Shown here: piece by piece, positions 1 to 64,000 of the stretch
How positions within the stretch are numbered: the first letter of the stretch is position 1
Layout: the number at the start of each line of letters is the position of its first letter
From: Candidatus Heimdallarchaeota archaeon
GTDB lineage: Archaea > Asgardarchaeota > Heimdallarchaeia > Heimdallarchaeales > Heimdallarchaeaceae
DNA length: 64,000 nucleotides
Assembly: GCA_021399345.1 (NCBI GenBank)
Contig: JAAFKI010000112.1
Location: 32,001-96,000, forward strand
Direction: 5' to 3'
The notes under the pieces: generated by a model
The model's database searches: none
Seen by the model: only the letters and a program-made list of their open reading frames with translations
Told to the model about the DNA's origin: nothing
Translations under genes and position numbers: made by a program

Positions 1-583
1 AACTCTTGCAGATAACACTTGTACCAACAACTTGGATGGTATCAATGTGGGACGTTCTTCTTTTTCTACTCTGACTGATAACACTTGTACAAACAACATT
101 GACAGAGGAATCTATGTAGAGTATTCTTCTGAAGTTACTCTGACTGATAACACTTGTACAAACAACAATTATGGTATCTATCTGCTTAATTCTTATACTT
201 GTCTTTTTACTGACAATCTTTTACAAGAAAATGAAGAATATGGAATCTACTTAAATTCTCTTTCTGATGACACCATTATTTATCACAATTATTTTGTAGA
301 CAATAACCTAGGAGGTATTTCACAAGCTAATGATAATGGAACAAATAATTTCTGGTGTAATAAAGAAACCAAACTAGGGAATTACTGGTCTGGTCACGAG
401 AAAGGAAAATATATTATTGATGGTTCTGCTAATTCAACGGATCCATATCCACTCAAAGAAATTTACGGCACTGAAAGAATCGGAGGTTCTTCTATCCTTC
501 TAATTTCCTTTATGATTTCAACTATTCTGATTACTCTTGTTAGAAGAAAGAGAAAACACGAAAAGGACGTTAATAATAAATGA
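1..583 (+). CDS. NosD/pectin-lyase-like right-handed beta-helix surface protein, 5'-partial, C-terminal TM anchor
   Basis: Frame is open from base 2 (TLADNTCTNNLDGI...). Repeated LTDNTCTNN.xGIY rungs, GNYW and DPYP motifs, hydrophobic tail followed by RRKRK. Confidence 0.85.
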   Translation, partial: TLADNTCTNNLDGINVGRSSFSTLTDNTCTNNIDRGIYVEYSSEVTLTDNTCTNNNYGIYLLNSYTCLFTDNLLQENEEYGIYLNSLSDDTIIYHNYFVDNNLGGISQANDNGTNNFWCNKETKLGNYWSGHEKGKYIIDGSANSTDPYPLKEIYGTERIGGSSILLISFMISTILITLVRRKRKHEKDVNNK

Positions 584-756
584 CAATTGGAGAAATAATG
601 GTTAATATAATTTGTTGGTTTGCAGTTAATAGGTTTAGTCTACTGTTCTGACAATTAATTTCTCCTATTCTTTTTTCCTTCTTTTTATCTGATCTTCGTT
701 ATGCTCTATGTGGTTTCAATCAAAAAAGATAATTATAGGGACTCTTAACTAGATTA

Positions 757-814
757 GGGATGAACAAGGCATTACTGAGAGCTTTTGCTCTATGACGAGT
801 CATAGTTAGTCTGA
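757..814 (+). ncRNA. Box C/D 2'-O-methylation guide sRNA (dual guide, predicted 23S rRNA H69/H71 targets)
   Basis: Degenerate box C GGGATGA 757-763; guide ACAAGGCATTA 764-774; D' CTGA 775-778; hairpin GAGC-TTTT-GCTC 779-790; C' ATGACGA 792-798; guide GTCATAGTTAGT 799-810; D CTGA 811-814. TATA-like TAATTATA at 730-737. Guides are complementary to conserved LSU motifs UAACUAUGAC and AAUGCCUUGU. Confidence 0.85.
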
Positions 815-1870
815 TTAACTATATCTTCTTCCTATTTTTTTGTATCTCTTCTTCTTTAATTGGTGTAAGTTCTCTGATCCTAACATAGCCATTGTGGTTC
901 GTAGCTCAAAAATAAAAGTAGTAATAAACTTCCTCAATTCACTTACTCCACCTTTTGCTAGAGCTCTTAATACTGGAAGCGCAAAAGCTACATAATCAGC
1001 ACCTAAAATTAGTGCCTTCACTGCATCAGTACCATTCCATATTCCACCAGAGGCTACTAATTTCACCGTTTTATTTTTCGTTGCTGAACGTGCATGATTC
1101 AGACTAACAGCAGTAGCTATACCTTGTTCCACAAATTCTTCTGAAACATATTCCATATTCTTATTTCTAAGATATTCAATTTTTGTCCAATTGGTACCTC
1201 CAGCACCTGAAACATCGATAGCATAAGGGTGTAGTTTTGCCAAATTATTCAAATCCCTTTTTGAAAAACCAGTTCCTACACCTTTTAGAATAACAGGAAA
1301 CTGCACATTCGATATTAGCTGTTTGAGAGGTTCTAAGGAATAATTATCTTGCTTATCTCCTTCTAATTGTACCAGCTCTTGTAATGGGTTGATATGAATA
1401 GCTAGTGCATCTGCATTAATCATCTCCACAGCTGATTTTGCTTCCTCTATACCATATCTTTTGTTGAATTGAGCTAAACCTAAATTAGCAATTAAGGGGA
1501 TGTCTGGTGCAATATCTCTTACCTCAAATGTTTCACTGAATTTGGTGTCTTCTATAGCAGCCCTTTGTGATCCAACCCCCATCCCAATTCCAAATTCTTG
1601 ACATATTTCTGCTATTTGTTCATTGTACTGTTTTCCCAACTTAGACCCCCCAGTCATACCAGAAACAATGAGTGGATAGTCTATTTTCTTCCCAAAAACA
1701 GTTGTGTTTAGATCTATTTTTTCAAGAGAAAGATTTACAAGAGTTGCAGGATGAAGCTCAATATCTTGAAAGCCATTATTATGTAACTTGTACTCAACAT
1801 TGTGTTCCAAGCAAATCCTAATGTGGTCATCTTTCCTTTTAGATGTAACTTCATCCTTTTCTTGTTCCAT
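815..1870 (-). CDS. fni: Type 2 isopentenyl-diphosphate delta-isomerase (FMN-dependent)
   Basis: RKDDHIRIC, GMTGG, GVGSQRAA, HINPLQE, AGGTNW and ASGG motifs. Confidence 0.95.
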   Translation of the reverse strand: MEQEKDEVTSKRKDDHIRICLEHNVEYKLHNNGFQDIELHPATLVNLSLEKIDLNTTVFGKKIDYPLIVSGMTGGSKLGKQYNEQIAEICQEFGIGMGVGSQRAAIEDTKFSETFEVRDIAPDIPLIANLGLAQFNKRYGIEEAKSAVEMINADALAIHINPLQELVQLEGDKQDNYSLEPLKQLISNVQFPVILKGVGTGFSKRDLNNLAKLHPYAIDVSGAGGTNWTKIEYLRNKNMEYVSEEFVEQGIATAVSLNHARSATKNKTVKLVASGGIWNGTDAVKALILGADYVAFALPVLRALAKGGVSELRKFITTFIFELRTTMAMLGSENLHQLKKKRYKKIGRRYS

Positions 1871-2005
1871 ATTGATTATTTGTGGTAAGCTAAATAAAAA
1901 CTTTGTACATCAGAGTTAGCATTTTAAGTGTCTGAGCAATTTTGTATCAAACAGAAAGGTTCAAATGTCTAAAATGACAAATAGCAAAAAAATCAGATAT
2001 TTTAA

Positions 2006-2275
2006 GTGATAACAATGGAATTTTGCCCAGAATGTGGAAAACTACTGATTCCTAAAAAGAAAGGAAAATCAAAAATGCTATTTTGCGCCAAATGTGGTTA
2101 TGAAGGCAAACTAGAGAAAGGGGAAAATTACGAGGTTCAAGATGAAATTGAACACAAAGCTAGTGACATAACTGAAGTAGTCGAAGTAAACAATGAAGAA
2201 GGTTTATCTGAAGCAGAACTTGAGGCAAGGCGAGAACGATTTATTGAAGGAATAGATTTTCTTGAAACAGAATAA
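2006..2275 (+). CDS. TFS/RpoM-family protein with N-terminal Zn ribbon only and an acidic C-terminal helix (TFS2-like)
   Basis: MEFCPECGKLL...CAKCGY ribbon; no C-terminal Zn ribbon or DE catalytic tip. Confidence 0.75.
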   Translation: MITMEFCPECGKLLIPKKKGKSKMLFCAKCGYEGKLEKGENYEVQDEIEHKASDITEVVEVNNEEGLSEAELEARRERFIEGIDFLETE

Positions 2276-3236
2276 TCCTAAGAGCACACCCAAAGCTGAT
2301 AACGGTTATTCCTCTTTTATTATGATTAGGTTTTCAGAGATAGCAATAAAGGGTTCTAAAACACGAAAATGGTTGACTAAACGTCTGGTAACACACATTG
2401 AGTATGTTTTAAGATTATATGGAATATCAGACCATAAGGTCATAAATGATTATAGTCGTATTTTTGTTGAAAGCTCTCAGCTACTTGAAATAGAGAAGTT
2501 CATAGCTCATTTGGTACCTGGTGTTTCTAGTTTGAGCATTGTAAGATCCTGTTCATCGAATTTGGAAGAAATTAAAGAGTGTGTTAAAGAATTTTTCTTT
2601 CAAAATTTTAAAGAAGGAATGTCTTTCGCTGTAAGAGCTAGAAGAACAGGAAAACATCCTTTTTCCAGTGTAGAGTTAGGAGCTATTATTGGTGAATTTA
2701 TTCTTGAAAACAATGCCAATAAAAAACTAAAAGTCAATCTTGATAAACCAGAGTACACCTTACAGGTTGAGGTAAGGGATAATAGTGCTTACATTTTCGA
2801 TAGGATATCTAAAGGTATGGGAGGCCTTCCAGTTGAAAGTCAAGGTCGAGTATTAGTTATTGCTTCAAATGAAGATGAAGATATTTCAAATATTTTACAC
2901 ATCTATAAAAGAGGAGGAATAACTTATGTTTATTCGATTGAAAATCAAGAGACTATTAATGATAAAAACATAAAACTATTGCACAAGATGTTGGATTTAC
3001 AGCCTAAACTGAAAAATAAAGAAAATCGTTTGTTTCTACTAGCTAACGAATTCGAAATCAGCCAAATGCTTGATTTCTATAAAGAGAATCAATGTCTAGC
3101 AATAACAATGACAAAATCAATTTTCAATAAGATTTCATCTGAAATCCCCACTTCAATTCCAATATTTGTCCCCCATCTAGCAGTTGATGTTGATAAACAC
3201 GAAATAGAAGATTTTCTTTCAGTATTAACCAATTAA
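2262..3236 (+). CDS. ThiI-like THUMP-domain protein with degenerate PP-loop
   Basis: IRFSEIAIKG, SFAVRARRTGKHPFSS, VNLDKP, GGLPV. The SGGIDS motif is replaced by SNEDED. Confidence 0.85.
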   Translation: MKQNNPKSTPKADNGYSSFIMIRFSEIAIKGSKTRKWLTKRLVTHIEYVLRLYGISDHKVINDYSRIFVESSQLLEIEKFIAHLVPGVSSLSIVRSCSSNLEEIKECVKEFFFQNFKEGMSFAVRARRTGKHPFSSVELGAIIGEFILENNANKKLKVNLDKPEYTLQVEVRDNSAYIFDRISKGMGGLPVESQGRVLVIASNEDEDISNILHIYKRGGITYVYSIENQETINDKNIKLLHKMLDLQPKLKNKENRLFLLANEFEISQMLDFYKENQCLAITMTKSIFNKISSEIPTSIPIFVPHLAVDVDKHEIEDFLSVLTN

Positions 3237-3850
3237 TGTCTGATAATTTCTCCATCAGGATATTCTTCTGAAAAAATGATCCCTTGGAATTTTTGAACAA
3301 TAATCTTTTCTTTTTTCCAAATATCTGTTGGTAAGTAAGCTTTTCTGCAGGTATATGATAGAAATTCTTCCTTATTCCAATTCTGCTCTATTGGAACTTG
3401 AGGAAGTAACAAGCCTTTAGATCCTTTATATTCAACTATGAGACCATCACCAGGTACAGTTATTTGATTAAGTAATTCCTGTGGTGTTTCATATACTATT
3501 GTTTGAGGAGGAGTCATAATTGTAACTTCAAAAACTAACTCAGAAAACTCAGCTTTCTCAACTGGGGGAAACCTTGGATCTTCCATCGTGGAAGATATAG
3601 CTAAATTAATAATCTCCTCATGTAATGGCTTTATGCCTATTGGATAACCTATACATCCTCTCAGAGATGTTTGACCATCAACTTGGGTTTTGACTGTAAC
3701 AAAAGCTCCTGTTACAGTTTCAGCTTGCGGAGGGATTGGCTCCACTGCTTGTGGCTTTAAATTAGCTACAATCCATTGTTTAGCAGCTAACCTCGCTAAT
3801 TTAACTAAATAAATACCAGTTTCATCCTCAATTTGCATATATCTCACCAT
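3233..3850 (-). CDS. AMMECR1 domain protein
   Basis: LRGCIG, DPRFPP and GLLLPQV motifs. Confidence 0.95.
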   Translation of the reverse strand: MVRYMQIEDETGIYLVKLARLAAKQWIVANLKPQAVEPIPPQAETVTGAFVTVKTQVDGQTSLRGCIGYPIGIKPLHEEIINLAISSTMEDPRFPPVEKAEFSELVFEVTIMTPPQTIVYETPQELLNQITVPGDGLIVEYKGSKGLLLPQVPIEQNWNKEEFLSYTCRKAYLPTDIWKKEKIIVQKFQGIIFSEEYPDGEIIRH

Positions 3851-3852
3851 TA

Positions 3853-4311
3853 CTATAGTTCACTTATTGTCTTTTTTATATCTTCCCAGTGGCTTCCAAC
3901 CCAGTAAATTTTAAAGCACTTTGAGCACTCCCAAAAATCATCGTATTCCTTAGCTGTTCCCTCTGGGATTCTATTCAAAATATCTAATTTGCTTTTCTCT
4001 TTCAAATCACCATTGCAGACACTACATCTCATTTTTAGAGGGTGACACGCGAAATCAACATTAAAATTATCTTTTATTTCTCTAAGCTGCCCAGAAACGT
4101 CTATATTAGTAAGAAAAAGAGTTTTTATCTCCCTTTTTATACATAATTGAAAAACTTCTTGAGATCTAGAAAGAACAATTCTATTATCATCTACTGAGAT
4201 CTGGAGCATTTCATCTATAGATTCATCGGTACGATACAATGTATCAAACCCTAAAAAGCGTAAATATCGGGATAATTTCCCGAGCATTGAATCTGCATAA
4301 AATTTACACAT
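3853..4311 (-). CDS. Mut7-C RNase (PIN-like) domain protein
   Basis: FYADSMLGKLSRYLRFLGFD, RCSVCN, CSKCFKIYWVGSHW. Confidence 0.92.
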   Translation of the reverse strand: MCKFYADSMLGKLSRYLRFLGFDTLYRTDESIDEMLQISVDDNRIVLSRSQEVFQLCIKREIKTLFLTNIDVSGQLREIKDNFNVDFACHPLKMRCSVCNGDLKEKSKLDILNRIPEGTAKEYDDFWECSKCFKIYWVGSHWEDIKKTISEL

Positions 4312-4903
4312 TACTTTCTATCAACTCTTCAGGAGCACAACTTGAACACATGTATAAACCTTGACTGAGGATCAGTTTATCAGAATATTCTCTACAATCA
4401 TCACAATAGCCTGCAAAATCTAGGGATTCATCGTGTTCTGTGTCTTCTGCCATTAATTTAAGATATTCTTGTTCTAGTAAGATTAATTGTGGAACAACTT
4501 TGAATACATCTGAATCTGTACATATTCCAATAATTTTTCCTTCAGAGTTTGTAATAACAAGATGTCTTATGCCTTCTGTGAACATAGTTTGCATAGCTTG
4601 GATGATAGTTAGGGATGGAGATGCTGTAATCACTGGTGAAGACATAGCCTCTTTTGCTGTAACGCTATCCGCTCTTTTGTTCTTGGCAATAACATGTTTG
4701 ATTAGATTCTCTTTGGTAATGATACCAATATTTTTTTCACCAGTATCAACTACTACAACAGATCCGATTCGATTTTCAATTAGAAGCTTTGCACAAACTT
4801 CAGTTGAGGTATTTGGTGTAACTGTGATAACACTCTTAGTCATAATTTCTTTTACAGCCATATCGAATTTTTTCTCATCGAAGATAGATTTCATTTTTTC
4901 CAT
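4304..4903 (-). CDS. CBS-pair protein with C-terminal Zn ribbon
   Basis: Two CBS repeats plus GYCDDC...CSSC. Start moved to ATG 4903 to avoid overlapping rqcH. Confidence 0.85.
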   Translation of the reverse strand: MEKMKSIFDEKKFDMAVKEIMTKSVITVTPNTSTEVCAKLLIENRIGSVVVVDTGEKNIGIITKENLIKHVIAKNKRADSVTAKEAMSSPVITASPSLTIIQAMQTMFTEGIRHLVITNSEGKIIGICTDSDVFKVVPQLILLEQEYLKLMAEDTEHDESLDFAGYCDDCREYSDKLILSQGLYMCSSCAPEELIESNV

Positions 4904-4976
4904 CCTTTGTTTTATAATAACAAATGAATTTAATACCTTTAAAGGTTTTACACTAATAGTAAATATTGCCCAGATT

Positions 4977-7004
4977 TTACATATTAACCATATCTGAATC
5001 TCCGGGGATGAATGGTAAAAAGTCATTTACAGTCAACGCATCAATTTTGTATTTTTCTTCTTCTTGACATTGTGTGAGTAGTTTTCCTTTTACCTCTTTT
5101 ACAATTTTTCCCTTAGGAATATCCCCAGGTTTTATCTGAACATAAATATCTGTCTTACTGCTTATACTACTTGCAGGACCTCCAATCACTTGAGCATAGT
5201 TCTCATAAAGAATTACACCTATTGTATGATTTATTTCAATATTTTTGGAATAGGTTTTTTCACCATAGATCATTACACTTCCTTTAGCTAAGAATTGACC
5301 GGAGGGAGCCGTTAAACTAACTTGATCTGGAAGTACATGGTAAACATCTCCAACCAATTTTTTGCCCTTCCATAAACTAGAATAGTTAAGTGCAAAAGTA
5401 GCTATCTCTTTTATGCACTCATCAGAAAGACTACTTTGACCGTCTTTAACTACAACATAAGGAGCTCCATGAACATCAGCATGGAAGAATAAATCGTTAT
5501 CATCTAGATATGTTTTCAAGATTCTTTCATTCACTTTTGCATCAGTTCCTCCAATAACTATGTGTTCTTGACAAATGAACCAATGGAATTTCTCATACCA
5601 TTTCTTTGAGCGTTTGACAACCATAGGTTTGCTTTCCTTTTCTTTCACAATTACTTCTTTGGTTGATTCAGTATCTGCAATTTGGATTTTAGTCCGTTCT
5701 ATTGCTTGTAATGCTCCAGGTATTTTTCTTCTGCCTTTCTTAGCCTTTTCATAGAATAAATTTGCACTTTCAGTTAATGTTCTAGTGAAATCTAATTCAA
5801 GCAATTCATGATTCCCTGATTCAGTATCTAGAAGTTTAACAATAATTGATTTTGTTTTGGGTTCTATTTTCTCCAAAATCATAGCAGAAGGGATTTCTTT
5901 TTCTTTTGCTAATGATAATTTAGCCATTATTTCCTCCCAAGGAACATCAGACCTTCTAGCCTGTAAAATTGTAGTTAAAAGCTCTTCTACATTAACAAAA
6001 CTAGAATAGATTAAATCACCTTTCTTTTTCTCATCAATTTCTTGATTTCTGAGTTTCTCTAAATGTTTCTCTTGATTTGAAAGCTTCTTCTGATATTTTG
6101 CTAATTTACTAGAAACTTGTGACCTATCTTCAACAAATTCAGGTTCTTCTTCAAAGAGTGAAAAGAACTCATCAAGCTCATCATTAAATGAACTGACTTC
6201 TTCTTGTTCAAGGTCTTCATAACGGGAAAGAGGTATGGGAGTAACATCGACCATTTCACCCTCATCTAAGTATTTGATTGGTTCGTAGTCATTGTTATTA
6301 ATAATTTCTTGAAGGGATAGAATTTCGTCACATAATTTCTTAATTTCATTCTCTTTTAGTTCTTCTGAGTTCTTTGAAACTATCCCTGCACGAGCAAGTA
6401 CTTCTTTTGAGTAAATAGGTCCCAAATCCATCATTTCATTTAGAACAGCAATAATTTTACCTGAAGAATTAGTGATCTTTTCAATAGTAGTGGATTCAGT
6501 AAGATTAGAGATGTTATCTGTAGATGCAGGTGGAAAAATGTATTCTTTTCCAGGATGAATATCACGAGCTCTCATTCTTCGGTATTTGTATGCAAGAATA
6601 ATTTTGTCATTAGGACCGATTAAAATGAGATTTCCATTCCCAAAGAGTTCAACTACAAGCTTGTAAAATCCGCCTTTGTATGCAATTTCAATAACAATTA
6701 CCCTATCAATTTTTCTTTGATAAAAATTCTTAACTGGTAAATCCCTAATATGCTTCCTCATCGATAGGACTTTATTGTTAGGCGTAGTAGGTTTCTTTCT
6801 CTCATAGTTGGTTATATGGATTCGCTTTCCTGGTTCTATTAAGAGTTCGAAAGGACTTTCTGTTGACTTGCGAAACCTTAATATAACCAAATTTTCCCCG
6901 ATTGAATAAATATTGTTAACCCAGCTGTCAACAATCTTTGGCCGTATTTCATCGACCAAAGCAGCTAAGTCAATGCTTGATAATGAAGTCTTCATTGAAA
7001 TCAC
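4977..7004 (-). CDS. rqcH: Ribosome rescue/RQC protein RqcH (NEMF/Rqc2 family)
   Basis: NFACT-N (IDRVI, ELFGNGNLIL), coiled coil, KWYEKFHWF, FHADVHGAP NFACT-R. Confidence 0.93.
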   Translation of the reverse strand: MISMKTSLSSIDLAALVDEIRPKIVDSWVNNIYSIGENLVILRFRKSTESPFELLIEPGKRIHITNYERKKPTTPNNKVLSMRKHIRDLPVKNFYQRKIDRVIVIEIAYKGGFYKLVVELFGNGNLILIGPNDKIILAYKYRRMRARDIHPGKEYIFPPASTDNISNLTESTTIEKITNSSGKIIAVLNEMMDLGPIYSKEVLARAGIVSKNSEELKENEIKKLCDEILSLQEIINNNDYEPIKYLDEGEMVDVTPIPLSRYEDLEQEEVSSFNDELDEFFSLFEEEPEFVEDRSQVSSKLAKYQKKLSNQEKHLEKLRNQEIDEKKKGDLIYSSFVNVEELLTTILQARRSDVPWEEIMAKLSLAKEKEIPSAMILEKIEPKTKSIIVKLLDTESGNHELLELDFTRTLTESANLFYEKAKKGRRKIPGALQAIERTKIQIADTESTKEVIVKEKESKPMVVKRSKKWYEKFHWFICQEHIVIGGTDAKVNERILKTYLDDNDLFFHADVHGAPYVVVKDGQSSLSDECIKEIATFALNYSSLWKGKKLVGDVYHVLPDQVSLTAPSGQFLAKGSVMIYGEKTYSKNIEINHTIGVILYENYAQVIGGPASSISSKTDIYVQIKPGDIPKGKIVKEVKGKLLTQCQEEEKYKIDALTVNDFLPFIPGDSDMVNM

Positions 7005-7105
7005 CGGTGAGTAAATTGCATCTTGATGTAAAAGGAATATTTATCCGAATTAAAAGTTATTTGAAAGGTAAGATATCCCGAGGATATAAGAAAACAAAAG
7101 AGGGA

Positions 7106-7441
7106 TTGAAACCTAAAAACATTCTTGAAAAAATTAAGAATATGCCTACGCTTGATAAGGTTTACTGGTCCAAAGTTCTTACAGCATTTGTTGGTGGAAT
7201 CATCTTTGGTGCGTCTAATTTTACAGCATGGCCTGCTGGATTAACAATGTTAGCTATATTTTTAGGACTTTCTACTTTCTGGTTTCTAAAATATAGAAAG
7301 ATAGAAACAGGAATTAAAGTACGCCAATATTATATGTCTGCCATGTTTCAGTATTTCCTAACATTTGTAGCTGTATGGGCTCTTATATGGAATATAATAT
7401 ATGTTCCCCCAACTAATTGGTTTTTCCCAGTTAAAGGATAA
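7106..7441 (+). CDS. EMC6/RAB5IF(OPTI)-like three-TM protein
   Basis: DKVYWSKVLTAFVGGIIFG...FQYFLTFVAVWALIWN resembles the Rab5ip/EMC6 pattern. Start uncertain: the ORF extends to 6938 but that overlaps rqcH. Confidence 0.65.
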   Translation: MKPKNILEKIKNMPTLDKVYWSKVLTAFVGGIIFGASNFTAWPAGLTMLAIFLGLSTFWFLKYRKIETGIKVRQYYMSAMFQYFLTFVAVWALIWNIIYVPPTNWFFPVKG

Positions 7442-7465
7442 GTAAAATATCTAGGGTGAGATCAA

Positions 7466-7786
7466 ATGAGCTCAAAGAAGAGAAAAAAAGAACCTGAACC
7501 GGAAACTGAAATCAAACTTCCAAGGATGCAAAGACCAAAATTCAAACTATTTTATACAATGGCGGTCATAAGTTTCTTCAGTTTAGGTATAATTCTTCTT
7601 ATTCTTTCATATTCAGTTTGGTCCGATAATTCCTATGCTATGTTCATCGCACTCGGAGTCCTTGGGGTTGGAATTATTCTTCTTACCATGAGATCCTCAC
7701 ACAGAGGTTCTTCTCCCTCAAGTGATAAACAAGAAGAAGAAAAGGAAAAAGATAAGGACACTCTTAAAATGAGAACTCGAAGATGA
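7466..7786 (+). CDS. Small two-TM membrane protein
   Basis: Two hydrophobic helices, charged termini, GGTGA SD-like site upstream. Confidence 0.7.
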   Translation: MSSKKRKKEPEPETEIKLPRMQRPKFKLFYTMAVISFFSLGIILLILSYSVWSDNSYAMFIALGVLGVGIILLTMRSSHRGSSPSSDKQEEEKEKDKDTLKMRTRR

Positions 7787-7873
7787 ATTTTTTTCTTATC
7801 TTAACACCAAACACTTTTATTTAGTAATACTATGGAGTTACCAACAATCAAATATTCCGACAAAAATTGTTAG

Positions 7874-8245
7874 TTGAACGATATGGATGAATTAGGATTT
7901 CAGGAAAAAGTTGGTCAATTTCTTAATAGATATGGTAAAGTAAAGAGATTAAATGAAGATAAGATAGATAATAGTGGCAGAATTTTACCATATATTGTAG
8001 AAAATGAAGATCAAAAATTTGCAGTTTTTGCCTATCATTGGAAGAAGAGTATAGGAACCAATACAATCATCAGAACTGAGCATAAAATTAGTGATATGAA
8101 TTGTGATGGGGCCATAATCATTGGTAATAGATTTTCACAAAATGCCTATGATATGGTTAGTGACACAAATAAAAGAAGAACTACAAGAATCATCCTCATC
8201 AAGATGAATGAGATGGAAGAAATCCTAAACATTAAAGCATCATAA
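7874..8245 (+). CDS. Stand-alone Mrr-like restriction-endonuclease-fold protein, probably inactive
   Basis: WKKSIG..I...D.AIIIG..FS..A pattern; the (E/Q)xK motif is replaced by FAY. Confidence 0.6.
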   Translation: MNDMDELGFQEKVGQFLNRYGKVKRLNEDKIDNSGRILPYIVENEDQKFAVFAYHWKKSIGTNTIIRTEHKISDMNCDGAIIIGNRFSQNAYDMVSDTNKRRTTRIILIKMNEMEEILNIKAS

Positions 8246-8406
8246 TATGCTGTCCATTAGGAAGGAAAAATAAATAATACCCAAATGGATGTTTTATGTG
8301 TAGATAATATAGTAGAGGCTTTATTTTTCAAATATTTCTGTAACTTGTAATTCAACAAACATTACAGAAACATTAAAAAGCAGACAATATAAATTTACTT
8401 TGACTA

Positions 8407-9066
8407 ATGATTTCGCAGATACGAGAACCACTTTCAAAACTCGCCCAGCCTATAATTATTTTCTTTGCGAAAATGAAAATTCACCCAACTGTCTTCACAT
8501 ATATTGGTTTGTTATTATCAGTAGGAGCAGGTGTTTTTCTTGCTTATGAAAATCCTCTAGTTGGATTTATTTTTATTTGGTTTGCTGGTGCAATGGATTT
8601 CGTCGATGGTGGTGTAGCAAGATATAGGGGTTTAGATTCAAAGAAAGGATCCTTCATTGATAGTGTCATCGATAGAGTAAGTGATTTAGCAGTCTTTACA
8701 GGTATAATCTTCAGTGACTGGGTAGATGGAGTAACCGGCGGTATAATGGTAGGTTCAGCTCTTCTAATCAGTTATGTTCGAGCCAAAGGCGAGAGCGTAG
8801 GAGTCGAAAGAATGACTGTAGGCATTATGGAAAGAGCAGAAAGATGGATGGTTTTGATGGTATTACTGTTTGTAGCAGTAATTGTTCCAAATCAAGCATT
8901 CATAACAGAAAGATGGTTGATTGCAGGAGAGCCTATTTCATATTTCTCTCTAGGATATATGATTTTAACAGCTCTGTGTGTTCTAACAGTACTTCAAAGG
9001 TTCATCTATGTATCAATTCAACTTAAAAAAGCAGAACCTTCACAAGAGGTCCAAGTACAAAAATAG
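8407..9066 (+). CDS. pgsA: CDP-alcohol phosphatidyltransferase (archaetidylinositol-phosphate synthase-like)
   Basis: DFVDGGVAR...GSFIDSVIDRVSD, SYVRAKGE, GIMERAER. Confidence 0.9.
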   Translation: MISQIREPLSKLAQPIIIFFAKMKIHPTVFTYIGLLLSVGAGVFLAYENPLVGFIFIWFAGAMDFVDGGVARYRGLDSKKGSFIDSVIDRVSDLAVFTGIIFSDWVDGVTGGIMVGSALLISYVRAKGESVGVERMTVGIMERAERWMVLMVLLFVAVIVPNQAFITERWLIAGEPISYFSLGYMILTALCVLTVLQRFIYVSIQLKKAEPSQEVQVQK

Positions 9067-9195
9067 AAAACAAACTGTTTCTTTTTTTTATTATTCCATG
9101 TTTTAGACATTCAAATATGCCTAGAACACAGATTTGACCCGAAGGATAAATGTTTTATAGTTAAGAACATTTGGGACATCAGAAATGGTGATTTT

Positions 9196-9513
9196 TTGGC
9201 TAATAAAGGTAGAAAGAACAAGAAACAAAATATTAACGACTTGAAAGCTGATAAACAAAAAGAACCAATTAAAGATTTTTCACAAACAAAAGATATAGTT
9301 AAAGCTCTATCTGGAGAAATAGGGCCTTTAGTAGATCAGCTTCTTGGAGCAGTCTACAATGTCGAGGTTGCAGAAGATTTTGCTGACTCCTTAATTCAAA
9401 TTTACAAAAAACTAAGGGATGAAGGAATTACTAAAACAACAGCAGAAAAAATACTTTGTGAATATTCATCCAATGTAGACCGGTTTGCTTCTATGTTGAA
9501 GAAAAAAGAATGA
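9196..9513 (+). CDS. Small alpha-helical hypothetical protein
   Basis: Clean ORF with GGTGA SD-like site; helical IYKKLRDEGITKTTAEKI motif. Confidence 0.7.
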   Translation: MANKGRKNKKQNINDLKADKQKEPIKDFSQTKDIVKALSGEIGPLVDQLLGAVYNVEVAEDFADSLIQIYKKLRDEGITKTTAEKILCEYSSNVDRFASMLKKKE

Positions 9514-9697
9514 TCACCAAACAAAACATTTCCTATTAACCAAGTTTAAACAAGGGATATATTTCCAAAAAAATAACAACTGAGGTACAAAAATGTGTAT
9601 ATTTTCAACATTTAATCTAATAACTACTTTGTATTATGGTATTGCACTTAGAATAAAACTCAGTTGGTACTCCAGAAAGAAACGCAAGAAGAAAAAG

Positions 9698-9883
9698 ATG
9701 ATTAAAATTTTCTTAGTTAACAAACTAGAAAAGGAAAGATATACTAGAAAAAATATTGAAAAAATAGCAGAAAATTATCTTAAAATCGGTGATATCTTTT
9801 TTGATCAAAAAAATATGCGTACTGCATTTAGAGTCAATCGATTATCAATTCCAAAAAAAACTAAGAGTAAAAACAAGAACTGA
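9698..9883 (+). CDS. Possible small or degenerate paralog of the upstream helical protein
   Basis: LVNKLEKERYTRKNIEKIAENY resembles IYKKLRDEGITKTTAEKILCEY. Confidence 0.35.
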   Translation: MIKIFLVNKLEKERYTRKNIEKIAENYLKIGDIFFDQKNMRTAFRVNRLSIPKKTKSKNKN

Positions 9884-9963
9884 GAACCTTTTTGTCTGAA
9901 AAGCAGTTTATCCATTTCAAAATCTTTATTTTAGTGAAAGAAAACTCTAAATTGGGTTATTCT

Positions 9964-10650
9964 ATGTCCAAACCAAAGAAGTATAAAGGTGAAACTATCT
10001 ATGATTATGTTCCCGACTATTATCCAACTACAAATGTAGACAATCCTGTTTTTACAAAACTACCTCCAGGAAGAAAGGATTCAAGGATGAAAGATGTTGA
10101 AAGAGAACTTGTACAATATTGGGAGATTATCCATCCAATGGTGAGAGAATATCTAATCACAGTGGTTAGATATATGAATGAGTTTGGAGAAGGATCTGAG
10201 GATCTCGAACATCTAAGAAGATCTCTAGATTTGGAATTAACAAACTCATCTGAGTTATCTGAAGAAAACAGACAACTGAAAGCTCAAATTTCTGATTTAG
10301 TTGTTGAGAAGAAATCTTTGGATGAGAGAGTAAATGATCTTATAGAAGCAAGACCACAAGCATCAGCAGAGGAAATTAATGCCATGAAACTTCTTGTTTC
10401 ATCACAAACAGATTTATCAGTAGCTGATATTGACGAGAAAATGAGAAAAGCAGTTCAAGAAGTCAGAGAAAGCGTAGAGATGAAAAAAGCTAATGAGGAT
10501 CGAGCTAAGATGAAAAAGGAACTTGAGGAAGCAAAAGTGCACTTTGAGAAAACTCAAACTGAAGTAGGTACAACATTTCAGAAGAAACTACTAGAAGCTC
10601 AGACTAGAATAGATGAACTAGAAGAGAAATTAGCTCAGTATAAAGAGTAA
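9964..10650 (+). CDS. Coiled-coil protein translationally coupled to the Rab-like GTPase
   Basis: Heptad-rich C-terminal two thirds; stop/start overlap TAATG at 10648-10652. Probable start is ATG 9964 (ORF opens at 9892). Confidence 0.8.
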   Translation: MSKPKKYKGETIYDYVPDYYPTTNVDNPVFTKLPPGRKDSRMKDVERELVQYWEIIHPMVREYLITVVRYMNEFGEGSEDLEHLRRSLDLELTNSSELSEENRQLKAQISDLVVEKKSLDERVNDLIEARPQASAEEINAMKLLVSSQTDLSVADIDEKMRKAVQEVRESVEMKKANEDRAKMKKELEEAKVHFEKTQTEVGTTFQKKLLEAQTRIDELEEKLAQYKE

Positions 10651-11420
10651 TGAGGATGAATAATTTGCGCAAATGGAATTTCAAAGTAGTTTTAGCAGGA
10701 CCAGGAGCTGTTGGCAAAACCTCTATTCGAGAAAGATATATGGGAAAGGGGTTTGAGTCCAGTTATCTCAAAACTATTGGTGCTGATTTTGCAAGTAAAA
10801 AAATACAAAAAGAAGAAGACCTGATTACATTTCAAATCTGGGATTTAGCTGGTCAAGACAGCTATCAAGTTGTTCGAAGTACCTTCTATAAGGGAGCCAT
10901 TGCAGGAATTCTTGTTTTTGATTGTAAAGATCCCAGTACAATGACTAACCTAAAAGAATGGTTAGATGAAGCTATCAAAGGGTCAAATAACGGCATTCTT
11001 GTTTATATTGTCATTGCTAACAAAATCGATTTAGAAGAAGAGAGACGGGTTTCTCGTGATATGGCTTTAGAGTTTTGTAATCGTATGAAAACTGAAACAG
11101 GCATTCGTTTTTATTACAGTGAAACCAGTGCTTTAACTGGACAAAACATACAAGAAACTTTTGAATTTCTTTCTGACAAATTACTTGAAGTTAACAACAT
11201 AAAGGATGCAGTACCTTTTGCAAAAACTAATAGTATCATTGATCTTGATGATTATGATGAAAAACCAAAAGAGGTTTCAACTGTTTCAGTTTCTTCAGAT
11301 TCAGTTTCTCGAGATGAATTCACTGAACTTCAGGATAGAATACATATAATTGAAGAGAGATTAAATACTATTCAAGCAATAATTAAGAAAATAGTTGAAA
11401 AAATTCAAGAAGAGGAATAG
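10650..11420 (+). CDS. Rab-like small GTPase with C-terminal coiled-coil extension
   Basis: G1 GPGAVGKTS, G2 TIGADF, G3 WDLAGQ, G4 NKID, G5 ETSA; no CaaX motif. Confidence 0.93.
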   Translation: MRMNNLRKWNFKVVLAGPGAVGKTSIRERYMGKGFESSYLKTIGADFASKKIQKEEDLITFQIWDLAGQDSYQVVRSTFYKGAIAGILVFDCKDPSTMTNLKEWLDEAIKGSNNGILVYIVIANKIDLEEERRVSRDMALEFCNRMKTETGIRFYYSETSALTGQNIQETFEFLSDKLLEVNNIKDAVPFAKTNSIIDLDDYDEKPKEVSTVSVSSDSVSRDEFTELQDRIHIIEERLNTIQAIIKKIVEKIQEEE

Positions 11421-11431
11421 AGTTTTACACT

Positions 11432-12712
11432 CTATATAACAACCTTTTTTCCACAGTCAGTACAAAATTCTGCTCCGTCTATCATTAATGCAGAACAAGC
11501 TGGACATCTTTCTTCTCTTTCACCACTAAAATGTCTTGATTCAGTTTCTGTATTATTTTTCTTTTCACTTTCTGATTGAGAAGAAGAATATTTGCTCTTT
11601 ATCCAACTTAGACTAGGTGGTTCCACATATTCTTTGATCAATCCTTCATAGTAGTAAATACCATTTATATCCACAAAACTTCCAACAATTACACTAACTG
11701 AAAAGAAGAGGAAGACTAAGCAACCTATAGCATAGTCTGAACCTGAAACTGCTGATTCAACAGCTGGTGAAAAAAGGCTAAGAAAGATCTTAGAAAATGA
11801 ATTTAATCCTGCAATAAGTATTGAAGCTGGTACCAAGAAGGATATCAACCCACTTTGAATAATACGTTTCAGGCTATATTTTGGAAATTGGAAAGCATCC
11901 AAAAAACTCTGAAAAATGCTAGATTCTCGAAGTGAAGATAGTATTTTAGCTATTCTGAATATGGGTGATATAATAGAGAGAACAATTGCTGTTAATAAGA
12001 AGGGCAAGTAGATAGCAATATTCTGATTTGATCCCTGAGAGATTCCTTGAAATATCTTAACAAATGTTATTGATATGGCACCAATAGTAACTATTTGAAT
12101 TAAATAAATTAGACCATAGGTAAATATGTTTGAATTCTTAGCTTCTGAACTATTATCTTTCCAATTCCTTATAGTTTTTGCAATTCTATTATTAAACACA
12201 TAAATCAGAAACGTAATTGCAAAGAATGAAAGAATTGTAAACAACAAAGATGCCAATGAAACTGGAAGAATACCAAGCACCAATAACAGTGATAAATTAA
12301 TAAAAATAATCAGCGCTAGCGAGGTTAAAACACCTGAAGTCCCAATGAGAAACATCTCTCTAAGGGAGAGTTTTTTGAAAAATCTTAGTTGTAATTTAGG
12401 GGGTTTGAAGTTATCGCTATAGCTTATATGCCCCTTCATTCTCAATGGAACAAGTGAATCAGAAGCATTCCATGCAAATTGAGTTGAATCTGCCACAAAA
12501 TCTCCTCTTTCGGTTTTAGTTTCTATTGGTTCATCTCTAAAAGAAGGTCGAGATGTGGGGTTGTTTGATGGAAAATCGTACGGTGATTCAGTGGTTGGTG
12601 CAACTTTTGCTATTTGTGTTTCCAACTCTGTTCCGCAAATAGGACAAAATACTACTTTTATCGGGAATGTAGAGTAACATATAGGACATCTCTTATCAGA
12701 AATACTACTCAC
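11432..12712 (-). CDS. Multi-pass membrane protein with double Zn ribbons at both termini
   Basis: N-terminal CPIC...CPIC, about 6-7 TM segments, C-terminal CPAC...CTDC. Confidence 0.8.
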   Translation of the reverse strand: MSSISDKRCPICYSTFPIKVVFCPICGTELETQIAKVAPTTESPYDFPSNNPTSRPSFRDEPIETKTERGDFVADSTQFAWNASDSLVPLRMKGHISYSDNFKPPKLQLRFFKKLSLREMFLIGTSGVLTSLALIIFINLSLLLVLGILPVSLASLLFTILSFFAITFLIYVFNNRIAKTIRNWKDNSSEAKNSNIFTYGLIYLIQIVTIGAISITFVKIFQGISQGSNQNIAIYLPFLLTAIVLSIISPIFRIAKILSSLRESSIFQSFLDAFQFPKYSLKRIIQSGLISFLVPASILIAGLNSFSKIFLSLFSPAVESAVSGSDYAIGCLVFLFFSVSVIVGSFVDINGIYYYEGLIKEYVEPPSLSWIKSKYSSSQSESEKKNNTETESRHFSGEREERCPACSALMIDGAEFCTDCGKKVVI

Positions 12713-12886
12713 CTTATACTTACATCTAGTATTTTATTTATATAACTGGGCAATACGTAGATATTTTTAGAGTAAATCTTCATCATAAAAAACTCCTTAA
12801 AAATATGGTTTCAAGCATTCACTCTCATTAAGCAATTTCGACTAGTTTAAATATTTCGAAGGTTGATAATAAATTGGTTATAAGAC

Positions 12887-14347
12887 ATGAGTGAATCCCC
12901 AAAAGAAAAACCTCAAACTCTTTCTGGTTATACTTCTTTAGTAAAAAAAATAGAGAATATAATCAACCAAATTACAGAAAACGAAGAATTAACTACAACA
13001 GAGGAGGAGGATCCACTTGAGCAGCAAGATTCAGAAATTGTAACTGAAAAAGAATCATCAGCAGAAGCAGTAATAAAAGTTGAAAAACAAACCTTACAAT
13101 TAGAAGAAAGTATTACAAAAGTTGCAGATGAAGAAAAGAAAGAAGTTCAAGCAGAGAAACTTCCAGATTTAGTGAAAATCGAGAATGAATTGGGAGAGTT
13201 ATATCCTGGAGCAGAAGTTCAAGTTACAGATTTTTACTATGCAAAAGATGAATTGCCTGATGATGAGATCAAAAAAAGGATTAAGAGCAAAATTCCTTCA
13301 TTAGAAGAAATAAACATCAAAAACAAGGAAAATTATGGTTTCCCATTTGTTCTCTGTAAACTCGAAGGGCATTACGAAGCAATAATTCCTATTAATCTAG
13401 AGAATATCAGTTTACCAACAATTCAACATGGTGTGAACAGACAATTTAAACTTCTTTTTGCTGGGACTGAAGAGGTTCTAGAGTTAACTCCAAGTGAAAA
13501 CGAGATATGGAATCAATCTTTTAATCGGTTCCAGATTAAGCTAACTCAACTTCTGAATACAAAAGTAAAAAGCAACCTGAGCAAGAAACCATACAAAATG
13601 AAACTCATCGATTTAGATTCTATTCTGATTAAAGACTTTATCAATGAATATCATAAGAAACTGAAAAATCTGCAGAATTATCAAGATGATATTCTATTGC
13701 ACTTACATGAGCTAATTGGAATAGTAGAAAGGCGAGAGGGTATTTGGAAAAACACAGATGATTTCAGTAAAACTAAGAAGATGCTTAAGCTACAAATGAT
13801 AGATTTTGAAAAGAAGAAAAAGAATCTGAGTAAAGAAACACAGATAGAATTTTTCAAACTTAAAAAAACACAGCGGAAGTTGGATGCTAGAACAAAGAAA
13901 TTCAAGCTAGATGAAAAAAGAAACAAGACAATAACAAGGGAAGAGAAAGAAGCATTAATCAACGATGTTAGAAAGTTCCAGAAGAAGAAAGCAGAAATAC
14001 AAAAGGAAATAGATCATGCAAAGAAGATAGATGAAACGTTGAAGGAATGGATAGAAATTCTAACTAGCTTGGGACTGGAAGAAGCAAATGCAAAGTTTTT
14101 GGAAGCTTTCTCAGAAGATTTTTCAAAAAACATCTTAGAGCTGCTAGAGCATGAAAATTTAGAAGAGTTTCTTGAAAAAGCATTTATTGAAAGTGCAGAT
14201 TTCTCGAATATTACTCTTCATGTCTTATATATTCCAACACTAATTTATTCTTTTAAAGCAAAGCAAGGGAGTCAAAAAATAGAAGGAAAAATACTCTATC
14301 TTGCTCCAGCACAAGAAACAATTTTTCTCAAGCCCCCAGTAGCTTAA
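12887..14347 (+). CDS. Hypothetical protein with acidic N-terminus and long central coiled coil
   Basis: 486-aa ORF; K/E-rich heptad region at about aa 250-400. Confidence 0.75.
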   Translation: MSESPKEKPQTLSGYTSLVKKIENIINQITENEELTTTEEEDPLEQQDSEIVTEKESSAEAVIKVEKQTLQLEESITKVADEEKKEVQAEKLPDLVKIENELGELYPGAEVQVTDFYYAKDELPDDEIKKRIKSKIPSLEEINIKNKENYGFPFVLCKLEGHYEAIIPINLENISLPTIQHGVNRQFKLLFAGTEEVLELTPSENEIWNQSFNRFQIKLTQLLNTKVKSNLSKKPYKMKLIDLDSILIKDFINEYHKKLKNLQNYQDDILLHLHELIGIVERREGIWKNTDDFSKTKKMLKLQMIDFEKKKKNLSKETQIEFFKLKKTQRKLDARTKKFKLDEKRNKTITREEKEALINDVRKFQKKKAEIQKEIDHAKKIDETLKEWIEILTSLGLEEANAKFLEAFSEDFSKNILELLEHENLEEFLEKAFIESADFSNITLHVLYIPTLIYSFKAKQGSQKIEGKILYLAPAQETIFLKPPVA

Positions 14348-14416
14348 AACAAGACTGTTTTTTATTAAATAAAATAATATTTCTTTGAACAAGTTTATTA
14401 GTGCTTAATTGTCTGA

Positions 14417-15136
14417 ATGAGACAGATGACTGAAGAGATTGTTGTTTGTGAGAATTTATCAAAACGGTTTATAGTAGGAGATAGTGTTGTAAAAGCTGTA
14501 AACGGAGTGGATTTAACTTTTCATAGAAAAGAATTTACTTCAGTTGTTGGACCAAGCGGAAGTGGAAAAACAACTCTGTTAAATCTGATTGGAACACTGG
14601 AAATTCCAACTACTGGAAGGATAATAGTGAATGGTACAGATTTAAGTCATTTTTCTCCAGCAGATTTGACAGAATTTAGAAGAAAGAATCTAGGATTTGT
14701 TTTTCAATTTTTTAATCTGGTTGAAGGGTTAACAGGAAGGGAAAATGTTGAATTGCCATTGATTTTTGATGGAGTTCCATATGAAGTGAGACAAAAAAGA
14801 GTAGAAGACATTTTCAAGGAATTTGAAATAGAACATCTGTATAATAAGTTCCCAGAAGAATTAAGTTCAGGAGAAAGACAAAGAGTAGCTATTATGCGGG
14901 CGTTAATCAACGAGCCTATTTTACTTCTAGCAGACGAGCCGACAGGAAATCTAGACACAAATACAGGACAAACAGTACTGGATTTGTTCAAGCAACTCAA
15001 TGATGAGAGAGGGACATCAATAGCACTAGTAACACATGATCTATCAGCAGCAAAAAGAGCAAAAAGAATTTTACATATGCATGATGGAAAAATAACTTTT
15101 GACCAACAAAACTTGGATGAAGAACCAAAAGGATAG
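14417..15136 (+). CDS. LolD/MacB-family ABC ATP-binding protein
   Basis: GPSGSGKT, LSSGERQRVAI, LADEPTGNLD, VTHD. Confidence 0.93.
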   Translation: MRQMTEEIVVCENLSKRFIVGDSVVKAVNGVDLTFHRKEFTSVVGPSGSGKTTLLNLIGTLEIPTTGRIIVNGTDLSHFSPADLTEFRRKNLGFVFQFFNLVEGLTGRENVELPLIFDGVPYEVRQKRVEDIFKEFEIEHLYNKFPEELSSGERQRVAIMRALINEPILLLADEPTGNLDTNTGQTVLDLFKQLNDERGTSIALVTHDLSAAKRAKRILHMHDGKITFDQQNLDEEPKG

Positions 15137-15280
15137 AAGAATAGGCAAAATGAAGTAGAAGCCAAAAAGAGAGGGCAAGAGAGCAGAAAAGACCAATTTT
15201 GAGAAGTAACCCGAGACTTTTCTTACTTATATATATTTCCCCTAGTTTCTTCATAAGACTTAAAAATGCATAAACTGGCC

Positions 15281-15320
15281 ATAAATATAATTAGTGACTC
15301 ACTAATACTCTTATGAGTAT
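15281..15320 (+). promoter_or_regulatory. TATA-like box followed by two adjacent palindromes (candidate operators) upstream of dppB
   Basis: ATAAATATAA, then ATTAGTGA-C-TCACTAAT (15290-15306) and ATACTC-TTAT-GAGTAT (15305-15320). Confidence 0.55.
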
Positions 15321-15341
15321 AAACTTCGCGGAGAAAAATAT

Positions 15342-16349
15342 ATGTCATTAAAAGGATTCATAATTAGAAGAACCATATATATTGTCCCAGTTATGCTTGG
15401 AATTACTTTGATGAATTTCACGCTTATCAATGTCAGTCCCGGTGATCCCGTAGTCGTCAGACTTGGGTTAATTCATTGTGATAATGACGACTGTTATAAT
15501 GCAGCATACAATGGCGAAGCAATCGAAATGGGGCTTTTAGATAGCGATTTTTACACCGTTCCATGGTTTAATCGATATGTAGATTTTGTTAATGATTTGC
15601 TTCATTTTGACCTAGGGAATTCGTGGTACTATACGCAGGCGGGTGAAGGTGTACCTATATCGCAGATTATATCAGAACGAGCTATATATACAGTTGTACT
15701 AAATGTGCTCTCGTTCTTCTTCTCGTTATTACTCGCAACAGCAATAGGTGTAGTATCAGCAACACGTCAAAACTCTTTCTGGGATAGGTCGTTAACGGTC
15801 GCAATGCTACTAGGGTATTCAATGCCTCTGTTCTGGCTAGCTAAGCTCCTGATGTTACTATCATTTCAATTATTCAATTTTACAGGAGTAGCCAATAAGG
15901 ATGCATTCAGGAAACCACTGTTTTTGAATCCAAACTTCTATAAATATCTAATATTGCCAACTATAGCGTTAACACTAGGTGGACTGGTATTTATGGCAAG
16001 ATTGGTAAGATCACAATTACTAGAGATTCTAAGACAAGATTATATAACAACAGCGAAAGCAAAAGGACTGGATAACAGAGCAGTAATTTACAAGCACGCA
16101 TTCAGAAATGGATTGCTACCAATCGTTACAATAATTGGTAACTCCCTACCAGGATTACTAGCAGGGTCAGTAATGATTGAAGCAGTATTTGGATGGCCAG
16201 GACTTGGTACAGTCTTCCTAGAAGGAGCTCTATTTAGAGATTATCCGATGATGATGGCTACGAACACGATCTTTCCGTTGCTCTTCTTAGTGGCGCGTTT
16301 ACTTACGGATATCACGTACGTTTTCATCGACCCGAGGATTAGATACTAA
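15342..16349 (+). CDS. dppB: Peptide/nickel ABC transporter permease
   Basis: PGDP, DLGNS, DYITTAKAKGL EAA loop, IDPRIRY. Confidence 0.93.
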   Translation: MSLKGFIIRRTIYIVPVMLGITLMNFTLINVSPGDPVVVRLGLIHCDNDDCYNAAYNGEAIEMGLLDSDFYTVPWFNRYVDFVNDLLHFDLGNSWYYTQAGEGVPISQIISERAIYTVVLNVLSFFFSLLLATAIGVVSATRQNSFWDRSLTVAMLLGYSMPLFWLAKLLMLLSFQLFNFTGVANKDAFRKPLFLNPNFYKYLILPTIALTLGGLVFMARLVRSQLLEILRQDYITTAKAKGLDNRAVIYKHAFRNGLLPIVTIIGNSLPGLLAGSVMIEAVFGWPGLGTVFLEGALFRDYPMMMATNTIFPLLFLVARLLTDITYVFIDPRIRY

Positions 16350-16363
16350 GGTGTGATTTACAT

Positions 16364-17425
16364 ATGGCAACAGCAGAACACGAACAATCTACTGAATTTC
16401 TGTTAGATGAAAAAACTCTTCGAGAAATCGAAACCATGAAAGGAGCTGGTCAATGGTCTATTGTCTGGCGACGTATTAAGAAAGACAAGATGGGTATGCT
16501 TGGTCTTTACATCGTCATTTTCCTTATCTTAATGGCTTTCGCATCTTGGATTTTACTCGGGTTTGACAACTGGCTTACTAGTCAAGGTGCTCTCCTTGGA
16601 GATCCCTCTAATCCAGCCAGTCTGAATAACCTCTATATTGAACTATGGTTACCGGGAATGCCGGCGGAGAGTCCTCTTGTATTATTCCAACACCCCCGAT
16701 ACCATTTCCCTGAATTAGCTAAGCTTCCCCCATCATTTGCACATCCTTTTGGTACTGATGGAATTGGTCACGATATGGTATCACGTATTTTCTTTGGAGC
16801 AACTGTCTCCTTAGCTCTTGGTTTCATTGGTCAAATGACCACAGTTATCATTGGTACATTTTTAGGATCAATTGCGGGATTCTATGGTGGATTTATTGAT
16901 GAAGTCCTACAAAGGATTATCGAAATTCTTTACTCAATGCCAGGCTTCATACTGATGATATTCATTATAGTGCTCTTTGAGGATGTGAATATACCGGGAG
17001 GTAGGTACGCGGTAGTGGTAATATTCTTTTCACTCATCGGGTGGGGCGGAACAGCTCTCATCGTAAGGTCAAACTTCTTCTCGTTGAAGCAACAAGACTT
17101 CGTTGAAGCGGAACGTGCGCTCGGTGCGAGTGATATGAGAATTATTTTCAAGCATATCCTACCGAACTCGTTGGCACCACTAATCATCATCGTAACGCTA
17201 GGGATTGCAAACACAATATTCCTATTTGCAGCTTTAGCATTCTTCGGTTTCGGAGACCCTAACGCTGTTTCGTGGGGTGATGATTTAAATAAATGGCAGA
17301 ACGATTTACTCGATTATCCATGGATGCCGATGTTTCCAGCGCTATTTATTTTCTTCACGGTACTGGGTTTCAACCTCTTAGGTGACGCTTTAAGGGATGC
17401 TCTCGATCCAAGACTGAAGGATTAA
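16364..17425 (+). CDS. dppC: Peptide/nickel ABC transporter permease
   Basis: HPFGTD, FVEAERALGA, HILPN, GDALRDALDPR. Confidence 0.93.
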   Translation: MATAEHEQSTEFLLDEKTLREIETMKGAGQWSIVWRRIKKDKMGMLGLYIVIFLILMAFASWILLGFDNWLTSQGALLGDPSNPASLNNLYIELWLPGMPAESPLVLFQHPRYHFPELAKLPPSFAHPFGTDGIGHDMVSRIFFGATVSLALGFIGQMTTVIIGTFLGSIAGFYGGFIDEVLQRIIEILYSMPGFILMIFIIVLFEDVNIPGGRYAVVVIFFSLIGWGGTALIVRSNFFSLKQQDFVEAERALGASDMRIIFKHILPNSLAPLIIIVTLGIANTIFLFAALAFFGFGDPNAVSWGDDLNKWQNDLLDYPWMPMFPALFIFFTVLGFNLLGDALRDALDPRLKD

Positions 17426-17521
17426 TACCTTCTTTCAATTCTTTTTTATTTTTCTTTGTTTTTCAGATTACCTTTTGATAGTAGGTTCATTGATTTTCAG
17501 AGAAATTTTAATTATCAAGGA

Positions 17522-17575
17522 ATTTCTTGGGGTGATGATTTGAATAAGCGACACAATATTAATTTAGACGCCCTC
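17522..17575 (+). pseudogene. Relic of a dppC paralog
   Basis: Encodes ISWGDDLNK versus dppC VSWGDDLNK (17267-17293), with synonymous third-position changes. Confidence 0.5.
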
Positions 17576-17788
17576 CGGGTTCTGTTCTCAGTTTAAAACA
17601 CGTGCTTTCAAAGTCTTTTTTTATTTATTTTCATGCAAATAAACGGCAATTTTTTTTTTCATCCTTTATTAATCAAAGTTGTCATTATCTTTTTGATGTG
17701 CCTTGTCTGTTGCACGTCAGAGTCAAAAATCTTGTAGATTGGGTGAAGATGGGAGGGAGACTCACCATCTATTGCAAGATGAAGAACT

Positions 17789-17816
17789 AGTTCTTCCTCT
17801 CCAGTTCTTCCTCTCC
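17789..17816. repeat. Perfect 14-bp tandem duplication AGTTCTTCCTCTCC
   Basis: Copies at 17789-17802 and 17803-17816. Confidence 0.85.
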
Positions 17817-17888
17817 AGCTGTAACCTAGCTGCACAAAAATTCTATTGAGTATTTAAATCAAATTCTATATATATTATCGAGGAAAAA

Positions 17889-18677
17889 ATGACTACTATC
17901 GTCGACTCAGTGCACTTACAACCCCTTGAAAAGACTATCCGTGAATTGCAAACCCCACTCTTTCTAATTAATGGTAAAATGGAGCGCATAGATTGGAGCC
18001 AAGACCTACGCCATATCTTCAGATTTATTGAAATTATTTCTGATTTAGCCAAAAGATCTATACCTGAAACTATCTTTGCGGAAGCATTCATCCAATTCCA
18101 ATATCTAAGTGATTTATTGCTTGAAAGTCACTCTGGTGACAATAGCTTCAACAACGATGATATGTTAGCTTATTTTCTTGCTCTTCTTGATAATACCTTA
18201 GCTTATTATGGTAGAGAATTACAACAGAAATTGTTGCACAGAATCTTACGATTTTGGGGTGTTGACAGAGACATAGGTGTTTACACTAGAAAAGTCACAC
18301 AAGCAAAAAAAATTCTAGAAAATGCCAAATTATTGCGCAATGATAGCGAAAACGTTACTGATGAGCTGCATGCAAAAGTCAATCTCCTAGCAAAATACTT
18401 GAAACAGATTCTCCCGCAAGCTACTGAGGAGCTAGATGTAGTGTTGGAAGAAATCACTGGACTTATCCGAAAGAAAATTATTCCATTTGCAAGTATAAGT
18501 AATGCTGCACTAACGATGATAGTAGCTTTTTTCCCGTTCTATTTAAACTATCCAGCAGTGAAACTTTATATCATGCTTCACCTGCAAAAGGAATTAAATG
18601 TACACCTCCCAACATTAAGAAAAGATGTAATAAGATTTAGAAAAAAACTACAAAAAGCTGGTATTCCAAAAAAATGA
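17889..18677 (+). CDS. Divergent cyclin/TFB-core-like helical protein
   Basis: Two predicted five-helix repeats; C-terminal LQKELNVHLPTLRK resembles the TFB IAEVAGVTEVTIRN HTH. No Zn ribbon. Confidence 0.5.
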   Translation: MTTIVDSVHLQPLEKTIRELQTPLFLINGKMERIDWSQDLRHIFRFIEIISDLAKRSIPETIFAEAFIQFQYLSDLLLESHSGDNSFNNDDMLAYFLALLDNTLAYYGRELQQKLLHRILRFWGVDRDIGVYTRKVTQAKKILENAKLLRNDSENVTDELHAKVNLLAKYLKQILPQATEELDVVLEEITGLIRKKIIPFASISNAALTMIVAFFPFYLNYPAVKLYIMLHLQKELNVHLPTLRKDVIRFRKKLQKAGIPKK

Positions 18678-18880
18678 ACAATTCTTGACATTCTTTTTGT
18701 TTTCATCATCTAGTAGAAACTTCTTCTAAACACATTTCTGGATGTTTTTACTCAGCTAGTGGATATATTTTAATAGGCTCCCGAAATCTTGAGTAAAAAT
18801 AGGCAAACTTATAAAAGTTAGAATAACAAAATCAACCAAGTAATTTAAGATTATTAGCTAATAATATAAAAAGTGATTTT

Positions 18881-19951
18881 ATGAGTAGACCATCAGAAGA
18901 TGTATTGTTGGAGATAAACGGGCTCAAAACATATTTCTTCACTGAAGAGGGTGTAGTTAAAGCAATAGAATCAGTTGATCTTGAGGTATATAAGTCAGAA
19001 ACTCTTGGACTAGTAGGTGAGTCAGGATCAGGCAAATCAGTTACAGCTTTATCTATATTAGGTATTGTCCCAGATCCGCCAGGTAAGATACTTGGTGGAG
19101 AGGTAATTTTCCACGGACAAGATCTTCGCAAACTTAGTGATTCAGATATGCGTAAAATAAGAGGGAACCAGATAGCAATGATTTTCCAGGACCCAATGAC
19201 ATCTCTAAATCCCGTCTTCACAGTAGGAGACCAAATTAGCGAAGCTATTATGCTACACCAAAAAGTTACAAAGAAAGAAGCAAAAGAGAAGGCAATTAAA
19301 ATCATGTCTCTTGTAGGTATTCCAAGTGCAGATGAACGTGTAGACAACTATCCCTTTGAGTTCTCAGGCGGAATGCGTCAACGTGTAATGATTGCGATGA
19401 GTTTAAGTTGTAATCCTGAACTCTTGATTGCTGACGAACCTTCAACTAGTTTAGATGTTACCATTCAAGCTCAAATCCTTGAATTGCTCAAAGCTACAAG
19501 TGAAGAGTTCGACATGAGTATCATACTTATCACACACGATATGGGTGTTATTGCCGAGATGTGCGATAGAGTTGCTGTCATGTATGCCGGGTTTATTTGT
19601 GAAATTGGTGATATCATGATTATCTTCAAATCCCCTTATCATCCTTATACTCGTGGTTTATTAGGTGCGATTCCTCGTCCTGATGCAGCTCGTGATGATT
19701 TACAGATTATTCGCGGAGCTATCCCCAATCTTATCAATCCTCCATCTGCTTGTCGATTCCACCCACGTTGTGATTATCACATGTTGGGTCTTTGTGAAAG
19801 TGTCGTACCAGAATTAGTTGAAATAGAACCTGGACATTCAGTTCGATGCCATCTTTATTCTAACGAAGGTAAAGCTTGGATGGCTGAAAAAGGAGATAAA
19901 CGCGTTATTGGTACTGTACCAAAAAGTATTGTAGATGAGGTGACAAAATGA
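18881..19951 (+). CDS. dppD: Peptide ABC transporter ATP-binding protein
   Basis: GESGSGKS, FQDPMTSLNP, FSGGMRQR, C-terminal CRFHPRC...C...C. Confidence 0.95.
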   Translation: MSRPSEDVLLEINGLKTYFFTEEGVVKAIESVDLEVYKSETLGLVGESGSGKSVTALSILGIVPDPPGKILGGEVIFHGQDLRKLSDSDMRKIRGNQIAMIFQDPMTSLNPVFTVGDQISEAIMLHQKVTKKEAKEKAIKIMSLVGIPSADERVDNYPFEFSGGMRQRVMIAMSLSCNPELLIADEPSTSLDVTIQAQILELLKATSEEFDMSIILITHDMGVIAEMCDRVAVMYAGFICEIGDIMIIFKSPYHPYTRGLLGAIPRPDAARDDLQIIRGAIPNLINPPSACRFHPRCDYHMLGLCESVVPELVEIEPGHSVRCHLYSNEGKAWMAEKGDKRVIGTVPKSIVDEVTK

Positions 19952-21171
19952 GTAGTGCAGATTCTTTTATTGATAAACTTCAAGAAAAACAACAGAAAAG
20001 GGGTTTACTTGCAGATCGTATTCGAACTAAGGAAATGGGAGAAGACGTCATTCTGGAAATAGAAAATCTAAAGAAATTCTTCGATATTCCAGTTCCCTTT
20101 GAAACTACATGGTTTATGATAGCTTTCGTAGCAGCAATCGTAGTATTTGCTTTTGAACAAATAATTGGACTCAGTATTATTGGAGCTATTATTGTTCTCT
20201 ACTTTGCTTTACCATATATTCCTCCTTTCAATAAGCGACCTCGAGTAGCGCATCTGAAAGCTGTTGATGGTATTTCCATTCAGATTAAAAAAGGAAAGAT
20301 TGTTGGTTTAGTTGGTGAATCTGGTTGCGGAAAAAGTACAGCCGCAAAAACAATCATAAGATTACACGAACCTACTGAAGGGGCGGTTTATTTCAAAGGT
20401 ATTGACATCAATCGTCTAACTTCCGATGAAATGAAGGAGATTCGAAGACATTTACAGATAGTATTTCAAGATCCTTATGCTTCATTGAATCCAAGAGCTA
20501 CAGCACATGATATTATTATCGAACCATTTGACATACATGGAGTTGCATCTGGTGATGAAGCTAGTTATAGAGTTTTAACTCTTCTAAAGGATGTAGGTCT
20601 TGCCCCTCACCATGCATACCGTTATCCTCACGAATTCAGTGGCGGACAACGTCAAAGACTAGGTATTGCTAGAGCTTTAGCATTGGAGCCTGATTTTATC
20701 GTCATGGATGAACCTGTATCTAACCTTGATGTATCAGTCCGTGCAGCTATTATCCAGCTGATTTTACATTTGCAGAAAAAAATGGGATTAACCTATCTCT
20801 TTATTGCTCACGATCTTTCACTCGTTAAGATTCTTTGTGATGAAGTAAACGTCATGTATCTCGGTAAAATCATGGAAGCAGGAACCAGTGATGAAATCTT
20901 TGAAGCAATGATGCATCCTTATACTAAAGCCTTGATTTCAGCAGTACCAATAGCTGATCCTACAAAACGCTCAAAGAAAATCTTCTTGACTGGAGATATT
21001 CCAACTCCTATTAATCCTCCTCCAGGTTGCAAATTCCAAACACGCTGTCCTCTAGTATCGGATGTTTGCCGTGTTGAAGATCCACCAGCCAAATGGTATA
21101 CTGCCTCTCATGTTGCATATTGCCACAATATTGAAGGTGGAGAAGATAGCCCTGATTCATATATTCAGTGA
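19948..21171 (+). CDS. dppF: Peptide ABC transporter ATP-binding protein with inserted hydrophobic hairpin
   Basis: GESGCGKST, YPHEFSGGQRQR, CKFQTRC; roughly 35-aa hydrophobic insert before LKAVDG. Confidence 0.92.
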   Translation: MSSADSFIDKLQEKQQKRGLLADRIRTKEMGEDVILEIENLKKFFDIPVPFETTWFMIAFVAAIVVFAFEQIIGLSIIGAIIVLYFALPYIPPFNKRPRVAHLKAVDGISIQIKKGKIVGLVGESGCGKSTAAKTIIRLHEPTEGAVYFKGIDINRLTSDEMKEIRRHLQIVFQDPYASLNPRATAHDIIIEPFDIHGVASGDEASYRVLTLLKDVGLAPHHAYRYPHEFSGGQRQRLGIARALALEPDFIVMDEPVSNLDVSVRAAIIQLILHLQKKMGLTYLFIAHDLSLVKILCDEVNVMYLGKIMEAGTSDEIFEAMMHPYTKALISAVPIADPTKRSKKIFLTGDIPTPINPPPGCKFQTRCPLVSDVCRVEDPPAKWYTASHVAYCHNIEGGEDSPDSYIQ

Positions 21172-21287
21172 GCTTTTTCCTTTCTCTCTTTTTCTTTTGT
21201 CATTTAAACTTTAACAAGATTTATTTAGCTAGGTAATGGTGTATTATTTGTTATTGTTTACACAGATTAGTAATGTGAGGAAATAAA

Positions 21288-22040
21288 ATGAGTAGAGTAA
21301 ATCTTGAATCAGCTAAAAACAATATTGAAAGGCTAGCTGCAAACCTCGACGAATTACAACAGGTTTTAACTAGCAAAAAAGAAGAGATTAACGGGAAGAT
21401 TAGAGAAATTATGGAAGTACTTTCCTCCTTCTTTAAAGAAGCTGATGATATCAATCAAACTATTAATTCAGGAGAAGAAAAGAAAAATCAAAGCTCGAAT
21501 CAATTGGATCAACTCAATAATGAATTACAGGAGCTAAATCATAGAAAAGATATTCTTCAGTCTGAAATCACCAGCAAACAAAGAGATATTGAACAGCTTT
21601 CAGCTTTAATTCTGGAAAGAGAAAAAACTAGTACGGAAGTTATTCTTCAAGTTGATTCCTTAAAAGAAAGAGTTGCGGACTTAAAACGCAAAATCGAAGA
21701 ATTTGATGTTTTAACAGATGCATTAAATGAAGAAACCAAAGAACAAACAAGAACTAGAGAAATTAAAAACGTCGACCTTGAAAATAATTTTAATCGAATA
21801 CTTTCCCGTTCTAAATCTTTACAATATTTAGTGAAAAATGATATTGTTACTTTGCCAGAAATACAGGTTTTACGTAGTTTGAATACACCTGGGGTAGATA
21901 ATGCTGAAAATCTTAAGAAAACCTCTGGTGTTTCTGATGACATTATTCGTAAAATTCTGCAAGACTTAGCTCGAAGAGAAATTATTGAATACGATCCTAC
22001 CTCTGGAAAGTTCAAAGTGCTCTCAAGGATTGATATTTAG
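21288..22040 (+). CDS. Long coiled coil + C-terminal winged-helix protein (paralog A)
   Basis: About 185-aa heptad region, then PEIQVL...LKKTSGVSDDIIRKILQDL..REIIEYD...FKV. Confidence 0.75.
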   Translation: MSRVNLESAKNNIERLAANLDELQQVLTSKKEEINGKIREIMEVLSSFFKEADDINQTINSGEEKKNQSSNQLDQLNNELQELNHRKDILQSEITSKQRDIEQLSALILEREKTSTEVILQVDSLKERVADLKRKIEEFDVLTDALNEETKEQTRTREIKNVDLENNFNRILSRSKSLQYLVKNDIVTLPEIQVLRSLNTPGVDNAENLKKTSGVSDDIIRKILQDLARREIIEYDPTSGKFKVLSRIDI

Positions 22041-22802
22041 GTGATTATGATGTCAGAAGAAAAATTAACAAACTTACTTGAAGAGATTAAGAGAGATGTT
22101 GAGGAATTATCCTCTCGTGTTTCAGCTACTATTTCAACATCTAAAGTGACAATAGATTCTACAAAAGATGATGTTAGAGTCATCCCAGACTATATTGATT
22201 CATTAAAAAATTCTTTGCTTGGATTGAAGGAGAACAACGAACAACTAGAAGAGAAGGATATGCATACGCAACAATCAATTGAGACTACCACAACTGAAAT
22301 AGAAATCAATGTTGTTAAGAAAAGTGAACTGGAATCTACAGAAAATAGTAAAAGACAATACAAAGAAGAAATTGAGCACAAAATTATTGATTTTCAACAG
22401 AAGATTAGTCAACTGGAATCAGAACATAACCAATTAAGTTCTGATGTCAAAGGTAAAGAACTGATTTATACTCAACTTCAAACTCAATCTAAGGAAACTA
22501 TTGAAACATTGGATCAAAAAATAGCTGAAGCAACTGCTAGGTTGGCACAAGTAGAAGATGAAAATAAACTGATTGTGTATCTGATGGATGCTGGTCTAAT
22601 GGATGTTCCTGAAGCAGAGGTTGTTGCAACAATCGCATCTCGTCCTGAAGGTCTTAAGCTAGCTGAGATTAAGGAAAAAGTCAATATGCCACCTGTTAGA
22701 GTTCAACCTACAATCAATAATTTGTTGGAATCTGTTATAGAATATGACACAATGAGTGATTCTTACAAAATACTTGATATTATAAAGAAAGAACTAGAAT
22801 AA
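22041..22802 (+). CDS. Long coiled coil + C-terminal winged-helix protein (paralog B)
   Basis: Same architecture: PEAEVV...LKLAEIKEKVNMPPVRVQPTINNL..VIEYD...YKI. Abuts paralog A. Confidence 0.75.
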   Translation: MIMMSEEKLTNLLEEIKRDVEELSSRVSATISTSKVTIDSTKDDVRVIPDYIDSLKNSLLGLKENNEQLEEKDMHTQQSIETTTTEIEINVVKKSELESTENSKRQYKEEIEHKIIDFQQKISQLESEHNQLSSDVKGKELIYTQLQTQSKETIETLDQKIAEATARLAQVEDENKLIVYLMDAGLMDVPEAEVVATIASRPEGLKLAEIKEKVNMPPVRVQPTINNLLESVIEYDTMSDSYKILDIIKKELE

Positions 22803-22952
22803 GAATAAGTTTTTTAATCTATTTTTTTCTTTAATTTTTTTAAGCCTCTAGTTAAACATGTACTCAACTTCCCGTATTCTTGTGAATTTATAATACGTAA
22901 TTTTACAGTTATATCACAATGGTTTTAAATAAAATTTAGATTAGCAAATTAA

Positions 22953-24326
<1,374 letters not shown>

Positions 24327-24336
24327 TAATTATTTT

Positions 24337-24355
24337 TCGATGGATTATCCATCGA
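24337..24355. terminator. Inverted repeat between convergent gdhA and the PEP-synthase-like gene
   Basis: TCGATGGAT-T-ATCCATCGA flanked by A/T tracts. Confidence 0.55.
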
Positions 24356-24364
24356 TAATTTTTC

Positions 24365-27331
24365 TTATTTTTCAGGTTTTAAAATTATTCCTTCTCGTTT
24401 TTGAGCATCTATTCTAACTGTTAAAGAGTTTTTCAGCTCAATGTGTCTTACAAATTTCAAATCAGTTTTAGATTTTTGTTTGTTTAACCAATCCCAATCT
24501 ATCTTATGATGCTCAGAATTGTGCTTAATATGGAAATACCCAATATTAGCTGATACAATATTATGGAAGAAATGAGTGCCTTGAGAAAAATCAATTGAGA
24601 AACCTTCTAGAGTTGTCTCAATTATAGTTTTCGCTCCATTAATATTACTCCATTTAGCAGGTATTCCTAAAAATCTATCAGCTGTCCCCCACCTACCAAA
24701 ACCTATTAACAAGTAGGGGCGATTCTTCTTAGTTAATTGGGAATTTAGTAAATCTATTTCTTCAACAATTTCTAGAGTTTTTGTCTTATCAAACATCTCT
24801 GCTTTAGCATAAACAATATCCTTGATATCCGAGTGGAGAAGGTTTCCCGACACATGCGAAGAAAATGCTAAGATTTGATTAACATCTACAACCTCAAAAT
24901 CATCTAACAAAAGAGCTTCTTGTTGTAAAAATGGTCTTATTTGTAATATAGAGAATTGATCCTTTTCGCTCTTCGAATTACTGAAGTTTCCAGCAAACTC
25001 AACTTCTATGGAAGAACCTAGAGCTCTTTCGCCAACAGATAAAATTCTGGTTACCAATCTTGCTAAAGGTGTAGTTTCAAATTTTAATTGCTGATTGAAT
25101 GTTATAACGGGGGATCCTTCACCAAAGAAACCGTCTTCTAAAGATTCTGTATTGAAGTTATAATTATCTGCGATTTTAGATAAGGTTCCCTCTTTGATTG
25201 CATCTCCAAGGTGTAAGCGTTTAATATATGGATCATCATCTAGGATATCAAATTCAGTTTTTGTTAAATCAACACAGTAGTAATATTTTTGGCTTTGGTC
25301 TAATAATAAATCAGGTGTTGAGTGGTAATTCAATTTAGGATATTTAGGACAAAACCGCACAGCAGATTCTCCTTCGACAATTGTTTTACCAAGTCCTAGA
25401 GCTAGATGCGCAATCCTATCTTCAGGTTTCATATAGTCTCCAAAGGGGTAATAATTATATGAAGCAGCAGTTCCAGAGAAATCTGGATAATGATGATTGT
25501 GTCTCTCTTTCCCTACTACTCTTTGTATAACAACGGCCATTTTCGATTCTTCAACAGTCTGTTGAATGGTTTCTACATATGATTTTGCAAGTTTTAAGAA
25601 TTGAGAGGCATAAACAAGTTTTATAGCTGTACATAGTTGCTCAAGCTTTTCCTTCTTACTTCCATGATTATTAGGAATCATATAAGTATCGAAAATTCCG
25701 GCGAATGGTTGGTACGCAGAATCTTCTAGAAGACTTGATGAACGAATAGCTAAAGGACCATCTAAATCTTTGAGTAAGAACGCTAAGTCATTTCTTAGAC
25801 TCCTTGAAAGTTTGCTATTAACGAAGCTCTTCTTTATTTCAGAATCTGGAGCATCTGATAAAGCGAATTCATATAGATTATTTTCTTCCATGAACTTATC
25901 ATATTCATCAGTACCAATAACAATGGTTTTTGGAATTTCTATATTTACTGTAGGAAAATCATCTTTAATCATTAACGAGTTAAGGAGAAACATCAAGAAA
26001 GCAATCCCCCTTCCTTTTCCTCCTAATGAACCTGGTCGTAATCTTAGATATAGAGTCTCAGGATGATAATTATCTCGAGAGAAATCATTAATAACACCTC
26101 TTGTTTTTTCTATTACAATATTATCTATTGTTTTAATTAGAAAGTCTCTAAGCTCAATTTCAGTAAATTCAGAAACTTTCCGAGGTTTTAATGTTTCAGC
26201 AATATCGAATTCTCCTCTTGCATGTAACCAGTTGGAGAAATGATCACTTTTCCCATGATAAACTAAGGAATTTAAAGGTACTTCAGAAAGTTGCTTGTAA
26301 AAGGTAATGACATCAGTAGCATGACCATAAATATTGCCATCCTGATCTTTAAATATGAACTCTCCAAATCCAACATATTCTAGAAGCCATTTCCGAAGAT
26401 CCCACAGCATACCATGTGACCGTTTATGAATGAAATAACAGTGCATCTCTTCGGCTTGTTCTCGATAAGAATCTTTACTTGATTGTAGAACAATAGGTAA
26501 GTTGGGAAAATCTTTTTTTATTTTCTCTGCAAAGAGAAATCCAGCTTTTTTGTTGAGTTCGCCATCAAGTGGAAACTCGATATCTGAGATAACGCCCATT
26601 ACGTATTCTTTATAACGTTCATAATATGACACAGCTTCTTCATAATTCTCTGCAAGCAAAATTTTTGGTCTTACTCGCATCTTGAGTAAATCCTGAAAAT
26701 CATTTGTACCTTCAGTAATTAACCGATGAGTTTGCCTCATAATTTCTCCATAAACTTCTGGAAGCATTAGAGAATAGGACCTAATTGAATCATCAACAAA
26801 GATAAAAACTCTTACATTGCCAGCTTCTGTATCGAAATCCGCATTAAATCTATCCTCAAGATGTTTGATAATAGCAATGAAAATCTTACTGTCTCCATTC
26901 CAAACAAAGACTCTATCTATACCTTCTCGTTTACTAAATTCTGGAAGATACTTGATTTCTACAACACTATTTAATAGAAGAATTACAGGAATATCTTGGA
27001 TTTCCTTAACATTTGTCCCAAAAGAAAAAGCATCCATATCTCCTAATCGTCTCATGGTGATAACTAAATCAAACTTTTTCTCTTCTAGCATATCCAAGGC
27101 TTCATTTGCAGAAGATACCCGAGTAATTCTTGGTAGAGTTCGAAGATTGAGATTTTGAAATTCTTCATAAATTTGATCAGATAATCGACCATCCTCTTCT
27201 AACATAAAACTATCATAAATACTAGAAACAAGAAGGACGTTTCTCATTCTTCTATTCATAAGTTCATGAAAGATTTTGTATTTTGGTTTATATTCTAGAA
27301 AGAAGCTAACTGCTTCTTGATCAGTAGTCAA
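24365..27331 (-). CDS. PEP-synthase/PPDK N-terminal (ATP-grasp) protein with receiver-like N-terminal domains; no C-terminal PEP-binding barrel
   Basis: LGGKGRG, AIRSSSLLED, FAGIFDT, MAVVIQ, GLGKTIVEG, LQIRP, C-terminal GRWG...SQGTHFF. Confidence 0.85.
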   Translation of the reverse strand: MTTDQEAVSFFLEYKPKYKIFHELMNRRMRNVLLVSSIYDSFMLEEDGRLSDQIYEEFQNLNLRTLPRITRVSSANEALDMLEEKKFDLVITMRRLGDMDAFSFGTNVKEIQDIPVILLLNSVVEIKYLPEFSKREGIDRVFVWNGDSKIFIAIIKHLEDRFNADFDTEAGNVRVFIFVDDSIRSYSLMLPEVYGEIMRQTHRLITEGTNDFQDLLKMRVRPKILLAENYEEAVSYYERYKEYVMGVISDIEFPLDGELNKKAGFLFAEKIKKDFPNLPIVLQSSKDSYREQAEEMHCYFIHKRSHGMLWDLRKWLLEYVGFGEFIFKDQDGNIYGHATDVITFYKQLSEVPLNSLVYHGKSDHFSNWLHARGEFDIAETLKPRKVSEFTEIELRDFLIKTIDNIVIEKTRGVINDFSRDNYHPETLYLRLRPGSLGGKGRGIAFLMFLLNSLMIKDDFPTVNIEIPKTIVIGTDEYDKFMEENNLYEFALSDAPDSEIKKSFVNSKLSRSLRNDLAFLLKDLDGPLAIRSSSLLEDSAYQPFAGIFDTYMIPNNHGSKKEKLEQLCTAIKLVYASQFLKLAKSYVETIQQTVEESKMAVVIQRVVGKERHNHHYPDFSGTAASYNYYPFGDYMKPEDRIAHLALGLGKTIVEGESAVRFCPKYPKLNYHSTPDLLLDQSQKYYYCVDLTKTEFDILDDDPYIKRLHLGDAIKEGTLSKIADNYNFNTESLEDGFFGEGSPVITFNQQLKFETTPLARLVTRILSVGERALGSSIEVEFAGNFSNSKSEKDQFSILQIRPFLQQEALLLDDFEVVDVNQILAFSSHVSGNLLHSDIKDIVYAKAEMFDKTKTLEIVEEIDLLNSQLTKKNRPYLLIGFGRWGTADRFLGIPAKWSNINGAKTIIETTLEGFSIDFSQGTHFFHNIVSANIGYFHIKHNSEHHKIDWDWLNKQKSKTDLKFVRHIELKNSLTVRIDAQKREGIILKPEK

Positions 27332-27710
27332 TTTATCACATCCTAAGAACTTCTTGACAGACAGTTAGACATAACATCATATGACATTTAAATATGTTGA
27401 AGTTCAATCCTTAAAAAAGGAAAAAAATGAAAGAATAGTAATTTTCTTTATTTTGCTGCTATTTATTTAATATTTTATTAGTGAAAATACTGGAATAATA
27501 ACCATAGAAATATCTTCTTCATACAGTTTATATGGAAAAAATCAATTGGACGCATATTATAATCACAAGGTGTGAAACATCTATTTTCTCCATTTTAGCA
27601 AAATCATTCCAATGATTAGAAGTAAGTAATAATATTTTTATTACCATGTTTCAATATAATACTACATACAAAGCTATATTGATATAGCTCTTTAGTGGGA
27701 AATTTCAGAG

Positions 27711-28592
27711 TTGATGAAAATGGAACCTAACAATCAAGGAGATGAAGCTCTATTTGAGGAAAATATTCCAGCTATGTTAGAGAATGTTCCATTAAATGAA
27801 AGAGACGCACTAATAGTAGAAATGTATGAGGATGGCCTCTCTACATATGAGATTGCCATAGAACTTGAACTGAACAGACACACAGTTTCAAGAGTTCTCA
27901 AAGAAAATAGAATTGAAACTCGTACAATTGCAGATTATCATAAATTCAAGCATGAAGATATTGAAAATCTTTTTAATCGAGGTAAATCAAAACACGAGAT
28001 AGCTAAAGAGCTTGGATTGACATATTATACAGTTAGAAAAGTTCTAGAAGATAGAGGTTTCATTAGAAATAGGAAGGATAAAGAAACATTACGTATTGCC
28101 AACTATGTCCAAATGAAGAATAGAGGTTATGATAATGAGGCTATATCAATCTATCTTGGATTAAATGATGTGAAGCAACTTAACAAACTAATTCGTAATT
28201 CAACTGTAAATATAACAGCTGTCAGACAGAAGACAAAGAAAATTGAGAGTCTTCCAGACATTGTTAGAGATAGATTAGAGGGTAAATCCATTCATGATAT
28301 TTCCATGAAATATAACCTTTACATTCTAGATGTTATTGACATCTTATACGAATTTGGTTTAACGATTGCTAAATACAAAGAAATTTACGTTTATCACAAA
28401 CAAGGAAAAACAATAGAGGAAATTTCGGAAAAACTAGAGCTCTCTGTTTTTACTGTTAGGAGAGTAATAAATAAATTGAAGGAAATTGAAAAATCTGTTA
28501 AACTGGCATTTACACCCAAGCAAATAGCGGAAAAGTTGAATATTACTACTCTAGCTGTAAAAAGAACAATAGAAACTCTTCAGCTAATATGA
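27711..28592 (+). CDS. Protein with multiple tandem HTH motifs
   Basis: Recurring G.S..EIA.EL.L...TV.RVL units, about 6 copies. Confidence 0.75.
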   Translation: MMKMEPNNQGDEALFEENIPAMLENVPLNERDALIVEMYEDGLSTYEIAIELELNRHTVSRVLKENRIETRTIADYHKFKHEDIENLFNRGKSKHEIAKELGLTYYTVRKVLEDRGFIRNRKDKETLRIANYVQMKNRGYDNEAISIYLGLNDVKQLNKLIRNSTVNITAVRQKTKKIESLPDIVRDRLEGKSIHDISMKYNLYILDVIDILYEFGLTIAKYKEIYVYHKQGKTIEEISEKLELSVFTVRRVINKLKEIEKSVKLAFTPKQIAEKLNITTLAVKRTIETLQLI

Positions 28593-28740
28593 ATTAGTTC
28601 TAATATTTACACGTATTTAAAATTATATTTCTATTTTTAAGGAGAATTTGATGGCTTAAATTTTATATACAACTTTTCTCATTTCGAAGAAAGATATCTT
28701 AATTCTGTGATGATTGAAATAGAATATTATATGAAATTGA

Positions 28741-28917
28741 ATAGCGGAAATATTCGCTCCAAAGTCAAATTTCAACAGATTTGCAGTAATTCAAACATGT
28801 GTTGATCACACTTTCATCAGTGACAAAGCTGAACGTGATTTTGGTTATAAACCAATAGTATCTAAAGAAGAAGCTTTTGAAAGAACTGTTCAATGGTTCA
28901 AAGAAAATCCTGTTTAG
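28741..28917 (+). pseudogene. C-terminal relic of an NAD-dependent epimerase/3beta-hydroxysteroid dehydrogenase-family gene
   Basis: Startless frame IAEIFAPKSNFNRFAVIQTCVDHTFISDKAERDFGYKPIVSKEEAFERTVQWFKENPV*, preceded by in-frame stops. Confidence 0.7.
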
Positions 28918-29043
28918 GAAGAGAAAAGTTGTTTTTTTCAGCTTGCAGAGACAGTTTATGTAAAAAATTTTGTTTATGTAAAAAATTTATATAATTCAGT
29001 TTGATATTCGTATTACCAATAAAAAAATTAAAACGGTGTTTAT

Positions 29044-29439
29044 ATGGGAAAAATTGGAAAAATGATATCTAGGCTTATTATCTTAGGTCTATTCGGTTCA
29101 TGGTTTACTTTTACCATTTGGGGAATAGTTCAATGGGCTAATCCTGCAAGTTTTATATCAAATAAAACAACAATATCTCTTCTCTATGTGCCATTGTTCA
29201 TAGGAATGTTTATTCTATTCGTAATATTTGGCATTCTTGGTTCATTAGGCGGGAAGAAGAAGAAAAAAGATGAAGAAAAAGCAGACTTCATTCCAAAAGA
29301 TATTAAGGAAAAATTCGGCAAATTCTTTGAGAAGAAAACTGGGGATGCTGCAGAAGGCGAAGATATAGCAGACAAAATTCCTAAAGAAATTAAGGATAAA
29401 TTCGAAGAATTCTTTAAGAAGATAGCTGAAGAGAGTTAA
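29044..29439 (+). CDS. Two-TM protein with duplicated amphipathic C-terminal repeat
   Basis: ADFIPKDIKEKFGKFFEK / ADKIPKEIKDKFEEFFKK. Confidence 0.75.
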   Translation: MGKIGKMISRLIILGLFGSWFTFTIWGIVQWANPASFISNKTTISLLYVPLFIGMFILFVIFGILGSLGGKKKKKDEEKADFIPKDIKEKFGKFFEKKTGDAAEGEDIADKIPKEIKDKFEEFFKKIAEES

Positions 29440-29481
29440 CGAGGTTTTAGAAATTCTTTAAAATGGTCAAGTTCATCTATC

Positions 29482-31092
29482 TTGAATAGAATGAACTTAC
29501 CTGCTGAGTTTGAAGAAAAACTAAACGACTTAACTATTGAGAAAAGAGATTATCAGCTGTCTGCAGTTAGTGAGATAATTGAAGTCCTTCCAGATAGGTC
29601 AATTCTGTTAAATTATCCCTATGGAACAGGTAAAACAATTATCACCCTCTTATCATTTTTAGCAATAAAGATGCAAAAAGAAAATGCTAAATTTATCTTT
29701 ACATCAGCTCGTGAGGCCGCAGGTTTACGTTGTCGTCAAGCTTTAGAAATGGGTAAAAAATTTGGTTATATTGAAAGTTTAGGTTATCTCTATGACCCTA
29801 CTGGTAAGGGATTGAGTCTCAGACAGAAGAGTAAAATGTATGAAGCTTCAACTGTTATATTTTCACCAATTACATCCCTTATGAACGATTATTTTGAGAT
29901 TAAAACTAAGTTGAAGATAAACATTCTAGAGAATATTGACATCTGTGTAATTGATGAAGCTACAGATGTCCTAGCTAGAGATATGTCCGGATTCAGATTG
30001 AGTAAGTATTTTGAGATGTTATTCAAAGTAAGAGAAAAGGGTAATAAGTTCCCTATACTTGGACTAACAGGTACAAGAGACAAACACAAGGCAAATGCCA
30101 TTTTACGTCTATTAGGAAAAGAAACTTTGATGATGCAAAGACTCGATCTTTCACCCTATGAGACAGTTACTAAAATTCACAATATTAGAAGGGAAGATTA
30201 TATCAAGATTGATAAAGAAATTTCAACTCAGCTTACCAAACCAATTGAAACAATACAGAAGATTCTTGATCCAAAGCTTTCTCGTTTGGAAATCATCAAA
30301 CTATCTTATAGTGGAGTTTTAGAAAGATTAGAAAGATTGAATCAATTTCCAGCAAAGCTTGGAAAATATGAAGTCAAAGATACAGAAGCTAAAAGTAGTC
30401 TAGCAATTGCCTTTAGAAGGCTTTTCAAACTGAGTCATTCCAGGTTATTGCTTTTAGAATCAACACCAGGGGAATTTCTGAAGTATATTGAAATGGATGA
30501 AAACAAAGATATTTTCAAGAATATTCTAGAACCCAGTAAAGAACTGATTACATATAGAGTAGATTTACCAAAATATGAAAATCCAGAAGAAAAGGTAACA
30601 AGAGCTTTAGTGCAGCCCAAAATTTATACAGCAATTGATATTATCCACGAACATCTTTTCAGAGGAGCGCATGTTCTAGTCTTTACAAGATATCTTGCTC
30701 TAGGGAATTATCTTGCAAGATTGTTAAACAACCTAGGATTTCCAGAAGTAAAGTATCTCTCTGGGCAGAGTACAGAAGATACTCGTAGAATTGTTCTCAA
30801 GAATTTTGATGAAGGAAATGTAAATGTACTTATCTTTACACCTTTAGGAGGAAGAGGTCTCAATCTTGAAGCTGCAGATGTAGTCATTCATTTGGATATT
30901 ACAACAAATATCGATGACATGATACAAAGAAGAGAAAGGGCAAGAGGATGTATAGAATATGTTCTTGTTTTAGAGGAAACTAGTGAAGAAGGAAAAATTA
31001 AGGATTATAAGAAATTAATTGGGCAGGATAAGGAAGATGAGGAAGGGGAAAAATCAACTGAAGAAACAACTGAAGAAATAACTGAAGAATGA
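29482..31092 (+). CDS. Divergent SF2 helicase (Hef/FANCM-like helicase module, no nuclease)
   Basis: RDYQ Q-motif, YPYGTGKT, IDEAT, LTGT, GGRGLNL, IQRRERARG. Confidence 0.75.
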   Translation: MNRMNLPAEFEEKLNDLTIEKRDYQLSAVSEIIEVLPDRSILLNYPYGTGKTIITLLSFLAIKMQKENAKFIFTSAREAAGLRCRQALEMGKKFGYIESLGYLYDPTGKGLSLRQKSKMYEASTVIFSPITSLMNDYFEIKTKLKINILENIDICVIDEATDVLARDMSGFRLSKYFEMLFKVREKGNKFPILGLTGTRDKHKANAILRLLGKETLMMQRLDLSPYETVTKIHNIRREDYIKIDKEISTQLTKPIETIQKILDPKLSRLEIIKLSYSGVLERLERLNQFPAKLGKYEVKDTEAKSSLAIAFRRLFKLSHSRLLLLESTPGEFLKYIEMDENKDIFKNILEPSKELITYRVDLPKYENPEEKVTRALVQPKIYTAIDIIHEHLFRGAHVLVFTRYLALGNYLARLLNNLGFPEVKYLSGQSTEDTRRIVLKNFDEGNVNVLIFTPLGGRGLNLEAADVVIHLDITTNIDDMIQRRERARGCIEYVLVLEETSEEGKIKDYKKLIGQDKEDEEGEKSTEETTEEITEE

Positions 31093-31268
31093 TTATTTGT
31101 ACCTTGTTTCTAATTAATAAAAAGGAAGAAGGGAACAGACCCCCTCCTGGGTTATCTCCAATTGAGAGAGGGTTTGCTTTTATGAGTAATTCAAAACAAT
31201 AATTTTTTACAAACAGGATTTTTCAATTCACCCTTAATGAGATAACAAAAGAAAAGAACTAGAAGGGA

Positions 31269-31769
31269 TTGGTTATCATAATGATTGACAAACTGGTTAA
31301 GGAGATAAGTAGATACTCTCGCATATACAATTTTACTCTATCTACTGCAGAATCTTGCACAGGAGGGTATATATCACATAAAATAACAAATATCGAAGGA
31401 AGTTCAGATTACTTTTCAGGAGGTTATGTTACATACAGTAGAAACTCTAAAATTCGGGATCTCAAAATCAATTCAGAATATTTAGATCGTTATGGAATTT
31501 ACTCTATAGAAACTGCAAAAGCAATGGCTGAAGCAATTAGAGAAATCTTCGATACAGATTTTGGATTGTCAACAACTGGAATTGCACCGCCAGGAGATAG
31601 TAAATCAGCAGAAAAAGCAGGTAAAATTTGCATAGGGATATCTTCCAAAGGAGGTACTATTAGTAAAGAACTACACATAAAGGCAACTAACAGACTAGAC
31701 TTCAAAGAAAGAGCAACAGAAGCTGCATTGATTCTTTTAAATAAGGAAATAGAAAAAGAAGAAGTGTGA
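31269..31769 (+). CDS. pncC: CinA C-terminal / NMN deamidase family protein
   Basis: TAESCTGG, GSSDYF, TTGIAP motifs. Confidence 0.88.
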   Translation: MVIIMIDKLVKEISRYSRIYNFTLSTAESCTGGYISHKITNIEGSSDYFSGGYVTYSRNSKIRDLKINSEYLDRYGIYSIETAKAMAEAIREIFDTDFGLSTTGIAPPGDSKSAEKAGKICIGISSKGGTISKELHIKATNRLDFKERATEAALILLNKEIEKEEV

Positions 31770-31788
31770 AGGAAGATTGAAAATTTCC

Positions 31789-33423
31789 TTATTTAACGAA
31801 CATGTTACCTTTATTGAATAGATTTTGAGGATCCAAGACGTTTTTAACATCACGCATTTGATTAACTCCATCTTCACCATACATTACTATCAAATATTCA
31901 GCTTTGATTTTACCAATACCATGTTCAGCAGAAACTGATCCACCAAACTCTACTGCTTTCTTAGCGAATTTTTTATAGAGTTTCTTACCTAATTCAAGCT
32001 CCTCAATATTTCTAGGTAGTATATTCACATGAACGTGAGAATCACCTATATGTCCCCATGTAGCACTTTCAAGGTTGTGTTCTTCTAGAGATTCTCTATA
32101 GATATTCATCATTTCTCTGAAATGCTCATGCTCAACGGACATATCAGTTCCCAGTTTGTGAATCGCAGGATACTCGCTTTTTCTCTTAGCTATTATAGCA
32201 TTGACAGTTTCAGGAACTGCATGTCGCATAACTTTAAGATTTTCTCGTTCAACTTCATCAAATGCTGACCAGCATGAATCAATTGAAGAATTACATTCAC
32301 TAGCAATTTCATCTAGTTTTACAATTATGTCCTCAAGAGTTTCTTCACTATAAACAACTTCAAAGAAAATTGCAGTTTTAATTTCAGGAGGGATTGTTTG
32401 AAGATTAGCTAATGCGGGATTTGTGTCTTTTTTACTTTTCAGGAGATTAAATGAGTGTTCATCGAAGTATTCCATATATTCAACAATTAGCTCATCATCA
32501 GTTCTAAGTTTTTCAACAAAAGAAATCGCATCGTCTTCTGAAGTGAAGAACATTACATTTGGCAATCCTTCTACTGTTGGAACTATCCAAAGATCAACTT
32601 CTGTTATAAAACCTAGCATTCCTTCTGTACCTATGAAAAGCTCAATTACATCCATACCAGGTTTTGAATAGAAACCTGCAGCATTTTTTGCTTTTGGCAT
32701 TTGATAAGTTGGAATGGTGACTTCTAGTTTTTGATCACTTGTCGCTATAATGAATTTACCATTTTCGGCATTGCATTGTCCTCTAGTCATATCAAGAACA
32801 TCACCATTTGCTAAAATAACCCTCATACGCTTTACCCAAGGTCTCATTGAGCCGTATTTGAATGATCTTGCACCTGATGCATTAGCTGCAATGGCACCCC
32901 CAACAGCTGCTGACATTTCGGTTGGGTCTACTGCAAACATGAATGTTTCCGAATCATGTTTGAATTTGTCAACCCAGTTTGTATCACCAATATTCTGCTG
33001 TTCAGTGAACTCTTTGTGTTTAATAACATCTTCAAGAGCGTCAAGAGTAATACCTGGTTGAACTCTTACGAAGTATTTCTGGTTAGTTTCATCAAACCCA
33101 AAACCAAGCACTTTTGCCATATCATCTGTTGATACAACAGCTCCACCAAAAGGAACAGCACTCCCAACAATCCCTGTTCTACCTCCAGAAATTGTTATTG
33201 GTATTCCTCTGTCTTTCATCTTCTTTATGATAGTAATAACTTCAGATTCATTCTTAGGAAAGAATAATAGTTCAGCAGATCCTCCTGCTAACTTCGATTC
33301 GTCGATTATATAATCAGGATGTTTTGAAGAAATTGTTTCTGAGCCCTCAACCTTATTAATGGTGTCATAAGGACTTCCTTCTTTTTTCTTAGCAGTAATT
33401 GCGCTTGTACCCAAATGTGTCAC
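31789..33423 (-). CDS. FAD-binding oxidoreductase (GlcD/D-lactate dehydrogenase family)
   Basis: SGGRTG, NASGARSFKYG, GTEGMLG, GHIGDSHVH, SAEHGIG. Start moved to about 33423/33414. Confidence 0.9.
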   Translation of the reverse strand: MTHLGTSAITAKKKEGSPYDTINKVEGSETISSKHPDYIIDESKLAGGSAELLFFPKNESEVITIIKKMKDRGIPITISGGRTGIVGSAVPFGGAVVSTDDMAKVLGFGFDETNQKYFVRVQPGITLDALEDVIKHKEFTEQQNIGDTNWVDKFKHDSETFMFAVDPTEMSAAVGGAIAANASGARSFKYGSMRPWVKRMRVILANGDVLDMTRGQCNAENGKFIIATSDQKLEVTIPTYQMPKAKNAAGFYSKPGMDVIELFIGTEGMLGFITEVDLWIVPTVEGLPNVMFFTSEDDAISFVEKLRTDDELIVEYMEYFDEHSFNLLKSKKDTNPALANLQTIPPEIKTAIFFEVVYSEETLEDIIVKLDEIASECNSSIDSCWSAFDEVERENLKVMRHAVPETVNAIIAKRKSEYPAIHKLGTDMSVEHEHFREMMNIYRESLEEHNLESATWGHIGDSHVHVNILPRNIEELELGKKLYKKFAKKAVEFGGSVSAEHGIGKIKAEYLIVMYGEDGVNQMRDVKNVLDPQNLFNKGNMFVK

Positions 33424-33499
33424 ATCCGTTCGCACTGTTTTTGTCCAGTTCAACAGAAAAAGCATAAAAACCTTCACATTCTTATAAAAAACAGAGAAC

Positions 33500-34615
33500 A
33501 TGACTATAAAAAAATTAACAAAACAAGAATCAATAGATCTTGTAATAGGAGCAAAAATTTTAGCTTGTGGAGGAGGAGGAAGTGAAATTAGTGCTTTGGC
33601 AAATATCAATAGAATATATGAAAGTGGCTTGAATTTTACAATTGCAGATTTAGACGATTTCAAACAGGATGAATATATTGGCATAATTGGGATGGTGGGA
33701 GGCGGTATTACAGAGGAGGACAAACTACTAGTCAAAAATCGGGAAATTGTTCAGAAAAAGCCAATGATTACAGCTATCAGAGAATTGGAAAATTTTTTAG
33801 ATATAGAATTCAGTGCATTTGTTGCAACTGAACTTGGACCGAATAATAGCGTTATTCCAATGATGGTAGCAGCAGAAATGGGAAAAGTAGCAATTAATGG
33901 AGATTGTTGTGGAAGAAGTAAACCAAAAATCTCAATTAGTACAACAAGAGTTGCGGGTATTCCTATAGCACCATTTACAATAGTGAATCAATACGGAGAT
34001 ATTCAAATCGTAAAAGAGACCATTGATGATGTAAGAGGAGAGTTGATTGCCAGAAATGCATCTAGGTTATCAGGTGGTTCAGTAAGTGTGGCTAGATGTC
34101 CCATGAGAATAGAGGAAGCTCAAAAAGCTGTTATTCCAAAAACCTACTCATTAGCTGTTGAACTAGGAAAGAATGTTAGGGAAGCTAACGAAGAAGGATT
34201 TAACCCAATTGAATCAATTAAAAATACATTACCAAATGCAGAACATGTTTTCTCCGGAAGAGTAAAGCTGTTCTCCAGAGTTGAAGAGGGAGGTTTCACA
34301 GCAGGTGAAATAATAGTAAAATCATCAATGAATACAGGAGTTAATCTAAAAATCTGGTATCAGAATGAATATCTTCTTTCATGGATTAACAACAAACCAT
34401 ATGTAACTTGTCCGGATGGGTTCTATGTAGTAGACACAAAAACAGGTCTAGGTCTTTCACCTTGGGAAGAGGATTTCAAGCAAGACAGAAAAATATCAGT
34501 TTTTGTTCAAGATGCCCCAGAGATCTGGAAATCGAAAATAGGATTGAGTGTTTTTGGTCCCAAAGTATTTAATGAAAATTGGAAAAAATACAAAGAGTCC
34601 AGTTCCTTCTCTTGA
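33500..34615 (+). CDS. DUF917 family protein
   Basis: GAKILACGGGG, ELGPNN, DCCGRSKP, WYQNEYL, TCPD. Confidence 0.85.
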   Translation: MTIKKLTKQESIDLVIGAKILACGGGGSEISALANINRIYESGLNFTIADLDDFKQDEYIGIIGMVGGGITEEDKLLVKNREIVQKKPMITAIRELENFLDIEFSAFVATELGPNNSVIPMMVAAEMGKVAINGDCCGRSKPKISISTTRVAGIPIAPFTIVNQYGDIQIVKETIDDVRGELIARNASRLSGGSVSVARCPMRIEEAQKAVIPKTYSLAVELGKNVREANEEGFNPIESIKNTLPNAEHVFSGRVKLFSRVEEGGFTAGEIIVKSSMNTGVNLKIWYQNEYLLSWINNKPYVTCPDGFYVVDTKTGLGLSPWEEDFKQDRKISVFVQDAPEIWKSKIGLSVFGPKVFNENWKKYKESSSFS

Positions 34616-34628
34616 AATCTTACCAGAT

Positions 34629-37766
<3,138 letters not shown>

Positions 37767-37792
37767 TCAAAACTTTTCTGATAGAAAACGTT

Positions 37793-38540
37793 CTAGAGAA
37801 TTTCTATCCAAATCGGACCTACTGCAGAAACTCTCCCCATACTATAAAGAATCCTTACAAAATAGAAATCAGCACCATTTGTATTAAGATTTGCAGGATT
37901 GATTGGAGTTTCAGATTCTTCATTGACATAATACCCTCCATTAATTTCTATACTTCCATCATATGAAGCTCCAGTAATGTTTGTGTTGTCAAAGAAACTC
38001 AATTCAGTAACTGGTACATCAATAGATTGTTCTCTCCATAAATATCCGTTTTTAAAAATTTGAACAGTTGTACCCCAATCAGGGTCACTCAACCAGGGAC
38101 TAGCTGCTTGTAAAAGTGCAGATTGCGGAGCACCATCTTGAGCCAAAAGTAGTTTTATTTCCCTAGTGCTTGTTGCATTAGCAACATAAACAGTTGAGTC
38201 GTCTTGACCAGCAATCACATCATTAATGCTAAAACGTATATAAGGGCGACCAAAATCCGAATTGGAAATGACTCGACGGTTGTAAAGTGCATTAAAAATA
38301 CCGTCTCGAGTAAGTTCACTAACATAGGCACCTGTTATTCCACTGGGGTATAAATGTGATACTCTCGAAAGAAGGTATGTGTAAGGATACTGGTGCCCTG
38401 ATGAAATAAAGCCAAGTCGCTGAACTTGCAATCATTATCATGCAAAGAGGAATACAAATAGCAGTTACAAGTGCAACAAAGAAGAAACCTATACTTACTT
38501 TTCTTGCTGAAACATCATATTTGGAAAAATTAAAAGCCAC
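37793..38540 (-). pseudogene. Internally deleted DUF3604/PHP-like membrane-anchored gene
   Basis: N-terminal TM anchor (38540-38400) joined out of frame to the C-terminal fragment YPSGITGAYVSELTRDGIFNALYNRR...AVGPIWIE. Confidence 0.55.
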
Positions 38541-38682
38541 TTGTTATATTCACCTGGATTTCTTAGATATAGCAATATTAAATGAAAGTTATAAAACTTC
38601 TCCACATTCAGATTCTTTGATAATTTTACAAGTGAAACAATTACAACTTCTTTAAAATTCAATTATATCAATAATAAATACA

Positions 38683-39069
38683 TTGGTTTTATATATTAGA
38701 GTTATACAAAAAATGGTTTTAGTTGCAAACCCAGCAGCTATTATATCTCTACAATGGGGATACTTCCTCATATTAGGTGCAGCGGTTCTAGCAATAGTTA
38801 ATTTTGGTGCGGCATTTCCATTTACAGCTTCAAAAAATGACAGAATTGCTAAACCATTAAGCATAATTAAGGCATTAATTACAGCTTGGGCAATTCTATT
38901 CCAATTTGCTATAATAATAGCAGTCTTCGTTGGTCTTTACTTTGGATTAACCTACTTAGGAGTAGCAATAGTAAACACTATACTACTTGCAGTAGCAGGA
39001 GCTATAGCGGGCATATCTATCCTTGGAATGATATTTAGAATTGTAGACTATTTACTAGAATTAGAATAG
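38683..39069 (+). CDS. Small three-TM membrane protein
   Basis: Three hydrophobic segments. Confidence 0.65.
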   Translation: MVLYIRVIQKMVLVANPAAIISLQWGYFLILGAAVLAIVNFGAAFPFTASKNDRIAKPLSIIKALITAWAILFQFAIIIAVFVGLYFGLTYLGVAIVNTILLAVAGAIAGISILGMIFRIVDYLLELE

Positions 39070-39125
39070 TAAAATAACCTACTCTCATTTCTATCTTTTT
39101 TCATCAAAAATAAAAACAATATTAT

Positions 39126-39665
39126 CTATTGATTGTCTTTTTCGATAAAAGTAATTTTCTCTATTTTCTTATCACAATTAGGACAATTATGGTTATCAAC
39201 AGTCCAGCTTGCTAAGTGAGAACGATGAAACTCGTGCATACAGGGTTCCACAATTGCTTTTTCTTGTTTATCTAAAATTGCTTCATTACATATGGAACAG
39301 ATAAGCTTAGAATCTGCTTCAACACCCTCTATTTCTTCATGTTGAATTCTATCAGGAGGATTAACCTTATCTTCTCGCCTATATTTGTAACCTAGAAACG
39401 AAATAATGAAACCAGGTAAAGGACCAAAAACTATAGCAACAATAACTGGGATGTGTATTACTGGTCTAATTCCCAAAACAGCAAACACTATCATTAAACC
39501 TGCAAAAAGTGCTCCAAAAATTACAGAGAGAAGTAAAAGAATGCCAGCAGAACTTGTAGCATAACACCTAAAAGAACAATATGCTGTAGTTTTGAATGTC
39601 CAATAAACATTAACTGGACTTTTTCCACAAAAGGAACATTTTCTGCTCTTCAAATCCATATGCAT
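39126..39665 (-). CDS. Membrane-anchored RING-H2-variant protein with N-terminal Zn finger
   Basis: N-terminal CSFC...CSFRC, two TMs, C-terminal C-x2-C-x15-C-x-H-x2-H-x2-H-x10-C-x2-C with conserved Trp. Confidence 0.8.
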   Translation of the reverse strand: MHMDLKSRKCSFCGKSPVNVYWTFKTTAYCSFRCYATSSAGILLLLSVIFGALFAGLMIVFAVLGIRPVIHIPVIVAIVFGPLPGFIISFLGYKYRREDKVNPPDRIQHEEIEGVEADSKLICSICNEAILDKQEKAIVEPCMHEFHRSHLASWTVDNHNCPNCDKKIEKITFIEKDNQ

Positions 39666-39869
39666 AAGAAAATCATGTGTATATAAGTTTTTTATTAGCA
39701 TTATAGAAACATTGGTCTAGGAAAAAAATAGCACAAACTTACACTAATAATCTTCTATAAAAACAATTGTAAATGTATTTTTTCTTCTTTCTGCAAAACT
39801 AATTAAATTGGTTTAAATCATTGAATTGTTGATAAAATCACAACTTTTCTACCGAAGATTTATTATTTC

Positions 39870-41945
39870 TTGAATAAAGATAACCATGTGATTTCTGAGG
39901 AAGAAGTAGAACTTAAAGTCGATTCTTTGCTAAAAGAATTATCGTTAGAAGAAAAATTTAAGCTTATGGTTGGCTATTTCAGATTTCAAACTAATACAAT
40001 ACCTAGATTGGGTATAAAAACATTCAAGATGACTGATGGACCTTTAGGTATTTCACGACATTCAAGTTTTCTTAGAAAGAACACCTATTTTCCAGGTGGA
40101 ATTAATCTTGCTGCTTCATGGAATCGGAAGTTAGCACACGAATGTGGAGAAGCAATAGGAAGGGAGGCTAGAGCCATTAACAGACTTTGTGTTCTTGGTC
40201 CAGGAATCAATATTAATCGAACACCCTTTAATGGTCGTACTTTTGAGTATTACAGTGAAGATCCGTACCTGAATAAGGAGATAGCTATCCCATTCGTTAA
40301 AGGAATACAAAGTCAAAGGATAGCTGCATGTCCTAAACACTATGTTGCTAACAACCAAGAAACAAACAGACGTACAGTCAATTCAGAGATCGATGAAAGA
40401 ACATTACATGAAATTTACTTGAAGGCATTTAAGGAAATTGTAGAAGAAGCTGATCCCTGGACAATTATGACAGCTTATAACCGTGTGAACTCTGAATATG
40501 TAAATGGAAGTTCTAAACTTCTAAAATCTACTCTTTTTGAGAAGTGGGGTTTTACTGGATTTGTAATGACTGATTGGTGGGCAACTAGAGAAAGAGGTAT
40601 TGCACAACCTTCAACAAAAGAAGCTGTTAAAGCTGGTTTATCAATTGAAATGCCTATTCCAATTCTGTATGAAAAAACAAAATTATACAAAGCATTTACT
40701 GAAGAAAAAATTACTCTAGAAGATATTAATCATCTGATTAGACGAATACTAAGAGTCTATATAAGAGTTGGAATGTTTGAAGATGAAGAAAATCTTCCAA
40801 AAGGAGAAAGAAACACTAAAAAACATCAACAATTAGCAAGAAAAATGTCAGAAGAAGGGATTGTACTACTAAAGAATGAAAATAATGTACTTCCACTAGA
40901 TATAACGAAAATACAAAAGATCGCAGTTTTAGGCCCCAATTTGAAAAAGAAATTTGGAAAATTTTTATGCGGCGGTGCTGCGGCTGTTACCCCTCCTTAT
41001 GAAATTACACCACTTCAAGGATTAAAGGAAAAATGTAAAGGAAGAGTAAAAATCATCAAAGATCCTTCTAAAGCTGATGTTGTTCTTTTGTTTATGGGGT
41101 TGAATCATGATTCCCATTCAAGTCTATTTAGTGATAAGACAACTAAAAGCAAAGAAGAATATGGATATGAAACAGAAGGAATGGATAGAAGAGAACTAGG
41201 TTTAAATGCCTACCAGATACAACTAATCAATGAAACTGTTAAAATCAATCCCAATACAGTAGTAATATTAATCAACGCTAATCCTGTTTCCATGGATGAA
41301 TGGTTTGACAATATTCCTGCAATCTTAGAAGCTTGGTATCCAGGAATGGAGGGGGGAAGAGCTATAGCTAATATTCTCTTTGGTGATGTAAATCCATCAG
41401 GAAAAATCCCTCTAACTTTTCCAAAAAGAATAGAAGATTCACCTGCTCATAAATCTTCGAAATCTTTCCCTGGGGAAAATCTTGAACTTCACTATGAAGA
41501 GAGAATATATGTTGGGTATAGATATTTTGAGAAAAATGAAATTGAACCTTTGTTCCCATTTGGTTTTGGTTTATCTTATACAACATTCAGACTCGAGGAA
41601 GTTAATTCAGATAAAAATATCTTGAAATCAATGGATGATTATTTGGAACTAAACGTCTCAGTTACTAACACAGGAGACAGAGCAGGAAGTGAGGTTATAC
41701 AAATTTATTCAGAAGATGTAAAAACTACTGTAGACAGACCAATCAAAGAACTAGTAGGATTTGAGAAGATATATTTAGAGAAAGGGGAAACAAAATCTGT
41801 AGAAGTAATTGTAAGAGCCAAAGATTTAGCGTTTTATGATATGGAGATAAAAGATTGGAAAGTAGAATCAGGTGATTTCACACTTCACATTGGAAACTCA
41901 TCAGACTCAATACAACTTCAGAAAAAAATCACCTACAAATCTTGA
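39870..41945 (+). CDS. GH3 beta-glucosidase
   Basis: TDGP, GRTFEYYSEDP, KHYVANNQE, MTDW, AWYPG, FGFGLSYT, Fn3-like end. Confidence 0.95.
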   Translation: MNKDNHVISEEEVELKVDSLLKELSLEEKFKLMVGYFRFQTNTIPRLGIKTFKMTDGPLGISRHSSFLRKNTYFPGGINLAASWNRKLAHECGEAIGREARAINRLCVLGPGININRTPFNGRTFEYYSEDPYLNKEIAIPFVKGIQSQRIAACPKHYVANNQETNRRTVNSEIDERTLHEIYLKAFKEIVEEADPWTIMTAYNRVNSEYVNGSSKLLKSTLFEKWGFTGFVMTDWWATRERGIAQPSTKEAVKAGLSIEMPIPILYEKTKLYKAFTEEKITLEDINHLIRRILRVYIRVGMFEDEENLPKGERNTKKHQQLARKMSEEGIVLLKNENNVLPLDITKIQKIAVLGPNLKKKFGKFLCGGAAAVTPPYEITPLQGLKEKCKGRVKIIKDPSKADVVLLFMGLNHDSHSSLFSDKTTKSKEEYGYETEGMDRRELGLNAYQIQLINETVKINPNTVVILINANPVSMDEWFDNIPAILEAWYPGMEGGRAIANILFGDVNPSGKIPLTFPKRIEDSPAHKSSKSFPGENLELHYEERIYVGYRYFEKNEIEPLFPFGFGLSYTTFRLEEVNSDKNILKSMDDYLELNVSVTNTGDRAGSEVIQIYSEDVKTTVDRPIKELVGFEKIYLEKGETKSVEVIVRAKDLAFYDMEIKDWKVESGDFTLHIGNSSDSIQLQKKITYKS

Positions 41946-42035
41946 TAATTTCGCGTTTAAGAAAGAATAAATAGAGAATTTTGAAAATGGGGGAATGGAT
42001 AGTCTTTTTAAAAGGATGAAGTTATTCCATCAACG

Positions 42036-42767
42036 ATGAAGTCATTTCAGGTTATTGACACGCTGTTCTTCGATTTAGATGGTACTCTAACCGATCTTGG
42101 TAAAAGATGGTGGGAACCTTTCTTTAGGGCAATGGATAAACTAAAACCTGACCATGATAGAGAGAAAAGGCAGAAAGTTTTCGAAAAAGTACTTGGAAGA
42201 GTTATGAATACTCAGATGGAACGTTCAAGGCTTCTAAAATTTAATATTTTTCGCAATGCAATTAAAGATGCAGACTTATCTTTACGAGACGCTTACAAAG
42301 CAATGAAATTAGTAAGGGCAGATCCTCTAGCATTCAAAGAGCTTGTACCCTTAGAAGGAGTTGAAGAAGTGTTAAACACATTACAATCTAGAGGATATAA
42401 GATGGCATTAGTTACAAATGCAGGAGATAAGACCGTTGCTCGAGCTAAGAAAAAGCTCTCTATTCTGAATTCATTTGATGTTCTAGTTACTAGAAATACT
42501 GTGAAGAGGATAAAACCTGATCCTGAACCCCTTCTTTATGCTTGCAAAGTATTGAATAAGCATCCAGAAACATGTGTTATGATTGGGGATTTTCCTCAAG
42601 ACATTCAAGCAGGGAAAGCAACCGGAACCAAAACTGTAGCTATTCTTGGAGTTAATGGTAAATATACTAAGGAAAGTATTAGAAAACTTGAACCCGATGT
42701 AACATTAAATTCCATTGGAGAACTCTTACCACTATTTCTAGGACCAACGGAATTTTCTAAGACTTAA
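42036..42767 (+). CDS. HAD-IA hydrolase (phosphoglycolate phosphatase-like)
   Basis: DLDGTL, VTN, KPDP, MIGD...D. Confidence 0.92.
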   Translation: MKSFQVIDTLFFDLDGTLTDLGKRWWEPFFRAMDKLKPDHDREKRQKVFEKVLGRVMNTQMERSRLLKFNIFRNAIKDADLSLRDAYKAMKLVRADPLAFKELVPLEGVEEVLNTLQSRGYKMALVTNAGDKTVARAKKKLSILNSFDVLVTRNTVKRIKPDPEPLLYACKVLNKHPETCVMIGDFPQDIQAGKATGTKTVAILGVNGKYTKESIRKLEPDVTLNSIGELLPLFLGPTEFSKT

Positions 42768-43647
42768 GTATTAGAGGTTTTTTCTAAATCCCTATTTTCT
42801 AAATATTTTATGTCAGCTTCTATAGCTTCTCTTGAATATCTTATCTTTCCAGCTTTGTATAGTTTGTCGAGATCTTTGTTGTTTCTAATAATCTCGCTTA
42901 CAAGATTAAAATCTGTTTTAATATTTCTGAAATCCCTCCACCCTAGCGTTTCTTTGAATATCGGTTTATTCCTAATATTGAATACAAATGCGAGAATAAT
43001 ATACATTAACACTATACCCATGTTGAATTCAATTAAAGTATTAATTGCCATCAGCTGAAAACCCCATGATTCTTGTTCAAGACGAATTCCAGAAACAGTT
43101 AAAGTAAATTCAAGACAGAATTCCACCAAAGTACCAACTATAAATAGATACAAGATATCCTGAAGACGGATCTTTTTGAAATAACAAAGTATGAACGCAA
43201 TTATAAGATTACCAAGTGTCATTAAGCCAAATGTTAGTCTTTGTCTTGCTTCATTCATATTCCTTGCTACTTCTATAACTCTGTCATCCCACGGAATTAA
43301 TTGAGAACCAACACTCACAAATGTCCATCCAACATAGAACATAAGAGTCCACAACCAGATGTCCCTTCATTTTCTTTTTCAAGCATCAAAGCTACATAAG
43401 AGAATTGAGCAAATCCAGGAGATAGACAGAACCATAGGAAGAATAAAGTTGAGTTAATGGGGCCATCGTAGGTTCTACTTCCCATTACTATATACCAGAT
43501 ATAGAAATCAGTTAATAGATAAACTAACCAACCTAGTATTCCCCAAACAATAGGTTTAGGGATAGTTGTCATATGTTTTTCAGTTTCTTTGCTTTTTGAA
43601 ACAACTAGAGATGATTTATATGGGGGAGAAGTTGGATGTTTTGGCAT
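42764..43647 (-). pseudogene. Frameshifted membrane-protein gene split into two ORFs
   Basis: ...SYVALMLEK frame switches to RDIWLWTLMFYVGW at an A-rich tract near 43365-43380, with an in-frame TGA. Could be an assembly error. Confidence 0.6.
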
Positions 43648-43691
43648 CTAATTCACAAGATATTGGTAACAATAAAATAAAAAAGAAGAAG

Positions 43692-45443
43692 TTAGATAGT
43701 AGGTTTGAAAATTCTACTTTCCCAATAGAGGAATCCTGTGTTTGGATCTCTAACAATTGTTTCGCCTTCAAAAGCTCCACTTTGAATAATCAATTCAGTC
43801 TGACTTAGGGGGAGGAGAACGAAGTTAGTCATATTAAATCGAAGAACCCCATCTTCACAATACAATATCATAGTAAAGGGCACTTCTTCCGTATTATAGA
43901 TTGAAAAATGTCGATACCACACCTCATAATCGTCTAGATAAGAAGACCAATGATTCATCAACTCTGCATCAGGTGAATATTTAAGACATATAGGATTATG
44001 AACACCTTCTAATGAGAGTATAAAAAAGTCCTCAAAAAACCTTAGTTTGATATTTCCTATATTGATTAACCAATGATCTGCATAAAAGGTTGTATCGTTT
44101 ATTGGTTTAAGCACAACATTGTAACCCATATAATTCATTTTGAGTTTATTTCGTACCAAATAGATTTCTGCCACATCACCTTCAACTGCATATATTCCAG
44201 TATAGTTTTTCAGAATTTCAATATCAACTTCTTGTTTATCATAACACTCTTTCTGTTTTTTCAACCCTGTTCTTGTTTCGTGCATAATCTCAAGTATTTC
44301 CAATGCTAAAGCTTTTGAATCATCCTCAAATTCTGCTGAATTTGAGACAAGTATCACGGCTAGCTGTTGTTCGGGAGCAAAAGCAATTATTGATTTGGTT
44401 CCTTGATTGGTTCCTGCATGGAATGCTGCAAGTTCATGGTTGGGCAAATAAGATCGATCCAAGAAGAACCCCATACCTACTTTTTGTGGATCTGAAGGAT
44501 TGGAATAATAAGATTCATACATCATTGAAAGTGTAGTTTCATTGATAATCTGAATACCATCTACTTCCCCATTGTTAAGGACGAATTTTGCGAATTTATT
44601 CAAATCACCCAATGTAGAGTGCAACCCTCCGGAAGCCATGCCGATAAGATCATATTGATTATAAGGTACATTATTTCTACCTTCTTTGAAATAACCCATA
44701 GCAATTTTTTGAGGTGTTGGAATTAAGGATGATACAAAACCACTTGATTCCATCCCTATAGGGTGCAATAGAGAATCTCTCATACGAAAAGCAAACCATT
44801 CTCCTGTAACAACTTCAATAATTCTAGCAAGGATATTGAAGGCGATGTTTGAGTACTTGAACTGCTGTTCAGCAGGATATGCCATATAAGATTCTTCTAA
44901 TGAAACAATCATATCTCTGAAGATATATGTATTATTATCCCATGCCCATTGAGGTAAATTATGAGTTCTGGGCAATCCAGAACGATGGGCCAATATATTA
45001 CGAATTGTTATATTAGCTGAACTGTTAAAACGACTCTTTATTTTGAAATCTGGAAGATAAGTTGTAATTGAAACATCCAAATCAACTAGACCTTCTTCAT
45101 ATAATTTCATAATCTCAATGGCAGTAAACAATTTAGATATTGAACCTACTTTGAAAACGGTGCTCAAATCTGCTTGCATATCTGTTTCAATATTAGCCAT
45201 ACCAGTTACTTTCTGATAGATTGTTTCATTATCAACGATAAGACTGACTGCAGTACATGGTAGTTTCTCTTTTCTCATAAGCCTATCTAGTTCATACTTG
45301 GTAAAATTGATAGCATAAGAGTAATCATCAATAGGTATGGTTCTAGGCCTTATGGGAGGATGTGGAATAACTGCCAAAGTGACTGTAGTAATAACTAAAA
45401 TAACGGCAATAGCAATAAATTTCTTACTTTTGAAAAAACTCAA
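43692..45443 (-). CDS. Secreted or anchored serine hydrolase (beta-lactamase/PBP fold)
   Basis: GSISK (SxxK), YSN, HAG, LAHRSG; N-terminal TM. Confidence 0.9.
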   Translation of the reverse strand: MSFFKSKKFIAIAVILVITTVTLAVIPHPPIRPRTIPIDDYSYAINFTKYELDRLMRKEKLPCTAVSLIVDNETIYQKVTGMANIETDMQADLSTVFKVGSISKLFTAIEIMKLYEEGLVDLDVSITTYLPDFKIKSRFNSSANITIRNILAHRSGLPRTHNLPQWAWDNNTYIFRDMIVSLEESYMAYPAEQQFKYSNIAFNILARIIEVVTGEWFAFRMRDSLLHPIGMESSGFVSSLIPTPQKIAMGYFKEGRNNVPYNQYDLIGMASGGLHSTLGDLNKFAKFVLNNGEVDGIQIINETTLSMMYESYYSNPSDPQKVGMGFFLDRSYLPNHELAAFHAGTNQGTKSIIAFAPEQQLAVILVSNSAEFEDDSKALALEILEIMHETRTGLKKQKECYDKQEVDIEILKNYTGIYAVEGDVAEIYLVRNKLKMNYMGYNVVLKPINDTTFYADHWLINIGNIKLRFFEDFFILSLEGVHNPICLKYSPDAELMNHWSSYLDDYEVWYRHFSIYNTEEVPFTMILYCEDGVLRFNMTNFVLLPLSQTELIIQSGAFEGETIVRDPNTGFLYWESRIFKPTI

Positions 45444-45625
45444 TTTTGTGTGACCTTCTAACTTTCGTTACCAGTTGGAGACTATAGACCCTTATATAGC
45501 CATGTAAATAGAACTTGTCGGAGAATTATTGTAATTTAAAGAATTAATACAAAATGATAAAGAAGGTATTTTGAAAGACTATCATAAAGGTTAAGAAGAA
45601 AAAAAAGACCCTAATTCTGTAGAAA

Positions 45626-47329
45626 ATGATTAACATAAAAAAACATAAACTAACAATAAAAGTTTGCTTAACTGTTCTTCTTATTGCACTTTTATTAATT
45701 CCACTTTTGAGTGATGGAAATATTGGAAGTATAGTTGAAGATGAACAGATATCTGAAATAAAGCTATTTACAACAGTTGGAATCGTAATTAATGATACTA
45801 ACATAGCATCCTATAGCTCCTCAGGAACAGGTGCAACTGGTGACCCTTATATCATTGACAATCTAATGATCAATACAACAGATTCATTAGCAGTTGATTT
45901 TAAAGGTGTATCATCAACAACCTACTATGTTCTTCGTGACTCTCATCTGATAGGTTCAACTTATGGGGCTTACTTTCATGATTCTATGACAGGAAAAGCT
46001 TCTGTTATCAACTGTACAGTTGAGGGTGCATTGTCAATCGGAGGACCTAACGCTTTGTATCTAACTATTCACAACAATACGCTTAAAGCAAGACAGAGCT
46101 CTAACTTTAGAGAAGGTGTGAAATTTACAAACAACGTAGTTTATTTAACAAGTGATTACTCTAGCTCCATCTTTCGAATAACAGATGAAAACAATATTGT
46201 AGAGAATAATATTTTTTATGGAAATTCTTCAGCGATTAGAATAAATCGTGTTACAAATACCACTTTTAGAGATAACATCCTTCACAGTTCAGGATTCTAT
46301 TTCTCTGATGATGAAATTGAATATATTTTGAATAATACATTTGAAAACAATATTATCAATGGTAAACCTTTTGGATTTTTATATAATCAAAATGATGAAA
46401 TTGTAACTGACGACCAATATGGACAAATATATCTAGTTAACTCAACCAACGTACTAATAGAAGACCATTCTTTTGTTGATGTATATTCCGGAATTCAAAT
46501 CTATAATTGTACTGATATTTCTGTAAGAAATGTGGAAGTGAAAGCTAACACAGGAATTTATGCAGAAAATGTTGAAGAAATATTGATAGAAGATTCTAGC
46601 TTTGAAGGGTACCGTGATGCAATGCAATTTGAAGGTGTAAATAATAGTATTATTCAAAACAACTACATAACTGATTTTGAATATGGTTTGGAATTTGAAT
46701 ATATGAATAATGTCCAGATAAATAATAATACTATAGTAAATATGCTTGAATATGGACTTACCTTAGACGAGGTAAGTAATGTAGATATAAACTTCAATAT
46801 CATAACTTGCTTAATGCAAGACGAAGGGAGTGAAATACCCATAGTAATATGGTCATCAGAAAATATAACCGTATTTTATAATGTCTTTATTAGCACAGGA
46901 AATCAAACAGCTCATATGGCAGAAGAGTGGTCAACGACAAATATAATGTGGTATGATGCAACTTCAGAAATTGGAAACTTTTGGTCAAACTGGAATGAAA
47001 CAGGAACTTATGCAATAGAGGGTGATGGAGGAAGCATTGACCTATATCCATTCTTAGACATAGATGGAGACAATCTTACTGAAATTGAGGAAGTATTAAT
47101 TTACTTTACAGATCCTTTCACTGCCGACAGTGATGGGGATGGGTTCTCAGATTATGAGGAAATACAAACTGGTACTGACCCATTGGACAGTAAGGATTAC
47201 CCTGGAAGAGGTAGAGTCTTAGGAATTGTCTTAGGCTTAGTATTTGGACTAGGTATAGCTGCAGGTGTAGCTGTCTTCTTCCTGTCAAAGAAAGGTATAA
47301 TTAAACTACCCAACTTAAGAGGAAAATAG
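45626..47329 (+). CDS. Beta-helix (NosD-like) surface protein with Ca-binding DxDGD repeats and C-terminal TM
   Basis: Signal peptide, GTGATGDPYII, GNFWS, DSDGDGFSDYEE...GTDPLD. Confidence 0.88.
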   Translation: MINIKKHKLTIKVCLTVLLIALLLIPLLSDGNIGSIVEDEQISEIKLFTTVGIVINDTNIASYSSSGTGATGDPYIIDNLMINTTDSLAVDFKGVSSTTYYVLRDSHLIGSTYGAYFHDSMTGKASVINCTVEGALSIGGPNALYLTIHNNTLKARQSSNFREGVKFTNNVVYLTSDYSSSIFRITDENNIVENNIFYGNSSAIRINRVTNTTFRDNILHSSGFYFSDDEIEYILNNTFENNIINGKPFGFLYNQNDEIVTDDQYGQIYLVNSTNVLIEDHSFVDVYSGIQIYNCTDISVRNVEVKANTGIYAENVEEILIEDSSFEGYRDAMQFEGVNNSIIQNNYITDFEYGLEFEYMNNVQINNNTIVNMLEYGLTLDEVSNVDINFNIITCLMQDEGSEIPIVIWSSENITVFYNVFISTGNQTAHMAEEWSTTNIMWYDATSEIGNFWSNWNETGTYAIEGDGGSIDLYPFLDIDGDNLTEIEEVLIYFTDPFTADSDGDGFSDYEEIQTGTDPLDSKDYPGRGRVLGIVLGLVFGLGIAAGVAVFFLSKKGIIKLPNLRGK

Positions 47330-47448
47330 TATTTTACCTCTCTCTTCTCTTTTTCATCTATTTTTGAATAGAATGTCCATTCTAAAATTTTGTATTTTAA
47401 GCATCTTTTTAACATCAAGAGCAAAATTTCTTGTAGGAGATAATTAAA

Positions 47449-48375
47449 ATGAGTGAAAAATGGACACCCAAGAATGTACCTAATCTTTCTGAAAAGGTTT
47501 TCATCGTTACAGGTGCAAACAGTGGTATAGGTTTTGAAGCTGCTAAAGAATTTGCACGCAAGGGTGCGAAGACCATTCTGGCTAGTCGCAACTTAGAAAA
47601 GGCAAAGAAAGCTTTATCTAAAATTCAAAAAGAAATCCCTGATTCTTCTGTTGAAATTATGCAACTTGATTTAGCAAATTTGGAGTCTGTGAATAAATTT
47701 GCTTCTGAATTCAAGGAAAAATATTATCGTTTAGATGTGCTTGTGAATAATGCTGGAATAATGATGGTACCTTATCAAAAAACAGTAGAAGGATTCGAGA
47801 GTCAAATAGGTACAAACCATTTTGGCCACTTTGCTTTAACTGGACTATTATATGATTTACTTATGAAAACAGAAGACTCACGAGTAGTGAACGTAAGTAG
47901 TAATGGTCACAGATTTGGAGAGATGGATTTTAATGATTTCATGTTTGAGGATAGCAAGGAATATTCAAGAGTGAAAGCTTATGGAAATTCGAAGCTAGCT
48001 AATCTTTTGTTTACTTATGAATTGAATAGGAGATTCAAAGAAGCAAATGTTAATGCAATTTCTGTTGCAGCACATCCTGGTATGTCAAATACAAATTTAG
48101 CTGACCATATGATGGGGTGGCTTGCACCAATATTGAAGGGATTATTTGGTTTCTTTATGCAAAGTGCAGCTAAAGGAGCACTTCCCACCATTCGTGCATC
48201 TGTTGATCCAGAAGTTAAAGGCAGCGATTACTACGGTCCTAGAGGACGTAATGAACATAGAGGTTTTCCTATCAAAGTAGAATCTAACGAAGCTTCTCAT
48301 AATGAAGAAGATGCGAAGAAATTATGGGAGCTGTCTGAAAAACTAACTGGTATTAAATTTGGATTTGAGCAATAA
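47449..48375 (+). CDS. Short-chain dehydrogenase/reductase (retinol DH/WWOX-like)
   Basis: TGANSGIG, NNAG, YGNSK, AHPG. Confidence 0.93.
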   Translation: MSEKWTPKNVPNLSEKVFIVTGANSGIGFEAAKEFARKGAKTILASRNLEKAKKALSKIQKEIPDSSVEIMQLDLANLESVNKFASEFKEKYYRLDVLVNNAGIMMVPYQKTVEGFESQIGTNHFGHFALTGLLYDLLMKTEDSRVVNVSSNGHRFGEMDFNDFMFEDSKEYSRVKAYGNSKLANLLFTYELNRRFKEANVNAISVAAHPGMSNTNLADHMMGWLAPILKGLFGFFMQSAAKGALPTIRASVDPEVKGSDYYGPRGRNEHRGFPIKVESNEASHNEEDAKKLWELSEKLTGIKFGFEQ

Positions 48376-48416
48376 AGTAGAATAAGAAAAAAAGAAGCAA
48401 AGAAGAATGGAAAAAA

Positions 48417-49229
48417 TCATTTCTTCTTTTTAATAGTTACAAGACCCATAATTAGAAGAGCAAACAATCCATATAGCCACTCATAAGGAACAGCAATTTC
48501 ATCTATACCAGTTTCTAAAACAACTCTAGTCTCTATAGTGGAACTTTTTTCTATCAATTCAAGGTAAACTCCAACACCCCATTCGACATTATAGGTAAGT
48601 TTAGAATAGTAAGTATAGCTTAGTTTTGCAGCTCCACCACTAAAAATTACTACAGGTGGGGCTTTATATTCTTCTTCAATAGTAAACGTTTTGTCAGTTT
48701 TCTTAACCTTTAAAGAACCATCCTCGTCATAATCAAGTTCCGAATAGTAATCATAGAGATAGTCAAAATAGTTCACTTCTCCACTAGCAAATGTAATTGT
48801 TGTAGGTACTATATATCCCGCATAGAGTCTTTCATCCCTTTTCCATACTCTCCAATCAACATTTGATATATTATCTGTGATAAAGACATCATTGAGATAA
48901 AAATCACTCCAGGATTCACTTCCAGTATACAGAATAGCTGGATGTGTTAAACCCATCTCATCTGGATCTTTAGTAACATTAAGATTAAACACATCACCAA
49001 CAGTTAAATTATGACCAGGATAAATTTCCCAATTTTCAGCAGCTGGATCAGTAGTTTCGAAAGTTGTAAGCTCCCAACTAATTTCTGTACCAGGTACTAT
49101 TTTATCAGAATAACCTAATCCGATAATTTCACTCCATTCAGGAGGTTGAGCTGTAAGTGTAAAGGATGAGAAGGTAAGTAAGAAAAGAGCTAAAATAGCA
49201 AGTACATTTTTTTTCATATTTTTCACCAT
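48417..49229 (-). CDS. Secreted/surface protein with C-terminal sorting-signal-like tail
   Basis: Signal peptide MKKNVLAILALF...; C-terminal VPYEW, TM helix, KKKK. Confidence 0.8.
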   Translation of the reverse strand: MVKNMKKNVLAILALFLLTFSSFTLTAQPPEWSEIIGLGYSDKIVPGTEISWELTTFETTDPAAENWEIYPGHNLTVGDVFNLNVTKDPDEMGLTHPAILYTGSESWSDFYLNDVFITDNISNVDWRVWKRDERLYAGYIVPTTITFASGEVNYFDYLYDYYSELDYDEDGSLKVKKTDKTFTIEEEYKAPPVVIFSGGAAKLSYTYYSKLTYNVEWGVGVYLELIEKSSTIETRVVLETGIDEIAVPYEWLYGLFALLIMGLVTIKKKK

Positions 49230-49503
49230 TTTGTTTTTTTTTGAGATTATTATCAAGCTAGAAGCTTTGTCGTTTAAACTAATATAGTTTTCCTAGATAT
49301 TTATTAAAGAGCTAAATTAAACTGTTCTAAAGATAGAGCTTTAGTTTTTTTATTCTTTAAAAATCATCTAAAATACTTCTCAAAGAAAGATTCTGGACCG
49401 TCAATCCAACACCAACGAAAGATAATCCAATGAATAAATGAAGACATACCCACGCTTAAACAAGAGAAACAGGCGTAAAGATATGTTATTTAAGCGCATA
49501 AAA

Positions 49504-49788
49504 CTAGTCTTTCTCCGATCTTGTTTCTAAATCTTTAATTTCTTTACCCTTAAGAATATTATAGGTGCTTCTACGAGTACTTGAGGTTTCTTGTCCTGTT
49601 TTCTTCAGAAAATTGAATAAAGCTATAACACCTAGAATAACGAAGAAAAGGATTACTCCGAATAATATATAGAATACAATCATTCCAGTAACAATTCCTA
49701 ACACCAATAATGTTATTAAAACTAAAATGAATACAGTTATTCCACCATTTATTGAACGACGACTTCTCATACTACACTTAGATAACAA
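49504..49788 (-). CDS. Small two-TM protein
   Basis: Hydrophobic hairpin; probable start at ATG near 49770. Confidence 0.6.
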   Translation of the reverse strand: MLSKCSMRSRRSINGGITVFILVLITLLVLGIVTGMIVFYILFGVILFFVILGVIALFNFLKKTGQETSSTRRSTYNILKGKEIKDLETRSEKD

Positions 49789-49891
49789 TTAACCATTATA
49801 AGTTTATTTTATCTAATACCCTCCTTTCCTTTGCTAGAAAAGCAATGCAAAAATAGTATGGTACCACTAATCCACAAATAAATGACTGTGA

Positions 49892-49918
49892 GAGTATAAG
49901 TTTCTAAATCTTATACTC
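49892..49918 (-). terminator. Hairpin immediately after the kstD stop
   Basis: GAGTATAAG-N9-CTTATACTC. Confidence 0.5.
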
Positions 49919-49919
49919 G

Positions 49920-51584
49920 TCACTTCATTTCCGATATGTGCTTTGCTGCAACATACCCAAAAGTCATTGTAGGCCCTACAGTTGCACCAGGACCGGGATA
50001 ACTGTTTCCCATAACAGATGATGAACTATTACCAACAGCATATAATCCCTCAATTATTGATCCATCTTTTCGCAAAACTTGAGCATGTTCGTTAGTAACA
50101 AGACCTCCTTTGGTTCCTAAATCTCCAGGAACAAATTCTACTGCATAAAATGGCGATTGCTCTATAGGATATAGATTTGGATTGGGTTTAACTTTTGGAT
50201 CTCCATAATAATGGTCATATGCGCTGTCGCCCCTACCAAAATCTTGATCCTTTCCTTCTCTAGCAAAGTCGTTAAAGCGTTTAACGGTCTCACTTAAATT
50301 TTGTGTATTAACATTGATTTTCTTAGCTAACTCTTCCAATGTTTCAGCAGTTTTAATATATCCACTCTCAAAATATTTTTCAGGAAACTTCATCCCTGGG
50401 AAAACTAATCCAAACATATATTTCGATTTGAAACGTTGATCAAAAATGAAATAACATGGGACATGAGCTATTTCTTCTGAATGTTTTTCATACATATCAT
50501 GTACAACTACAACATAACTTGCAGATTCATTAGTAAAACGCTTACCTGCTTTGTTAACCATAATTCCTCCAGGGTAACCTCTTTCACCAACATGGAAGAA
50601 AGGTGGTTCTTCATGTGGAGCAGATGAGGGACCCCACCAAGCATCATCCATAAGATCGACAGCAGCACCATGTTTCATTCCTGATAAAATCGCGTCTCCA
50701 GTATTTCCAAAATGTGCTGATGTCCATTCAGTTGTTATAGGTTGGGGGTGATATTTTTCTCTCATTTCTAGGTTATGTGGAAAACCTCCAGCTGCAAAAA
50801 TTACACCATGTTCAGCTTTTATTCTTATTTCAGAACCTTCTTTCTTAGCAATTACACCAACTACTTTGTCTTTTTCCAATATTAAATCTTCAAAGGGTGA
50901 GTTAAGCCAGAGAGGAATGTTATCATCTTGCATAGACTTTCTCAACCTACCAATTAGAGCATTCCCTAAAGTAAGGTGTCTATAGCGAATCAATAAACCA
51001 AAGATAGCTCGCATCCCTGCTTTAAGAGCTGTCCATTTTCCAGCCCAAGTTGACATAATCATTCCTAAATTATGATACTCTGAGATAGAAAAACTAATTC
51101 CAAGAGGAACATCATATGGTAATGCATTAATATGTTTCAAATCTTTCTTGAGTTTTCTTCCGTTGAACGGTTTACCTTCTAGAGCTCGACCTTTAGCTAT
51201 TCCACCAGGTCTTTCTGGATGATAATCCGAGTAGTTTGGAACAAAAAGAAATTTGACTTTGGTATTTTCCCTCAACCAATCTATCATTTTAGGAGCATTA
51301 TCTAGATAAGCATCTTTGAATTCTGAAGGAACACGATCACCTACAGTATTATCCATGTAAATTCTAGCTTTTTCTATTGAATCTTCAACACCATATTTCT
51401 TCAGAAGATAATTATTTGGTATCCAAACTCCTCCTCCAGAAAGAGCAGTAGAACCACCATAATATTGTGACTTTTCTAAAACTATAACATCTAAACCAGC
51501 TTTCTTCGTCACAAGAGCTGCTGTCATTCCCCCTCCACCTGAACCGACAATTAAAACATCAGTTGTATAATCCCACTTTGTCAT
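49920..51584 (-). CDS. kstD: 3-ketosteroid delta-1-dehydrogenase-family flavoprotein
   Basis: GSGGGG, GGSTALSGGGVWIPNN, YSDY, RFTNESASY, DLGTKGG, YPGPGATVG. Confidence 0.85.
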   Translation of the reverse strand: MTKWDYTTDVLIVGSGGGGMTAALVTKKAGLDVIVLEKSQYYGGSTALSGGGVWIPNNYLLKKYGVEDSIEKARIYMDNTVGDRVPSEFKDAYLDNAPKMIDWLRENTKVKFLFVPNYSDYHPERPGGIAKGRALEGKPFNGRKLKKDLKHINALPYDVPLGISFSISEYHNLGMIMSTWAGKWTALKAGMRAIFGLLIRYRHLTLGNALIGRLRKSMQDDNIPLWLNSPFEDLILEKDKVVGVIAKKEGSEIRIKAEHGVIFAAGGFPHNLEMREKYHPQPITTEWTSAHFGNTGDAILSGMKHGAAVDLMDDAWWGPSSAPHEEPPFFHVGERGYPGGIMVNKAGKRFTNESASYVVVVHDMYEKHSEEIAHVPCYFIFDQRFKSKYMFGLVFPGMKFPEKYFESGYIKTAETLEELAKKINVNTQNLSETVKRFNDFAREGKDQDFGRGDSAYDHYYGDPKVKPNPNLYPIEQSPFYAVEFVPGDLGTKGGLVTNEHAQVLRKDGSIIEGLYAVGNSSSSVMGNSYPGPGATVGPTMTFGYVAAKHISEMK

Positions 51585-51762
51585 AAAAAATTAACAATTC
51601 TAACCTTATTAAGTGTTTATGGAAATCAATTAATTATCAATATCAATTCTTTTTGTTTCTTTTAAGATGTAAAGAGAGTCAATTGTTACCCACTCATTCA
51701 TCCTTAGATCATCAAATCGAAGAAATATAAAAAAACTATGGAGATGATTGGCTTTTTTTGTG

Positions 51763-52587
51763 TTACTTCGACTTCTCGTGTTTGAGATGTTTAACCATCA
51801 ATCTGCTTGCTGATAACATCCATGCAGTTAAGCTAATCATTAATAACCATTCCCAAATTGGTGCCCATTGCCATGTCGGTAAAAAGGTCCAGAATTCATC
51901 TGTATACCATAAATAAGGCACCGTATAGAAAAATGCAAAGCATACCGGCGTAATAATCCATGAGTTAATGATATAGAATATTCTTACCCTTCGAATTTTC
52001 GATTTGTCTAACCCTAACTTGTCCCTAAGGATATCGGGAAAAATTATAAATTGCGAGGCGACCAAAATTCCACTGCCCATGAAAAGATAAAATGCAATAT
52101 CAGCAGTCAGATCATGCCACGGGTAGCCGATCGGAAAGAGCAGATCCCATACTTCGCCAACATCCTCTGAAATTACTCCTGTAAAAAATAAGCCCAGCAT
52201 GCCGATCAGCATACTGATGGAAGTCAAGTACGCCAATATTTTTCTGATTAATTTCGAACCATCCCCTTGAAGGAGAATTATCAAATAGAGAGCGGGTGAT
52301 ATCATGAGCAAGGCAGTGGTCATCATGGCCCAATTCATGATGATCGGCATCGGGGTAAGATCTTGATTTCCAAGATCACTGATGTAGTTTATGAGGGGAT
52401 TAAATCCCGCAAGGTCAGTTGTAGGTCCAATGGGATCTAATTGGGCAATCAGAAGTGCAACGATGGTGCCCCCAATCCACGTGATAACAATTCCAATCCA
52501 ACTCAGTTTCACAACCTTAGGGGAGGTTAGAAATCGATAACACATTTGTGATTTTTCTTTAATCTTCATCAGATGGTTTTCCATCAA
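51763..52587 (-). CDS. DUF998-like multi-pass membrane protein
   Basis: NYISDLG, H in the TM region, APIWEW; visibly more GC-rich than its neighbours. Confidence 0.75.
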   Translation of the reverse strand: MMENHLMKIKEKSQMCYRFLTSPKVVKLSWIGIVITWIGGTIVALLIAQLDPIGPTTDLAGFNPLINYISDLGNQDLTPMPIIMNWAMMTTALLMISPALYLIILLQGDGSKLIRKILAYLTSISMLIGMLGLFFTGVISEDVGEVWDLLFPIGYPWHDLTADIAFYLFMGSGILVASQFIIFPDILRDKLGLDKSKIRRVRIFYIINSWIITPVCFAFFYTVPYLWYTDEFWTFLPTWQWAPIWEWLLMISLTAWMLSASRLMVKHLKHEKSK

Positions 52588-52824
52588 AGTACTATAAAAG
52601 GATTTAATGAGGGGAGCAATGAATAAAAATCGAAAAAAACAAATATCTTGCTTCTTTGCCTTGCTTATTGAATTATTTATTATTTTTCATTTTGCTGCAA
52701 AGACATTCATCTTCCAGTAAGGTCGTTCATACAAGAAGGCACCTTATTAGATGATGGTTACTAGTGTAATTAAGTATCCAAAACTATATTATTTCATTCA
52801 CATTTGATTCATTAGATAGAAATC

Positions 52825-53604
52825 TTGGTGATTAGAACGAAAGTTACTGTATTTGTTGGTAGTGCAAGAAAGAAGCATACTTATAATAATTCTGAAAGAT
52901 TTTTGCAAAATTTACAATCATTTGGGGATTTAGAATATGAGATAGTTCAGCTAAATGATTATGACTTAGAAATATGTATTGGTTGCAAATTATGCTTAGA
53001 CAAGGGTGAAGAATTATGTCCATTGAAAGATGATAGAGATATACTGATCGAAAAAATGATGGAATCAGACGGAGTAATTTTCGCAACGCCTAATTACTCT
53101 TTTCAAGTATCTGGAATGATGAAAGTGTTCCTCGATCGACTTGGTTTTATTTTTCATCGTCCAAGATTTTTCGGGAAAACATTCACCAGTATAGTTGCAC
53201 AGGGAGTATATAGAGGTAAAAAAATTGTAAAGTATTTCAATTTCATTGGAAGTGGATTAGGCTTTAATGTTGTCAAAGGTAGTTGTATAACAACACTTGA
53301 ACCAATGACAGAAAAAGGTCAGAAAAAAATTGACAAGATAATTGACAAACATAGTAAAAGATTCTATTCAAAATTAGTAAAACAAGAATACCCAACTCCT
53401 GGCATGTTTAAGCTAATGATTTTTAGAATGGCACGGTCAAGCATAAAACAAATGCTTAATGAGAATTTTCGAGATTATACTTATTATATGGAAAATGGAT
53501 GGTTTGATTCTGATTACTATTATCCTGTAAGATTAAATCCACTAAAAAAAATGGTTGGTAAATTCTTCGATATGGTGTTTAACAAGATTTATTCTAGACC
53601 CTGA
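52825..53604 (+). CDS. Iron-sulfur flavoprotein / NADPH-dependent FMN reductase family
   Basis: GSARK, CIGCKLC...CPLKDD, TPNY, FLDR. Confidence 0.88.
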   Translation: MVIRTKVTVFVGSARKKHTYNNSERFLQNLQSFGDLEYEIVQLNDYDLEICIGCKLCLDKGEELCPLKDDRDILIEKMMESDGVIFATPNYSFQVSGMMKVFLDRLGFIFHRPRFFGKTFTSIVAQGVYRGKKIVKYFNFIGSGLGFNVVKGSCITTLEPMTEKGQKKIDKIIDKHSKRFYSKLVKQEYPTPGMFKLMIFRMARSSIKQMLNENFRDYTYYMENGWFDSDYYYPVRLNPLKKMVGKFFDMVFNKIYSRP

Positions 53605-53635
53605 AAATTATTAACAGCTACATAACCTTTTGAAT

Positions 53636-54118
53636 CTAGGATAAGAAGGATAAGAAAGCTAAGGTGAAGCTACTTGCCTCTTCTTTCCAATTGTTCTGTA
53701 ACATTACCTTATTCCAATTTTCTCCAGTTCCATCACCAGTACGGATTGGGAGAGTTTTTTCGAGTATTTCAATTTTGGGAAGAGCAGTGGAAATCTGGTT
53801 CTGGATAGTTATGGAAACATCATCACCAGTGTAGCAATTAAAGACAGCTGCTTTTTGCATAGTTGATGCTTGTCTAAGTTTCCCTAATTTCTCTATATAT
53901 TTTCTAAGAGTGCGAGCAGGTTGACCAAAATGTGTTGGACCACCTACCAATATTGCTACTGGTTGGAACGCAAGTAAATTTGCTGGTTTAGTCTTTTTAG
54001 TTCTGAATAGTTGAACCTCATGACCACCATCTTTTGCTTTTTCTCCTAAGAATTCTGCTAATTGTTCCGTGTTACCGTACCTACTATCATATAAAATTGC
54101 GATTTTCATTTCATTCAC
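53636..54118 (-). CDS. Flavodoxin-domain protein
   Basis: YDSRYGNTEQLA, GGPTHFG. Confidence 0.85.
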   Translation of the reverse strand: MNEMKIAILYDSRYGNTEQLAEFLGEKAKDGGHEVQLFRTKKTKPANLLAFQPVAILVGGPTHFGQPARTLRKYIEKLGKLRQASTMQKAAVFNCYTGDDVSITIQNQISTALPKIEILEKTLPIRTGDGTGENWNKVMLQNNWKEEASSFTLAFLSFLS

Positions 54119-54275
54119 CTCTTTTTTTCATCATTTCTTACTTTTTTAAAACCTCTTGTGAATTTGAAAGCCTTCGAGAGTGTTGCAGATTAAAAGTCCT
54201 TAAGTATGTTCATGCGAATGTCATTAAATATATGCAAGTATCTCATTAAAAAAAGAAAAGTTATGTTTCTAACCG

Positions 54276-54686
54276 TTATTTAAATTTATCGTATTTGAAA
54301 AAGAATTCTAGAAACATTGAACCTTGAATCAGGTCAGGTACTAAAATTAGAACCATTGCCCAGCTACATCCACTTATAGGAGTTGTAAGGGCTAGTATAA
54401 AGTATATTACAGCTGTTAGAAAGAATAGGATTTTAGATATTCCACCAACTAGCGCTAGGCTTCGTGCCTTTGGAAGATCCTTCATTGCTAAGAAGTATGC
54501 TATTGCAAGTCCAAAGACAAGAACTATAACTAGGTGTAGGAAAATCAGGCTTGGAGGATTCTCAATTCCAAAGGCAGGTAGAAAACCTGCAATGAAAATA
54601 GGTAGCAATCCAAAAAGCAATCCTGCGCCAAGGTTATAGAGAACTCCTGAAAGGAACATATACTTATAGTATTTCTCTTTGTCCAT
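54276..54686 (-). CDS. Four-TM membrane protein
   Basis: Four hydrophobic helices. Confidence 0.75.
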   Translation of the reverse strand: MDKEKYYKYMFLSGVLYNLGAGLLFGLLPIFIAGFLPAFGIENPPSLIFLHLVIVLVFGLAIAYFLAMKDLPKARSLALVGGISKILFFLTAVIYFILALTTPISGCSWAMVLILVPDLIQGSMFLEFFFKYDKFK

Positions 54687-54865
54687 TTAGTTTCAAATCC
54701 TGTGTTTATAAGTTAAACACAAAAAATAGGTAATGAGTTGAAAAATTTAAAGTTTTCGTGATTCAGAAGAGATATATATTACAAAGGAATTTTTCGCTCT
54801 TTTTTAAGAAATATGAATCCTAAAAAGTATGAGGGGAGGGGTATGATTATGTCATAACCTTCAAT

Positions 54866-56110
54866 TTAATCACTTGCGGGCATAGTAATTGGAATCTTCT
54901 TTTTATTTTGGTTAAAGCTTGTAGCTTGATTTGATTTGGATTGTTTGCTTCTATCAGTTCTTACTTTGTCGAAACTTAGCCTTTGTATTGGTTTCCTCAT
55001 GAAGTCTTCTATTTTGTTAAGCACTTCCATTTGTTCATTAGTAACTAGTGAAATTGCTTTTCCTTCATTTTCCATTCTTGAAGTCCTTCCTATTCGATGA
55101 ACATATATTTCAGGTCCTTCCCTTGGCAAATCAAAGTTGAAAATATGAGTTACATGTGGAATGTCTAGTCCTCTTGCGGCTACATTTGTGGCTATTAAGC
55201 AATCAATTTTCTTTTCTCTGAAACTTCTCAAGACATACTCTCTTTGACCTTGTGTTTTATCACCATGCAAAGTGTTGAATCTTAAACGCAATCCTCTTTC
55301 TTGAGATAAGCGTTTTTTTAGTTTATCTGCCCATCTCCTTGTATTAACAAAGATAATTGCGGATTTAGGACGTTCCTTTCTGAGTATAGAAACAAATGTG
55401 GAATATTTCTTGTCAGGTTTGACTCTGTAATAATACTGTTGACAGTTTTCTACTGTTAGATCATCCTTGCTAACATTTATCTCAACCAAACTCTCACCAT
55501 TACTAAACTGATGAGCAATTTTTCTTATCTGTTTAAGCATGGTAGCTGAAAAAAGTAATAAGCGAGGATAAACACCTCTCATTGCATCAAAAAGAATGTA
55601 TTGGATATCTGGAAGGAATCCCATATCAAGCATTCTATCAGCCTCGTCAAGTACTACAAACCTTACATCCCTAAAGGAAATAGCTTTTCTTCTGTATAGA
55701 TCCATAAGTCTTCCTGGAGTAGCTATAACAATCTGTGCTCCAGCCTTAATCTCTTTTCTTTGTTTCTCGAGAGAGACTCCACCATATATTTCAACGGCTT
55801 TCAATTTTCTATATTTATTCAATTTAGTAAACACACTGTACACTTGTTTACATAATTCTCTAGTAGGTACTAATACAACAGCTTGAATATATCTATGTTT
55901 AGGATTAATCTGGTTTGTTATTGGAATCGCGAAAGCTAATGTTTTTCCAGTTCCAGTTTTAGCTTGACCAAGGATATGTGTTTTTCCCCTATCAAGAAGT
56001 CTAGGAATCGCTTTACTCTGAATTTTGGTTGGATCATAAATCCCCATATCGTTTAAAGCGAGTTTAATTTGATTATTTAAATCGTAATCTTGAAATTTCA
56101 TTGATACCAC
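54866..56110 (-). CDS. DEAD-box RNA helicase (CsdA/CshA-like)
   Basis: AKTGTGKT, PTREL, TPGR, DEAD, SAT, ARGLD, HRIGRTSR. Confidence 0.95.
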   Translation of the reverse strand: MVSMKFQDYDLNNQIKLALNDMGIYDPTKIQSKAIPRLLDRGKTHILGQAKTGTGKTLAFAIPITNQINPKHRYIQAVVLVPTRELCKQVYSVFTKLNKYRKLKAVEIYGGVSLEKQRKEIKAGAQIVIATPGRLMDLYRRKAISFRDVRFVVLDEADRMLDMGFLPDIQYILFDAMRGVYPRLLLFSATMLKQIRKIAHQFSNGESLVEINVSKDDLTVENCQQYYYRVKPDKKYSTFVSILRKERPKSAIIFVNTRRWADKLKKRLSQERGLRLRFNTLHGDKTQGQREYVLRSFREKKIDCLIATNVAARGLDIPHVTHIFNFDLPREGPEIYVHRIGRTSRMENEGKAISLVTNEQMEVLNKIEDFMRKPIQRLSFDKVRTDRSKQSKSNQATSFNQNKKKIPITMPASD

Positions 56111-56145
56111 TTTTTTGGTTTAACCTAAAATCAAGTATCAATTCC

Positions 56146-56224
56146 TTGAGGCATGATTTTAAGTAATTATTTGGACGTTGAAAAAAACTTAAGCAAATAA
56201 TCACTTATTTCTAATCTTCCTCAA
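56146..56224 (-). promoter_or_regulatory. Long stem-loop in the putative 5' leader of the DEAD-box helicase
   Basis: Minus strand: TTGAGG/CCTCAA, GATT/AATC, and TAAGTGATTATTTG/CAAATAATTACTTA (14 bp, one G-U). TATA-like TTTTAAA near 56249-56255. Confidence 0.55.
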
Positions 56225-56386
56225 CTACAAGAGTTCTTGTTGGCAGTGCTTTAAAAGACTTCGATTGAACAGATTTAAGGGGTGCCTTCTTTTTTTTCTT
56301 CAGTCTTGAAAATTAATTTTCTAGATTAACGAGATGTTGGATAAAATTGATAAAGAAGACTAAGAATGTGTTGAGAAGGTAAAGAA

Positions 56387-57781
56387 ATGAGCAGTGAGGA
56401 ATTAGACGACTTCAGTAATTCAGTGAATAGTGACCAAAGTGTGTCTTCTCGCCAAAAAATCTACATCGGTCTTACTAAATCTGGCTCTGATATGTTTAGT
56501 GTTTTCTTTGCTGGGGCTTTGTTTGGTTTTTATGTTGATATATTACATATGAATCCTCAAAGCTATGGGATTGTTATGATTATTTTTGCCGTTTGGAATG
56601 CAATAAATGACCCTATATTTGGCTATATGTCAGATAAAAAAAGACTGGATAAAAGAGGAAAAAGAACTTTTTTCATCCGTTTATCTACACCAATCTACTT
56701 TATTGGCTATACCATGTTCTGGTTTGCATTTCCTTCATGGTCACAAACTTGGCTTTTCATTTTCCTTCTTATTTCTCTATTTATTTTTGATACTGGGTTA
56801 ACTATAGCTGGTTTGAATATAAGTGCGCTTCAAACCGATCAAACTACAAGTACTAATGAACGAACTAGAATAATGCTAATCTCTATGCTGGTTAGCTTGC
56901 TACCTGTAGGAATAGCTTCACTTGCGCCTAATCTAGTACTAACTTCAACTAAGCTTAGTAATATCGATATGTCATTGATATTTATTGCAGGAGGTATAGT
57001 TGCTGCCTTATTCATGGGTTTTGGGGCATACAAACTAAAAGAACATTCACTTGAAAAAGAAGGTACAGAACCTTTACCTATATTTGCAGCAATTAAAGAA
57101 ACCTTGAAATCAAAATCATTTATTTTCTTCGTTATTTTTTCTTTTATGATGAATGCAGTTACCCTGAATTTAGTTGCTATTATACCTCTGCACTTCAAAT
57201 ATGTATTTATGTTAAATGGAATTGAGGTACTAATCATTAGTGTTGTAACGGGTGTAGTTTATATTCCTTTATTATTTGTTTACGAGAGATTACAGAAGAA
57301 ATATGGACTAAGAAATAGTTTTTTCATAGCTATAATTCTAATGATAATAGGGTGTTTAGGCCTATTTTTCGCTAATTCTATAGTCCTCATGGCTATCTCA
57401 TATGGACTATGTTTATGGATGTCAGCACTTTGGTGGCTTTTAGTAAATCCTATGGTTGGTGACATTGCAGATGAAGATGAACTTAAAACCAATAATAGAA
57501 GAGAGGGAATGTTTTTTGGAACAAATGCACTTATCACAAAACCAGCTTCATCACTCATAATATTCGTTTTTACTGCAATAATCAAGTTTTACGGCTATGA
57601 TTCCCATTTAGATATACAATCTTCTGAAGCTCTATTTGGAATCCGTTTAGGATTAGGTATTCTTCCTCTTGCATTTTTAGTACTTGCTTTCATAGCTCTG
57701 TACTTCTATCCATTGCATGGAAAGAAATTGAAACAAGTTAAATTGAATTTGAATAATCTTCATAGTAAAAGGAAGGTTTAG
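56387..57781 (+). CDS. GPH/MFS_2 glycoside-cation symporter
   Basis: WNAINDPIFGYMSD, ERT, DIADEDE...RREGMFFG, YPL. Confidence 0.9.
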   Translation: MSSEELDDFSNSVNSDQSVSSRQKIYIGLTKSGSDMFSVFFAGALFGFYVDILHMNPQSYGIVMIIFAVWNAINDPIFGYMSDKKRLDKRGKRTFFIRLSTPIYFIGYTMFWFAFPSWSQTWLFIFLLISLFIFDTGLTIAGLNISALQTDQTTSTNERTRIMLISMLVSLLPVGIASLAPNLVLTSTKLSNIDMSLIFIAGGIVAALFMGFGAYKLKEHSLEKEGTEPLPIFAAIKETLKSKSFIFFVIFSFMMNAVTLNLVAIIPLHFKYVFMLNGIEVLIISVVTGVVYIPLLFVYERLQKKYGLRNSFFIAIILMIIGCLGLFFANSIVLMAISYGLCLWMSALWWLLVNPMVGDIADEDELKTNNRREGMFFGTNALITKPASSLIIFVFTAIIKFYGYDSHLDIQSSEALFGIRLGLGILPLAFLVLAFIALYFYPLHGKKLKQVKLNLNNLHSKRKV

Positions 57782-57795
57782 ATCTAATTACTACT

Positions 57796-58134
57796 TCATG
57801 CTTCTAAATTTGAATTTCTCTCTTTCAAAATTTCCAAAGATATCTCTAAAAGAAAGAAATCTTCAAGTTTTATCCAAGAAGTCTTAACAAGAATAGGGAA
57901 CTCGTAAGATGTAAGGGATGTACATTTGTGGTTAGAATATGAGAAAATCTCAGGATGTCCTATTTCTCCACAGAGAAGACAAATTCGCCATCTTGCTGAT
58001 GACATAGAAAGTTTTTGATAAGATTCAGAATAAAGTAATATTCCCTCTTCAAAAGGAATCTTTGACAAAATAGAACAGTATTTTTTAGCGATGGATCTTA
58101 TTAGTTCTTTTTTCCTATCGGTAATGTCCGGCAT
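57796..58134 (-). CDS. Small Zn-binding protein (CxxC...HxC), paralog of 59360-59800
   Basis: MPDITD..K..IR.IAK.Y...IPF.EG..LY...ARW..CL.CG...HKC...FP.L.KTSW.KL..FFL is shared with the paralog. Confidence 0.75.
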   Translation of the reverse strand: MPDITDRKKELIRSIAKKYCSILSKIPFEEGILLYSESYQKLSMSSARWRICLLCGEIGHPEIFSYSNHKCTSLTSYEFPILVKTSWIKLEDFFLLEISLEILKERNSNLEA

Positions 58135-58189
58135 ATTCCATCTCTCTGCATAAGGTGAAAAAAATGAAAGAAGATTCCGGATAGATTAA

Positions 58190-58468
58190 CTATTGTCTGA
58201 AATCTTCAGCTTGAAAAATTCCTAAGGGATAAATACCTTCAGTAGGTAAATTAGGTATCTTATCTATGATTGCTTTAATAGCATCAATATTTTTTGCATC
58301 CCATTGACAGAGAATCTTCATAATGTGACCTTTTTCATTTAAGATTGCCCAACTTTTAACCCAGTAAGCATCAGCAGTACAGAAAGCTTTAACTCCTTGA
58401 CCTATAGGAGTTGCAGCTTCAACAGGAGCTGGTTCTGGGAAAGGGTGTATTGCTAGAAATTTTGGCAT
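58190..58468 (-). CDS. DUF4242/SCO4226-like small protein
   Basis: MPKFLAIH, WVKSW, ILCQWDA; GGAGGT SD site. Confidence 0.65.
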   Translation of the reverse strand: MPKFLAIHPFPEPAPVEAATPIGQGVKAFCTADAYWVKSWAILNEKGHIMKILCQWDAKNIDAIKAIIDKIPNLPTEGIYPLGIFQAEDFRQ

Positions 58469-58556
58469 GTTTTTTAACCTCCTAATTTTATGTTTCGATC
58501 AAATTTTCGTTTTGTTCTTTGGTGAAAAAAAAATGAAAAGGTGATTTTGCATTCTA

Positions 58557-59216
58557 TCATAGTATAGTGAACCAAATGTCGTCAGGTGGTGTTATGAAAT
58601 TGGGAATTGGCCCAGGGAATATACCCATAGGGTTCATCCAATAATATGTAACTAAGTGATATGTACCAGGTTCTAGTGCTCCAGGCTTGAACAAAGCTCC
58701 TACATTAAACCACCATAATATTGGGTCACCATGGATATCAACACCAATACCTTTCTTAAGTGGTGTATATGTCATTTCCAGTGGTTCTCCGTTTAAGGTA
58801 GCAGTGGTAGTAAACCAAGAGAGATACTCCATACATCCTTTGTTGATATTATCATATGTGAAAATAACTCCAAAATAATACCACATAATGAATTGAGCTA
58901 ATTGAAGAACATTTTCAGTTACGTAAATTGCTCCATAAATACCATGAGCATCTTCATAGTTGTAAGTCAATCCATCGTACCATGGAACAATTCTTCCTCC
59001 ATTAAATCTACCATCAAGAATTGCAGGTAATGTTTCTCTTTCAATAACATCGAACTCAGCGTTGAATGTCAAAGAATTTCCACCGTTTAGCATTGCATTG
59101 AAACTAGCTACAACGTCTCCATAAGTAACATAGTCATTTGCAGCAGCAACAGGCAGTAATCCAAAAAGTAGAATGCAAAATCCACTCAGCAAGATTACAG
59201 TTTTTTTCTTATTCAT
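58557..59216 (-). CDS. Secreted hypothetical protein
   Basis: Signal peptide MNKKKTVILLSGFCILLFGLLPVAAA; GGAGGT SD site. Confidence 0.8.
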   Translation of the reverse strand: MNKKKTVILLSGFCILLFGLLPVAAANDYVTYGDVVASFNAMLNGGNSLTFNAEFDVIERETLPAILDGRFNGGRIVPWYDGLTYNYEDAHGIYGAIYVTENVLQLAQFIMWYYFGVIFTYDNINKGCMEYLSWFTTTATLNGEPLEMTYTPLKKGIGVDIHGDPILWWFNVGALFKPGALEPGTYHLVTYYWMNPMGIFPGPIPNFITPPDDIWFTIL

Positions 59217-59254
59217 TTTTTAACCTCCAAATGAATATGCAACATAACAGGACA

Positions 59255-59289
59255 CACATATGTATCTTGTTTTGCCACATACATATGTG
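59255..59289. promoter_or_regulatory. 11-bp inverted repeat (each arm contains palindromic ACATATGT) downstream of a TATA box
   Basis: CACATATGTAT-N13-ATACATATGTG; minus-strand GAAAACTTTTTATATG at about 59318-59303. Confidence 0.6.
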
Positions 59290-59359
59290 ACAAGAATAGA
59301 CGCATATAAAAAGTTTTCTCAAAAAAATTGCGATTCTATAAAAATAAAAGAAAGAAAAA

Positions 59360-59800
59360 TTATACTCGTTCTTTTTCAGTTGCAGGAATCTTCGTTTGTT
59401 CTGATTCCTTTGTTTCCTTTGATATTTTAGTAACCAAGGTCAGTGAGGGGAGTCTATCGATACCTGCTTCCTTCATGAAGTCCTTGTAAGTATCTGTTAA
59501 GAAGAATTCCTTTAGTTTATACCAAGAGGTTTTAATGAGAACCGGAAAATCATGCACGTCTAATAAACATTTGTGCTTTTCTAACTCTTCTCCTTCCTTT
59601 AGATCTTTCTGGGTTTTGGATTTCAGTATATCTCCACATTTTAAGCAGAATTTCCACCTTGCGGGATGTATATTTAACTTTTCATTTGTTTTCACATAGA
59701 GAATCAATCCTTCGTTAAAAGGTATCCTCCAAATAGAGACAGCATATTGTTTTGCTATCTCCCTAATCTGTGATTTTTCAGCATCAGTTATATCTGGCAA
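59360..59800 (-). CDS. Small Zn-binding protein (CxxC...HxC), paralog of 57796-58134
   Basis: Alignment with the paralog places the start at TTG 59800 (PDITD), preceded by GGAG. Confidence 0.75.
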   Translation of the reverse strand: MPDITDAEKSQIREIAKQYAVSIWRIPFNEGLILYVKTNEKLNIHPARWKFCLKCGDILKSKTQKDLKEGEELEKHKCLLDVHDFPVLIKTSWYKLKEFFLTDTYKDFMKEAGIDRLPSLTLVTKISKETKESEQTKIPATEKERV

Positions 59801-59959
59801 TGAAAATCCTACTCCTACGTGTACTAGAATCTGACACATATAATAAATCTTCTGTATAACTTAGGTTTAATGATCTAGTAAGTAAATTATCTCAAATTAT
59901 TGGAAAGTATTATAAAACCTGGTGAGTTAATATTGTGATTAAACAGTTGATAGAGCAAG

Positions 59960-61882
59960 ATGAAAGGAATTTTCGTTAAAGAGTTAGAAGAGATAGAATC
60001 GCTCATAGATAAGGGAAAGTATAACGTGGCTTTAGAGCATATTGATTCAACATCATCTCAGGAAGCAATTTCTGCAGTGGAGAAGACAAAATGTACTATT
60101 TTTAGATATCGGGTATATTCTGAATTAGCTAAGTATGCTGAAGCTATAAAGCTTGGTGAAAAAGCCTTTGAGGAAAGCCAAAAACTAAATAATAAACACC
60201 TAATGTTTGATTCACTCGTATATTTTCCTTACATTTACTTTATTGCTGGAGAATATGAATTGAGAAAGGAAAAAGTTAAACTTGCAGGTCAAATACTTGA
60301 ATCAATTGAAGATAAAGATTCTTCAGATTATTTTCTCAGAAAAGCTATATTTCTAACTATGAAAAGTGATAGTTTTGAACAAGCTATAGAAAATCTTGAA
60401 GAAAGTATTGAAATCTCTAAGAAATTTGGATTTGATAGAATATTAGTTGATTCATACCATACGCAAGCTTGTACTTATCTTTGGTCTGGAGGAATCACAA
60501 AATCTCTTAAACTAAATCAACAAGCATTAGGTCTTGCTGAAGAAATAGATTACTACTGGGGAATCACCAGTGCTATGTTTTCTTTAGCCGTTACCTATTT
60601 GCATAAAGGGGAATTAGAACAAGCCCTGGATTATTTCTTGCAAACAAAAACGCTAATTGAAGAAGGTGATGACTTATATTTTATAGCCTGCTTGTATTTG
60701 GATCTAGGTTATTTATATTGGTTAAAAAGAGATCTTAAATCCTCACTTGATTATTATAAGAAATCTGTTTCCACTTTTAAAGAAGCTAAAGTTGTAAGTA
60801 CACGTCATTTACCATGGACTCTATTCCGAATGAATTTAGTTCTTATTGAAATGGAACATTATGATGAAGCACTCAAGAATATTGAACAGATTGAGCTCTT
60901 ATTCCTAATGAAAGATACTCCTGTTTTCAAACTATTCTACCATCTTGCAAAAGCTGTTTTTCTTAAAACAAAAACAGATGATGATTGTTGGAATGAAGCT
61001 ACACTTCTTCTCGAGGAAGTTGCTGATGAAGAACTTGTTTATCTTGAGTTAAATGGTTTAGTAATCTTCCATCTATGTGATGTATATCTAAAGAAAATAC
61101 AAACTTCAAATGATTTGGATGCATTTGGGAAACTAAAAAATAGGATACAAGAGTTAGCAGAAATGGCTAGAGAGCAAAAATCTGTCATTCTGCTTGTTCA
61201 ATCTCTCTTGTTGCAATCAAAGCTAGAACTAATTGATTTAGACATTGAAAAAAGCCAATCGCTATTAGGAAAAGCACAATCTATTGCAGAGGAAAAAGGA
61301 CTTACTAAACTTGCTAAGGTTGTTTCAAATGAATTTGATATTCTCTTAGATCAATTGAGTACTTGGGAAGATATGTCAACGTATTTACCAAGCTTAGAAG
61401 AAAGGTTTGAATTTACTCATATTGAAAATTATCTAAACAAAATGATGAGAGACTATATTATACATGAAAGCATTGTTGATGAAGAAGAAGCACCAGTATT
61501 TTTCTTACTGCTGAATAAGGAAGGAGTCATTCTGTTTTCTGAGAAATTCAATGAAGTATCTCTGGAAGGTGAATTACTTGGAGAAATATTATCATTTATC
61601 AATAGACTCAATTCAAGATCAATGTTTCCGTCTGAAACAACCAAGAGGATAAAACATAAAAATTATACAGTTGCGATTAATGCTCAAGAAGACATATTTC
61701 TAGTATATGCTTTCATTGGAAAATCTTATCATGCTTTGCAGAGAATAAATTCCCTCATCAAGGAATTTCGCACTTTTACAAGTGGGTGGCAGGAGTTTTT
61801 TGGTAAACTAAAGAACAAGGAAGAGTTGTCTTATTCTGATAGAAAACAATTATCTGAATACCTAGAAGGTGTTTTTTTCTAA
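59960..61882 (+). CDS. TPR protein with C-terminal longin-like domain
   Basis: TPRs (HKGELEQALDYF), linker AEEKGL..L...SNEFD...LPSLEERFE, and FFLLLNKEGVILFSEKF longin-like beta1-beta2. Confidence 0.8.
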   Translation: MKGIFVKELEEIESLIDKGKYNVALEHIDSTSSQEAISAVEKTKCTIFRYRVYSELAKYAEAIKLGEKAFEESQKLNNKHLMFDSLVYFPYIYFIAGEYELRKEKVKLAGQILESIEDKDSSDYFLRKAIFLTMKSDSFEQAIENLEESIEISKKFGFDRILVDSYHTQACTYLWSGGITKSLKLNQQALGLAEEIDYYWGITSAMFSLAVTYLHKGELEQALDYFLQTKTLIEEGDDLYFIACLYLDLGYLYWLKRDLKSSLDYYKKSVSTFKEAKVVSTRHLPWTLFRMNLVLIEMEHYDEALKNIEQIELLFLMKDTPVFKLFYHLAKAVFLKTKTDDDCWNEATLLLEEVADEELVYLELNGLVIFHLCDVYLKKIQTSNDLDAFGKLKNRIQELAEMAREQKSVILLVQSLLLQSKLELIDLDIEKSQSLLGKAQSIAEEKGLTKLAKVVSNEFDILLDQLSTWEDMSTYLPSLEERFEFTHIENYLNKMMRDYIIHESIVDEEEAPVFFLLLNKEGVILFSEKFNEVSLEGELLGEILSFINRLNSRSMFPSETTKRIKHKNYTVAINAQEDIFLVYAFIGKSYHALQRINSLIKEFRTFTSGWQEFFGKLKNKEELSYSDRKQLSEYLEGVFF

Positions 61883-61915
61883 ATATAAAAATAATCAAAA
61901 CGTTATTCCAAGAAA

Positions 61916-64000
61916 TTAAATAAGATATTGTTTAACAAGTGATGATAATTGAATCCTAGTTTCTAAATCGATGTTTTTCTTATTTAGCACAAAATCATTC
62001 AGAGTATTTGTGATGTCAGAATCTGAGAAATAATCCACGAATCGGGTAAATTTCTGTTTAGCTAAAAATGATTTGCCAACAAAAACATAACAGAGGAATA
62101 ATCCTTGAGATTTCGATAAAATACACATAAATTCACGAAATTTAATTCGAATTATAGAAACATCAGTTTCTAATAGTTCTCTTCTTTCTAGAATCTTAGG
62201 ATATAAATCTGAAAATTTGGTTTCCTCTAAAGTTCTAGATGAGAATGAATCTGAAAATTCTATTCTCCCCTCATTATTAAAAATTATAAAGAAAATAGGT
62301 TGTTCTTTTTCGATTATAACATCCGTGTAGTTAACCCATCTAGTCATCACTTTACTCAGAATCTCCTCAATGTGAGTTGTTTCAAAACGTTCTTCCAAAG
62401 AAGGCAAACGATCGGAAAGGTCATCCCAGACATCTAATTGTTCCAGAAGAACATCATATTCGTTAGAAATAAGTATCTCTAGTCTCTTCAATCCTTTTTC
62501 ATTTGCTAGTTTTTGAGCTTCTTCAAGTACATTTAACGAATCTTCAACATTGAACTCTAATATAAATAATTTAGATTGTAAGAAATATAATTCTATTAAT
62601 AATAAGAAGTTTTGATTACTTTCCGCTATATAGGAAAGATTCTTGATATTTTGTTTTAATTCTCCAATTAGTTTCATGTCCTTAGTATCTTTAAATTGTT
62701 CAAGTAAAATATCACAAAGATAAAGGTAGGATTTCTCTGTTGCTTTAAAGAACGAAATTTGATCTTCAATCACTTTTTCAAAAATCTCTTTAGCTTTTGG
62801 TTGATTCTCTTTATTATATCTTAGAAAGATAGCCTGACTAACTTGATAATAAATGGATATCCTCTTATTTGGATTTGACTCATTAAGTTTAGCTAGCTCA
62901 AACAAGTATTCTTCTGCTTTTACAAAATTTCTTTGTTCAGCATAAAATGTAATTAGGTTGAAATAAGCCATCGCAACATGAATAGTACATTCATATTTTT
63001 GTCTAAATTCTAAGCTTTTCTTACTATATTCTATTGCTTGATCCAATTCTCCTTTTTGATAAAAAGTTTCTCCGAGATAGCCGTAAGCATCTCCCAAAGT
63101 AAGAAATTGTTTTGAATCGTGAAAAGCTTCCAGAACAAACTGATAGTTTTCTAGAGCTTCTGAAAGATTTCCATGGTAATAGTTTTTACACCCTCTGAGC
63201 AATTGTCTCCACCCCACATAAGAATCGCTACTTAATCCTTTCTCATAAAGAATAGCCAACTCTTCATATTTTGAGCTATTAATCATGTCTCCACTATGAA
63301 CATAAGCAAAACTCAAATGTATCATTGAATGCCATTTTCTATATTGAGAGGTAGATTCTTTTGCGTATTCTAAGTATTGAAGACCATAATCTATTGCTAT
63401 TTTAAAGAATCCCTTTTCAGTATAAGCATACCTAAAGCAAGCTAAAGATCTCATTATTAGCTCTTTATAATTGAGTTTTTTAGCAAGTAAATGCAATTCT
63501 TGAGATTTCTCTATAGATTTATCAGAATCACCCACATACATCAATGACCAACATAAATCATTCAAAAATTCTGAATAATAGAACTCTTCATTGAAATCTC
63601 TTATTATATTCAGAATTGTTTCTAAATAGTGGTTAAAAAGAGAGAATTGGATATTATACTTATATTGAAATTTTGTTTTTGCTTTTAACAAGATAATACA
63701 TTTATGTCTTACTTCTTTTGATTGCTTTTTTAGCAAGTTTCTTGTTTTTAGTTGTAAAGTTTCAGGAATTTTGGAACTAGAATCCATTAATTCAATAATT
63801 TCTAATTCCATTGGTGGAGCAATATCTTCTAGAAGTTTATTTGTCTCAGCTGTTAATTCATCTCTGTCTCCAAAAAAATCAACTCTATCGATTAGAAGCA
63901 TTCGCAAGATTAATGTTTCAAGCCTTTGAAAAGGGGTTATTCTGTCATTCTCTTCAATTTCTTTTATTAAGATTGAAAAGCTCCTGTGTTTTTCACTAAT
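61916..64000 (-). CDS. TPR protein with C-terminal longin-like domain, 5'-partial
   Basis: Paralog of 59960-61882 (ANEKGL..L...SNEYD...LPSLEERFE). Frame stays open from 63907 to the window edge. Confidence 0.8.
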   Translation of the reverse strand: MSEKHRSFSILIKEIEENDRITPFQRLETLILRMLLIDRVDFFGDRDELTAETNKLLEDIAPPMELEIIELMDSSSKIPETLQLKTRNLLKKQSKEVRHKCIILLKAKTKFQYKYNIQFSLFNHYLETILNIIRDFNEEFYYSEFLNDLCWSLMYVGDSDKSIEKSQELHLLAKKLNYKELIMRSLACFRYAYTEKGFFKIAIDYGLQYLEYAKESTSQYRKWHSMIHLSFAYVHSGDMINSSKYEELAILYEKGLSSDSYVGWRQLLRGCKNYYHGNLSEALENYQFVLEAFHDSKQFLTLGDAYGYLGETFYQKGELDQAIEYSKKSLEFRQKYECTIHVAMAYFNLITFYAEQRNFVKAEEYLFELAKLNESNPNKRISIYYQVSQAIFLRYNKENQPKAKEIFEKVIEDQISFFKATEKSYLYLCDILLEQFKDTKDMKLIGELKQNIKNLSYIAESNQNFLLLIELYFLQSKLFILEFNVEDSLNVLEEAQKLANEKGLKRLEILISNEYDVLLEQLDVWDDLSDRLPSLEERFETTHIEEILSKVMTRWVNYTDVIIEKEQPIFFIIFNNEGRIEFSDSFSSRTLEETKFSDLYPKILERRELLETDVSIIRIKFREFMCILSKSQGLFLCYVFVGKSFLAKQKFTRFVDYFSDSDITNTLNDFVLNKKNIDLETRIQLSSLVKQYLI

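Follow-up and report, generated by a model that had tools for sequence, protein, structure and literature searches.

An unannotated box C/D guide sRNA gene in Heimdallarchaeota with guides complementary to neighbouring sites of 23S rRNA

Positions 757 to 814 on the + strand of the window, that is, of the whole 64,000-nucleotide stretch of DNA analysed here, are a genuine and hitherto unannotated box C/D guide sRNA gene of the Heimdallarchaeota, within the Asgard archaea. It is very likely that this locus is an independently transcribed gene of its heimdallarchaeote host, whose product is a box C/D guide sRNA about 58 nt long. The evidence lies in the layout of its motifs, the complementarity of both guides to rRNA, its conservation among relatives, the covariation of its internal hairpin, and the presence of the genes for the partner proteins. 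This class of sRNA is already well known, and the gene represents a solid but fairly ordinary addition to it.

Layout, K-turns and surroundings of the sRNA gene

Read along the + strand, the 58 nt consist of GGGATGA, ACAAGGCATTA, CTGA, GAGC-TTTT-GCTC, TA, TGACGA, GTCATAGTTAGT and CTGA, which agrees with the succession of C box, guide, D' box, hairpin, C' box, guide and D box described in an earlier note on this DNA. As RNA, these elements are the C box GGGAUGA (757-763), the D' guide ACAAGGCAUUA (764-774, with C770 as the fifth base upstream of D'), the D' box CUGA (775-778), the hairpin GAGC-UUUU-GCUC (779-790), the C' box AUGACGA (792-798), the D guide GUCAUAGUUAGU (799-810, with U806 as the fifth base upstream of D), and the D box CUGA (811-814). 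The guide spacers measure 11 nt from C to D' and 12 nt from C' to D, lengths that sequence comparison finds maintained throughout the family. The locus presents C and D boxes, an internal D'/C' motif of the K type, spacers within 10-13 nt and a length within 50-70 nt, together with a complementarity to rRNA of at least 9-10 bp that places a base at N+5 in same-genus 23S.

Both the GA of the tandem sheared pairs in the C box and the UGA.GA of the C' box are invariant across 24 aligned sequences, and the GA of the D' box is conserved in the family of the window's genome (f1). Within the genus the GA dinucleotides do not vary at all, and some relatives in family f10 are devoid of the G of D' (CCUA, CUUA or GUUA). 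The C box reads AGGAUGA in most of the genus and has the canonical form AAUGAUGA or AGUGAUGA in Heimdallarchaeum; where the consensus has U, genera g1 and g9 have G at its second position, which corresponds to the K-turn loop position L3. Where it cites Kuhn et al. 2002, one review lists this C-box uridine among the features on which L7Ae binding depends (PMC7994747). A terminal stem is absent from family f1, where the flanks UUA...UUAA oppose U.U beside the boxes, and present as CUCC/GGAG in the Thor-labelled relatives. Many archaeal sRNAs are also devoid of such a stem, which is therefore not strictly defining. The thermodynamic fold is unremarkable (z = -0.56), as is expected for guide RNAs.

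The hairpin between D' and C', which the earlier note had considered more elaborate than a minimal K-loop, turned out to be a covarying 4-bp stem that closes a K-turn. Across 24 Asgard sequences 93.5% of its cells are paired, and three of its four pairs carry changes on both sides (19 cells), giving the variants GAGC/GCUC, GAGU/ACUC, GUCU/AGAC, GGAC/GUCC and GGGC/GCCC; none of 500 shuffles reached the observed value, and slid controls were only 34-53% paired. At the 3b/3n positions (position 5 of C' and position 2 of D') the combinations C/U, U/A, U/U, A/G and C/C all occur, position 2 of D' taking any of U, A, G and C, a free variation that K-turns tolerate. The stem begins right after the A of D' and ends three bases before the GA of C', so that C'/D' constitutes a complete K-turn rather than the usual archaeal K-loop, in the nomenclature taken from PMC6009581.

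No open reading frame of at least 40 aa overlaps positions 584-814 on either strand. Its D box ends at 814 and is immediately followed by the stop codon (815-817, - strand) of fni, a convergent neighbour lying outside the RNA (815-1870, - strand) whose product is a type-2 isopentenyl-diphosphate isomerase according to TIGR02151 (365.5 bits, with a cut-off of 281.3); the sRNA is thus flush with the fni stop, as had been claimed. A run of seven Ts (835-841, + strand), located within the antisense coding end of fni, 21 nt beyond the D box, is by its sequence a possible archaeal terminator for a 3'-extended precursor. An inverted repeat, ATAGTTA-GTCTGAT-TAACTAT (803-824), overlaps the D guide, the D box, and the stop and last codons of fni, the sequence just past the D box (the end of fni, on the opposite strand) being a copy of the H69 target UAACUAU. 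This repeat, limited to the closest species (L011-L017), could sequester the D guide in a 3'-extended precursor, or is perhaps a coincidence. On the other side of the sRNA, positions 2-583 (+ strand) encode the C-terminal part of a NosD-like protein with parallel beta-helix repeats, whose hydrophobic tail and basic end suggest a surface protein anchored in the membrane; the gene is not kept as a neighbour in relatives.

Upstream of the sRNA lies the BRE/TATA-like motif ATCAAAAAAGATAATTAT (719-736, + strand; TATA-like part 728-736), centred about 25 nt before the C box. Compared with the window, 21 distinct sequences of the genus are 96.3% identical over this motif, against 41.9% in the DNA upstream of it (695-718) and 50.7% in the spacer that follows (737-756), and the earlier claim of an own TATA-like box is supported by this footprint. 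Throughout the genome the motif AARRGATAATTA was found 11 times where about 14 occurrences would be expected, with no enrichment and no further sRNA genes revealed; as 719-736 is not over-represented, the footprint is specific to this locus. It is best read as a BRE/TATA promoter, a function that its conservation and position suggest.

Guides, rRNA targets and the box C/D machinery

Neither a 23S nor a 16S gene was assembled in the window's MAG, which is 88.6% complete, and the targets were therefore read from the rRNAs of congeners; within the MAG, the exact target strings occur only inside unrelated coding DNA. The pairing with the genome's own 23S rRNA that the earlier note had proposed was accordingly replaced by pairing with 23S of the same genus, with which each guide forms 10 Watson-Crick pairs. 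All five same-genus 23S genes read GGAGCUAACUAUGAGCUUCUUAAGGUAGGCAAAUGCCUUGUC across the target region. Their helix 69 contains GCUAACUAUGAG and not the string UAACUAUGAC given earlier, which leaves the 5'-most base of the D guide unpaired. Against GCUAACUAUGA of H69, the D guide forms 10 Watson-Crick pairs and one G.U: counted upstream from box D, positions 2-11 pair with CUAACUAUGA, position 1 forms a U.G pair, position 12 stays free, and the duplex extends towards the D box by C1910 and a G.U. The fifth base of the guide stands opposite the second A of UAAC, the equivalent of E. coli A1913, in keeping with the N+5 rule. The base named in the earlier note thus stands, and its target string is one base off in this genus.

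Regarding the D' guide, positions 2-11 form 10 Watson-Crick pairs with AAUGCCUUGU in the 23S of both same-genus and same-family rRNAs, an A.A mismatch occupies position 1, beside D', and opposite the fifth base lies a G, the G1940 equivalent. The target in H70/71 had been correctly predicted, including the distance of 27 nt between the two selected bases. Both targets fall within one 40-nt stretch, and the H69 and H71 sites are each the single best match of their respective guide in 23S and 16S. We take the selected bases to be E. coli A1913 and G1940 from an alignment anchored on psi1915/psi1917 (H69) and m5U1939.

A further argument, based on covariation between guide and target, was dropped: the loop of H69 shows no variation, changes at guide positions 2 and 12 are uncompensated in the five genomes with both the sRNA and a 23S gene, and no guide GANNCATGGTTACNCTGA, which would match the H69 of the same-order family f3 (UAACCAUGA, with a C at the 1915 position), was found in 83 genomes of the class. 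Another family of the same order (f4) deserves a separate mention. Two of its 23S genes, from L001 (G023) and L003 (G021), are about 4.16 kb long, and directly upstream of UAAGGUAG their H69 is replaced by an unrelated hairpin (cagcggtttg...caaaccgttgct), a sequence that suggests an insertion or intron at or beside helix 69.

The genes for the proteins of the box C/D machinery are present in the assembly. Those for Nop5 (PF01798, 229.8 bits) and fibrillarin (PF01269, 304.5 bits) are adjacent on contig C169, and that for L7Ae is located on contig C123 (PF01248, 90.4 bits). With the established archaeal system as a model, we infer that the sRNA is transcribed, assembled into an RNP and used for two methylations. 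L7Ae would bind to the C/D motif and to the stem-closed C'/D' K-turn, and a Nop5 dimer and two copies of fibrillarin would then assemble on the sRNA. The two guides would engage a single segment of nascent 23S rRNA, with helix 69 (its loop and 5' strand) as the partner of the D guide and the H70/H71 strand, 27 nt downstream, as that of the D' guide, and by the N+5 rule fibrillarin would 2'-O-methylate the A1913 and G1940 equivalents. A1913 lies at the tip of H69, is part of bridge B2a and contacts the decoding site. Holding both rRNA segments together may also aid the folding of domain IV.

This last effect could even be the main one, the sRNA then binding to rRNA chiefly as a chaperone of domain IV folding, and one or both sites being methylated little or not at all. 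Such roles have been proposed in print for dual guides (PMC4644070, PMC6009581), and the closeness of both targets within 40 nt would suit them, as would the non-canonical C box with its G at position 2, the missing terminal stem, and the drift of D' position 2 and of the D' guide within the genus. Nevertheless, both duplex registers put a base exactly at N+5, the GA pairs for the positioning of L7Ae and fibrillarin are invariant within the genus, and the same A is methylated in yeast and is a predicted target in Sulfolobus. We consider a mainly chaperoning RNA improbable and continue to regard the sRNA as a predicted methylation guide; chaperone and methylation roles are not mutually exclusive.

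Contig C169 also carries, outside the window, a second canonical dual-guide box C/D sRNA on its - strand, from position 65846 of the reverse-complemented contig. It reads AAUGAUGU-AGUUGCAACGAC-CUGA-UCAU-UGAUGA-UCGACUUUUGG-CUGA and has an ordinary 4-nt K-loop. Its guides match the opposite strands at the top of 16S helix 44 of a congener (11/12 and 9/11 nt), and the N+5 bases would be, by alignment, the equivalents of E. coli U1409 and A1492. The latter is a decoding-centre adenine.

Conservation and distribution among Asgard archaea

A BLAST search with a 101-nt query found the sRNA locus in 22 of the 25 genomes of the genus, which includes Heimdallarchaeota archaeon AB_125; the family also comprises the complete genomes of Candidatus Heimdallarchaeum endolithica and H. 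aukensis. The copy of one congener (G009) is 99% identical to the window over the 101 nt, whereas in the more divergent species of the genus the match runs from query position 24 to 80-83, equivalent to window positions 758 to 814-817, so that the similarity starts and stops at the predicted ends of the RNA. Across the 21 distinct sequences of the genus, identity to the window reaches 90.5% over the sRNA (757-814) and 93.3% over the D guide (799-810), and amounts to 60.6% downstream (815-855).

Beyond the genus, 24 sequences from several Asgard families all share the D-guide core UCAUAGUUA unchanged. A covariance model built from these 24 sequences and run on 151 sampled Asgard genomes found a single copy each in 46 of them: 12 of 13 in its own family f1, 25 of 26 in family f10 (with Thorarchaeota labels), all five in f20, the only one in f27, and 2 of 25 in f13, with no match in the 22 other Asgard families sampled. 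The exact D-guide pattern, searched in one genome per species over 185,579 species, gave 31 loci. About two thirds are labelled as Asgard (Heimdallarchaeota, Thorarchaeota, Promethearchaeota), and the Heimdallarchaeota labels among these matches agree with the earlier assignment of the gene to an Asgard genome; most of the remaining ones are labelled only 'archaeon' and have the full sRNA, and one, from Bathyarchaeota, is devoid of a C box. The conservation of boxes and guides in relatives, which the earlier note had made a test of its reading, therefore holds for 22 of 25 genomes in the genus and, as far as the D guide is concerned, across several Asgard families.

The two guides have had different fates. 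In relatives beyond family f1, the C' box, the D guide and the D box are kept, the D' guides are different, and no fni lies nearby, and this persistence of the D guide while D' guides change across families points to the H69 guide as an old, shared function. Judged from the sequences compared, only the Heimdallarchaeaceae-like family has the G1940 guide. Even within the genus, one subgroup (L027-L032; e.g. G002, G005, G008) has the D' guide replaced by ACAAAGAAUA, AAAAAGAAUA or AAAAAUGAGUG, for which no convincing match was found in rRNA, own 23S included. This subgroup retains the D guide, the boxes and the covaried stem GAGU/ACUC, and has a hairpin and a T8 run past the D box. By its sequence, its D' guide looks like one that is turning orphan, and the function at G1940 would therefore be dispensable or lineage-specific. 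For the D' guides of the Thor-labelled relatives, a pairing with UAGCCAA of H70 was considered and rejected, as it amounts to no more than 7-8 bp and their own 23S offers a better-matching site.

As to the neighbourhood, the adjacency of fni and sRNA is held through family f1 while the identity of the fni protein drops to 48-57%; the syntenic copies that the earlier note had proposed to look for are present in this family. This synteny, with a block that abuts the fni stop, would also be expected if 757-814 were a 3' element of the fni mRNA on the - strand (a terminator, a stability element or an antisense regulator) and no guide RNA at all. However, Thor-labelled and other Asgard families have the sRNA with no fni in its neighbourhood, and fni lies 1.4-3 kb away in AB_125 and L055. 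Moreover, the boxes, the spacer lengths and the rRNA complementarity are specific to the + strand, the conserved promoter motif faces that strand too, and the sole helix, of 4 bp, is too weak for a terminator. An element of the fni mRNA is thus highly improbable.

The layout itself was compared with chance expectation in the 3.27-Mb assembly, whose G+C content is 33%. A strict regular expression for the full C-guide-D'-spacer-C'-guide-D arrangement occurs once in it and in none of five block-shuffled genomes, whereas a relaxed pattern, with one deviation allowed in C, C' and D', matches 11 times, against 2-6 times in shuffled genomes. Of these 11 relaxed matches, only two have both guides complementary to rRNA in the correct register by 10 or more contiguous Watson-Crick bases, against none in the reversed-rRNA control; as a census of such genes in the genome, two loci are a lower bound. 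A half-motif census with 9-mers gave 48 matches, compared with 40 in the control, and has no discriminating power. Even though the boxes are short and the relaxed pattern also arises in shuffled AT-rich sequence, a chance array of box-like motifs in intergenic DNA is refuted by these pattern counts, by guides that match neighbouring rRNA sites over 10 nt, by conservation edges that coincide with the RNA ends in 22 genomes, by the covariation of the stem, and by the recovery of the sRNA with the covariance model in 46 of 151 Asgard genomes, and retains virtually no probability.

Among public sequencing runs, the DNA runs containing the stretch come from marine sediment, seawater and cold-seep metagenomes. 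In one cold-seep metagenome (run X13), the summed contig depth over 735-868 is 25-33 across the sRNA and about 4-6 in the flanks, with loose contig ends at 775 and 814; this one sample holds several related Heimdallarchaeota whose common stretch is the sRNA only. No RNA runs holding the stretch are listed among the public runs. One run labelled as RNA-Seq, flagged as probably DNA, has a 244-nt contig of low depth over 714-869 from a related strain; as such contigs show no ends, strand or level, it was left aside as evidence.

Known archaeal guides, eukaryotic snoRNAs and ancestry

In archaea, helices H68, H69 and H71 are hotspots of 2'-O-methylation, and the sites cluster densely around the position of E. 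coli A1912 (Dennis et al. 2015, PMC4644070). The supplement of the same work lists sR113 of Sulfolobus acidocaldarius, with 32,156 reads and a predicted target at 23S A2179 of its alignment, which is E. coli A1913, since A2178 of this alignment is A1912. Its D guide, CUCAGAGUUACU-CUGA, has the same register as GUCAUAGUUAGU-CUGA of the Heimdallarchaeal sRNA. Two further entries are of uncertain species assignment: sR91, from another crenarchaeon and listed with targets A2179 and G2211, is a dual guide for H69 and H71 like the Heimdallarchaeal sRNA, and sR40 is listed for G2206, which by offset corresponds to E. coli 1940 (PMC4644070, supplement). With Sac-sR113 (and sR91) listed for the same adenosine, this site is not peculiar to the Asgard archaea, and of the eukaryote-conserved site put forward in the earlier note, the shared modified nucleotide stands while an Asgard-specific link does not.

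The Heimdallarchaeal sRNA shares with the guides of Crenarchaeota the RNA class, the size and the N+5 logic, and no sequence similarity outside the boxes and the guide that the target dictates. Contrary to Sac-sR113 and sR91, it has G1940 as a second site, a stem-closed C'/D' motif, a G at position 2 of the C box, and no terminal stem. The genomic context differs as well: the Crenarchaeota in question are thermophiles with 60-130 sRNAs and K-loops, whereas here we deal with a mesophile-like, AT-rich Asgard genome with few recognisable sRNAs. The canonical archaeal sRNA, as Nolivos et al. 2005 is cited in PMC6009581 and PMC7994747, combines a terminal K-turn with an internal K-loop. Like it, the sRNA described here has two K-type motifs flanking guides of about 12 nt, with conserved GA/AG sheared pairs, but in family f1 the arrangement is inverted, the internal motif being stem-closed (4 bp plus a tetraloop) and the terminal C/D motif having no helix, whereas both motifs are stem-closed in the Thor-labelled relatives. 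Aiming both guides at nearby sites is common, as about 45% of Pyrobaculum sRNAs do so within 100 nt (Lui et al. 2018, PMC6009581). According to the same study, orphan guides arise by few substitutions, archaeal guide sites usually turn over fast, and exact sites are mostly unconserved between distant species (PMC6009581). The literature searched contained no catalogue of Asgard box C/D sRNAs.

On the eukaryotic side, snR63 guides the formation of Am2256 in yeast 25S rRNA, two bases 5' of psi2258, the counterpart of E. coli 1915 (PMC2794176); A2256 belongs to bridge B2a and makes contact with the decoding adenines (PMC8674143). Both sources bear out the equivalence of the A1913 position with yeast Am2256 that had been noted earlier. 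The same rRNA nucleotide is selected by yeast snR63, human SNORD46 and plant snoR442 (RF01232). The consensus of the latter ends in UCAUAGUUACUCUGA, with the D-guide register of the Heimdallarchaeal sRNA, and the similarity between both runs through the guide only. A scan of the window against Rfam, recommended in the earlier note, did not bring support: no family reaches its gathering score, the best snoRNA match being RF01232 with 14.9 bits (E = 1.5), through the guide, where the gathering score is 50 bits, and matches at E up to 10 are otherwise limited to spurious CRISPR-repeat, miRNA and snoRNA hits.

Orthology with snR63, SNORD46 and snoR442 can thus be judged on two counts: the target nucleotide is the same, and similarity ends with the boxes and the guide. 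The eukaryotic snR63-type snoRNAs are longer, and they are made and processed differently. As the shared target dictates both guide and register, common descent with snR63/SNORD46 is neither shown nor excluded. That the Asgard sRNA family, with its H69 D guide and stem-closed C'/D' K-turn, represents the vertical ancestor lineage of snR63, SNORD46 and snoR442 is a tentative idea, rather unlikely on present evidence. If true, the methylated A at the H69 tip and its guide RNA would have been inherited by the first eukaryotes from an Asgard ancestor, and not reinvented, and the stem-closed internal K-turn would represent an early step towards a snoRNA-like architecture.

The understanding of the box C/D RNP remains unchanged by this sRNA, the same site having already been predicted in Crenarchaeota. 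What is modestly interesting is the combination of a stem-closed internal K-turn, a G in the C box, and an H69 guide lasting across Asgard families. This genome seems to carry few canonical dual-guide sRNAs, and one of them is directed at the adenosine at the tip of H69, a base in contact with the decoding centre whose methylation occurs in yeast and human. Contrary to the usual fast turnover (PMC6009581), this guide persists across Heimdall- and Thor-labelled families. The RNA and its target provide a defined pair for reconstitution with Asgard L7Ae, Nop5 and fibrillarin, as well as one concrete data point on which rRNA methylations predate eukaryotes.
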